Of a DNA stretch of 64,000 nt, positions 1-64,000 are shown piece after piece. The stretch is from assembly GCA_964016885.1 (NCBI GenBank), contig OZ024744.1:102734001-102798000 (forward strand). Reading direction: 5' to 3'. Position 1 is the stretch's first letter. Every line of letters starts with the position of its first letter. This stretch comes from Eledone cirrhosa. Its lineage: Eukaryota. The notes below the pieces were generated by a model. It was not told the DNA's origin. It saw only the letters and a program-made list of their open reading frames with translations, and made no database searches. A program made the position numbers and the translations under genes.

Positions 1-1411
1 GTTGTGCTTCAAACAATGCAGCTTTCTCTGAAATCCTTTGATGATTCTGAAGAGATCACAGATGAGGTTATCCTTTCCTTGAAGTTTCAAGTTCAGTTCA
101 TTCATGTGGGATGTGATGTCGACCAAAAATGACAACTTTGACAGCCAGGTAGGATCTGACAGCTGTGGATCAGCTCTATCTTTTTGAGTGAGAAAAACAT
201 CTATTTCGTTTTGGAGCTTGTAAAAACGAAACAGGACTTTACCACAGCTGAGCCACCTCACTGCTGTGTGATAAGACAAGTCACAGAAATCAGAATCAAT
301 TTCTTCAAGTAAAGCTTGGAACTGATGGTGATTGAGTGCATGTCCCCGAATGAAGTTCACAGCAGAAACGACTGGTTTCAGTACACAAGAAATATCCAAG
401 TCTTTCCCACAGAGTGCTTGCTGATGTATGATGCAGTGTATGAACAGAGCGCCCGGAATTTGCAAATCTTCCAACTGAGTCCTGATCTGCCCGACCAGAC
501 CCTTCCTCACTCCAGCCATGTTTTTTCCTCCATCAACTGTAACACGTCGAAGCTGATTCCACTGAAGGTTATAGTCTTGCAAAGTTTTCTGCACTTCCAT
601 GAAAATGTCTTTTCTAGTTGTTGTTCCATGCAGCAAACGGATGCCAACTCTTCCATTATCTGAAAGTCCAAATTGACACCACGAATGAACACGAGAAGTT
701 GTGACGTACTCGAGAGATCAGTAGACTCATCCAGCGCCAGAGAATACCACAAGTTCCTAGCTTTCTCGCGTATCTGTAGCACTATATTCTCTCCAAGTTC
801 TTCTGTTCTCCGCACAACTGAACTTGTCGAAAGGTTGATACTTCCAAACAAATCGGCATTCTCAGGACACAAGTCATTTGCTGCTTCCATCATACATTCT
901 TTGATGAAGTTGCCATCAGTAAACGGTTTTCTTCGCTCTGCCAACTTATGCACTATTTTGTAACTTGTACGAGTGACAGATTCATTTTCAGCAAACTTTC
1001 TTGTGAAGAAATTTCTTTGAGTTTCTAAACCATGTTTCATGGACTCATATTTCTCAGAGCGTAACTTTCCAGAAAACTTTGAATATGTTGATAGATGTTT
1101 TGTTTCAGTGACGCCGAAGATTGTACTCTTTCAAAACGGCAACACTTTCGCTGCATACCACGCAACTAGCTTTCTGGTCCTTTGTTTCCACAAATAAGTA
1201 CTTTACTCCCCATTCTTCATTGAAAACGCGACACTCGGCATCCACTTTTTTTTTCTCTTAGTAACCATAATAAAGGGTGAAGAAAACGGGATCTGAAAAT
1301 GAAAAAGACATTGAATTAGAAACATCTCGTGTTCCATCCGTTTTATCACACAAATGCAAGTACCGTCGGCGGGCCTGATCCGGCCCGCGGGCCGTAGTTT
1401 GATGACCCCTG
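1..1411 (-). mobile_element. Degenerate hAT DNA transposon (SPIN/Buster, GTF2IRD2-like transposase), 5' part; runs off the window start
   Basis: ORF 507-1040(-) has KPFTDGNFIKECM and YSLALDESTDLSSTSQLLVFIRGV (hAT catalytic D region). Downstream minus-strand sequence gives HCIIHQ- and AVRWLSCG-like motifs. Terminus CAGGGGTCATCAAACTACGGCCCGCGGGCCG ends at 1411, followed by ctctatac, which resembles the Buster-type target. Frameshifted. Confidence 0.85.
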
Positions 1412-1429
1412 CTCTATACAATAGTTAAT

Positions 1430-2400
1430 GAGAGGAAATATATACAGCCAGGAAAGCTATCTTTTCAATAGTGTAAATGGCATAGCAACCTCTTTAGTCA
1501 TGGTGATCTGCTAAATAAATACACCCACTACCCTCTGTAAAATGGTTAATAATAGGACAAGTTTTTGAAAGAAAAGGCCAGGACTCTTCAGTTGTGTCAA
1601 TGCCATGACATTCTCATTTGTTGGTGTCAAGATAATATGCACCAAGTACTTTCTGTAAAATGGCTAATAATAAGAAATATCCACGACCAGGACAACCTTG
1701 AGTAAGAAAGGTCCAGGAGGACTCTTCAGTTGTATCAATACCATGACATTCTCCTTAGAGATAATGGTCTATTAGATATATACACCCACTACAGCAAGTA
1801 AAATCAAATATAATTGTTTCTAGCTAATATCTACCTGCCTGACAACCTAAGGGAAGTAACTCCTCTATGTGATGAGTGAGGAAGGAAGGGGGCTGTGATA
1901 AAGTGTAGAAAACAAGTGTTTGCTGCACCTGTTTTTTCTCATACATATAAATGCACACTACCTTCTGTAAAATGGTTAATAATAGGAAATATCCATAGCT
2001 AGGTCAACCATTAGTAATAGTGATCAACTAGATACATACACCCAGTACACTCTGTAAACTAATTAATGATAGGTAAAACATCTAGCCATGGAAAGATTAT
2101 AAAACAAAGGCCAGGAGATCTAGTCAGTGGTGTCAATGGAATGACAACCTCCCGTGTTGGTGCCAAGATTCTCTGTAATGTGGTTAATGGTAGGAAAGGT
2201 ATGCAACTATAGAAAAGTTGTCAGAATTCATCATTTGTGTGAAATACATGACAGTATCCCTAATGTTGATACCATGATAAAAGGCATGCAATAGATCATA
2301 GCAATGTATGTAAGCAATTGGTCCATCTCAGAGATTATTAGCTTGGCTTGAGTATTGTCTTGGTTCAACATGACCTGTCCAACTGTTGGTAGCAATTAAA
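1430..2400 (+). repeat. Cluster of degenerate SINE-like fragments in loose tandem
   Basis: Recurrent motif cacccactac(a/c)ctctgtaaaatggttaataatagga(a) near 1522, 1640, 1955, 2040 and 2170 (also 3390). It is related to the SINE core at 18080-18150. Confidence 0.5.
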
Positions 2401-2454
2401 ATGGATGTTAAATGAGGATAATAATGACGGCCTACATACATAAATATATAGCAA

Positions 2455-2658
2455 AGAGGATTGTAGGTGATTTGAGGGAGATTTGTTTACTATTTCTAAT
2501 ACAACACAAAGATCTCCCTTTAATATTATTTTCTTCATTTTACTTGCTTTTTCCAGGCCGACATTTAACCAAAATGAATGCTATAAAAAATAATCTGCTA
2601 AAACGTTTATTCTGTAAGTTGTAATAAACAGCCTTTCAATTTTTAATTAACACTGCAA
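2455..2658 (+). repeat. Dispersed repeat; diverged inverted copy at 9244-9630 and partial copy at 2890-3025
   Basis: ctgctaaaacgtttattctgtaa.ttgtaataaacagcctttcaat matches the reverse complement of 9260-9310. The gagatttgtttactatttct...aaagatctccctt motif is shared with 2900-2943 and 9558-9620(rc). Confidence 0.7.
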
Positions 2659-3469
2659 TTTATTATACATATATACATATATAGCTGCATATCGATATCA
2701 CTGTTTAGTGTCCATTCTTCCATGCTTGCATGGGTTAGACAAGTCGTCCACATTGTAAGACAAGTCTGGCCAGAGTTGGCCATGCCGCACCATGTTCTGC
2801 CGAGGACTGTAAATTTGGCCAGGTTCTGGATGGCACCGATATGAAGAGGGATAGGCCATCTCACAGCATAACTGTAGTTTTGGAGCCCAGTGATTTTAGG
2901 GAGGTTTGTTTACTATTTCTACTACAACACAAAGATCTCCCTTATAAGCTTCATACATCTATATGATGGTGTCATTGTTAGACTTACCTAGTCACCAGGT
3001 ATGTTAGAAATAGCAGCTAATTCCCCTAAAACCACATCTTTCCATTTTAAGATACTTTGATACAATACCCAGACATCACCAAATAATTCTGCCAATATGT
3101 TATGTATATACTTGATATAATTTTCTTCATTTTCAGTTTGTTTTCCATGTGTGCCTTCAGAAAGCACCAGTCTAGAGGGTAAGTTGTATTGAAGAGCCTT
3201 TAACTGAGTCAATAACTGCCAACCACTTTAGTAGTGGTGCAACAAAAATGTAGCAAGTACACTCAGGAAGGTGGTTTGCTATAGGAAGTACATATAGAAA
3301 CTATAGTAGAAACTATGCCACAAAGTTTTGAATGTATTATTCAGATGTGTCAATCACATGACAACCTCCCTATTGTTCAAGATAAATATACTCACTATAC
3401 CCTGTAAAATGGTTAATGATAGGAAAAAAACATCCAGCCAGGGAAAGCTTGTGAAAGAAAGGGCCACGA

Positions 3470-4812
3470 GGAAACCTACCAATCACCTAATAACCTACTA
3501 ATCAGGCAAACACATAAGCCAGATTGATTTCCTGCTAGTTAGGCAACGAGACAGACAGATGGTGTCAAATAGTAAGGCATATCATGGGGAAGAATGTACC
3601 CCACAGCATAGGTTAGTCGTTAGTGACATCTCTATAAGCAAGAGACAAAATGAGATACAAAGGAAGGTTTGGAAGCTAAAGGACCTTTCACTTAAATATA
3701 GGTTTAGGAAAGCCCTATGGGATGTGTATGATGAGAGAGACCTAGAGAAGGCCTTTGAGAGAGTACCTTGCTCTGTCATCTAGTGGTCCCTAAAGTGTAT
3801 AAGAATGGATTGTGAGGACAGTGCAAGCTATGTCAGTAAAGTGAGAGTAGGAATGGAGTTTAGTGAGGAATTCCAGATACAAGTAGGAGTACATCAGGGT
3901 TCGGTCCCCAGACCACTTTACTCATTATAGTCCTCCAAGCTATAACAAAAGAGTTTAAGACTGGCTGCCCATGGGAACTTCTTTATGCTGATGATCTGGT
4001 ACTTATAATAGAATCAGTAGAGGAGAGGAGCTAGAGACTAAATTCCGGCTGTGGAAACAGCATTTAGAATCAAGAGGACTGAGAGTGAACATAGCAAAGA
4101 CTAAAGTATTGATAAGTAGGAAAGAAGACAAGACTCTGATTCCTTCAGGGAAATGGCCATGCTCAATATGCAGAAAAGGAGTTGGCATAAACTATATAGA
4201 ATGTACACAATGCAGATCTTGGGTCACAAGAGGTGTAGTGGGATAGCAGGCAAGCTAACAGGAAAAGAAAACTTTGTATGTAGTAGATGTTCAGGGAAAA
4301 TTGATAGAAGTGTCAGTGATAGGCATATTTTTCAAATCCAGGTAGAATCTATAGAGGTGGTCAATAGCTTCCGATATCTAAGTGATCAGATTAGCAAGGG
4401 AGGCGGATGCTCCGAGGCCATAGAATCTAGAATAAAGTTTAGGGAGTTGTTTCCTCTGTTGACAACGAAGGGTTTATCCCTACGAATGAAAGGTCGGTTG
4501 CATGATGCCTGTGTGAGATGCGTGATGCTGCATGGTAGTGAGACATGAGTGAAGACTGCGTTGGTATGGCCATGTGATGTGTATGGATGATAACTGCTGA
4601 GTGAAGAAGTGCCAGGTAATCCCAGTGGGAGGAAGATGCAGTAGAGGAAGACCACAGAAAACATGGGTGGAGGTGGTGAGAGCTACTCTCAGATTGCTGA
4701 AGCTCACAGAGGAGATGACGAAGGACATTGACAAGTGGAGAGATGCTGTGCTGAAGAGGACCTGTCTACCTTTGCAGGCAGGGAAAAGTAGACATAAAAT
4801 GATGATGATGAT
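3470..4812 (+). mobile_element. Degenerate RTE-clade LINE (endonuclease remnant, RT, 3' end), internally deleted
   Basis: QIDFLL and QHRLVV (APE C-terminus), DLEKAFERVP, ELLYADDL, CVRCVMLHGSET, RGRPQKTW; (TGA)n tail at 4800-4812. Confidence 0.88.
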
Positions 4813-5149
4813 AAATGAAGATTTGATATTAGTTTCTTCACTTTATCTTGTTTCTTCTTACCCAAATAAACTCCAAAGAATGAGTGAATGCTTTTTTTTC
4901 AGAGCACATGAAATCTCTTCATTATCAGCACTTTCAGTTGAATAACAGTCATCTAAAATGTGATCAAAATATAATAAACTATATAGTTTGACAAACAGAA
5001 AAGACATGGAAAATTTTTTGTAAAATAGGAAATATGAATAAAAGTTTATAACATTAAATAATGAATATGTTTGGTCACAAGCTGAGGAGCAAGACCAAAT
5101 TCTATTGTCAAAAATTGACAAATTTTGGTATAATATTACAAAATACAGT

Positions 5150-5755
5150 TGACAACCTTCTGCAGGAAGGGGACTGATGTTAGGGATTTGGCAGTGTCAG
5201 ATCTGATGACAAAACCAACATCCGATTGATGGTAGTCTTCTTCACTCTTTCCATACCAAAAAACTGACTAGCCCTCTTCAACTTCTTCCATTTGAGACAT
5301 GCCAGAGAGTCAGGTCTCACTTACTGCACAGATATCAACACTGTATCTGTGGCATGCATTACAGATGAGGGATGATCATGTTCCAAGTTGGAGTGACTGT
5401 CTTGGAGTGTTCTAACATTCCAAGAACAAAAAGTTTCCTTTCCTTCTATTTTGACCACGTATTTGGATAACCAGATAGTGGTGGTTGACTGCTGAGGTAA
5501 AGCATTGAGTAAGCATTTGTTTAGGGCTCTTTTTATTGTCCCCTCCATGTGTAGGGAAAGCAGTGCTATGTTTAAAAAGACCTGCTTTGTCTTCATTAGA
5601 GTAAACAACAGCACAAGTTAGTCATATTTTGTGCACAGATGGCCATTACCTGATGATCGTCACTGTGTAGAGCTCCAACTAAAGACTTCCAATAACATCC
5701 TTTACTTGTGGCCATCGTCTTTGTGTTAGTGAACTGGTAGAACTGTTGAGCTACC
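5150..5755 (-). mobile_element. 5' end of an RTE/BovB-like LINE (5' UTR and start of the APE endonuclease)
   Basis: Minus-strand FCSWNVRTLQDS, the typical N-terminal APE motif WNVRTL, followed by degenerate LSETR- and VGF-like sequence. Confidence 0.55.
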
Positions 5756-5759
5756 CACA

Positions 5760-7415
5760 CTAACTTGGTCAACTCCGTCAAATCATTGTCCTTTAGGGAG
5801 TCAGAGTAACCATCAATGAAGGTGCTGACCTCATCTTCTGTGATGTCCTTGAAATCTTCCCCAGTGAACAGTTTCACTAATGTTACTGCCTTATCAATGG
5901 CCACGTGCTAGATTTCTTCAGCAGAGAAGCCTTTGTAATTATTGATTCACTCTGGTCACAATTTCTTCTACCACGCACTAAAGGTTTCTATTTTCATGTC
6001 CTTCAGAGATTGGCTGATGATAGTTAGACGCATGGTGATCATGAATTTATGCCAATACCCCTTCAGTGTAAATTTGTTGTCCATATCTATTGCTTTCACA
6101 AGGTGTTGTAGAGAGTTGTGGGTGTAGAGCGCCTTGGTCCATAGTTGGAGAAACTCTATCTGGATTCCCTCATAATACAAATCCGTAGGGTGGCCGTCAG
6201 CATTGTCCATGATTAGCAACACCTTGAACTCCATACACAAGTTACTGACTTGAGGGACACCAGTTGGATGTAAGGACTTTAGTGATCCAGGCCTTGGTGT
6301 TGTTCATCAAATACACAGGTAGCACATTCTTAGTTTTATCCTTGAGGACTCTAAGATTCACAGGCTTGTAGATAAGGTCTGGTTTGAGCATGAAGCCAGC
6401 AGCATTGCCATACATAAGTGTTACCCTGACTTGTAGATAAGGTCTGGTTTGAGCATGAAGCCAGCAGCATTGCCATACATAAGTGTTACCCTGACTTGTA
6501 GATAAGGTCTGGTTTGAGCATGAAGCCAGCAGCATTGCCATACATAAGTGTTACCCTGACTTGTAGATAAGGTCTGGTTTGAGCATGAAGCCAGCAGCAT
6601 TGCCATACATAAGTGTTACCCTGACTTGTAGATAAGGTCTGGTTTGAGCATGAAGCCAGCAGCATTGCCATACATAAGTGTTACCCTGACTTGTAGATAA
6701 GGTCTGGTTTGAGCATGAAGCCAGCAGCATTGCCATACATAAGTGTTACCCTGACTTGTAGATAAGGTCTGGTTTGAGCATGAAGCCAGCAGCATTGCCA
6801 TACATAAGTGTTACCCTGACTTGTAGATAAGGTCTGGTTTGAGCATGAAGCCAGCAGCATTGCCATACATAAGTGTTACCCTGACTTGTAGATAAGGTCT
6901 GGTTTGAGCATGAAGCCAGCAGCATTGCCATACATAAGTGTTACCCTGTCCTTCTGTGCCTTGAATTCTGGGGCTTTGGCTTTGTCCTTCATGAGGTAGG
7001 TTCGGGAAGGCATCCTCTTCCAGAACAAGCCAGTTTTGTCTATATTAAACACATGTCCAGGATAGTAGCCATTCTTCTTAATTTATTAAAGGTCTTGTGG
7101 TACTTCTTGGCAGCTTTCGTGTCAGCAGATGTTGCTTCTCTGGGTAAAGAAACATTCCTTAGTTTGAACTGCTTCTGAAGCGGTCAAACCACCCCTTGCT
7201 TGCTAGAAAGCCTTTATGTGGTGTCGATGGTTTTGCTTCCTCTTTGTTAGGTTCATTGAGGCCTTCGCTTTCTTGTATAGTGTTGCCTTTTGTAAAGAAC
7301 TGCTGGTACAGTTTCTTAGCCTTCTCCTGGATGATGTTGCCATCTAAAGGGATGTTCTTCTTCCTACAGTCCATAATCCACACGGCCAAGGCGAACTGCA
7401 TCCTTACGATGGTCT
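5760..7415 (-). mobile_element. Degenerate Tigger/pogo transposase (CENP-B HTH and DDE_1), interrupted by a 65-bp tandem array
   Basis: ALAVWIMDCRKKNIPLDGNIIQEKAKKLY, FLASKGWFDRF, VFNIDKTGLF*KRMP, RVTLMYGNAAGFMLKP, KAWITK, KVLLIMDNADGHP. Confidence 0.9.
6365..6948. repeat. Tandem array of 9 x 65-bp units inside the Tigger transposase
   Basis: Unit cttgtagataaggtctggtttgagcatgaagccagcagcattgccatacataagtgttaccctga starts at 6365, 6430, ... 6885. The identical ORFs in the track are spaced exactly 65 nt apart. Confidence 0.97.
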
Positions 7416-7419
7416 TATC

Positions 7420-7900
7420 TAGAGATAATATTGTCAGCAGCCTATTGCCTACAACTAATCTAATCTAAATGATTCTATTCCTTACTTTAACTACTTCTAT
7501 TATCTTGTCAATCCACTTCTCAGCCACCTATCCCATCATAGTTTCCTACCCAGAAAAACTTATAGCTAAGATGTTTGCCTGCGATGATTGTCAGTAGTCT
7601 CCTGCCTACAACTAATCTAAGCTTAATTATTCTATTACTAACTCGAACTACCTCTATTGTCTTATCGATCCATCTCTCAGCCAGGAAAATGCCTACTCCC
7701 ACTAACCCATCATCCTTACATACCCAGAAAAGCTTATAACTAAGATGTTTGCCTGCGATTAGTCTTGCTGAGGAACCTCTCCATCTCACCTCTTGCATGC
7801 AGCACACATCCACATGTCTTCTCTCTAACATCTCTATTATCTCACCAGATCTACCTGTCAGGGTGCCAACATTAAGTGTGGCAACCCTGAGATGTCATCT
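7420..7900 (-). mobile_element. RTE LINE 5' fragment (APE endonuclease N-terminus) with an internal tandem duplication
   Basis: VATLNVGTLTGRS, VDVCCMQEVRWRG, VGIFLAERWIDK; the IAGKHLSYK segment occurs twice. Confidence 0.85.
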
Positions 7901-7968
7901 TGCATTGATTTTTCCTTTTCATCTGCAAGGAAATGTACATAGAATCATTATCATCATCATTATTGCTA

Positions 7969-9235
7969 CTAGCAGAAAAACCACTCTTCGTTGCTCATTT
8001 GTTCAACACTGACAAAGGAACGCTGTACTAGTTTCAAGCTTATTAGCTATCGTCAGCAATGTATACATTCCTGCCAGATGATTGAACGTCTGAAAGTATA
8101 TACTGTCCTTATGCATAATAACGGCTGAGCAGCCTAATTTGCATATTGAGTGAGTTAATCGGCCGGGCGCACCGAAAACGATAAACGGAAAAAATGAAAC
8201 ATAATTTCATTTCTCACTCTTAGTACGGCTGTTACTTAAATATAAGTATGTACACGTACATACATATATGTATACAGATGTACAGTAGTATGTATATATA
8301 TATACATACATGCACACATATATATATGTACGTATGGATTCACCGAACATTTATTATAATGCTCGGTGTGTTTGTAAACAAATAAAATTTTGTTTCATTT
8401 TTTTCCGTTTAACGTTTTCGGTGCGCCCGGCCGATTAACTCACTCGATATGCAAATTAGGCTGCTCAGCTGTTAATATGCATAAGGAAAGTATATACTTT
8501 CAGACGTTCAATCATCTGGCAGGAAGGTATACGTTGCTGACGATAGCTAATAAGCTTGAAACTAGTACATCGTTCCTTTGTCAGTGTTGAACAAATGAGT
8601 AACGATGGTTGCTAGACACTGTACGGCTTAATTCGGGATGTTTGTTTACAAACACACCGAGCATTATAATATATGTTCGGTGAATCCATACGTACATATA
8701 TATGTGTGCATGCATGTATGTATATATATACTACTGCACATCTTTATACATATATGTATGTACGTATACATACTTATATTTAAGTAACAGTCGTACTAAG
8801 AGTGAGAAATGAAATTTCGTTTGATTTTTTCCGTTTATATATATATATATTAAAATAACAGATTAAAGTTTAAACAAAGAATCGCTGCTTTCACCCTTAA
8901 CGGGATCTTCTGAAACCAAAAAAAAATCAATCTGTGAACGCAGAAGTAAATATTTCGAAAAACGTTGCAACCGAAAGAAAACAGGAAGATGATACTTTGG
9001 TTCGTGAAGACGTTAGGAATGCTGTATAACTGGAAGTGTTGACATTTGAAAATTTTAAAGAAGTGAATATTTAAATAATGTCTTTAATCTTTTAACAAAA
9101 TTCAGTAGACGAAAATTACCCTCTCTTTCTTATTTGGAAAAAGTTACATCTATAGTGCAAATTTGGTGCCGTTTGTTTCAGCCGCTTGGCGGAAAGTTTG
9201 TTACTTACATATGGCTGTCAGCTTTATAGTATAGA
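7969..9235 (-). mobile_element. Probable non-autonomous Helitron with rearranged internal repeats
   Basis: Minus-strand 5' end a|TCTATACTATAAAGCTG at 9235 resembles the Helitron at 26078. The 3' end ...tttttctgCTAG|t is at 7969, but its subterminal hairpin is degenerate. Confidence 0.45.
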
Positions 9236-9638
9236 TATAATACATTGCAGCGTTAATTGAAAATTGAAAGGCTGTTTATTACAATTTACAGAATAAACGT
9301 TTTAGCAGAGTATCTTTTATAGCATTCATCTTGGTTGAAGGTTGGCCTGGAAAAAAACAAGTAAAAATGAAGAAAATAATATTAAATCTACATGTATATA
9401 CATATTTTACTAGCTGATATATATGGTAGTGTCTGGATATTGTATTAATGTATCTTAATTTAATAAGGTATAATTTGAGGGCTGCTATTTCTAGCATATC
9501 TAGTTACCAGGTAGTGGTAGCATTGACAATATCATAGATATAAGTATGTACCATAAAAGGGAGATCTTTATGCTGTAGATCGCCATGATAGAAATAGTAA
9601 ATAAATCTCCCTCAAATCACATCCAACCCTTTTATGTA

Positions 9639-10808
9639 TGAGGGGCATTCAAAAAGTTTGTGGAAAATGTCTTTTATAGGGACACTATACAAACATTTTG
9701 CTACTTGCTGGTAGCAACTTAAACATGTACATACATGTTGTAATTTGTATGATCCGGAAGTAATTTGAAGCAATAAATTGAAATTTACACTATTTTAAAA
9801 AACAACCACTCTTAAAGTAACATGTTCTGTCAAAACTGAAGCAAGAACCAACATCAAATTTATGGTAAAAGGACATTGTTGAATCTTCGTTAAATATTTA
9901 TGGAGATACTTCCCTTTAAAAAAAAATCAGCAATTCACAAATTTGCTAACTCATTTGATGTGACGGAATTGAAGATGATGAACAGAATAGCAGGCCATCA
10001 ATATCAGTTTGTGAAGAAAAAAAAATTTATGCTGTTTGAGATCTAATTGATGGAGACCAACAATTAACAGCAGAAAAATTAGCTCACACCCTAGACATCT
10101 CAGTTGGTTCAGTTCACACAATTTAAAGCTGAGCAAACCTTCTGCCCACTGTGTGACAAGACTGTTATGCCCAGATCAACAACAAACAAGAGCAGAGCTT
10201 TATTTGGAAAGTTTAAACAAATGGGATCAAAATCCAGAAGGTTATGAGAGGCGAATTATGACTGGAAATGAAACCAGTATGATCCTGAAGACAAAGCTCA
10301 GTCAAACCAATAGTTACCGAAAGGAGGAAAGGTTATGGCAGCAGTCTTTTGGGATGCTGTAGGTATTTTGTTAATTGATTTTTTAGAGGGAAAAAACAGA
10401 AACACCAACTTATGAAAAAGTTTTGAGAAAATTAGCCAGAAATTTAGCAGAAAAGAGCCCTGGGATACTTCGCCAGAGCCCATTCCTCTTGCAGGAATTT
10501 TGATGTGAAATTATTAGACATCCACCCTACAATCCTGATTTAGCCTCCTTCTGATTTTTTTCTTATTTCCTAAACTTTAAAATGTTTTAAAAATACCCAA
10601 TTTAAGAGCATTAATGATGAAGAAATGACTATTTTGATATGGTTAAATTCTCAGGAACCTCAGTTCAATCAGCATGATATAAATGGTTGTTATCATCACT
10701 TACAAAAGTACCTTGATGTTGATGGTGCTTATATGGAGAAATAAAGCTTTTACACAGAATAGTTTTCTTTGTATTCCATTTTTCCACAAACCTTATTAAT
10801 GCCCATTG
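9639..10808 (+). mobile_element. Near full-length degenerate mariner (irritans/Hsmar2-like)
   Basis: TA-flanked imperfect TIRs tgaggggcattcaaaaagtttgtggaaaatg / catttttccacaaaccttattaatgcccattg. Peptides VTRLLCPDQQQTRAEL..LNKWDQNPE..RRIMTGNET, KVMAAVFWD and HPPYNPDLA. Confidence 0.88.
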
Positions 10809-12099
10809 TATGTATGTAGACATATTATTACCATCATTAGTTAATGTCTATAACCATGCACAGGCAAGTAACACACACACATATATATATACTTATGTAT
10901 ATACCTACAGACAACAGAAAAACATGGACTCATGTTACTCATCAGCTAACTACTGAAGATCAATATGGTCTCAGTTTTTTAAAGTTAGTATCATTCCCTC
11001 AAGTACACAAAGGATTGCAACACAACAAAACAAGATTGGGGACCCTTCAGTCTGGTAAGACAACCTCTCTAGTGCTGGTGGCATGAATAATGCACCTTTA
11101 ACAGGATGGTTTTAAGAGTAGATGTATCACCACGAAGAATTGAGGTTAGGCTGTAAGTCTCAGGTTCTGTTGCTGCTGTGATAATACCTCTGGAAAGAAT
11201 CCTTCCATATCACATTTAAAGGCATTGCTGTGGTAACATACATGGTAACAGCATGTATGTAAAGACTTTACGATGTTTTTATGTTATTTATTAACAAAGT
11301 TGAGCTGAGTAGAGCAGGCATGCCAAGAGAAATAAAACAAACGAATTAAGAATTTCAGAAGGCAGGGTCCACTGGCTGAAGTGTTGCCAAGCCGTGGTTA
11401 AATTGTTGTGTTACATATTGGCTAGTAATTTCACGATGAAAGAAAAGCAGGTGTTTACCTTTTCGCTGTCGGGTTGCAAAAGAATAAGTGATCTTTACAT
11501 TAGCATGGTCAGGATGCAAGAGAGCGATTTCTCGAATCGACGCAGGAATTTTTCCTGCAGTGCGCGTAGAAATACAATCTCCTCCGCTGGTGGTCATTGG
11601 CTGGGTTGAGCACGGAGAATGTATGTGAGCCCGCGGAATGTAGGTCACTACACACCCAATAAATACTGTAAGTGGTTAGTGAGAGGAAGGGTATTCAGCC
11701 AGTAAAACCTTGCCAAATTCAAGCAAAGTACAACATAAATCTCTCACTAATTGCATATATAGGACTAACACTAGTCATGTTAGTGTTGCACATGGTAGTG
11801 AGGTTGATAACTTAGTCATGTGCAAGAACCCATCAACCAATCAAGCAATCATACACCCTTATTCCCTTCCAGATAGAAAGAACTACAAAAAGACCAAATC
11901 ATTATTACTAGGTGGCTCATTTCACTCAATATGGGCACACTGAAATGTAGACTGAGCAATTGTGAAGTTGTTTAAGAGGAGACAATTGGATGTATGCTGT
12001 GTTCAAGATGGAGAGAGGTCTCTGTAAGACTTCTAACCATTTGTAACACTAACTTCAGGAAATCAGTCCAGACATCTGACCACCTACCAGTCAGGTGAA

Positions 12100-13470
12100 C
12101 ACACAAGCGTGAATGACATTGTACTTCTTTGCCCACTTATTCCTGAGGGTTGAGGGGGCAGAGTCCTCAAAAATGCCTTCCAGCGGGTCCTATCAGAAGC
12201 AACCATCTCCAACTGATCCAGCTGGATCCCCAAGCATAATCAGCCAAACTCATGGATGTTATCCAACCATCTTGCCGGTTGGTTTTGCCTATAAAATCCG
12301 TCCAGCAATTCTTTCCTGAGACATTCTAACCACATACCCATAGTATCGGAGCTATGATCTCTCAATTCAGAGAAGTAGCAGCTCCTCCTGGAGTTACTCT
12401 CTGATCTCCAAGCTGCTCACTTTATCAAGTAACATTACTCCAAAGACCCTTCGGAGGAATCCCATTTTGGCTGCTTGTATTTGCGATTATATTTTTTTGG
12501 TCATTACCCAAGATTCACCATCATAGTTAAGGGTTGGCACAAAAACTGAATTGAAGATGTTGAGTTTGGCTTTTACATCTACCTGATTACTGAATGCTGA
12601 AGATGGTGCATTACTGCACCAGCTTTTGCAATTCTTGCACTTAATTCAGCCTCTTCTCTTCCATCACTTGTGAACATGGCCCCAAGATACTTGAGCTTTT
12701 CTGCCTGCTTCAGTGGAACTCCATTCACATGTAGAGTGCACTGCGCAGGTTTCCTTGACAGGATGAGTGTCCCAGTTTTCATTCGAGTTATGCAGCACTT
12801 GGCATCAAACCTATCACGTGCAAGTCAAAGATCATCTCTCGAGTTAAGTAACACCATGTTATCTGCAAATTCAAAACACTGATTTTACACCTGCCAGTTA
12901 CGATACCTCTTCCAACTCAGCTGCACATGTCAATCCCGTTTATGTAAATAATGAACAGGAGAGGTGACAGTATGCACCCTTGGTAGAGTCCAAACACAAA
13001 TACTATGGTATTCTTATAGTCATCAGGGCTGCAAGAAGCTGATCATCTATCCCATACTCCTGCAAAACCTTCCACAGCATGTCCCGAGGAACACGGTCAT
13101 ATGCCTTCTCAAGATCTACAAAACAAGAATATTCCTCTTGGCAATACTCCCACGATTTCTCAAAGACCTGCCAGTGTTGGCTGAGCTGTGTCCGGGGCAA
13201 AAACCACACTAATCATCAGCTAGCTTGGACTCAACAATCTCCCTGCATCTCTTTGCCAGACACTGAGCATAGACTTTACCGGGGAGACTTAACAAGGAGA
13301 TACCTCTCTAATTGGAACAATCTCTCCCTTTTTGAAAATTGGGAATATCACTCCTGATTTCCATTGCTTAGATGCCTTTCCAGAGATCCAGGTCACAGGC
13401 ACATATGAGTCAGCCAGAGAATACATTCTCTGTTTAAGCTTTTAACATCTCGGGCTGGATTTCAATTACA
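12100..13470 (-). mobile_element. Degenerate RTE (Rex3/Expander-like) LINE RT fragment
   Basis: EKSWEY...SCFVDLEKAYDRVPRDMLWKVLQEYGI, LKQAEKLKYLGAMFTSDGR..ARIAKAGAVM, FADN at the YADD position. Confidence 0.85.
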
Positions 13471-13884
13471 GAATTGAGTAAATGCTTCATTCCTTCATGA
13501 AACAATGGTAACTTTATTTTTTATTTTATTTAATTTTATTTATGGTTTTCAAAATATTGTTCACATGCTTGAATTTCAGAGGTTCTGATTGTGCAAAAAA
13601 AAAAAAAAAAAAAAAAAATCCAAATGTATTTTTTGGTCATGCCTTTTTCACTGACAGCATACCTAATGATTCTGCCAGGTGTGAAACATTTTATATGCTG
13701 ACTGTAAAAGGGAGTAGTATTCAAAACAACACTACTTGACAAAAACCAATATTTTTATCTAAATGATTTGCTTTGAACAAATGACAATGAATATCCTGCT
13801 ATAATTCCTAATTAAGTTAAAATACTCATACATCATTGATAAAATATTTGTAACATGTGCAAAATATATTGTTACTTTCATAAA

Positions 13885-13914
13885 ATACCCGAGCATTGCT
13901 CGGTACCTCTGTTA
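13885..13914 (+). mobile_element. Helitron-type 3' terminus (hairpin plus YTAG|T)
   Basis: ccgagcattgctcgg hairpin followed by tacctctgTTAG|t; same layout as the Helitron ends at 25628 and 33292. Confidence 0.45.
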
Positions 13915-13923
13915 GTATATATA

Positions 13924-13969
<46 letters not shown>

Positions 13970-14550
13970 CATGATGGCTGCCCCCTCGTTATCGAGTATG
14001 GCCATTGCACGATATACCATTATTAATAATTATTAATTAATTCTATCGTGTAATGCCTGTGTGTGAAGATCTATTTTAAAGTGAGGAAAGACTGTGCACT
14101 GAGCCAATCCCACGCTCTGAGCGACAGTGGCTATAACCCGAAAAGAAGAAAAGATCAATATCATCGGTAACTACTGAGCCACAGGTTTTATATCAGAGTT
14201 ATCCCAGTTTCCTGAGTTGCCTTCTCCTAGAAGAATGCCCTGACATAGGCTAGGGGCCCTTCACTCCCAGTAGTTTAACCGTGAGGTACATGTGTATATA
14301 CATATTTACACACTTTTGGATGGCCATTGACTCTTATGAGTTCTTCTGCCCTTTGTCAGGTTTTGTTTTTTGTCCTGCAGGGTGTCCAAAATCACTCTCC
14401 TCACTAAGTAAACTTGCTAGGGTTGCCGGTTTAGTCGCCAACGACCTGACCATGCGACAGGTTGTACTGGGTTACATGTTACCAGTAGCACTCAAGAGTG
14501 ACCCGACATACCTACATACATATACATATACATATACATATATAGATAGA

Positions 14551-15029
14551 CAGTAATCCCCGCTATAGCGCAGTTCACTTTTCACGGTCCTGCTACATCG
14601 CGGATTTTTCTTTGGAATATATCTATTTTCTTATCACGGTACATACGTCTGAATAAAAAGTGTTTAAAATTTAAGTTTATTAAATAAGTTTTGATGTGAT
14701 TGAAGTGTATAGTATAAGGAAGGGGCATCTTAAGGCTTTAATTATAAAAAAATGTTTTTCTCTAATCTACCACAAACCCTTCATAGATTGACAGGAGATG
14801 TGCAGTGTGTTACCAAGTGGTTAACATGGCTGGTAATGGTCATCATTGGTAGTGGTACGATTGTTGGTGGTAGTTGCTATACGACCGTTATTGGCTGTTT
14901 TTGGTGTTTAAATACAAAAGTGAGTTTTAATGAGTTTATATGTACTTAAAGCATGTAGGAGAGGTATTTAAGGCTTAAACTATGAAAACAACTGTTGTCT
15001 TTATGATCTTTCTATATCGGGGATTACTG
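14551..15029. mobile_element. Tigger/pogo-derived MITE
   Basis: TIRs cagtaatccccgctatag / ctatatcggggattactg (17/18 match), TA on the right flank, no coding capacity. Confidence 0.75.
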
Positions 15030-15033
15030 TATA

Positions 15034-15325
15034 TCATCATTTTATGTTCACCTTTCCCTGCTTGCAAGGGTGAGATGGATCCTCTTCAGCACCGGATCTC
15101 TCCATTTGTCACAGTCCTTTGTCATTTCCTCTGTGAACTTCAGCGATATGAGGTTAGCTCTCACCGGCACGTCTTCACCCAGTGGTCATTACCCATGCAC
15201 ATCACATGGCTATATCAACATTGTCTTCTCTCCTGCACATTACCGTTTATTCCTCTTATACACAGTTTCTCTCTCAACTCATCCATCTTGGTCACTCACG
15301 CACATTGATATTGCACATCCATTCG
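15034..15325 (-). mobile_element. RTE LINE 3' fragment
   Basis: Reverse complement of the RTE 3' end with a (CAT)n tail at 15034; homologous to 16500-16860. Confidence 0.8.
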
Positions 15326-16867
15326 AGATAAGTGTGTCCGGAATGATGCCGGTGTACTTAGTGTCACGAATGATCAAAAAAAGGAGGCCTGGAAATGTGG
15401 AGAATGAATGGGAGAGAGAGAAATTACCCGCAGTAGGCCCAACAGAGGGACCAGCTATTGAGATTGACAAATATAGGGTACAAGAGGCGATTAACAAAAT
15501 GAAAAATGGTAAGGCTGCAGGACTGTCGGGAGTAGTTGCTGAGATGCTGAAGGCATCAGGTGAAGTAGGCATTAAACAACTGATTAGAGAAAGGGTCAAA
15601 TTAGAGAAGAATAAGTCACTATACTTAGCTTTTGTTGACCTAGAGAAGGCCTTTGATAGGGTACCCCGATCTGTCATCTGGTGGTCCCTAAGGAAACTAG
15701 GTGTGGATGAATGGCTTGTGAGGACAGTGCAAGCTATGTACTGGGGGTGCTGTCAGTAAAGTAAGAGTAGGAATAGAGTTTAGTGAGGAATTCCAGATAC
15801 AAGTAGGTGTACATCAGGGTTCAGTCCTCAGGCCGCTCTTGTTCATTATAGTCCTCCAAGCCATAACAGAGGAGTTTAAGACTGGCTGTCCACGGGAACT
15901 TCTCTATGCTGATGATCTGGCTCTTATAGCAGAATCAGTAGAGGAGCTAGAGAATAAATTCTGGCTATGGAAACAGCAGTTGGAATCAAGAGGACTGAGA
16001 GTGAACATAGCTAAGACAAAAGTGTTGATAAGTAGAAGAGAGGACAATACTCTGATTCCATCAGGGAAATGGCCATGTTCGATATATAGGAAAGGAACTG
16101 GCATAAATTCCATAAAATGTACGCAATACAGATCTTGGGTACACAAGAGATGTAGTGGGATAGCAGGCAAACTAACAGGTAGGGAAAACTATGTATGCAG
16201 TACCTGGAAATTTGGCAGTATTAATTGCAGTGATAGACTCATTTTTCCAATGCAGGTGAGTTCTATAGAAGTGGTTGATACCTTCCGGTACCTAGGTGAT
16301 CAGATTAGCATGGGAGGGGGTGTTCCGAACCCATAGTATCTAGGACGGGTTGGAAGAAGTTTAGGGAGCTGCTTCCTTTGTTGACAAAGAAGATTTTTCT
16401 CCCTGCATACGAAAGGATTGTTATATGATGCCTGTGTGAGATGCGCGATGCTGTATGGTAGTAAGACATGGGTGGCAACTGCAGAGAAATGAAGCAAGTA
16501 TGCTCCGTTGGATGTACAATGTCAATGTGCGTGAATGACCAAGCATGGACGAGTTGAGAAAGAAACTGGGTATAAGAGGGATAAGTTGTGGTGTGCAGGA
16601 GAGAAGGCTGAGATGGTATGGGCATGTGATGTGCATGGAGGATGACCGCTGGGTAAAGAAGTGCCAAGAAATGCCAGTGGAAGGAAGATGCAGTAGAGGT
16701 AGACCATGTAAAACATGAGCGGAGGTGGTGATAGCAGACCTCAGATCGCTGAAACTCACCGAGGAGATGACGAAGGACCGTGACAAGTGAGAGATGCTGT
16801 GCTAAATAGGACCCGTCCAACCCTTGAAAGCAGGGAAAAGCAGACGTAAAATGATGATGATGATGAT
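15326..16867 (+). mobile_element. RTE LINE (RT and 3' end), internally deleted
   Basis: KMKNGKAAGLSG, LYLAFVDLEKAFDRVPRSVIWWSLRKLG, ELLYADDLALIAES, FRYLGDQI; (TGA)n tail at 16852-16867. Confidence 0.92.
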
Positions 16868-17415
16868 TAAAGCATGCTTGCTTCATTTCTCTCCAGCTGT
16901 CGAATATCCTCCGCAGTTGCTGCCCATGTCTCACTACTATGCAGCATTGCACACTTCACACAGGCATCATATAACCGACCCTTCGTTTGTAGGGAGAAAC
17001 GCTCTGTTGACAACAGAGGAAGCAGCTCCCTAAACTTCTTCATCCTGTCCTTATTCTAGATACTATGGCCCTGGAGTATCCTCCTCCCATGCTAATCTGA
17101 TCACCTAGGTACTGGAAGCTATCAACCACTTCTATAGATCCTACCTACATTTGAGAAATGTGCCTATCACACATTTTTCTATCAATTTTCCCTGAACATC
17201 AACTACATACAAAGTTTTCCTTTCTTGTTAGTTTGTTTGCTATCCTACTACACCTCTTGCGTATCCAAGATCTGCATTGTGTACATTCTATAGTTTATGC
17301 CAACTCTTTTTCTGCACATCGAGCATGGTCATTTTCCTGATGGAATCAGAGTCTTGTCTCAATTCTTTAGTCTTTGTTAGGTTTCCTCTCAGTCCTTTTG
17401 ATTCTAACTGCTGTT
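16868..17415 (-). mobile_element. Inverted RTE LINE fragment abutting the previous copy
   Basis: Reverse-complement homology to 15970-16505 (KQQLESKGLR, CVKCAMLHSSET). Confidence 0.85.
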
Positions 17416-17880
17416 TCTCTCTAAAAATGAAAGGCAGATTGTATGATGCCTGTATACGAACAGTAATGTTACATGGCAGTGAGACATGGACATTGTGTGC
17501 AGAGGATCTGCGCAGATTGGAAAGGAACGAAGCATGTATACTCTGTTGGATGTGTAATAGTAATATACGTAAACGGCAAAGCATAAATGAACTAAGTGAG
17601 AAATTAGGAATAAGAGGGATCAGATGCTGTTTACTTGAGAGAAGATTACATTGGTATGGTTATGTGATGCGCATGAAAGACGAGAGCTGTATAAAAAAGT
17701 GCAGGGCGATCAAAATTGATGGAAGTTACAGAGTGGGTAGACCCAGAAAAACCTGGGTCGATCTGATGAAATCTGACCTTGCACACTTACACATCTCTAA
17801 GATAATGTCACTGGATCGAAAGCTTTGGCGCTACGCAGTTATACAGAAGACCCGCCTTCCCTTCGTACAAAGTTAACCTA
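17416..17880 (+). mobile_element. RTE LINE 3' part, different subfamily
   Basis: KGRLYDACIRTVMLHGSETW...RRLHWYGYVMRM...GRPRKTW. Confidence 0.85.
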
Positions 17881-17999
17881 CAGTCAGTAGGGCCCCCTCC
17901 AACTAAATATACACCCCAACCCACTACCCTACTCCATCCTCCCACTCCCACCAATACCACCCTTTCTCTGTAAAGTTATGTTGGTACCACAGAACATCC

Positions 18000-18268
18000 A
18001 GTCCACACTACAGTGGTTGTGTAGGTGTCACAAAAGAACACAGTCCATACTGTAAAGTGGTCGTGTAGGAGACACGGTAAAAAGGCTCCCAGTCGACACT
18101 GTAATTGTGGTTGGTGTTAGGAAGGGCATCCAGCCGTAGAAAACCTGCCAGATACAGTCCTATACAAGCGAGACATGGTCATCTGATCAATCTTGCCTCA
18201 AGTGGGACAATTCTTGTCTAACCCATGCTAGCGTGGCAGATAGACATTAAATGATGATGATGATGATG
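18000..18268 (+). repeat. SINE with RTE-type (TGA)n tail
   Basis: Core gtggttggtgttaggaagggcatccagccgtagaaaac, then aacccatgctagcgtgg...aaatgatgatgatgatgatg. Recalled as a high-copy octopod SINE-like repeat. Confidence 0.7.
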
Positions 18269-19500
18269 TTTCCATAGCCAGAATTTATTCTCTAGCTCCT
18301 CTACTGATTCTGCTATAAGTACCAGATCGTCAGCATAGAGAAGTTCCCATAGACAGCCAGTCTTAAGCTCCTGCTATGGCTTGGAGAACTATAATGAATA
18401 AAAGTGGTCTGAGGACCAAACCCTGATGAACTCCTACTTGTATCTGGAATTCCTCACTAAACTCTATTCCTACTCTTACTTTACTGACAGCTCCTCTGTA
18501 CAAAGCTTGCACTGTCCTCACAAGCCATTCCTCTACACCTAGTTTCCTTAGGGATCACCTGATAACAGATTGGGGTACTCTATCAAAGGCATTCTCTAGG
18601 TCAACAAAAGCTAAATATAGTGGTTTATTCTTCTCTAAGAACCTCTCTTGTAATTGTCTCACCAAGAAGAGGGCATCTGTTGTACTTTTCCCAGGCACAA
18701 AACCAAACTACATCTCATCTAATTTGACTCTTTCTCTAATTAGTTGTGCTAGCATTCTTTCTGTCACTTACATAACCTGATCCATCTGTTTTATACCCCT
18801 ATAATTGCTCCTATCCAGAGCATCCCCTTTACCTTTGTAACACATAACATGTATACTGCTGCACCAGTCTTCGAGTATGACTCCGCCATATATAGCTTGA
18901 TTGACTCTGTGTGTAACTAGTTTAGTTCCTACTTCTGATGCCTTTAACATCTCAGCGACTATACCTAACGGTCCAGCAGTCTTACCTCTTTTCATTTCTT
19001 TAATTGCTTCTTTGACCCTTTAGTCGTCAACCTCGATAGCTGGTCCCTTTTTTTGCGTCTGCTGGGGGGTTAGTTTCTTTCTTTCCCATTCACCAGTCTC
19101 TCATAGTGACATTTTCAGGCCTCCTTTTTCTGAGCATCAATGATGGTAAGTGCACCAACATCATTTCGGACACACTTATCTCCAACAACATCCTGACTTA
19201 CTGACACACTTGCAATGCGGAACACCTGATGTCTCCAATCCCCTCGTCTCAGAACGTTGGTAAACCTCCTACTCTCAGCTTCCCTGCGTGCTAAGTACAC
19301 CTGACGTCTAGCCTCTCTTTTAGTGGTTGAGTATCGGTTTCTACCACCCCCACCTCCCCTCCCATTTTCCAATCCTTCAATGCTTGTCTTTTGACTCTAT
19401 CTAACGTGCTGTTTCACCACCAAATCACCCTCTGTCTGGTTGGAGCTTTGCTCCAGCCACAAGTCTCTTCAGTTGCGTGCAGTAGGTTGTCGCGTATGTG
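18269..19500 (-). mobile_element. RTE LINE RT fragment
   Basis: KRGKTAGPLGIVAEMLKAS, YKGKGDALDRSNYRGI, FGFVPGKSTTDA, LLYADDL on the minus strand. Confidence 0.9.
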
Positions 19501-19999
19501 TGTATATCTAGTAACAACACAAATATACCCACATCTATATTGTAGCGTTGTAGTCAATGAACGCTATCTCTCCTCACATTTTCCCTTTCTTCTTTAAATT
19601 TCAATAAACTTTCGCAAAATAAAATAGCTTAATTTTCCGACATACAGAAATATGTAGAATTGAAAATATAATTTTAAGGCAGTTTTTAAAAATATTGTGA
19701 TAATACAATAATTTTAAATGATTAAAAGGCTAAACAATATGTAAAAAGAATTAAAACCTAGTAGGTTATTCAAAATATTAAAGTCATGGAAGGAAAAGAT
19801 CTAAAGATTCGATTCAACTAAGGTTTATTCGACCGCTAAAATCTTTTCTGACTTTTTGAGGTCTATAAAAAAGTACCAGTCTAGTACTGGGGAGTCGATT
19901 GTTTCTCACTTTGTATCGTTCTCTGGAAGAAATTTTCTGTATTCAAACCTGGAGAGGAGACTATGCCCAAGAAAGGCTGTAATACGGCATCCTTACCAC

Positions 20000-20234
20000 T
20001 TTAGCAGTATTAGTTATAAATGTTATCGAGATACGAGTGACATAATAATTATTTCAACAGCAGAAATTAGAGATGAAATATACGTTTATTTTTTGATGCA
20101 GCACAAACAATGGTGTTGTACAGAGGTTGGTTTCTGGCGTGTGATCGGTCGGCTTTCCAGTGGCTGTCTGGCTTTTCTTTCTGGCGTTCTCAACCGGCGT
20201 TGTTCTATCAAGGAGCGTGAGGCGTCTTACTACA
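20000..20234 (-). repeat. 3' LTR of Gypsy element 1
   Basis: Direct repeat of 25278-25498 with about 6 substitutions and a 14-bp indel; TGTAG...CTAAA in element orientation. Confidence 0.95.
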
Positions 20235-20446
20235 GTACCTCGAGCCAGATTTTCAAATTATCAAAAATCGATGTCATTACTCACATGTGGAGTAAGATGG
20301 CGAACAATGCAACAAGGGGGAGCTATCCGCTCTAGCAAAAATTGAATCCAGAATAAGGATTTGAAAAATGTTAAAAAAAAACATGCATGCATAAAAAAAC
20401 AAGGCAAAGAAAAAGCAGAAACACAGAGGCAAAAAAAAAGGTGCAG

Positions 20447-23400
20447 CTAACATAGTCTAAATATAGACGGTGCTGCAAAATTTTTTGTCCAGTGGACCCT
20501 ACGACCTGAACGGGTCGTGGTCTTGTAACGTGGCGATGGTGGTGGTGTAGGGACAGGCGATGATGGTGGTTCAGGAACAGTCGGTCGCTCAACAGGCAAA
20601 TACGAAGGGGTTCGTGGATCAGGAACCACAGCGTCCGTGTCAAGGTGAGCCTGCTTAAGCCTGTCTATTGTAACTGTCTCCCTGGACCCCTTAATATCTA
20701 ATGTGAAATGCTTAGCCGAGCGCGCTAAGACACAGTAAGGTCCAGTGTAAGGCTGTGTGAGCGGGGGCTTCACCGTATCATTCCTTACAAAGACATGCGT
20801 CCACGAGGCAATATCCCTCGGGACAGCAGTCTTGACAGTTTGTTTCCTACTGTCCATTGGCGGCAAATCCTGGAAATAGGAGCGCAAACGGGACACGTAG
20901 GAAGCGTGATCTTGGGCATCAAGATCGATAGGGGCGAGCATTTGCCCGGGCAACGTCAGAGGGGCACCGTACAGTACTTCGGCCGGTGAAAATCTAAAGT
21001 CGACCTTCACCGTTGACCGAATCCCTAGTAGCACAATAGGGAGGTACTCGCTCCAATGCGCCGAGTCCATTGAGGCCATTAAGGAGGCCTTCAGTTGGCG
21101 GTGAAAACGCTCCACCATACCATTCGAAGCGGGATGGTATGCCGTCGTTCTAATGTGTTTAGCACCAATTAATGTTGACAGCTCGAGAAAAAGGCTCGAC
21201 TCGAACTGTCGTCCACGGTCGGTAGTTATTGTGGATGGAACTCCATAACGAGAGATCCATCCAGACACAAGAACACGTGCTGTTGTCTCCGCGGTGATGT
21301 TTTTCAAGGGGATGGCCTCAGGCCATCTCGAAAAACGGTCAATGACGGTAAGTAGATAAGAAAAACCATCGCTGACAGGCCAAGGTCCCACTATGTCAAT
21401 ATGAATATGTGAAAAATGCGCATCTGGGTTAGCAAAGGTACCCAGGGGAGCCTTGACGTGTCGATGGACCTTTGATCTCTGGCAAGCGACGCAGGAACGG
21501 GACCAAGCAGCAATTTCACGCCTCATATTTGGCCGGAAAAATCTAGCTGATATGAGCTTTGCTGTGGCAGAAGATCCTGGATGCGAGATACAATGTAATC
21601 CCAGAAACACGGTCCGACGATGATTCTCTGGAACGAAGGGCCTAGGCACGTCCAAAGAGACGTCGCAGAGAATTTGGCCAACTGCAGTCGACAGAGGCAA
21701 GTATTTCATCTCGCAATTCGCAAACTCGGGCGATGTGACATCCAATGACTCAAGGGGAGGCTGATCCGCAGCCAAACGAGTCAGATCTATGTCAGAGGAT
21801 GACGAGATCGCTGTCACGGGTAAGCGGGACAAAGCATCGGCTGCTGTATTTAGTGAACCCGGAATGTGCTGGATATCACTCGTATATTGCGAGATGAAAT
21901 CAAGGTGTCTCGTCTCTCTGGGCGAGTATTTATCAGCCTTCACTCTCAAAGAAAAAGTCAATGGTTTATGGTCAGTGAGGATAGTAAATTGTTTACCCTC
22001 TAGCACATGTGAAAAATGTTTCACGGCCAAAAGCTCTCTTCCAAAGGTGCTGTAGCGCGTCTCAGCAGGATTTAGCTTTTTGGAAAAAAACTCCAGCGGT
22101 TGCTGGTAACCATTGATGTTTTGCTGTAGTACTGCGCCCACAGCGATATCCGATGCATCAACACAAAGCGTTAGCTTTCCACCGGGTACCGGGTGAGTCA
22201 GTAACGAAGCATTAGCCAAAACAGTTTTGGCGTGCTGAAAATCAGCAAGTTGAGTGTCAAAGAAATATCTTTGTTCTTCCTCCGACAATTTTTCAAAATT
22301 TCTGTCAGGGAGAAAAGCAATGTTGCACAATTTGGCACGAAACGCCTATAAAAGTTAATCAGACCTAAGAACTGGCATAACTGACGTAGTGAGGTCGGTG
22401 GAGGCAAATCCTCTATGACCTTAACTCGCTCAGGCCGGGGTCGAATACCGTCAGCATCGATGACGTGACCCAAGAAAGTCAGTGACTCAGCACCAAAAAC
22501 ACATTTGGGTGCATTAAGCTGCACGTTATACGCCTTCAATCGGCGGAAAAGAAGATTCAAATGGTGCGTATGCTGCTCTGGAGAAGAACTAGCAATGAGC
22601 AGGTCGTCAATATAGGTATAGACGAAATCGAGGCCGCGAGTAACCTCATCCATAAACCGCTGAAAAGTACTAGCGGCATTCCTTAATCCGAACGGCATAG
22701 TCAAAAACTCGAAAGACCCAAATGGCGTAACTATAGCCGTTTTTGGAATGTCATTTTTATGGACAGGAATTTGATGGTACGCACGAATTAAATCCAGTTT
22801 GGAGAATATCTTGCATCCCTGCAACGAAGACGCAAAGTCTTGCAGATGAGGGATAGGATAACGGTCCGGTACCGTTATCGAATTCAGGCGTCGATAATCT
22901 CCAGTAGGTCTCCAATCGCCATTCGCTTTCGGTACCATGTGTAATGGGGACGCCCACGGGCTCGTGGACGGACGAACAATCCCCATTTGCAGCATATGAT
23001 CAAATTCTGATCGTGCTGCTTTGAGTTTGTCCGGAGGCAAGCGACGAGGACGAGAGAAAACGGGAGCACCAATTGTAGATATGAAGTGCTCCGTGGTATG
23101 AGTTGGTTCATCAAATCGAAAATTTCCCCGAGTCAGTTGCGGGAACGAGTTCAACAACGCATGGAAAGGATCACCGGTGTTAGCAAGAAAAAATGTCGGG
23201 CTAACCGTTGGAACTCCTGCCGCCTTGCCAACAACAGTTAATCCCGTGATGCCATCAATTAGGCGTTTACCACGAAGGTCCACCGTCAATGAAAAATGGT
23301 GGAGAAAATCCGCGCCTAGAATCGGATACGGCAAGGCAGCGACAGTAAATATCCATTTAAACTCGCGCCGCAGATTACGAAACTGCAAAGGTAACGAGAT

Positions 23401-23622
23401 TTGTCCGAAAGTTCGAATCGGCGAACAATTTACTGCCTGCAACTCAATAGGCGTCTCAGGGGGAGTCTCCTTCATACAACACACAGGCCATACGGAACAA
23501 GCTGCACCTGTGTCAACCAGAAAAGCTCTACCTGACAGCAGGTCCTCAATGAAAAAGTGGCGGTTAGATGTTGTTTCGCAGAGCGCACTATCCGCCGTTA
23601 GTGACTCTGGTCGTCTTTTCCC
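20447..23622 (-). pseudogene. pol: Gypsy pol (protease, RT, RNase H, integrase with GPY/F), frameshifted near 22250
   Basis: [46 protein letters not shown] zinc finger, [27 protein letters not shown]. Split between ORFs 22198-23634 and 20447-22330. Confidence 0.95.
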
Positions 23623-24381
23623 TCGTAAGCACAAGGAGGCCTACAACGGGCGGCTTTTTTACCATATCTCTCATGGTAATAACAATATGGTGTTCCTGGT
23701 GTGTTGGAAGGGCTACGGTGGCGAGAAGTTGAATAACGTCGTGAGCGGCTCCTCTGCCGTCCAAAGGACCTGAATTCCGTGCGCAACTCCGCCATTTGAC
23801 GAGACATGGCTTCCATAGCGGTGATTAATTTGTCATCAGACGCTGATGAGCGTGATTGAGGAAGAGAAGAGGAAGCAACGAACTTTGGCTTCGAAGTGTC
23901 TCTCTTCGTCACCTCTACAATTTTGTCAGCAGAGACAGCAATGTGATCCAGGGTATTCACCTCTAGCATATGGGCTAGGATCGCCTGTACCTCTTGAGGT
24001 AGGCGAGAGAAGAACAATTGCTTCAGGAAAGGGCTATCCTGATCTTGGGAATCGCTCAAATCCCGCAAATGCCGGAGAAAAGCGGTAGGGGTCCTGTCAC
24101 CTAATCGTTCGTCCTCGATCAATGATCGAAAAAGACTCTCTACCGACTTACAATGCCTCCGCAAAATCTCGCCCTTCACAAACTCATACGTCAAGTCAGA
24201 GGGGGGGGGGGGGGTCTGTAATTAGGTCTTGGACCGAATCTGCTAGATTAGGGGGAAGGCCGCTAATCAGTACAGCGAGGCGCTGGTCAGATTCGGTCTT
24301 ACAGACCGTAAAATACGCCTGTAACGGGGCAAACCACATCTTAGGTTTTCCAGTAAAGGCGGGCAAATGTAGCACATTCAT
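23598..24381 (-). pseudogene. gag: Gypsy gag with CHCC knuckle; frame broken at a G homopolymer (about 24200-24214)
   Basis: LPAFTGKPKMWF...LGDRTPTAFLRHLRDL...[18 protein letters not shown]. Confidence 0.9.
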
Positions 24382-25277
24382 GTCAACTTTTAAAATTAAA
24401 ACAAATATATATACATATATATCTAAAGAGCAATTAATGTACCCTTGTACAGTGAAAAGAGAACAGCCAATATTGAGAAAAAGTTAAAGGGCAAAAAGAA
24501 ACAGACATTCAAAACATAAGGAAATATGAAAAATACATAAAATACAGATATATATCTTTTAAAAAAAAAAACCTTTCCTTCAACGTCTGTCCCCTCGCGT
24601 TGCTTCAACGAACCAGCCAAATCAAATAAGGTAAAAAAGAAGAGGAAAAAAAAATGTTTGTTTTTTTAAAATTATATCCGCGTTGGATATCAACAAAGGT
24701 AGCCAGTGGCTAAAAATCCCTTAGAAAAAGGTAAGGCATGTATATCCACATGCGGGGCAGTTATGTTCACAAAAACAAGTTTAGTCTCTTCTCTCTTGAT
24801 CAGTCATGGAACACACACGTAATTCAAAAAATGTGTCCGTTTCAAAACTGGGAAGGAACGCAACGCAAACCTTGGAAAAATACACTTTTTTCTTTTTTCT
24901 TCTGTAAGTTGCGAAAAAGTTGGCAACGGAAATGAAATATTCCAGTGAATAAAAAAAAGTTGCTCTAAATTATCGACACGAATGAATCGTTTGGATATTT
25001 CCGATGTGTGGTGGTTTGCGTCTGTAAGGCTATGAAGCTGCCACTCACTATTCCCTGTTTTGGTCAGTGGTTAAACAATGTTGTCGCTGCTGCTGCTGTC
25101 GTTGTTGTTGTCGAGTGTAGCAAAAAGTTTTTTTTGAAATACTACTAATTTTTCAATAATTTTAAAAGGAATATTTTTTATTTTCACAAGTTGCGAAAAA
25201 AAGGCCGGCAATGTGGCAATAAAAGTTCAGCTGAATGAAAAAGAAGGGCTGCGTTAAATTCTTACGTCGGTCACCAC

Positions 25278-25498
25278 TTTAGCAGTATTAGTTATAGATG
25301 TTATCGAGATACGAGTGACATAATAATTATTTCAATAGCAGAAATTAGAGATGAAATATACGTTTCACAAACAATGGTGTTGTACAGAGGCTGGTATCTG
25401 GCGTGTGATCCGTCGGCTTTCCAGTGGCTGTCTGTCTTTTCTTTCTGGCGTTCTCAACCGGCGTTGTTCTATCAAGGAGCGTGAGGCGTCTTACTACA
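25278..25498 (-). repeat. 5' LTR of Gypsy element 1
   Basis: Followed in element orientation by the PBS TGGTGACCGACGT. Confidence 0.95.
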
Positions 25499-25519
25499 CC
25501 ACTCTATTAGAAGTTATAG

Positions 25520-28378
25520 ACCATACTATATACTTTCTACTTTTCAAATATATACTATATACTTTCTACCTTTCAAATATATACTATATACCATACTATA
25601 TACTTTCTACATTTCAAATATATACTATTAGCAGTGGTACCCGGCGTTGCACGGGATAAGGTATTTGGGAATACGAGCCGCCAACAGGCCTATCGTGGAA
25701 AAACTGCATGCCTGGACAATATGTAAAGAAAATAAACCGAATACTCTGATGGCTGGATAATCTTTAAGATTTTCCTCGATGAAGCAGGAAAAATGCAGGT
25801 TTTCTCCTAATGGATTAAGAAAATGAATTTTTTTATGTGCATAATATGCCTTGAAATTTCGGGAAAATCGGCTAGACGTAACGCCTCAAAAAAGCCCTAA
25901 AGAGCTGAAAAAAAAAAAATGAAGTTTTTCACCTAATGCAGTTTAATTTGTTATGTGCATAACACTCCCTGAAACATAAGTAATACACATGTAAAGTTTG
26001 AAAAAAATCGGTTGGGTACTTTTCGAGTTTTAGGGATTCAAACTCACAGGCAGACATCCTCAGTTTTATATATATAGATATACTTTCTACCTTTCAAATA
26101 TATACTATGTACAATACTATATACGTTTTACCTTTCAAATATATACTATATACCACACTATATACTTTCTACCTTTCAAATATAAACTATATACCCCACT
26201 ATATACGTTTTACCTTTCAAATATATACTATATACCACACTATATACTTTCTACCTTTCAAATATAAACTATATACCCCACTATATACTTTCTACCTTTC
26301 AAATATAAACTATATACCACACTATATACTTTCTACCTTTCAAATATAAACTATATACCCCACTATTTACTTTCTACCTTTTAAATATAAACTGTATACC
26401 CCACTATTTACTTTCTACCTTTCAAATATAAACTACATACCACACTATTTACTTTCTACCTTTCAAATATAAACTACATACAACACTATTTACTTTCTAC
26501 CTTTCAAATATAAACTACATACAACACTATTTACTTTCTACCTTTTAAGTATAAACTGTATACCACACTATATACTTTCTACCTTTCAAATATAAACTAC
26601 ATACCACACTATTTACTTTCTACCTTTCAAATATAAACTACATACAACACTATTTACTTTCTACCTTTCAAATATAAACTGTATACCACACTATTTACTT
26701 TCTATCTTTCAAATAAATACTATATACCCCACTATTTACTTTCTACCTTTTAAATATATACTGTATACCCCACTATTTACTTTCTACCTTTAAAATATAA
26801 ACTATATACCACACTATATACTTTCTACCTTTAAAATATAAACTATATACTTTCTACCTTTCAAATATATACTATATACCCCACTATATACTTTCTACCT
26901 TTCAAATATAAACTATATACCCCACTATTTACTTTCTACCTTTCAAATATATACTATATACCCCACTATTTACTTTCTACCTTTCAAATATATACTATGT
27001 ACAATACTATATACGTTTTACCTTTCAAATATATACTATATACCACACTATATACTTTCTACCTTTCAAATATATACTATATACCACACTATATACTTTC
27101 TACCTTTCAAATATATACTATATACCACACTATATACTTTCTCCCTTTCAAATATATACTATATACCCCACTATTTACTTTCTACCTTTAAAATATAAAC
27201 TATATACAACACTATTTACTTTCTACCTTTTAAGTATAAACTATATACCACACTATTTACTTTCTACCTTTCAAATATAAACTATATACCACACTATATA
27301 CTTTCTACCTTTCAAATATAAACTGTATACCACACTATTTACTTTCTCCCTTTCAAATATAAACTATATACCACACTATTTACTTTCTACCTTTTAAGTA
27401 TAAACTATATACCCCACTATATACTTTCTACCTTTCAAATATATACTATATACCACACTATTTACTTTCTACTTTTCAAATATAAACTATATACAACACT
27501 ATTTACTTTCTACCTTTTAAGTATAAACTATATACCCCACTATTTACTTTCTACCTTTCAAATATAAACTATATACCCCACTATTTACTTTCTACCTTTC
27601 AAATATAAACTATATACCACACTATTTACTTTCTACCTTTTAAGTATAAACTGTATACCCCACTATTTACTTTCTACCTTTCAGATATAAACTATATACC
27701 ACACTATTTACTTTCTACCTTTCAAATATATACTATATACCACACTATATACTTTCTACCTTTCAAATATATACTATATACCACACTATTTACTTTCTAC
27801 CTTTTAAGTATAAACTATATACAACACTATTTACTTTCTACCTTTCAAATATATACTATATACAACACTATATACTTTCTACCTTTTAAATATAAACTGT
27901 ATACCCCACTATTTACTTTCTACCTTTCAAATATAAACTATATACCACACTATATACTTTCTACCTTTCAAATATAAACTATATACCACACTATATACTT
28001 TCTCCCTTTCAAATATAAACTATATACCACACTATTTACTTTCTACCTTTCAAATATAAACTATATACCACACTATATACTTTCTCCCTTTCAAATATAA
28101 ACTATATACCACACTATTTACTTTCTACCTTTCAAATATAAACTATATACCACACTATATACTTTCTCCCTTTCAAATATAAACTATATACCACACTATT
28201 TACTTTCTACCTTTCAAATATAAACTATATACCACACTATATACTTTCTACCTTTCAAATATATACTATATACCACACTATATACTTTCTACCTTTCAAA
28301 TATAAACTATATACCACACTATTTACTTTCTACCTTTTAAATATAAACTGTATACCACACTATTTACTTTCTATCTTC
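25520..28378. repeat. 41-bp satellite/minisatellite, about 55-60 copies, interrupted by a Helitron
   Basis: Unit ccacactatatactttctacctttcaaatatatactatata, with point variants; the + strand is almost free of G. Confidence 0.95.
25628..26078 (-). mobile_element. Non-autonomous Helitron inserted in the satellite
   Basis: On the minus strand: 5' TCTATATATATAAAAC, 3' hairpin cccgtgcaacgccggg then taccactgCTAA. Inserted between A and T of a satellite unit with no TSD. Confidence 0.8.
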
Positions 28379-29112
28379 CAAATCTCATATTTAGGAGAGG
28401 AAAAGAAAGATTTACCCTAAAATCTATTTATTCAGTTTCTAAAATGACCTCTCTCTGCTTTTTTAAACTCCGACTGTTAACCAACGCTAAAAAGTACCTG
28501 GTATGAAATAACAAAACATCTTATATTTACAATGTTTGAATAAAACCCAACATTTAAATTCTTTATATACATTAGGCTGTTACCCGTTTAAAATTATGTA
28601 GAATTTAATTTGATGAATCTTTACCTAATCATCTGTCTTGGATAGAAATGTTTTTGTGTGCATGCAATAAATCTGACCACGAAACTCGCTGGGAATTGTA
28701 TTTCACGTTTCAGTAGGAGAATATTTTTAAAAGAAAAAGCATTAAAAAAGTTGGCACTACAACGCTATTAGCTGTCAGTCCAAGCAGCCGATGGAAACAG
28801 GCGAAGGTGACGTCACTCGTCAAACATCGTTTATTTCCGTATTACTACCACGCGTAAGTAGAGTTTTCACGCGTTTTTTTTGGAGAGAGAGAGGGAAGGC
28901 TTAAAAGGGCCAAATTAGAAAACAAGTCATGGTTATAAAACATATCGATGTAAGTGGAGTTACTTAAATGAAAATATATGTGGCCCTTAAAAGGGCCAAA
29001 TTAGAAAACAAGTCATGGTTATCAAATAAATTTGATTTATTCATTTATATTTTCATTATTCACCAACCTTATTTAAAAGCATGTTTAGAAATATTTTTTT
29101 CACAAACCTTAT

Positions 29113-29990
29113 TCAAATGCATGGAATCTGATGACGGATATGTTCTAATAACTTTTGGAAAATTTCTCCTTTAAATTCATACCGCCACATGAATTCAATG
29201 AGGTGGGTTTGAAGCAAATTTCTGGCTGTCCCGTTTTCCCTTTTATTCCTATTTTTTACGTGTTTCCACAAGCATTCTATGTGATTCGTTGTGGCAAATG
29301 TTACTGGATCAACAAAATTGATCGAATGGTTCACCGTCAAATGTTGATAGCCTAGCTGATCGATCGTATTATAGGAACGCCATAGATCAGATATTATGGT
29401 TGTCCCTGGCAATATACGATCCTGTATAATGGTTAAAAGTGTCTCCGCTGTCCTGTCTTCTACTGCTACTAAAATACATCTTCTGGTACTTCTTTCCAAA
29501 GCACCAAAAACCCACTGTGTTTTCACAGAATGGCCACGATGGTATTTCCTTCTCACGAATGCGCTTTCATCAATCTCGACAATTCGGTTTGGCCCGCCAA
29601 GCTTAATGTTTTGTGCCACATAGTACTCTGCACATACATCACGGCAAACATTTCGCCAATCTGCTACGGCCACATTCGCGATACGACATTCCTCTGAAAT
29701 CTTCTTGGTTAAATCTTCTTTGGCCCAAAAATATAATATATCAACTATTTGTTCACACTTCAAATTGCTATTTTCTAATAGAAACCTGTTTTCTACATGG
29801 TCTTTTACACGACCAGATAATCCCATCTGACACATTTTGTTTCGCTACTTCCAACATAGGTTGACCACATGAAGGGCAGACCTTTCGTGTATTCAGAAGT
29901 CCTTGAATTTTCAACCAATTGACGATATCTGCTGTAGTAGCGGTAGCGATGGTTAATTCCCTTAACACTTGGATATATTATAGAATTCAT
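29113..29990 (-). pseudogene. Merlin/ISXO2 (IS1595-family-like) DDE transposase, left arm
   Basis: N-terminal CPSC...WSC..C zinc ribbon, then GGPNRIVEIDES, WVFG, IISDLWRSY, VNHS, TNHIECLW, HLIEFMWR. Frameshift at QVSIRK*. Confidence 0.92.
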
Positions 29991-30766
29991 CTTTCAACTT
30001 GCAGATGCGTGTATTATCACAAAGTGAAGATTAAAGTTTATTTATTTACACGTGGTGTTGGTGGTGTTGGTGATGATTGTTGCTGATTGGTGGGGATTGT
30101 CGCTTGTCTCCATGGGCACTGTATCCATGCTTTTGAATAAGGTTGGTGAAAATAATTTGTTTTCTAAACATTTATTCATAAATATATAGGGTTGGTGAAA
30201 ACATTTGATAACCATAATTTGGCCCTTTTAAGGGCCACCTATATTTTCATTTAAGTTAACTCCACTGTTGGTGAAAATGACTTGTTTGTTTATATTGATA
30301 ACCATAACTATGAAAATATGTGACGTCATTCGTCAACCTTCCCCTACTTCTTTACAGTTCATGGTATTAGCTGTCAGACAGTTCATGGTATTAGCTGTCA
30401 GAAGAGAAAGTAGGGGAAGGTTGACGAATGACGTCACATATTTTCATAGTTATGGTTATCAATATAAAAAAACAAGTCATTTTCACCAACAGTGGAGTTA
30501 ACTTAAATGAAAATATAGGTGGCCCTTAAAAGGGCCAAATTATGGTTATCAAATGTTTTCACCAACCCTATATGTTTATGAATAAATGTTTAGAAAACAA
30601 ATTATTTTCACCAACCTTATTCAAAAGCATGGATACAGTGCCCATGGAGACAAGCGACAATCCCCACCAATCAGCAACAATCATCACCAACACCACCAAC
30701 ACCACGTGTAAATAAATAAACTTTAATCTTCACTTTGTGATAATACACGCATCTGCAAGTTGAAAG

Positions 30767-31630
30767 ATGAATTCTATAACATATCCAAGTGTTAAGGGAA
30801 TTAACCATCGCTACCGCTACTACAGCAGATATCGTCAATTGGTTGAAAATTCAAGGACTTCTGAATACACGAAAGGTCTGCCCTTCATGTGGTCAACCTA
30901 TGTTGGAAGTAGCGAAACAAAATGTGTCAGATGGGATTATCTGGTCGTGTAAAAGACCATGTAGAAAACAGGTTTCTATTAGAAAATAGCAATTTGAAGT
31001 GTGAACAAATAGTTGATATATTATATTTTTGGGCCAAAGAAGATTTCAGAGGAATGTCGTATCGCGAATGTGGCCGTAGCAGATTGGCGAAATGTTTGCC
31101 GTGATGTATGTGCAGAGTACTATGTGGCACAAAACATTAAGCTTGGCGGGCCAAACCGAATTGTCGAGATTGATGAAAGCGCATTCGTGAGAAGGAAATA
31201 CCATCGTGGCCATTCTGTGAAAACACAGTGGGTTTTTGGTGCTTTGGAAAGAAGTACCAGAAGATGTATTTTAGTAGCAGTAGAAGACAGGACAGCAGAG
31301 ACACTTTTAACCATTATACAGGATCGTATATTGCCAGGGACAACCATAATATCTGATCTATGGCGTTCCTATAATACGATCGATCAGCTAGGCTATCAAC
31401 ATTTGACGGTGAACCATTCGATCAATTTTGTTGATCCAGTAACATTTGCCACAACGAATCACATAGAATGCTTGTGGAAACACGTAAAAAATAGGAATAA
31501 AAGGGAAAACGGGACAGCCAGAAATTTGCTTCAAACCCACCTCATTGAATTCATGTGGCGGTATGAATTTAAAGGAGAAATTTTCCAAAAGTTATTACAA
31601 CATATCCGTCATCAGATTCCATGCATTTGA
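30767..31630 (+). pseudogene. Merlin/ISXO2 DDE transposase, right arm
   Basis: Same protein as the left arm with the same frameshift, plus an extra 14-bp deletion near 31040. Confidence 0.92.
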
Positions 31631-32399
31631 ATAAGGTTGGTGAAAAAAATGTTTCTAAACATGCTTTTAAATAAGGTTGGTGAATAATGAAAATATAAAT
31701 GAATAAATCAAATTTATTTGATAACCATGACTTGTTTTCTAATTTGGCCCTTTTAAGGGCCACATATATTTTCATTTAAGTAACTCCACTTACATCGATA
31801 TGCTTTATAACCATGACTTGTTTTCTAATTTGCCCCTTTTAAGCCTTCCCTCTCTCTCCCCCTCCCCCTCTCTCTCCTCTTCCCCACTCACCCCTCTCTC
31901 GCTCCAAAAAAACGAGTGAAAACTCCACTTATACGTGGTAGTAATACGGAAATAAACGATGTTTGACGAGTGACGTCACCTTCGCCTGTTTCCGTCGGCT
32001 GCTTGGACTGACAGCTAATAGCGTTGTAGTGCCAAAAAGTCAAATCCCATTATTTGACACGAAGCCATTCTGATACTCATATAATATATGAAGAATTTTA
32101 TTGTTTATAATTCTTACAGAATGAAAATATAAACACCTATAATACAATTGCTACTTCATAGTTGCACAAACAACATTACAAATCGTTTGCAATTCCTTCA
32201 GAATGAAAATATAAACAGAGCATATAAATAAATTTACAGTAGAATAACATAACAAATGTTTTAAATATATACATAAATAACACTACAAATGCTTAGATAA
32301 CATTATAAATTACTCGCGATTCTTTCAGAAGGATATATTCCTTTAATGTTGCAATATTAAAGAAAATGTAAAAGAAGGGGTGAACAACGGAGCCAACAC

Positions 32400-33082
32400 C
32401 AGAGCAAAAGACAGCAACGTCGCGAGGAGTACCGGGCAACCTCTCTAATGATTTTTGAGGCAAGTCAGCACTCGCAGCGTTGCCTTGGGTGATGGCGAGG
32501 CTGATGCGCTGAAACAGTCAAGCACGCTCGCGAGATTCGCCAGTCACCTCTATTAGGCGAGCCGCCAGTGAGGAAAGGAACCTCGCAGTCAGCGGCCCGA
32601 CTCCCCTAAACATCTTGAAAGTCACAGGCTGAAAAATGTAGCTGGCCGACAGATCAGAGTATTTGAGGGTCTTACTCCGCTCGGCTGCAGAAGCTGTGGC
32701 TCTCGTCCTAACCGCAGCATCCAGGATGTGGGAAAGAGCAAAGGAGTCACTAACAGTGACGTCCCACACAAGGCACCTGCCTCTCGACCAGAGGCACAGG
32801 GTAAGACCGTCAGGTCTTTTGCCGACACGTCTGAACAACCCAGATGATTCCAAGAGTAAGGGGATATTCGCCCGGGCCAAAGCTCTCTTCAAAATGAGGT
32901 TTAGCTCCGTGTGACGCGCGAAGCGGCCGGCAAGAAAGACCGTGGAGGCCTGTAGAGTCAAGGAGTTTACCGCATCGGCACCTCAAACCCATGCAGACGT
33001 CGGCTCCCACTCTGAAGGCGATGGAGACACGAAGTTCGTCCAGGCTGAGTAGGCCACCAACGTTGGCCACGGGTAGGGCATT
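32400..33082 (-). mobile_element. 5'-truncated CRE-like non-LTR retrotransposon: zinc knuckle and restriction-like endonuclease
   Basis: CRCG..LD..GLHGLSC, RH.ELN, KRPDGLTL..WSRGRCLVWDVTV, K..KY, FQRISLAITQGNA. Confidence 0.85.
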
Positions 33083-33291
33083 TAATTAAAAATAAAAGTG
33101 ATTTCAAATTGAATAACCGAGCGTTAGGGTTAGGGTCCCAGTCCGCCACCATTTACCTTCAATTTAAATATATTGCTTGCTTTGTAAAGCAAAACAATTT
33201 TTACCACTACTTGTCGAGTGATTTAGTGGATATGCAGTGTTGTTGGTGTTGTCTAATTTCTGAAGCCAGAGAGACAACTTTCTTTTATATA

Positions 33292-33928
33292 CTAGCCGAG
33301 GTACCCAGATTTGCCCGGGTAAACAGTTAAGAGAAGACACGTAGAAAAGAAAATAACTATTGGATGTGATGTCTGGTTTACAGTATGAGGCGAGACTATG
33401 GTGTGTACGTTTGACAAAATAAAACAGTCAAAAATCTTCCAGATACACCATATTCTTCGTTTTATCGTTCATGCATAGTATATGAATATTTTTAGGTATT
33501 CCCAAAAGTAAACAACCTACATATAACTGTCCATGGGTAAAAAGTGATTCAATCCTACAACTATGAGACAGACCCCGAATTGTATTTATAATCATAGCAA
33601 AACTGGCTCTAACAGAGAATTTGAAAGGCAGCTTGGTAGAGAAAGGGATGAGAAGATTCTTGGAATAAATTCATTTCTCCTTGATGATTGCCTCCAAGGA
33701 CCTTTAGGAGATGGTTCATCATCCGCCAGACTGTTAAGCGTGTGACGTTACATAGACGTGGCGGGTCAAGGTTTCTCAAAAAGATGATGGCAGTTTCAAT
33801 CTTTTATATCAGTGGTAAAAAACTCTCAGGAACACTGGACAACAGAAGGTCTTCAGAGAAGAAACTCACCTCTTAACTTCTTACACTCTAAGGGCCTAGA
33901 CCACATCCATGTCTCTTATATATATAAA
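33292..33928 (-). mobile_element. Non-autonomous Helitron
   Basis: Minus-strand 3' end acccgggcaaatctgggt-acctcgg-CTAG|t; 5' end a|tttatatatataagagac (TC terminus degenerate). Confidence 0.65.
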
Positions 33929-34163
33929 TGTAAACCAGTATTTGAACCCACGGAGACGTTGACCATGAAACACGAACATCTCTAACGCAGAGAGAATCAC
34001 TTATGGTTGTCTCTCAGTCTGCTAGAAATGGCAGTTGAGTTGGTTAACATACCAGGGATGTTTTTCTTCTTCTTTGATGTTATAAAATGAGTATAACCTT
34101 ATTTTATTGCAGTACTTACTTTTCGATTGTCAGTTTTCGTTTTTTTGTGATGCACGAAGACAA

Positions 34164-34648
34164 TGTAGCGGCCCCTTACGGCTGTAACTCAACACGTATA
34201 GGAGTTGCGTCCCTTTGCGACTCCCAGTGGCAGATACGTATAGGAGTTGCGTCCCTTTGTGACGGTCGCAACTCTCTGTGGCAGATCCATGTACTAAATG
34301 GAGTTGCGTCCCCCATGGGGACTATATATTTGAGGACAATCAAGGCATAACTCTCTCGCATCCTGAACTTCGAAGGAACAAGAAGAACACCTCAGATCTT
34401 GTCAAGAGATGACTCCTGTTTCACTTCCTGCGCCGGCAGCCTAAAGAAACACTTGAATCTTACCAAGAGAAGATTTCTGTTCTTCTCTACACACTCTAGT
34501 CTGGGAGTTGTGACCAACTGAACATCAACATGTGGTAACAATTATTTATATTAATTTATTTGACTTCTGTGAAGTAAAACCATGTCACAACTCTCACCTG
34601 CATTTATTGTCATTGATAATATATATGCACTGATACTAATATCCTAAA
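34164..34648 (+). repeat. 5' LTR of Gypsy element 2
   Basis: TGTAGCGG...ATCCTAAA; three ggagttgcgtccc repeats upstream of a TATA-like ctatatattt. Confidence 0.95.
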
Positions 34649-35189
34649 TTGGTGACCTGACGTTTAAAAAAAAAAGAATGGGAAATAGTACCATGTGTAT
34701 ATAAAAAAAAAGAGAAGAAAAAAAACATGTAATATAGAACACACTTGATTCTGATATGGCTGTATTGACCGATCTAAACATATTTCTCTGTAAGACTTAA
34801 CATCAAACTCTTCATATGTGCAAAACGAACATCCAAATTATTTACACACAAACAGCAATTGTATGAATGTTTTTTCTTTTTTTTTCTCCTTTTCTTCTTT
34901 TCTCTGGCTAAAAAATTTGAGGATGACAAGATGGTGGCTTTCTTCTCTATCAATAGTGTTTTTGGCGTGAAATAGACCGCCATGTTGGTTTTAGTTTTAA
35001 ATTCCCTGCCTATACCTTGTTATAGACATCGCTCGGTTAGTCGCTCCTTTGTAAGTAGTCTTGGATGCATTCTTTTTCCTGTCCAGTTGTTTGACAGAGA
35101 AAAATAAGCGATTTTGTTTTCCTTTTCTGTTGTGTTGGAGACATTTTTCCAAACGGAGAGGATTTTTTTGCAGATTATCTACGGTATAA

Positions 35190-35434
35190 CAATGACATCT
35201 CACTCAGCCATTATGGCGATGCAGAAGTCCATTCAGGATCTCCAGAGGATGAAGGTCTGGTGTGGTGCCCATTCGCGCCCCCACAGCCGCGGGAGATCTC
35301 AATCTTTTAGACGCCGCTCCAAGTCACCAGCTTCATCTTTATGCTGGTACCATGAGCGATTCGCCGAGAACGCGAACCATTGCGTGCAACCTTGCTCGTT
35401 TCATAAGGCGGGAAACGCCAAAGAGGTCCGCTGA
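35190..35434 (+). pseudogene. gag: gag C-terminal remnant (RS-rich region and CHCC knuckle)
   Basis: RSKSPASSLCWYHERFAENANHCVQPC; no upstream capsid-like region. Confidence 0.8.
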
Positions 35435-38400
35435 CGAGGGCAGTTGACCTCAACATAAAGCCACCAAACCGTCATTTCTTCATTAAGGACCTTAGGTCGG
35501 GAAGAGGTTTCCTCGTGGATACAGGAGCCTCCTGTAGTATTTGGCCGGTCCATTGCCTGAAAGATACCCCCGTAGAGTCATCCGTTACTCTACAGGCCGT
35601 TAATCACTCATCTATAAAGACGTACGGGCAAATCTCGCTTCCTCTCAAATTCCTAAATCTTCATAGGGATTTTAAGTGGATTTTTACGGTTGCCAATTTG
35701 CCATACCCTATCTTAGGAGCAGATTTCCTCCACAACTTCTCTTTGACTGTGGACGTCCGTGGCCAATGCCTGGTGAGTGACATCACCGGTTTCTCAATTC
35801 GTGGCCGGAAAGCCAATGCTCCAACAGTCAGCCCCATATTCATCGCTGCCGCTGGAGACGCCTACCATTCGTTGTTAGGTTCTTTCCCGGAGCTCACCGA
35901 TGGAAATTTTCGAGTCACTGAGCCAACACACTCAACTGAACATTTCATTTCCACCACCGGTGCTCCAGTGTTTTCGCGTCCACACCGCTTACCGGCGGAC
36001 AAATTAAAGGCAGCACGGTCCGAGTTTGACCATATGCTGCAGCTGGGCATTATTCGCCCATCTATGAGTCCTTGGGCTTCACCGTTACACATGGTGCCTA
36101 AGACTTCTGGCGGCTGGAGACCCACTGGGGATTATAGGAGGTTAAATGCTATGACTGTCCCGGATAGGTATCCCATTCCCCATCTCCAGGATTTCGCATC
36201 TTCATTGCAGGGGTGTAAGATTTTCTCAAAACTAGATTTAGTGCGAGCCTACCACCAATTCCGAAAACGGCGATTACAACTCCTTTCGGATCCTTCGAAT
36301 TTTTGACCATGCCTTTCGGACTCAGGAACGCCGCTAGCACTTTTCAGCGGTTCATAGACGAAGTCACTCGTGGTCTAGACTTCGTTTATGGTTACATAGA
36401 CGATCTTCTCGTCGCTAGTTCCTCTCTGGAAGAGCATATGCGCCACATGAATCTCTTATTTCGGCGACTTCAGGATTACCGCGTTCATGTGAATCCCGCA
36501 AAGTGTGTTTTCGGTTCCACTTCGCTACATTTTTTAGGCCACCTCATCGACGCCGAAGGTATTAGGCCGCTCCCTCAGTGAGTTCAAGCCATACAGGATT
36601 TACCTCCGCCTACTACACTTCACCAGTTACGTCACTTCTTAGGCCTAATCAATTTCTATAGGCGTTTCGTTCCTCATTGTGCTAATTTGCTATCTTCCCT
36701 TACTGACATTTTGAAAAATCGTCGTAAGAAGAATGAGGATATTTCCTTGACACAAGGATAGCTTCAAGACTTCCAGACTGCCAAGACAGCACTCGCTAGT
36801 TCATCTTTGCTAGCCCACCCGGTACCAGAGGCCAAGCTTTCGCTTTGTGTTGATGCATCTGATACCGCTGTGGGAGCAGTTTTACAACAGTATAATGCTG
36901 GAAACCAACAACCTTTTGCATTTTTCTCAAGGAAGCTGAAACCAGCAGAAACGCGTTACAGCATGTTTGGGCGGGAATTATTAGCCATATATCTGTCGGT
37001 GAAACATTTCTCTCATATTCTTGAGGGGAGAAATTTTACTATTTTAACCGACCACAAACCTCTGACCTTCGCTTTGAGGGCTAAAGCCGACAGATATTCG
37101 CCCAGAGAGACAAGGCACCTGGATTATGTTTCGCAATTTACAAATGATATCCAGCACATTGCTGGCTCACATAACATAGCTGCAGATGCATTGTCACGTT
37201 TGCCAATCAGCTCCATCTCGTCATCCCAGGAGATCGACTTAGGTCGTTTAGCTGCAGACCAACCTGCACTCCAATCGTTGGATACTCTTTCTGCCGAATT
37301 TGCGACTTGCATCTTCAAATATCTGCCCTTGTCGACCACTGACAAGCAGATTCTATGTGATGTATCTACGGATTCACCACGACCATTTGTTCCTGAGACT
37401 CACCGTCGAATTGTGTTCCCTGCTTTGCACAGCATTTCTCACACTGGAATTTCTGCCACAGTAAAGCTTATAACGGCTAGATTTTTCTGGCCCAATATGA
37501 GGCGAGAAATTACTGTCTGGTGCCGTTCCTGCACACAGTGTCAGAGATCTAAAATCCACAGACACATCCGGACTCCACTTGGTACTTTCAGTACTCCAGA
37601 TGCTCGGTTTCAACACATCCACATTGATATCGTTGGACCTTGGCCATTCAGCAGTGGATATTCGTACCTCTTGACCTGTATCGATCGTTTTTCGCGATGG
37701 CCTGAAGCCATCCCCTTAAAAGATATAACTGCTGAGACTGTAGCACGTCCCCTGGTTTCAGGGTGGATTACCCGCTTTGGGGTACCAACTACAGTCACCA
37801 CAGACCATGGTAGACAAGTTGAGTCTCATCTCTTCTCTGAGCTGACAAAGATCTTTGGTGCTCAACGTATTCGGACCACAGCTTATCATCCTGCTTCAAA
37901 CGGAATGGTGGAACGATTCCACCGCCAATTAAAGGCCGCTCTTCCCGCCTATCCAGACTCTCAACGTTGGAGCGAGTACCTTCCTATTGTGTTATTAGGA
38001 ATTCGGTCATCAATAAAGGAGGACCTTGGCTTCTCCCCGGCCGAATTACTGTATGGTGCTCCTCTAACGTTGCCTGGGCAAATGCTTGCTCCTGTTGATC
38101 TTGCTTTCCAGGACCCTGTTTCCTATATATCTCGTTTGCGCTCCTATTTTCAGGACTTACCGCCCATGAATACTAGGAAACAAACTATTAAAGCTGCAGT
38201 CCCGAGGGATATTGTCTCGTGGACACATCTATTCGTCAGAAACGGTGCGGTTACTCCACCCCTCACACAACCGTACTCTGGACCCTACCGTGTGTTATCA
38301 CGTACTGACAAACATTTCACTGTAGACATTAAGGGGTCCAGAGAGACAATTTCGGTGGATAGACTAAAAAGGGCATACAGTGACGCTCATAAACCCGAGC

Positions 38401-38537
38401 CACAAATACCCCAATCTTTCTCTCTTGTGCATACACCTGCTCCTTCTGCCCCACCTTCACCTACATACAAGACCACGACCCGTTCCGGTCAAAGGGTCCA
38501 CTGGCCAAAAAAACTCTGCCAAACTGTTTTCATGTGA
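35410..38537 (+). pseudogene. pol: Gypsy pol with a frameshifting deletion (about 36260) and stops (36579, about 36760)
   Basis: [54 protein letters not shown]. Clear paralogue of element 1 pol. Confidence 0.95.
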
Positions 38538-38684
38538 ACTGGCCACTGGAGCCTTTTTTTTGTTCTTCTCTTTATTGTATTACCATGTACCTTTTCGTTA
38601 CTATTTCATGCCTGTGCTGGGAGCCCATGCTTGTAGGTTCGCTACAGTTACCTTCGGGCTTTTCGCCTAGCGTCTGGAGGGTTC

Positions 38685-39172
38685 TGTAGCGGCCCCTTAC
38701 GGCTGTAACTCACCACATATAGGAGTTGCGTCCCTTTGCAACTCCCAGTGGCAGATACGTATAGGAGTTGCGTCCCTTTGTGACGGTCGCAACTCTCTGT
38801 GGCAGATCCATGTACTAAATGGAGTTGCGTCCCCCATGGGGACTATATATTTGAGGACAATCAAGGCATAACTCTCTCGCATCCTGAACTTCGAAGGAAC
38901 AAGAAGAACACCTCAGATCTTGTCAAGAGATGACTCCTGTTTCACTTCCTGCGCCGGCAGCCTAAAGAAACACTTGAATCTTACCAAGAGAAGATTTCTG
39001 TTCTTCTCTACACACTCCAGTCTGGGAGTTGTGACCAACTGAACATCAACATGTGGTAACAATTATTTATATTAATTTATTTGACTTCTGTGAAGTAAAA
39101 CCATGTCACAACTCTCACCTGCATTTATTGTCATTCTTGATAATATATATGCACTGATACTAATATCCTAAA
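38685..39172 (+). repeat. 3' LTR of Gypsy element 2
   Basis: Direct repeat of 34164-34648. Confidence 0.95.
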
Positions 39173-39194
39173 ACACCAACAAACATTTCTCTTT

Positions 39195-39320
39195 TATACG
39201 TTCTGAGTTCAAATACCGTCGAGGTTCACTCTGCCTTTCATCCTTACGGGGTCGATAAAATAAAGTACCAGTAATGTACTGCGATAATTGCTGGCCTTGT
39301 GCCAAAAGTAGAAACAATTA
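39195..39320 (+). repeat. tRNA-derived SINE fragment (other copies at 54578-54712 minus and a degenerate one at 19800-19935)
   Basis: B-box-like gagttcaaatacc, then gcctttcatcc....gggtcgataaaataaagtaccagt and ctggccttgtgccaaa.gtagaaacaatta. Confidence 0.7.
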
Positions 39321-39339
39321 TTTATAGATATAGATATAT

Positions 39340-41390
39340 ATGGCTTCCGATACTGAACGGAATAAAACCCGAAAATACTGGGAACTATCAAACAATTATT
39401 TTTTCCAGACTGTGGTGGTCGAGACATTTGGTAGAATTGAGCAGCTAACAGGAAAGTTCTTGTCATCGTTGGTGGCTCGCTTTACCGAGGTATCAGTTGA
39501 TTTCCGTGAGGGTGTCTGGTTGTTTCAGCACCTTAACCCTGCCATCACCATACCGAGGTATCAGTTGATTCCCGTGAGGGTGCTTGGTTGTTTCTGCACC
39601 TTAACCCTGCCATCACCATACCGAGGTATCAGTTGATTCCCGTGAGGGTGTCTGGTTGTATCTGCACCTTAACCCTGCCATCACCTTACCGAGGTATCAG
39701 TTGATTCCCGTGAGGGTGTCTGGTTGTTTCTGCACCTTAACCCTGCCATCACCTTACCGAGGTATCAGTTGACTCCCGTGAGGGTGTCTGGTTGTTTCAG
39801 CACCTTAACCCTGCCATCACCATACCGAGGTATCAGTTGATTCCCGTGAGGGTGTCTGGTTGTATCTGCACCTTAACCCTGCCATCACCATACCGAGGTA
39901 TCAGTTGATTCCCGTGAGGGTGTCTGGTTGTATCTGCACCTTAACCCTGCCATCACCTTACCGAGGTATCAGTTGATTCCCGTGAGGGTGTCTGGTTGTA
40001 TCTGCACCTTAACCCTGCCATCACCTTACCGAGGTATCAGTTGATTCCCGTGAGGGTGTCTGGTTGTTTCAGCACCTTAACCCTGCCATCACCTTACCGA
40101 GGTATCAGTTGATTCCCGTGAGGGTGCTTGGTTGTTTCTGCACCTTAACCCTGCCATCACCTTACCGAGGTATCAGTTGATTCCCGTGAGGGTGTCTGGT
40201 TGTTTCAGCACCTTAACCCTGCCATCACCATACCGAGGTATCAGTTGATTCCCGTGAGGGTGTCTGGTTGTTTCTGCACCTTAACCCTGCCATCACCTTA
40301 CCGAGGTATCAGTTGATTCCCGTGAGGGTGCTTGGTTGTTTCAGCACCTTAACCCTGCCATCACCTTACCGAGGTATCAGTTGATTCCCGTGAGGGTGTC
40401 TGGTTGTATCAGCACCTTACCGAGGTATCAGTTGATTCCCGTGAGGGTGCTTGGTTGTTTCAGTGTCTTAGCCTCGCCATCACCTTACCGAGGTATCAGT
40501 TGATTCCCGTGAGGGTGCTTGGTTGTTTCTGCACCTTAACCCTGCCATCACCTTATCGAGGTATCAGTTGATTCCCGTGAGGGTGTCTGGTTGTTTCTGC
40601 ACCTTAACCCTGCCATCACCATACCGAGGTATCAGTTGACTCCCGTGAGGGTGCTTGGTTGTTTCAGTGTCTTAGCCTCGCCATCAACCGGCCTTACCGA
40701 GGTATCAGTTGATTCCTGTGAGGGTGCTTGGTTGTTTCAGTGTCTTAGCCTCGCCATCACCTGGCCTTACCAAGGTATCAGGTGATGCCTGTGAAGGTGT
40801 CTGGTTGTTTCAGTGTCTTAGCCTCGCCATCAACCGGCGTTACCGAGGTATCAGTTGATTCTCGTGAGGGTGCTTGTTTGTTTCAGTGTCTTAGCCTCGC
40901 CATCACCTGACCTTACCAAGGTATCAGGTGATGCCTGTGAAGGTGTCTGGTTGTTTCAGTGCCTTAGCCTCGCGATCAACCGGCCTTACCGTGGTATCAG
41001 TTAATTCCCGTGAGGGTGCTTGTTTGTTTCAGCACCTTAACCCTGCTATCACCTTACTGAGGTATCAGGTGATTCCCGTCAGAGTGCCTGGTTGTCTCGG
41101 TTTCTTAGCCTCGCCATCACCCGCAGTAATGCTGCCAGTGTCTTGGCTTGCCTCAAAATATTCCGTTGACCCTTGTGAAGTCGTACTTGGTGAATTGATG
41201 GTAGTTTTTCATTTCGTTTTCCTTTTTTCTTTCTCTCGCTTTGATCGTATATTTTGGTGCGAAATATTTGTGAGGTTCCTGGCTATAGTTAATTATATAT
41301 ATTATATGTGTTTATATTTTCATCCTGAAAGATTTGTGAGCAATTGTAATGTTATTTATACATCTTTAAGAAATAAAATTATATTTCGTT
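39340..41390 (+). mobile_element. CRE-like LINE 3' end whose C-terminal coding segment is amplified in tandem
   Basis: K.RKY.ELS..YFFQTVVVETFG..FLSSLVARFTEVS.D.REG.WLFQ.L..AIT, resuming as RSNAASVLA at about 41120. Homologous to 32470-32680(-). Confidence 0.8.
39485..41122. repeat. 68-bp tandem array, about 24 units
   Basis: Unit ccgaggtatcagttgattcccgtgagggtgtctggttgtttcagcaccttaaccctgccatcacc(a/t)ta at 39485, 39553, ...; longer variant units at the 3' end. Confidence 0.95.
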
Positions 41391-42115
41391 AGTGTGTTAT
41401 TTAAAAATTACAAAATAGTTTCGTTATAACTTACCTTGCAATGAATCAATATATTCACTCTCAGATAACATTTCAGGCTCAATGCAACTGACGCAGAATT
41501 CAGCAAAACGTAGTAATAGTGAATACAAACTTGATCGACAGGTCTTATCCTCATCTTCTTCCTCACTCATAATGGAAAAACAAGTGTTTAGACAGAAAAA
41601 CTCATTCGACGTGTAGAACGAGAAGAAATAATTGAAATCTATGTTTTAATGGCTACGGCGTTCCTAGTGATTTTCAACTTTGAATTGCTTGGCGTCTTTT
41701 TATTAGCGTCTCCCCCCTCCACCTAATATATATACTTTCTTATTCTATAACATAAATATTCCCTTCAAGGTTTGGACATGTTACTGAAATGGAGCTTTTA
41801 ACCTCCAGATTGACTGGGCCCTGGCATATAATCCTGCTGCCCTCTACTTCTCCCTCTCCATATATATATGTAATGGATAAGTGAATAGATGGAATTGTTG
41901 GTATGATGGTTTCAATACAAAGAATAATACCAGGATTGTGTTGTTACAAAGTTTATTTTATTATAACAATATTCAATTTGAATAATGAATATTGAATGAT
42001 AAAATCTATAACATGAAATATTCGTACAATAATTTGGTGGCTCTTCGAGCCACATAAATACAAGTATGACAGAATACGATTATAAGATAATTTGTATTGT
42101 ATCTGAAAGATACAA

Positions 42116-45100
42116 TGTGACAGAAATGGTGCGTATAAAAATGCAAGCAGTGTGAACTTATTGTGTGTGCGTGTGTGCGTATTAGTATGCTTTCTTGTTT
42201 TAACAGTAGTAGTAATCACTCAGCCAGGCATGTGAGAAGTTAGTAGGCAGACGTTTTTCATGACTAGAGCGTGTAAACACGACCTGCCTTATCTGTAGTC
42301 CACTTTTTCTGCCAGGGCGTAAACAACCCCTGTATTTATAACGGTTGAAGTTAGAAGGATAGATATATCCTCTGACCTTTGGTTAGAATCTCCCAAGGGG
42401 TTGGTCTGCTAGTCGTAAATAACTCAGAAGGATGGATATATCATCTGACCTATTTTCTGCCAGGTATAAACAACCTCTGACCTGTTTTTAGCATCTCCAA
42501 AGGGGTTGGTCTGACGGGCGTAAACAACTAACCACGGCTTGGCCCAGAGGCGGGAAATCTCAGATTCGGTTTCGAATCTTCGCCGCTGTTATCGTATCCC
42601 CCCTTCCAGTGAGAAAACTAAGATTGAACGATCTAGGTGCATGTGAAATGAAGATAGGTATGACTAGATCTGTTGTTGAAGAAAATCAGTAAAAAAAAAA
42701 TACATGAAAGTCATTTACAAACAGGCGAAATGAAAGAAAACATGCAAAGCAAAAGAAATTTACATGCAGGAAAGCACTGTGATGTTACATAATATTGAAA
42801 ATGTTCGTACAAAAAGTTTGTTGATTAACAGTTTGTTCATTTCATAGAAACGGAAAAATGTTCTTTTGTCTGTTCTTTTGATGTGTGTGATGCACAGAGT
42901 TAATTGATTTGTGTGTAGCAATAGTTCATGACCACAGAAATTGGCCGATTCGTTGAAATGTACAAATTAGCCGAAATGTCAACGAGATGCATAATTTGTA
43001 CTTATCCGATAAACTTGTACGTATCGCGTGGGCCATCGAACTGTTCTTCCAGATTTGGTGTGTCAGGGTTGTGCAGAATTTGTTGTGTTTGTGTCGGGCA
43101 AAGTTGTTGGTGAGTCTGCTGGAGAAACGGTGGGTACTGGTGGCAAATCCTGTTCTATGAAAGCTTTTTTTAAACGATCAATGGAGACAGTATTTCGTTT
43201 CCCGTTCAAGTCGAGGACGAAATACTCAGGGCGTTTCTGTATCACCTTATAGGGCCTGGAATACGGCGGAGGAAATTGCGATGGAATACCGTCATTTTTA
43301 ACGAAAATATGCGTCCATATATCGATGTCTTTTGGTATGTGTGAAGTAACGTGCTGTTGTTTAGGGGCTGAAGGAGACAGATGTGACATCGATGACCGTA
43401 AACGGTGCACATATTTTGTTGAGTCTGGAAGTTCTTGTAGCAAAACAGAAGCGATCATTTGTCCGGGTAGAGTGAGTACAGTGCCATAAACCATTTCAGC
43501 CAGAGAATGTCCAACTCCCTCCTTAACAGTGGAACGAATACCGAGAAGAATGAGTGGGAGGTATTCGAACTAGTTAGTGGAGTCTGCGTAAACCTTGATG
43601 GCTGATTTTGGCTGATGGTGGAAGCGTTCTACCATGCCGTTAGCGGCAGGGTGATACTCTGTTGTACGGATGTTTACACCCGAGGAGACGAGTCAGCTCG
43701 GTAGTGATGGTGGCGGGTGTGCCGAAACGCAAAACCCAGTGAAACACTAGCATTTTAGCGACAGTTTCCGCAGTAATATCCGTCAGGGGAAAAGCTTCTG
43801 GCCAGCGAGAAAATAGGTTGACACAGGTGAGAAGATAAGTGTAGTTGTGAGAAGGAGGCAAAGGTCCAATGATGTTTATGTGCACATGTTGGAACCGTGC
43901 ATCAGGTGTTGCGAAAGAACCGATTGGGGCTTTGATGTGCCAGTGAATTTTCGCCTTCTGGCACGTAATACAGTTCCTAGCCCATTCACGGGTGTCCTTG
44001 TTGATGTTGGGCCACACAAAGCGGGCAACCATCAGTTTCTGCGTGGCATGGACGCCAGGGTGTGCCAGAGAATACAGTGCCAAAAAACGTTGCGTCGATG
44101 TTTCCGGGGCATGTATGGGCGCTCGTGGCCTGTTGAGATGTCGCACCAAATATAACCTGAAGAGGGTAGCGGGCATTCCTGCAATTTCAAGGATGATTTC
44201 CGGAGCTGCAGCAGTTCCTCGTTATTCTGTTGATCTGCTGCAATCTTCTGGAGATCGATAGTGGCAGTGGTGTGGATTGCATTAAACTCCATGCGCGATA
44301 GGGCATCAGCTGCTGAGTTGGTGGCACCCTTAATGTACTGAATATCAGTAGTGTACTGAGAAATGAAATCCAGATGTCGGACCTCTCTGGGTGAGTGTCG
44401 GTCAGACTTGGCGTTGAACGAGTACAGTAGTGGTTTGTGGTCGGTGTATATGGAGAACACTCGACCTTCTAGCATGTGTTGAAAATGGTTGACAGCAAGG
44501 TATGCTGCCAATAATTCACGGCTGAATGTGCTGTACTTAGTTTTGGCGGGTTTTAATCGCTTAGAGAAAAAAGATACAGGTTGCCAAATATCGCCAGAGA
44601 GTTGTTGAAGCACACCTCCAACTCCGAAATCGGATGCATCAGTCAATAAACACATTGGGGCATCAGGTTTGGGGTAACTCAGCATTGTAAACTTGGACAA
44701 CATTTTCTTCAACTCAGCGAAAGCGGTTCATTCTTTTTCGCTGAGCTTGATGTTTGTGTTTTTGGTTGTGCACTGCCACAGCAAATCTGTGAGTGGTTGG
44801 GCTGTCTCTGCACAGTGGGGTATAAATCTTCTGTAGAAGTTTACCAGGCCAAGAAATTCTCGCAGTTTGCGGAGAGATGTGGGCTGTGGAAAATCAATGA
44901 TGGATTTGACCTTCTCCTTAAGTGGGCGAATGCCATCTTCGTCAATGATGTGTCCCAGAAAATGAAGGGACGCAACTCTGAACCCACATTTGCTGGAGTT
45001 GATAACAATTCCGTTCTTCATCGTAGACGCTGGCCACCAGTAAGTTGTCGATGTTTGCATATAGAAAAGGTAGACCTCTGGTAACTGTATCAATGAATTG

Positions 45101-45171
45101 TTGGAATGTCCGTGCTGCATTACGCAAACTGAAAGGCATACGCAGAAATTCGAACATTCTAAAGGGTGTTG
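42116..45171 (-). mobile_element. Degenerate, 5'-truncated Gypsy element 3 (RT-RH-IN, long 3' region, probable 3' LTR at about 42116-42596)
   Basis: TPFRMFEFLRMPFSLRNAARTFQ, YANIDNLL, LTDASDFGVGGVLQQ, TDHKPL, HVHINIIGPLP, YSRPY. Polypurine tract ggaaggggggga (minus) at 42597-42607. Confidence 0.88.
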
Positions 45172-45188
45172 ACAACACCCTTTAGAAT

Positions 45189-48130
45189 GTGGTATAACTA
45201 GCTTTTAAAGCCAGGAGGGGCAAATTCGATCTAAAGGGGGCCCACCAATTCCATACGCTCATTTCCATCGGCTGCAAGGAAATATGTTCATACACGCATA
45301 TAGAATAGATAATAATTTATAATAGAGTAGACAGCATCATAGATTACAGAGTTAGCAACTTTATTAACTGAGAAGACGGTGGTCTATCTTCAGAAAAAAA
45401 CAACATCCAATAAAACTAGTTTTGCAATCGATTATTCACCAACAAAAATTCGTATGTACAACAAATCATCCATCTAAAACTTTACTTTCACATTCGAGCA
45501 CATCACTTGTTCTACAGTTCTAATTTGCGATGTTTTACTTTAGAACATTTTTCAATCACGATGCTGAAGTCAATTTTTTCAGCCAGTTCTCGCTCTATGT
45601 ACATCATTGCCAGAGCATTCAACCGCTCTTCACTCATGGTACTACGCAAATAATTCTTTATCAGTTTGAGCCTGCTGAAGGTTCGCTCAGCCTGCGCCGA
45701 GCTAACCGGAATAGTTATGAACATTTTGTATAAGGCAAACACATTCGGATAGGCTCTATCTAAGTCATTAGAAATCATAAACGGAACGATCTCAGAACTC
45801 GATATGGATTTATCTAAACACACTTCCTTGTAAAAATCTTTGAATGATAAATACTCGTTGAAGATAGTGTCATTTTCGATGTCACCCTCGTAGAATTTCA
45901 CAAGATTATCGATTCTCTCTCTATTGCATGTGTCGTCGTCGTCGAAGTGCGCCGGTATCAAGCACGAAAAATCCTTCACTAGATCGTGCAAGTCGGCAAA
46001 ACGTTCGTTAAAGCTACTAATGATTCTATCTAAGATAGTGAAATAAACGTCCCGTTTAAAATGCTGACTCATCGTCTCATGAGGTTCGTCACTGGCATTT
46101 TCATCATGAAAACGCTTGACATTGCTCGGCGAGATTTTTAGCGTCTGATAATGTTTGGTCAAAATATTCATTTGAGCGGATGTCGTCAATTTCTTTTACT
46201 ACATTTTTAATCATGACGTCCGCTGAATATAAGTCGATAGCCTCCTTCTGCAAATATTGAGAAACAGAATGCAGCTTTTTAAGTAAATTCTGAAAAAACT
46301 TCAACATGAAAATGAATTCAAACTTGCTCACATTTAGTAGCAAACCTCTGGCCTCGGCTAATACTTTCGGAGCAGTGTTGCGAACATCCCCACTTACTAT
46401 CCTCTCTAGTGCACTTATTACTACCGGTAAGTTGTTAATGGTAGCCTCTACAGCCTGAATGTGACTAAACCAGCACGTTTCTGAGAGTCTTTTTAATGTT
46501 AATACCGTTGAAGTCAATAGTTTTTCTTGTTCTTCTTCGAGGATTTTCAGCCTTGATGTTAAGAAAACATACAGGCTCTCCAATATACCAAAAAATAATT
46601 TACCATCCACTGACGATTGGCTAGCATCGATTAACATCAGGTTCAGGTTATGAGCGCAACAATGGCCGTAAACAGCTTTCGAAGAACATCTCTCTTTAAC
46701 TCTAGCCTGAAGCCCAGAAATATGGCCGGACATATTCGACGCTCCGTCGTAAGCCTGTCCCCTAATATATTGAGCATCCAATGATAGATCCTGGAAAGGA
46801 ACTTTCATAAGCGTATCGTAAAATGATTCAGTGGCTGCTGATTCTAGTTCACAAAACGACAGGAAATGCTCCTGTGCGTGGCCACTTTTCGATACATATC
46901 GCAGTGACACAGAGCATTGATCCTGATGCGAAATGTCTATTGTGGAATCGACGATGACTGAATAGTATTTTGCCGCTTTCACTTCCGTGATTATTTGTTG
47001 AGTACATTCGTTCGCCAGGTATTCTATGAATTTGTTTTGTAATTTTGGACTTAAGTACATAGGCTGTCTTTTAGTGCACCCAGGCGAAAATAAATGGCTT
47101 TCCAAGATCGTATCATACTTGGCCATCAATTTTAACAATTCAATAAAGTTTCCTTCATTTTCTGATTTGGCGCCAAGTCCAGCATATTCCCTGTGACCGC
47201 TTTTTCGATTCCCTTTTTGAAGTTTGCTATCCCACACTCTGGATTACCCCAAGTCTTCGAGTAAGATTCGGCATTTTTATCAGCAAACAGCCAACAACAA
47301 AATCAATATAGTATGTTGGATTCAGGAGAGTATACTAACCAGTGTCGGTCAACTTTATGGATTCCAGCACACTTTCTCTTGTACTAACTGATGTTGAATT
47401 TTCTGTGGTTCGAGTCGAGAGGGAAATCAGCAAAATTATCTTTCAATCCTGGCTGACAAGGACCAATGGCCATGAGGGCGCGAATTAGAGGTGTCGTCAA
47501 TGGTCTGTCCTTGAAATGTTTCGGGTCGCTTGGATACTTCTCTTGTAAATTCAACATGCACTCTACTGGCTCATGCTCTGGGATTTGTTTTGCCAATGTA
47601 GTTTCCTCTGAATCATTTTCATTTTCAGATTCCGATACAGTCATTTTTCCCTCTATTAAGTTCGGATCTCCAGTTGGAACTACATCTTCAGTGACTACAA
47701 CGGTTGTTGAGATAGTCGATGGACCTGAGGCATCTTCAATGTCAGGTTCTCGTGACTCTCCAGTGCTTTTCTGTTTCTCCAGTTCATCTGACCAGACCGA
47801 CTTGCCGGAAATTCCGGCAATTACGTTGCTTTGGGATACGTCACTACTTGTTGACGAAGACTGTTGACTTTTCAGAAAACTTGTGATTAGATGACATTTC
47901 TTTGCAGATTCTTCCGTGGCAGCTTGTCTAGCTTCTCTCCTCTTTGTTGTTCCAGTTTTGTAAGTTTATTTTAGGCAGCATTGTTAATGAGCACTATATT
48001 GACACTGTTTTCCAGTGGCTTTGTCTTAAAAAAAAAATTCTTCCTTTTTCCTTTTTCTTTTTTTTTCTATAGGTCTTTAAGTGCCGAATTAGCTTGTGAT
48101 TAGAAAGCCACTTCACTTACCGCATTTCTC
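45189..48130 (-). mobile_element. Degenerate hAT transposon (Tip100/ZMYM1-like transposase)
   Basis: WLVYS..YCFCCWLF-like zinc finger, GNFIELLKLMAKYD, YSVIVDSTIDISHQDQ, GQAYDGASNMSG, HCCAHNLNL, ETCW, and the dimerisation domain IPVSSAQAERTFSRLKLIKNYLRSTMSEERLNALA. The 5' boundary is uncertain. Confidence 0.9.
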
Positions 48131-49685
48131 TGGTCCTGGCAAAGTCGTTGGCTGGTTTTCCTCTCTTGCACGTGTGTACAACCCAGCTCGCCGATCACAG
48201 CCTCAAATTGCACGTCTGCCTCAGTCCGATGACCGCCGTAGAAGAGAAAGGGGCCTCTCAAGCTGACGTCACATCTGCTCGCCCTTCCGGTCGAGCACGC
48301 TTCCGGTCAAGCATGCCCAGCCTCCAGCCACTACACACCACACCCATACCCACAATGAGCACTATATTGACACACTTGGAATAATGCAATTTGCTTGTTT
48401 TGATATTCAACACCGAAGAATGTAAAACACGTCAAATAATCGACGAAAAACAAAACATAGAGCAAAAGTCCAGGAAATGTCGCAAATACCAAATTGTTCT
48501 AAAATGTGACTAATGATAAAAAGTAACAACATAAATAAAAATATTATATATATTTTTTCTATATATACACACAATATATAGATATATATATTTGTGTGTA
48601 TATACTCATGCATAATTATACTTTTAATTAAATATTAGGTTAAAAACCTGAGTATCGAGAATAACATAAGCATGTATTACAACATTTCAAACAAATAGAA
48701 TAATATAGAATTTAGATATCAAATCATTTATTTATATTTACAAATCAAAGAATATAATAATTGGTTTTTAATGAGATCCCTGTGATTGATGCAAGGTTAC
48801 TAATTTGTCAATGTTTGGTGTGAAAGCCGTTAGAGATAGTCGTAAATCACCTCTTCTTTCTATATCAAGGCGATTTTGACTTTTTGAAAGCAGATGCATC
48901 ACCTGACTGAAACCTGATTCAACTAAATAAGATGTGGGGAAAGCAAGTAAAAAAAATTTAACGTTTTTATTCGACGGAATATTGTCTACACTTTTTTTTA
49001 GATGCAGTTGCCATTTTATCCGAAATATTATATTTTTTAAATAAACAAGAGATTGGTCTTAACTTCTAGTCTTATTAGAGATTAAGCGTTTTCTTTACGT
49101 TGTTAAGTTATGTGTTTAGAATTATAGCCTAGGGGGCCCACCTAGACCGACAGGAAAGCCGGGGGGGGGGGGGGGGAGCCGGTCTGGTGGTAGCCTTCTA
49201 GGTCGTGCAGCGACAGGTGGGCCGTGTGTTTTTATGTGGTGGGTGACGTCATGTTTTACAGGGCAAGCGTTGAATACTGATGCTCTTTATTCATTATTCT
49301 CCATTATGTAGAGAACAAATCTGTCGTTCTATCTAGCTGCTATTTTTTTAGTGGCGACTATAGACAACAAGTCTACGATTTCCCGCCTTCACTGCACCCC
49401 AGCGTACATACGGGTCACTTTTACGACCTTTCAGACCTGTGTCAGTTGGAGACGAGGTCATATATTTTATCGTTCCTGAGGTTTTTAACCCTAGGAAAGG
49501 AAAATGCTTCTCTGATGATCTTTGTTTTTCCATTAATATCCATGTGATATCTAATGTTTTGCAAAGTGAAACTTGAATAGGTAAATATTTATATTATATT
49601 TTTTAATTTTGATTAATTTTAATTGTAAATTAATTTTGATTTATTTTGAAAAATTGGTTGAATTTTACTTGTTCTGCTTATCTTG

Positions 49686-49871
49686 ATACATATACATATA
49701 TATATATACATACACATATATATACACATACACATATATATATACAGATATATATATATACATACACATATATATATACATACACATATACATATATATG
49801 TACATGCACATATATATACACATACACATATATATACATGTACATATATACATATATATATGTACATACAC

Positions 49872-49902
<31 letters not shown>

Positions 49903-49921
49903 TATATATATGTACATACAC

Positions 49922-49952
<31 letters not shown>

Positions 49953-50066
49953 TACACACATATATACATACACATACATATACACATATATATATATATA
50001 CATATACATATATATACATACATACACATATATATATATACACATACACATATATATACATATACA
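49686..50066. repeat. (TA/CA)n compound microsatellite
   Basis: Alternating purine-pyrimidine run; accounts for the spurious H/I/Y/T and C/V/Y/M ORFs. Confidence 0.97.
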
Positions 50067-50494
50067 TTAGAAGTTGTTGGCAGTCCATTTATTAGGCTGC
50101 ATTATGCTAGTCCACATCATCATATGAGCGTTGAGGGTTTTTCCCTTTCCTCATGTTCTTGTGGTGTTACTTCTCTTGTGTTGATGATGTGGGGGTAACA
50201 TTGCCTGGATGTAGCTTGGCAGGCTATCTTCTGACATTCTGCCAGATTTGTCTGTTTGAAAAGCCTGTGTGACCTTACGCAAAGCTATTTGCGGATTTTT
50301 CCCCCAGTTGCTGCGCCTCCATACTATTATTCTCATATGATGATGTGGAAAGAGCTTTGACAATATATAAACAACTATCTGGTTATTGAACTAACCAGAA
50401 ATTGATAATAAATTGAAGTGAAAACCATATGGTGTGTGTGTTTTTATTGGCAGCATCACCCTCCCAAAGTATAACTATATCCATATATATATAT

Positions 50495-50830
50495 ATCCTA
50501 CATCATTGTTTAACATAAATGTTCCCTTGCTATCAGGGTTTGGACATGTTACTGAAATGACACTTTTAACCTCCAGGTTGACTGGGCCCTGGCATATAAT
50601 CTTGCTGCCCACTTCTTTTGCCCCCCACCTCCACCACATGTATCTATATATATATATCCTACATCATTGTTTAACATAAATGTTCCCTTGCTATCAAGGT
50701 TTGGACATGTTGTTACTGAAATGACACTTTTAACCTCCAGGTTGACTGGGGGCCTAATCTCACTGTCCTCTTGGTTGGCTGGGGTCATAACACATGATCC
50801 TGCCGCCCTCATCTTCTTCTCCCCCTCCTC
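50495..50830. repeat. Two tandem copies of a short dispersed repeat (third copy at 41745-41860)
   Basis: aacataaatgttcccttg...ggtttggacatgttactgaaatg..cttttaacctccag.ttgactggg occurs three times. Confidence 0.75.
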
Positions 50831-50864
50831 TTGACAACATCATTGTAGTAAAATAATACTACTG

Positions 50865-52300
50865 ATTTCTTTATTGGCCACAAGCACCTACATATAGGGG
50901 ACAATACAAGAGATGGGGACAGTCGGAGTTTGCACAAAACATTGAGTAAATATATGTATAAAAACCACAATTAACAAAAGAAATAGAACAATGAAAATTC
51001 TTTAATGTGGGGGGGGGGGAGAATCACCCAGGGGCAACTCAGGTACTCCACCAATCCTGAAACACTCGACATTTTGAGAGCACCTGTGAAGGTCACCCCT
51101 CTCCTCTTCATATCAAACTGCCTACTTGAGTAGGCCCATTCACACTGGCCATTCTCGCAACATTCACCCACCTTTTAACAAATGTACTGGGAGCAGCACT
51201 TCTCTCTCCACCCTCCCATTCCTTTCCAAGTGAGACTTAAAAAGTTGATGGATTGGCCAAAGAAAAAAGTATATTTTCAGTCCTTTCAACCTGCTTCACC
51301 ACAAAACCTCTTTTGCAACCGCCACCAGACAGGCCAACAGAAGGTAGCAGGTCGATCTTCACTATGGACTTGGTCGATAGCCAGATCTGTCCTACGTGCT
51401 ACAACAGCTGTTTGACATAACTACACAAGTCAGTAATGCACGAACACTGAATGAGTGCATGCAGAACGGTTTCAGCGTTTTGCACACATCTTGGGTATGT
51501 CTCTCTGACTGCACTTCTATGCCTGTAGAGTTTATCTTGAACCGGCAGTGCCTTCTGGTAGCACTGGCAAGTGAGGGATTACTGGAACTGACTGGTTAGT
51601 TCAATTTTGCAATTTCACTGATTCCCAGAGACTCCCCAAGAACATCGTCGAACTTGCCCACCACTAACCCTCTATACAACTCTAGGGTGGAAGTTCCACT
51701 GACCACATTGCCTGCCTAGTGGAGAACAGTGAGCACCTGACAACATTCCAGATGCCAGGCACCCAGTATCGGTCTTTTCTTGACCCAGGACTGCAGCTCT
51801 GCCAAAGAGCCGAGCTGCGGAAAGGCCTGTCTCACAAATCTCAAGCACACCTGTTCACCGTTTAAACAGAATGACTGAAGATTCCGTAACCTAACCACAG
51901 AGCGTGTTTGTGCATCATCAGTCACGGCATGCCCAGCCCTCCATATACAGGGGAGTGCTGGCAGCAGATGGACTGCCTCACCAATGGAACCTGTACTTTT
52001 CACAAAAAGTGGACGAGTAGATGTTCCAATTTAGTGAGGTGTGAACGGAAGCAAGGTATGAGGATCAGACGGTAGTAGATAATGAACATGATGTATGCAT
52101 TCACCATCTTTGTCTGACCTTTCAACGATAGTTTCCTCTCGGCCAATTTCTGGGTGAGAGTGACCACCCTGTTGTTACCTCATCTCAGTTCTTATCCGCT
52201 TGGAGGTCCAAACCAGACCCTAAGCAACTTCACCGGTCCATTTGTCCAGTGTCCATCTTTCCTTACCAACATTACTATGCCCCAGCTTACAGAACTGGAA
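50865..52300 (-). mobile_element. Degenerate L1/Tx1-like LINE ORF2 3' part
   Basis: Minus-strand KLLRVWFGP, W.ERKLSLKGQ..VNAYIM.IIYYRL, a C-terminal zinc-knuckle region (TVLHALIQC), and AATAAA at the 3' end (tttatt at 50870). Confidence 0.7.
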
Positions 52301-52359
52301 ATACTCCCATTCTGCTACCAGTTGCTGTAGACCACTTTGAGGAGGTCAGAGAACAAGTC

Positions 52360-52990
52360 TTGCATTTCTACGTAAAGCTTGTAGGGTAGACCATTCAAAC
52401 TAGGTGACTTGCACACAATGCAGGACATCATGAATCCTGGAAATAATACCACCACCTCAACATAAACAACCTATTGCTGGTGGAACAGGAAGGGTGCCGA
52501 AAGAAGTCCTATGGTACTAAAGATCAGTTCCTTATTGACAATATGATAATTAGGAACAGCAACAGAAGGCATACTGGTCTTTCCACGGGATGGATAGATT
52601 AGCAGAAGGAAGTAGACATGGTTCCTCATTCTAGGATAACCAAGTGTCTGGAAATCTTCAAGATGGCAGACAACATCAGACTACTATTAAGTGAAGACCT
52701 GGGAGACAGAGCTAACATCAGGTGGAGTATACTTGGGAGGAGTGAAAATCAAGAGAGGTATCTTCCAAGGATCTCTCCCCTTGTCCTCATATGATTGTGC
52801 CACAAATTGTGAAGACAGAAGGCAGAATACATACTTGGAAGAGGACAACTTACCAGCAACCACCTCCTTTTCATGGACAACCTACAACTGTTCGGGAAGA
52901 GCTGAATGTACTTGTTGACACTGTCTATAGTGGTGTCATAGTGATGAGAAGAGGGAAATTGAAGAGATGTTAAGGAATGGAGGTAGCAAC
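52360..52990 (+). mobile_element. R4/Dong-like LINE RT fragment
   Basis: EQEGCRKKSYGTKDQFLIDNMI, GWID*QKEVDMVPHS, VKIKRGIFQGS, HLLFMDNL. Confidence 0.75.
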
Positions 52991-52997
52991 TTGTGAG

Positions 52998-53337
52998 ATG
53001 CTGCTGCTGCTGCTACTATGGCTGTTAGTACTAGTACTGGTACTACTACTACTGCTACTACTACTACTACTACTAATGCTACTACTACTACTACTGCAGT
53101 TACTATCGTTGCTGCTGCTACTACTACTACTACTACTTCTACTACTGCTGTTGCTACTACTAATGCTGTTGCTGCTACTACTACTGTTGCTACTACTACT
53201 ACTACTACTACTACTGCTACTACCACTACTACTACTACTACTGCTGTTGCTACTACTACTGCTACTACTACTACTACTACTACTACTATGAGTGCTATTA
53301 CTACTACTGCTGCTGCTACTACTACTACTGCTACTAC
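52998..53337. repeat. (CTA/CTG)n trinucleotide repeat
   Basis: Visible directly; source of the poly-L/T/V ORFs. Confidence 0.97.
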
Positions 53338-53442
53338 AAGGCTTACTGACCCCAGTTGTGATGGGAATCCTGCTGCATCAAAGCACTTTCTCATATTAGT
53401 CCCTATATTTTGGATGTACCATCCATTGTCAATGTCTCCGGC

Positions 53443-53540
53443 GTAGTAGTACTAGTAGTAGTAGCAGTAGAAGCAGTAGTAGTAGTAGTAATAGTAGTAG
53501 TAGTAGTAGTAGTTGTAGTAGCAGTAGTAGTAGTAGTGGT
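53443..53540. repeat. (TAG/CAG)n trinucleotide repeat, opposite orientation to the previous one
   Basis: Visible directly. Confidence 0.95.
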
Positions 53541-53690
53541 ACACAAAACAATTTGGAGATTATTTGCAAATTTGTTTTATAAATAATAAAACAAGAATCA
53601 TATTTGGTTAAAATATATTTTATAAACCCCCCAAAAATGTTTCTCCTCAGTAAAGAACTAACATCCATGAAATAATTTTACACATATGTG

Positions 53691-54417
53691 TCATCATCAT
53701 CATCATCATTTTACGTCTGCTTTTCCCTGCTTGCAAGGGTGGGAGGTGGGACGTGTCTTATTCAGCACAGCATCTCTCCACTTGTCACGGTCCTTCGTCA
53801 TCTCCACCGTGAGCTTCAATGATCTGAGGTCTGTTCTCACCACCTCCGCCCATGTTTTTTGTGGTCTACCACTACCACGTCTTCCTTCAACTGGCATTTC
53901 CTGGCACCTCTTCACCCATTGGTCATCTTCCATGCGCATCACATGTCCATACCACCTCAGTCTCCTCTCCCGTACACAGTTTCTCTCTCAACACATTCAT
54001 GCTGGGTCGTTCACTCACATTGACATTCCACATCTAACGAAGCATGCTTGCCTCATTTCTCTCCAGCCGTCGCATATCCTCTGCAGTTGCTGCCCATGTC
54101 TCACTACCATCCAGCATCACGCATCTCACACAGGCATCATATAACTGGCCATTCGTTCGCAGGGAGAAACCCTTCTTCGTCAGCAGAAGAAGCAGCTCCC
54201 TAAACTTCTTCCAACCCATCCTTATTCTCAATACTATGGCCTTGGAACACCCTCCTCCCATGCTAATCTGATCTCCTAGGTACCGGAAGCTATCCACCAC
54301 TTCTATAAAACCCACCTGCATTTGAAAAATGTGTCTATCAATGCGACTTCTACTGTCTAATTTCCCTGTATATCTACTGCATACGTATTTCTCCGTACCT
54401 GTTAGTTTGCCTGCCAT
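53691..54417 (-). mobile_element. RTE LINE 3' fragment
   Basis: FRYLGDQISMGGGCS, CVRCVMLDGSETW, GRPQKTW; (CAT)n tail at 53691-53709. Confidence 0.9.
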
Positions 54418-54577
54418 CTATCAACAATATAAACTCATATGCTTCAGTATTGTTTCGACCATTACAACAGTTACCCCGCTTCACAAGTACTGATTCTCAT
54501 CCGATTGTTTTATTTTATTTAGCTTTGATAGCTATCATATCTTGTTTGTTCTTTGATTCCAATGAAATAAAACCATA

Positions 54578-54712
54578 ATTGTTTCTACGTTTGGCACAAG
54601 GCCAGCAATTACCCAGTGTATTACTGGTACTTTATTCTATCGACCCCGTAGGTATGAAAGGCAAAGTTAACCTCGGCGGGATTTGAACTCAGAATGGCAA
54701 GGGCCGTAACTC
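54578..54712 (-). repeat. tRNA-derived SINE fragment
   Basis: Reverse complement of the 39195-39320 family. Confidence 0.7.
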
Positions 54713-54779
54713 TATATGTCAAATGAGTGAGAAAAAGCAAGCGACTATATTGCATTTCTTTAGCAATACCAAAGTAACT

Positions 54780-56630
54780 AATGATAATAGTAACAATAGT
54801 AATACTTCACTTAACCATGAGTTGATCAATAAATCAGAGTCTCCACAGTCCTCATCAGGCACCATGAGGAAGAACATTTGAACTGGAGGAGGGTAGATGA
54901 AAAAACTCAAAGTATCAAGAAACTATTCAAACTACTTGAAATTTGGATTTATTCAAGAACCTTGTAGTGAGCTTGATCCATGGCCGCTTTGCGTTGTGTG
55001 TTCTGAGAATTTTTCCAATAATGCCATAAAACCTTCAAAACTTGGAAGACACTTGCAGTCAAAACACCCGGATTTAGCTAAGAAATCACTTGAGTATTTT
55101 CAAAGAATGCATGAAAATATGCAAAAGCAATTAAGTGCTTTAACAAAAATGACTGTTGAAGACAAGTCTTTATTAAAGGCTTCTTATCCTATAGCACTTC
55201 AAGTTGTGAAAAATAAACACAGCCATATATGATTAGAGAAGAATTAATTAAGTCTTGCATGTTACAAGCCTGCGAAGAGGTTTTGGGAAAGCAGGTTGTC
55301 GAGAAACTGACAGTAATTTCTACGTCTGCTAACACTGTCAAGCGCAGAATTGAAGACATAGCTGAAGATAGTGAAAATCAAGTTATAATAAATGTTGAAA
55401 AATTCACGAATTTTATTAATTCAATGAATGTAAGTAACAAGTCACTTCTCCTTTGTTTTGTGAGGGTTGAGTGTGAAGGAGAGTTCAGGAAGAACTACTT
55501 TATCCACTCAACCTGCTGGGTAGAACAACTAGCTCTGAAATTTGTGAAGCACTTAATAGTTATTTCCACAGAATTGAATGGAAAAATGTATTGGGATATG
55601 TACAGACGGTGCTGCAAACATGACTGAATATCTTTTAGGGATTGTTACAAAATGTTGGTCACCCAGACATTTTGTCTACACACTGCATAATACATCGTAA
55701 GCAACTTACAGTGAAAAAAATGTCCCCAGAACTACACAAAGTATTATCAGATGTTATTAAGATTATGAATGAAATTCAATACAAAGCACTCAATTCTTAA
55801 ATATTTGAGGTGCTTAGTGAAGAAATGGGTTCCCAGTATTCTCACCTTCCTCTTCACCCTGAGGTGAGATGGCTCTCGAGGGGCAAAATACTAACCCAAC
55901 TGTCTGCTCTGCACAAAGAAGTCAAATTATTTTTCCAGCAGCAAAATAATCAGAAATTTCAAGAACTCTTGTCTGACAATGAGTGGGTAGCCAAGCTTGC
56001 ATACCTTGCAGATAGTTTTTCACTGTTAAATGAACTAAACATATCCTTGCAGGACAACATAAGGACATGCTCCCACTTCCAAAGTAAACTGGATACTTTG
56101 CAAAAGAAAATATTACTGTGGCAAACGTAGTTGGCTGAAAAAGATCTGCAAATGTTTCAAATTTTGATATATATTTGAAAGAGAAAGATGGTAACTATTG
56201 TTCAACAGCACTTAGAATCACTCACAGAATCTTTTGGTCGTTATTACCCAAAGGGAGAAGATCCCATACATGGCAATATGTGAATAATAGATCCACTTGC
56301 AGCAAACATTGAAGATAGCAATTTAAGCACGAAAAACAAATCCTCAACGATCTAGCATCCGACAACAGTCTCAAAGCTAAATTCCAGTCATCCTTATAAA
56401 AGCTAAATTCCAGTCATCAGCCATAAAAAGTGAATACTCATTGCTGAGCGAAAAAGCAAGGAAAATTTTGATTCAATTTTCAACAACATATTTGTTTCTG
56501 TCACAGCAATTAAAACTCAGTACCTGTCTTGGCTTGAAATAAAAATGGCTCTCCATCTTGCAGTAACGTCATTGGAGCCAAAAATACATGAACTTATTTC
56601 AAACAAGCAGGAACAAATATTATACTAAAA
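54780..56630 (+). mobile_element. Degenerate hAT transposase (Charlie/Buster, ZBED5/SCAND3-like)
   Basis: YLKFGF, PLCVVCSE..SN.AIKPSKLGRHLQSKH (BED finger), EELIK, SANTVKRRI, CTDGAANM, THCIIHR, EVRWLSRGKIL, LAYLADSF, FSTTYL. Many stops and frameshifts. Confidence 0.9.
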
Positions 56631-56859
56631 ATCTGTAATAAGCTTAAAATATTTTGTAATAAACTAACTTTAATAATTTTGTTATGATTACATAAGCATT
56701 TATAATTTTGTTATAATTAAATCAGCATTTATAATTTTATTATATTTAATAGGTACATTTCATATTAATAAAATGGAAATTCTCTGATCAGTATTTTACA
56801 AATGTATTTATCTTTTTAAAAAGAAGAAGAACAACAACAAGAAAACTTTTTTTATTTTA

Positions 56860-57610
56860 TCAGAAATACAACAATGAACATATTAAAGATCATGAAAAGA
56901 TCAAGAAATGTGAAAGAAAGGGACAAAATGGGAAAGGGTATAGATGAATAGATGTGGCTATAAAGGAAGTAAAAGCTAGAAAGAGGAAAGGGAATGGATA
57001 AGCAAAAAGTATTGAACAAGAAAGAAAATATATTAATGTGTAAGTTTAAATGTTAATGTTTAAATGTTCAGTTTTTTTTTTAGATAATGAATAGATGTGG
57101 CTATAAAGGAAAAGCCAGAAAGCGGACAGGGAGGGGATAAGCAAAACATATTAAACATTCTTGTTTAATATATTAATGTGTAAGTTTAAATGTTACACAT
57201 ATCAGTTTTTTTTTTAGATAAAACAACAATGAACATATTAAAGATCAAGAAATGTGAAAAAAGGGGAAAAATGGGAAAGGGTATAGATGAGTAGATGTGG
57301 CTATAAAGGAAAAGCCAGAAAGCGGACAGGGAGGGGATAAGCAAACATATTAAACATTCTTGTTTAATATATTAATGTGTAAGTTTAAATGTTACACATA
57401 TCAGTTTTTTTTTTTTTTTAGATAAAACAACAATGAACATATTAAAGATCAAGAAATGTGAAAAAAGGGGAAAAAATGGGAAAGGGTATAGATGAGTAGA
57501 TGTGGCTATAAAGGAAAGTAAAAGCCAGAAAGAGGAAAGGGAGGGGATAAGCAAAATCTCTTGAACATTCTGTTTAACATGTGTATGTTTAGATGTTACA
57601 CATATCAATT
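56860..57610. repeat. Diverged tandem repeat of about 180-200 bp (about 4 units, one partial)
   Basis: acaacaatgaacatattaaagatc...aaatgggaaagggtatagatga.tagatgtggctataaagga recurs near 56868, 57223 and 57426, with a partial unit at 57085. Confidence 0.85.
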
Positions 57611-58591
57611 TTCTTTAAGACTTTTGACAGAATAATTGGTCTTGTTGATAACATAATGTACAGGGTAAGTCATTATTAATCACCCTTTCTAATTTCTAAC
57701 CATCTGTTACATATACATGTGTATTTGTTAGCATTCCATTTTGTGTTCAGATATGTCAAACAATTTTAATGATAAATATGTCTGCCATACTGGATAACAA
57801 CATAGCTTCAATGTCTTGTGAAATTTATAATCTGAAGATGTTAAAATATCATATAGTAACACAACTATGGAGACTGCAGAAGGTTGTAAAATCATTGATG
57901 GTTTTAAAGAGTGGAGGAGAAGAACGGGTGAGGTGCAAGGGCTGCCTCATGAAGCACTGGATGCTTTGGTCTTCACGTCACTTTTTCTTCTTTTTGCTAA
58001 GAAGGAGGAGGGTGGTGGGCGAATTTGTGAATGTGGCACACCTTTTCTCATATTTATTTTTCTTTTCCCTGTTTGTTTTTTTTCTCATTGTTTGGTTGTT
58101 TGCATGTCGTCGGTGGCCTCTCGCTTTCATTTTTCCCATTGGAATACAAAATGGGGGATTGAAGGCAACAGCGGTGGCATGCGGGCACTTTTTGTGATAT
58201 TTGGTGCATAGTGGACGAGAACAACATGGCTCCACACCCAGCACACAATGGAGCAATATGTTTTGGCAGCAAAAGGTCAACTCGGAACTGGTACAGACCT
58301 GGGGAATCTGACTGTTTAATTAAAACAGTACATTACATAACCAGCCAAGCTGCAGACTGAATCTTTAAAGCTTGTTGTAACTGATACAACAAATTGTCCA
58401 TGATTTTTGTGTTTGTCAAATTATATTTAGATCACGTTTTAAGTGACTCTAATTCAACTTAAAGTGCTGATAACATGTAAGAGATTTCATCACTTTGAAG
58501 TTTATTTCAGGCAGACGAAACAAAATTTAATCCTCTGATTTCTCATAGGGTGATAATTTTTGTGTTTGTAATTTTCAAATAACCCACTAAC

Positions 58592-58740
58592 CAAGTTGGT
58601 ATCAAGACTAGTGGGTGTAGATTCAGTTGGGTAGAATTTGTAGATAACATGGCGCTATTTAACTCATCAGAAGGTGATCTCCAACATACACCTGATAGGT
58701 TTGATGGCATGTATAGCATGGCTGAAGTGAAAATCATTGA
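58592..58740 (-). other. Candidate internal exon of an unidentified host gene
   Basis: Acceptor tttcacttgtctcgtttcag|, donor ttg|gttagt, 149 nt, one open frame (SMIFTSAMLYMPSNLSGVCWRSPSDELNSAML...). No recognised homology. Confidence 0.25.
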
Positions 58741-59219
58741 CTGAAACGAGACAAGTGAAACCAATTAATATAACATTGTATTAAAATTCTTAAATGAAGA
58801 GATAACTAATTCAAATATCACTGCCATAAGAAGAATATATTAAGTGTAAAATAAGGAAAAAATAAAAAAAATTGATACAGCAGTGAGAATAAAATCAAGG
58901 ATATGAAAACTTTGTGTAGATTAATGACTTTCAACATTAATGAAACATTTTGGGAAAAGGGAATCAGTTAAATTGAACTGAGAACTTAATAGTGTGACCA
59001 AAGATGGATGAAAGGCTATGTTGATTGTGAGAAACATTTCAACACAGAATGTAAGCAAGTATAAATAAATTATCACCAAAATATTTGTCAGTTGTTCTAC
59101 TGAATCTGAGAACCTCTCTTACGGACATTGATTACTAATTATATCTTTCACTTAGCTAAATGATAGGCAACTGGAGTCTGAGGGACAACATATATGCCTA
59201 TTTTATCTACACTTTGCCG

Positions 59220-60292
59220 CCTTTCAATGGCAGTCTTCCTCACCCTTTCTCCCATTCTCTGTCTGTCCCTCACCCTCTTTCACTCTTTCTCTGTCTCTCA
59301 CTCCCACTCCATTTCATTCTCACTCTTTCTCTGTCAGCCTCCCCCTCACTCTCATTCCAACTCTCGATCAATCTCCACTGTTCTCTTGCTTTCTCTCTTG
59401 CTCACCGTCGGCCTACTCTCCCACATTCTCTTTCATTCGCTCTTTCTCCATTAGTCTCTTTCCGCCCCTCTATCACTCTATCTGACTATCATTGCCTCTC
59501 CATCTCTCTCTCTCTCTCCACTCTGTCTGTCTCTTTCTCTGTCTCTCACTCTCCGTCTCTCAATCATCATCCCTCTCTCTCTCTCTCACTCTCTCTCTCA
59601 CACACACACACTGACTGTCTTGCTCTCTCTCTCTCACTGTCTCTCAATCACAACCTCTCTCACTGTCTCACTGTCTCCCTCACTGTCTCCCTCACTCTGT
59701 CTCTCTCTCTCTCACTGTCTCTCAATCATCACCTCTCTCTCTGTCTCTCTCTCAATCATCACCCCTCTCTCTCTCTCTCTCTGTCTCACTCTCTCTCTCT
59801 CTCTCTCTCTAGCTATCTATCAGCCTCTCTCACTCTATTTGTCTGTCTGTCCTTGACTGTCTCTCACTTTTTGTCTCTCCCTCCATCTCCATCATTCTCT
59901 CCCTGTCTCTTAATTTCTTTTTCTCTCTCTCTCTGCTTCTCTCTGTCTGTCTGTCTTTCCCTCTAAGGCACTCACTTTCTCTCTCTTTTTCTACATTACT
60001 GTCTCTCTCGCTCACTGTCCTTCTCTCTCTCTTTCACTCTCCAATTCTCTGTCTCTCTCTCCTTCCATCTGTCTTTTTCTTACTCTCAGACTGTCTCTCT
60101 CTTTATGTCTCTCTCTCACTCTCTCTCTCTATCTATCTATCTATCTATCTGTCTCTTAATCATTGTCTCTTTCTTTATATGTCTCTATCTATCTATAAGT
60201 CTCTCTCACTTTATTTGTCTATCTGACTCTCTCTCTCTCTCTCAATCTATCTATCTATCTCTCCCTGTTTACATTACTGACTTTCTGCCTCT

Positions 60293-60332
<40 letters not shown>

Positions 60333-60770
60333 GTCACTCTCTCAATTACCGTTTCTCTCTCCTCTGTCTCACTCTCTATCTCACACACACAGACTGTCTT
60401 GGTCTCTCTCTCACTCTATTTGTCTATCTGACTCTCTCTCTCTCTCTCAATCTATCTATCTATCTCTCCCTGTTTACTTTACTGACTTTCTGCCTCTCCC
60501 TGTTTCTCTCTCTCTCTCTCTCTTTCTCTGTCACTCTCTCAATTACCGTTTCTCTCTCCTCTGTCTCACTCTCTATCTCACACACACAGACTGTCTTGGT
60601 TTCTCTCTGACTCTATTTCTCTCTTTTCTTCACTGTCTCTCCCTCTCTCTCTGCCTCAATCTCCTCTTTCTCTCTGTCACATTTTCCACCACTCCCACTA
60701 CATTTCTCTCTCTCATTCTCTGTCTCAATCACTATCTCTCCCCCTCTCTCTCTATGTCTGTTTTTCTCTC
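59220..60770. repeat. CT-rich low-complexity/microsatellite tract with an internal duplication of about 210 bp
   Basis: (CT)n, (CTGT)n and (CTAT)n; 60212-60420 is repeated at 60418-60620. Confidence 0.92.
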
Positions 60771-60789
60771 TATATCCCAGTTAATTTAT

Positions 60790-63700
60790 TGGTCAGTCTA
60801 TTGGTCTGAGAGATGTCGGTTGGTTGGTCTGTCGGTTGGTTGGTCTATCGGCTGGTTGGTCAATCTATCAGTTGGTCAGTTGGTCTGTCTGTCGGTTGGT
60901 TGGTCTGTCGGTTGGTTGGTCTGTCGGTTGGTTGGTCAATCTCTCAGTTGGTCGGTTGGTCAATCTCTCAGTTGGTCGGTCTGTCGGTTTGTTGGTCAAT
61001 CTGTCAGTTGGTCAGTCTGTCGGTTGGTTGGTCTGTCGGTTGGTTGGTCTGTCGGTTTGTTGGTCAATCTGTCAGTTGGTCAGTCTGTCGGTTTGTTGGT
61101 CAATCTGTCAGTTGGTCAGTCTGTCGGTTGGTTGGTCTGTCGGTTGGTTGGTTGGTCTGTCGGTTGGTTGGTCAATCTGTCAGTTGGTCGGTTGGTCTGT
61201 CTCTCAGTTGGTTGGTCTGTCGGTTGGTTGGTCAATCTGTCAGTTGGTCAGTCTGTCAGTTGGTTGGTCTGTCGGTTGGTTGGTCTGTCGGTTTGTTGGT
61301 CAATCTGTCAGTTGGTCAGTCTGTCGGTTTGTTGGTCAATCTGTCAGTTGGTCAGTCTGTCAGTTGGTTGGTCTGACGGTTTGTTGGTCAATCTGTCAGT
61401 TGGTCAGTTGGTCTGTCTGTCAGTTGGTCAGTCTGTCAGTTGGTTGGTCTGTCGGTTTGTTGGTCAATCTGTCAGTTGGTCAGTTGGTCTGTCTGTCAGT
61501 TGGTCAGTCTGTCAGTTGGTTGGTCTGTCGGTTTGTTGGTCAATCTGTCAGTTGGTCAGTTGGTCTGTCTGTCAGTTGGTTGGTCTGTCGGTTTGTTGGT
61601 CAATCTGTCAGTTGGTCTGTCTCTCAGTTGGTTGGTCAATCTGTCAGTTGGTCTGTCTCTCAGTTGGTTGGTCTGTTGGTTGGTTGGTCAATCTGTCAGT
61701 TGGTCTGTCGGCTGGTTGGTCAATCTGTCAGTTGGTCTGTCTCTCAGTTGGTTGGTCTGTCGGCTGGTTGGTCAATCTGTCAGTTGGTCAGTTGGTCTGT
61801 CTCTCAGTTGGTTGGTCTGTTGGTTGGTTGGTCAATCTGTCAGTTGGTCAGTTGATCTGTCTGTCAGTTGGTTGGTCAATCTGTCAGTTGGTCAGTTGGT
61901 CTGTCTGACAGTTGGTTGGTCTGTCGGTTGGTTGGTCAATCTGTCAGTTGGTCAGTCTGTCAGTTGGTTGGTCTGTCGGTTGGTTGGTCAATCTGTCAGT
62001 TGGTTGGTCTGTCGGTTGGTTGGTCAATCTGTCAGTTGGTCAGTTGGTCTGTCGGTCAGTTAGTTGGTCTGTCGGTCAGTTGGTTGGTCTGTCGGCTGGT
62101 TGGTCAATCTGTCAGTTGGTCTGTCTCTCAGTTGGTTGGTCTGTCGGTTTGTTGGTCAATCTGTCAGTTAGTCAGTTGGTCTGTCTGTCAGTTGGTTGGT
62201 CTGTCGGTTGGTTGGTCTGACGGTTTGTTGGTCAATCTGTCAGTTGGTCAGTCTGTCGGTTGGTTGGTCTGTCGGTTGGTTGGTCAATCTGTCAGTTGGT
62301 CGGTTGGTCTGTCTCTCAGTTGGTTGGTCTGTCGGTTGGTCAATCTGTCAGTTGGTCAGTTGGTCAGTCTGTCAGTTGGTTGGTCTGTCGGTTGGTTGGT
62401 CTGTCGGTTTGTTGGTCAATCTGTCAGTTGGTCGGTTGGTCTGTCTCTCAGTTGGTTGGTCTGTCGGTTGGTTGGTCAATCTGTCAGTTGGTCAGTCTGT
62501 CAGTTGGTTGGTCTGTCGGTTGGTTGGTCTGTCGGTTGGTTGGTCAATCTGTCAGTTGGTCGGTTGGTCTGTCTCTCAGTTGGTTGGTCTGTCGGTTGGT
62601 TGGTCAATCTGTCAGTGGTCAGTCTGTCAGTTGGTTGGTCTGTCGGTTGGTTGGTCTGTCGGTTTGTTGGTCAATCTGTCAGTTGGTCAGTCTGACGGTT
62701 TGTTGGTCAATCTGTCAGTTGGTCAGTTGGTCTGTCTGTCTGTCAGTTGGCCAGTCTGTCAGTTGGTTGGTCTGTCGGTTTGTTGGTCAATCTGTCAGTT
62801 GGTCAGTTGGTCTGTCTGTCAGTTGGTTGGTCTGTCGGTTTGTTGGTCAATCTGTCAGTTGGTCTGTCTCTCAGTTGGTTGGTCAATCTGTCAGTTGGTC
62901 TGTCTCTCAGTTGGTTGGTCTGTTGGTTGGTTGGTCAATCTGTCAGTTGGTCTGTCGGCTGGTTGGTCAATCTGTCAGTTGGTCTGTCTCTCAGTTGGTT
63001 GGTCTGTCAGCTGGTTGGTCAATCTGTCAGTTGGTCAGTTGGTCTGTCTCTTAGTTGGTTGGTCTGTTGGTTGGTCAATCTGTCAGTTGGTCAGTTGGTC
63101 TGTCTGTCAGTTGGTTGGTCAATCTGTCAGTTGGTCAGTTGGTCTGTCTGACAGTTGGTTGGTCTGTCGGTTGGTTGGTCAATCTGTCAGTTGGTCAGTC
63201 TGTCAGTTGGTTGGTCTGTCGGTTGGTTGGTCAATCTGTCAGTTGGTCAGTTGGTCTGTCTGTCAGTTGGTTGGTCTGTCGGTTGGTTGGTCAATCTGTC
63301 AGTTGGTCAGTTGGTCTGTCGGTCAGTTGGTTGGTCTGTCGGCTGGTTGGTCAATCTGTCGGTTGGTCTGTCTCTCAGTTGGTTGGTCTGTCGGTTTGTT
63401 GGTCAATCTGTCAGTTGGTCTGTCTCTCAGTTGGTTGGTCTGTCGGCTGGTTGGTCAATCTCTCAGTTGGTCAGTTGGTCTGTCTCTCAGTTGGTTGGTC
63501 TGTCAGTTGGTCAGTTGGTCTGTCTGTCAGTTGGTTGGTCTGTCGGTTGGTTGGTCAATCTGTCAGTTGGTTGGTCTGTCGGTTGGTTGGTCAATCTGTC
63601 AGTTGGTCAGTCTGTCAGTTGGTTGGTCTGTCGGTTGGTTGGTCAATCTGTCAGTTGGTCAGTTGGTCTGTCTTTCAGTTGGTTGGTCTGTTGGTTGGTT

Positions 63701-64000
63701 GGTCAATCTGTCAGTTGGTCAGTTGGTCTGTCTGTCAGTTGGTTGGTCAATCTGTCAGTCGGTCAGTCTGACAGTTGGTTGGTCTGCCTGTCGGTTGGTC
63801 AGTCTGTCAGTTGGTTGGTCTGTCGGTTGGTTGGTCAATCTGTCCGTTGGTCAGTTGGTCTGTCGGTTAGTTGGTTGGTCTGTCGGCTGGTTGGTCAATC
63901 TGTCGGTTGGTCTGTCTCTCAGTTGGTTGGTCTGTCGGTTTGTTGGTCAATCTGTCAGTTGGTCTGTCTCTCAGTTGGTTGGTCTGTCGGCTGGTTGGTC
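60790..64000. repeat. Complex G/T-rich satellite built from 4-nt words; runs off the window end
   Basis: Parses as GTTG/GTCT/GTCA/GTCG/ATCT/GTTT/GCTG/CTCA. All S/V/G/W/L/C ORFs here are artefacts. Confidence 0.95.

Follow-up and report, generated by a model that had tools for sequence, protein, structure and literature searches.

The palindromic element, its ends and its surroundings

The analysed window, a stretch of 64,000 nucleotides of the Eledone cirrhosa genome, contains a 3.28-kb palindrome (contig C28), whose inverted arms occupy positions 28753-30349 (strand -) and 30408-32033 (strand +). The left arm comprises, from the outside inwards, the outermost terminus (GG at the start, located 3′ of the transposase), subterminal repeats, a transposase remnant and its upstream region; the right arm is the mirror of the left and carries CC at its end. 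In the end-to-end alignment the arms agree at 1571 positions and differ by 14 substitutions and by indels of 1, 14 and 44 bp, the longest of which is a CT-rich expansion present exclusively in the right arm (31859-31902, +). Pairing extends to 30349/30408, and the 58 bp between the arms (30350-30407) form an unpaired, asymmetric centre. An earlier note on this DNA had described inverted arms at this position, differing by a 14-bp deletion, a CT-rich insertion and several substitutions; this description was confirmed and the inner limits of the arms were refined.

The palindrome is bordered by the 8-bp sequences AAAAAGTT (28745-28752, +) on the left and AAAAAGTC (32034-32041, +) on the right, which are in direct orientation and identical at 7 of 8 positions. 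Among 2208 wrong pairings of flanks of the family, 6 matched at least as well, as did 5 of 4682 local 8-mers. Since such a match is so rare and thus exceeds chance expectation, we read the two sequences as a target-site duplication (TSD). The GG and CC termini and the flanking repeats had also been pointed out in the earlier note. A contig from run X1 matches the left flank (28327-28750) without mismatch, and its other 161 letters do not align in continuation of this match, which may hint at an allele without the element.

Two pol regions, which we take to be Gypsy-like, flank the element on either side (20639-23184 and 35845-38384); they are in opposite orientation and 72-74% alike. The repeats here resemble those of octopods. 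The window also contains two long tandem arrays with extreme strand skew (26085-28370 and 60700-64000), the first of which ends ~370 bp before the element.

The transposase genes

An ISXO2/Merlin transposase domain (DDE_Tnp_IS1595, Pfam PF12762; E 2.5e-19 and 1.6e-19) lies in each arm and points outward, as had been proposed from the first inspection of the sequence. The two gene remnants, located at 29113-29990 (-) and 30767-31630 (+), were compared with an uninterrupted 302-aa transposase copy in locus L022, in which the D-D-E motifs stand at positions 148, 210 and 246. Relative to this copy, 14 bp are missing from both arms at codon 13 (near 29952 and 30805) and 17 bp at codon 76 (near 29778 and 30979), and the right arm has lost a further 14 bp at codon 100 (near 31035). 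Both frames end ~60 codons past the ATG. The D-D-E motifs, which had been called intact, are indeed present, but neither gene is intact. Because both transposase copies are frameshifted by common deletions, the window element is non-autonomous, and it lacks the uninterrupted frame of an autonomous Merlin.

The aligned 14- and 17-bp losses sit between short direct repeats and recur across many unrelated copies; for this reason we regard the 14-bp difference between the window arms as a hotspot event. Five copies of the family of the window element (family 1) retain open frames of 293-303 aa, with no stop within the match. A contig from run X5 (organism B) is identical in 233 of 235 letters to the transposase sequence at window positions 31414-31648. 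The flank of L022 contains a 313-aa open frame (L022:7061-8002) with no Pfam match, which resembles part of a Helitron.

The asymmetric centre and the family hairpin

A search of the 3.0-Gb assembly with the centre of the palindrome gave 79 matches, and the junction was fully covered by the window alone. The loci around these matches were fetched (37), and 36 of them match the arm (L055, without an arm match, was left out). Because the loci of this study were retrieved by searching with the centre or the terminus, the sample is enriched in two-ended and hairpin-bearing copies.

The arm of 18 of these 36 copies terminates in a perfect hairpin, beyond which come a TG repeat and a long common block. 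The hairpin of family 1 has 71-bp perfect arms and a 4-nt loop (z -27), and in the giant relatives described below it stands at the same spot as the centre of the window element. The latter retains one half of this hairpin, with a 24-bp unit duplicated, and has lost most of the other half; an asymmetric centre of 58 bp would be expected to have greater stability than a perfect palindrome. The 24-bp unit is TIR-like, matching the terminus of older monomers minus its tip. Each half of the hairpin likewise corresponds to the terminus of the monomer L163 minus the tip. Judged from its sequence, the hairpin resembles a head-to-head fusion of two 5′ TIRs, which is what a dimer with a shortened second arm would be expected to leave behind.

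The loop was found in both orientations (21/36 and 10/36, with 5 unscorable copies). Breaks within ~25 bp past the hairpin apex, read by eye, were observed in 15 of the 36 copies, and the apex is a break hotspot. Internal sequence of a giant is joined at the break in 4 of the 13 apex breaks tested, one of which belongs to a 39.7-kb element with a 7/8 TSD (L044). Shared changes in both halves of the hairpin were nearly absent, with 1 shared site vs 15 one-sided (position 72, beyond the 71-bp arm, was left out of this count).

The apex was also considered as a transposon end and rejected, as a full TSD next to it was absent from all five apex-region copies in which a terminus could be seen. The sole partial TSD among these five was that of L052, a one-armed relative of the dimer L054, whose post-apex sequence repeats part of its left flank, as if everything from the apex to the right TSD had been lost. 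Just past the apex, L046 contains a frame that we take to resemble a dienelactone hydrolase exon, and L049 continues into a C2H2 zinc-finger array; these frames could represent flanking genes or captured DNA.

Monomers and giant relatives of family 1

The earlier note had anticipated a small monomeric parent. No close small monomer was found among the 37 loci of the centre search; the close relatives of the window element are instead giants of 22-48 kb, with one arm each, the 71-bp hairpin and nested retroelement debris. Older subfamilies, with 77-90% identity to the arm, account for the small monomers: L163 is an ordinary 2.38-kb monomer with a perfect TSD (83%), and two others are 2.18 kb (90%) and 1.86 kb (77%) long. 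A subfamily with the older terminus (L150-L161, L174-L176, L180-L181) is represented by 100 exact ends, which are often paired at a spacing of 0.2-1.7 kb and bordered by TSD-like sequences; read depth over a short part of this subfamily is very high in runs X1 and X6.

The 26-bp terminus of family 1 has 303 exact matches. Of the 97 termini listed on C1 and C2, neighbours at distances of 15-60 kb are oriented towards each other in 21 pairs and away from each other in 1. All seven giants examined over their whole length (22.2-28.1 kb) have 8-bp TSDs, 6 of them perfect (one in an AT repeat) and 1 at 7/8; four of the seven contain the transposase arm and three lack it. The ends alone were read for a further 18 pairs (22-48 kb among the TSD-positive ones), with 12 perfect TSDs, 1 at 7/8 and 5 failures. 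Single-end TSD tests were passed in 2 of 4 cases, L023 and L085 having failed or been unscorable.

The giants are mostly colinear at 80-97% identity. Their two ends are unlike each other, and at least two kinds of far end exist. The interiors listed for three of the seven consist of tandem and simple repeats and retroelement-like frames; the long frames of these three resemble RTE, Tx1, Gypsy or Penelope remnants, or are of low complexity. Host genes as a common cargo were therefore rejected. In seven regions of C1 and C2 (L090-L109), the interior includes degenerate TGTTAG and TTAGGG-like arrays. An Rfam search of 6 loci gave three borderline histone stem-loop matches at the subterminal repeat, which were taken as chance. 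Regularly spaced Merlin termini were noted at 252.5-253.0 Mb of C3, 12.4-13.1 Mb of C5 and 34.79-34.83 Mb of C18, and these runs suggest tandem or segmental amplification of giants.

In composite transposons and macrotransposons (Tn10; Ac macrotransposons), the transposase uses a distant end and carries the intervening DNA. The giants share these features with them, but the DNA they carry consists of simple repeats and the debris of nested retroelements, and it has been amplified as a family.

Other dimers of family 1

Seven two-ended candidates of family 1, including the window element, were identified, and their junctions are all different. The search for further palindromic copies that the earlier note had proposed thus had a divided outcome: the exact junction of the window is single-copy, but in the two-armed elements L043 (3.05 kb) and L054 (2.84 kb) both ends are alike, and their TSDs are perfect and differ from each other. 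L080 (0.71 kb) has a 7/8 TSD, and no clean TSD was found at the remaining three candidates (L042, L077 and L078). Two additional copies, L039 and L051, contain second-arm sequence and one terminus only.

The divergence of the arms within an element is 0.5% in the window, 0.6% in L054 and 1.2% in L042, compared with a family median of 2.6%; the arms of L043 are not sisters. Both window arms have eight rare alleles in common (L081 and L085 were too short for this comparison). Four rare alleles of the window arms are also present in L040, located on C28 at 5 Mb from the window, which in addition has a diagnostic base in common with the window element and carries ~ten copies of the 24-bp unit. The arms of L042 share 4-5 rare alleles with the giant L030, which favours the re-formation of L042 from a giant. 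On the other hand, the outer ends of the window element are more diverged than the inner arms (7/286 v 7/1174, p 0.01, a post hoc comparison; no such gradient occurs in L054). Together with the independence of the L043 arms, this favours old dimers with later equalising. These sequence signals conflict, and the family-1 dimers may go back either to one old master or to repeated re-formation.

A second Merlin family with the same build

A protein search revealed a further divergent pair of transposase genes on C11 (near 53.55 Mb). The element (L162:1546-5373) is a 3.83-kb palindrome with a perfect TSD, whose arms align with 1881 matches and 15 substitutions. Its transposase (PF12762), frameshifted alike in both arms, shares 34% identity with that of family 1 over 210 aa. 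A separate, near-perfect palindrome of 676 bp (L162:6022-6697, 99%) lies beside this dimer.

The asymmetric centre motif of L162 was found in 11 of the 21 fetched loci; four more match the centre by BLAST, one is without it and five are unrelated. L207-L211 were dropped from the family, since family-2 termini are absent from them and any similarity to the arm is short and weak. Different TSDs, six of them perfect and one at 7/8, flank seven of the two-ended copies, and a further one is without a TSD; the deleted arm of family 2 can be either one. No copy with an ordinary 5′ end was detected among the 29 family-2 candidates, drawn with a query that favours the centre.

The terminus of family 2 has 280 exact matches. 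Twenty short inward pairs were chosen from the first 100 of them; all have like ends, and 18 are flanked by TSDs (13 perfect). One centre-deletion junction is common to 7 of these 20 short elements, five of them ~1.72 kb long. The family-2 dimer is plainly multi-copy and the parent of a fold-back subfamily, and the master of the family appears to be a palindromic dimer of 3.8-4 kb (L162, L192-L206, L212-L231).

Comparison with known elements

The window element has the terminal GG of the Merlin superfamily and, at 7/8 identity, its 8- or 9-bp TSD, which is 8 bp long throughout the family. It departs from the layout in which TIRs flank one gene: the 1.6-kb arms contain the gene, so that two genes are present. 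The ordinary layout is found in the older monomers L163, L168 and L177, and the window element is a structural variant of it.

The available part of Lopes et al. (2021, PMC8101967) describes the Merlin superfamily as related to IS1016/IS1595, with TIRs of 24-462 bp, or ~1000 bp in two Repbase entries. The elements described here share with it the DDE_Tnp_IS1595 domain, the terminal GG, the 8-bp TSD and internal tandem repeats and, with its zebrafish members, long arms and large size. Table s010 of that paper includes Merlin-1_DR (~10 kb, TIR listed as 1000), Merlin-2_DR (to ~13.7 kb) and Merlin-N5_DR (~4.3 kb, TIR listed as 1000), and long Merlin arms are thus not new, since sizes of 10-14 kb and long arms are tabulated for zebrafish. 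The difference is that here the whole element including the gene constitutes the arm, with two divergent transposase genes as the result; the table as available does not state the position of the gene relative to the arm, and its largest coordinates are exceeded by the 22-48-kb giants. In the full-text literature, Repbase and most subscription papers aside, we found no Merlin with a gene in both arms, no multi-copy dimer and no Merlin above ~14 kb. The accessible portion of a paper on the repeats of O. vulgaris (PMC13282606) reports two Merlin families with recent activity and nowhere uses a word beginning with "palindrom-".

Very long inverted arms, a variable asymmetric middle, TSDs and non-autonomous copies are also features of foldback elements (FB, Galileo, Tetris), for which PMC4079207 refers to an origin in which the transposase was lost and the TIRs became longer. 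Their modular tandem-repeat arms without a gene are not found here; in contrast, the arms mirror the body of the element and still hold transposase DNA. This points to an origin by head-to-head dimerisation and deletion of the centre.

Origin of the window element and alternative explanations

The window element is probably a non-autonomous head-to-head Merlin dimer with its own TSD, likely formed by fold-back at an internal hairpin and likely inserted as a unit by a transposase from another copy. According to the available text of PMC7999016, a break beside an inverted repeat of 42-229 bp primes fold-back, giving rise to large palindromes. Both that system and the present one combine breaks at the hairpin with a short perfect repeat in the middle of a far larger palindrome, but here the product is bounded by transposon ends and has been relocated, while there it is a palindromic chromosome. 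The proposal of the earlier note that the palindrome moved as a single element with two 3′ ends is supported by its TSD, by L043 and L054 and by the seven TSD-flanked copies of family 2. The imperfect TSD (7/8) and the lack of a second copy of the junction count against the dimer interpretation.

The same two points would fit a one-off rearrangement, in which a giant or monomer inserted at this site turned palindromic locally and the dimer never moved, and so would the outer ends, which are as diverged as those of unrelated copies (2.4% v 2.1-2.7%). We consider such an event improbable, since fold-back at the site itself would yield a mirrored flank or leave the different far end of a giant, whereas both ends of the window element are of the same type and the flanks form a direct 8-bp repeat; moreover, the pattern recurs at other sites in L043, L054 and family 2.

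An additional interpretation concerns silencing, for which Mu killer of maize reportedly provides a precedent as an inverted transposon duplication. A dimer that is read through would produce 1.6 kb of dsRNA, and siRNA or piRNA made from it would make the element a mobile silencer of the Merlin family. The arms are 99% complementary over the whole gene, and the five family copies with long open frames would be possible targets. As far as the available part of the preprint goes (bioRxiv 10.1101/2020.01.07.897926), the maize loci (Mu killer as well as the Ac killers p1-ww-id1/id4) share with the window element an inverted duplication of transposon sequence including transposase DNA. In those cases, however, the 5′ termini are duplicated, dsRNA is transcribed from a host gene or the Ac promoter, and silencing acts in trans, whereas here the 3′ termini are outermost and the element has its own TSD. 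Because the 5′ ends of the outward genes meet at the centre, transcripts from their own promoters would run outward and cover one arm each, and a hairpin RNA would need read-through from outside. The long open frames of the 64-kb window look transposon-derived, which weighs against a silencer (small exons are not detectable), but a position of the element inside an intron is possible. Both families were amplified while dimers existed, which does not suggest strong self-silencing. A silencing role is improbable, and no host function of the window element is implied.

Finally, near-perfect palindromes are prone to assembly and read fold-back errors, and the window palindrome was read from assembly sequence, yet an artefact is very unlikely, as the arms differ at 14 sites and by 3 indels, the flanks bear a TSD and are not the mirror images that a read fold-back would create, and many independent palindromes with TSDs and a common centre are located on different chromosomes.

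A model for the dimers and their significance

The dimer interpretation may be extended to the following scheme: (i) an ordinary Merlin of ~2.3 kb would have been joined at the 5′ TIR to a mirror-image copy of itself, losing the TIR tips, (ii) the dimer, having two like, usable ends accepted by the transposase, would transpose, (iii) the presumably fragile centre would lead to loss of the middle, giving fold-back MITEs, or of one arm, (iv) in family 1, the second arm would have been lost 71 bp past the apex and a distant terminus used, generating the giants, and (v) dimers may also arise anew from giants when the hairpin primes fold-back, and the arms would have been partly re-equalised afterwards. 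Centre deletions, one-armed copies and giants would all follow from the fragility that we infer for the dimer centre. We lean towards the view that at least two unrelated Merlin families amplify through a master form, the head-to-head dimer with its two divergent transposase genes. This form would be the source both of swarms of fold-back MITEs, by deletion of the centre, and of the 22-48-kb giants, in which the second arm would have been lost and a distant end used instead.

This family-level picture outweighs the single broken copy of the window in importance. It offers a concrete, checkable origin for long-armed fold-back elements, namely a transposon fused to its own mirror image, with stages caught in two families (the full dimer, one-armed copies and a centre-deleted subfamily). 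It also exposes dozens of cut-and-paste elements of 22-48 kb, which repeat annotation would split into unrelated fragments and which bear on the cargo limits of the Merlin transposase and on the spread of repeat blocks. Mobile palindromes of 3-4 kb are ready-made fragile sites and potential sources of dsRNA.
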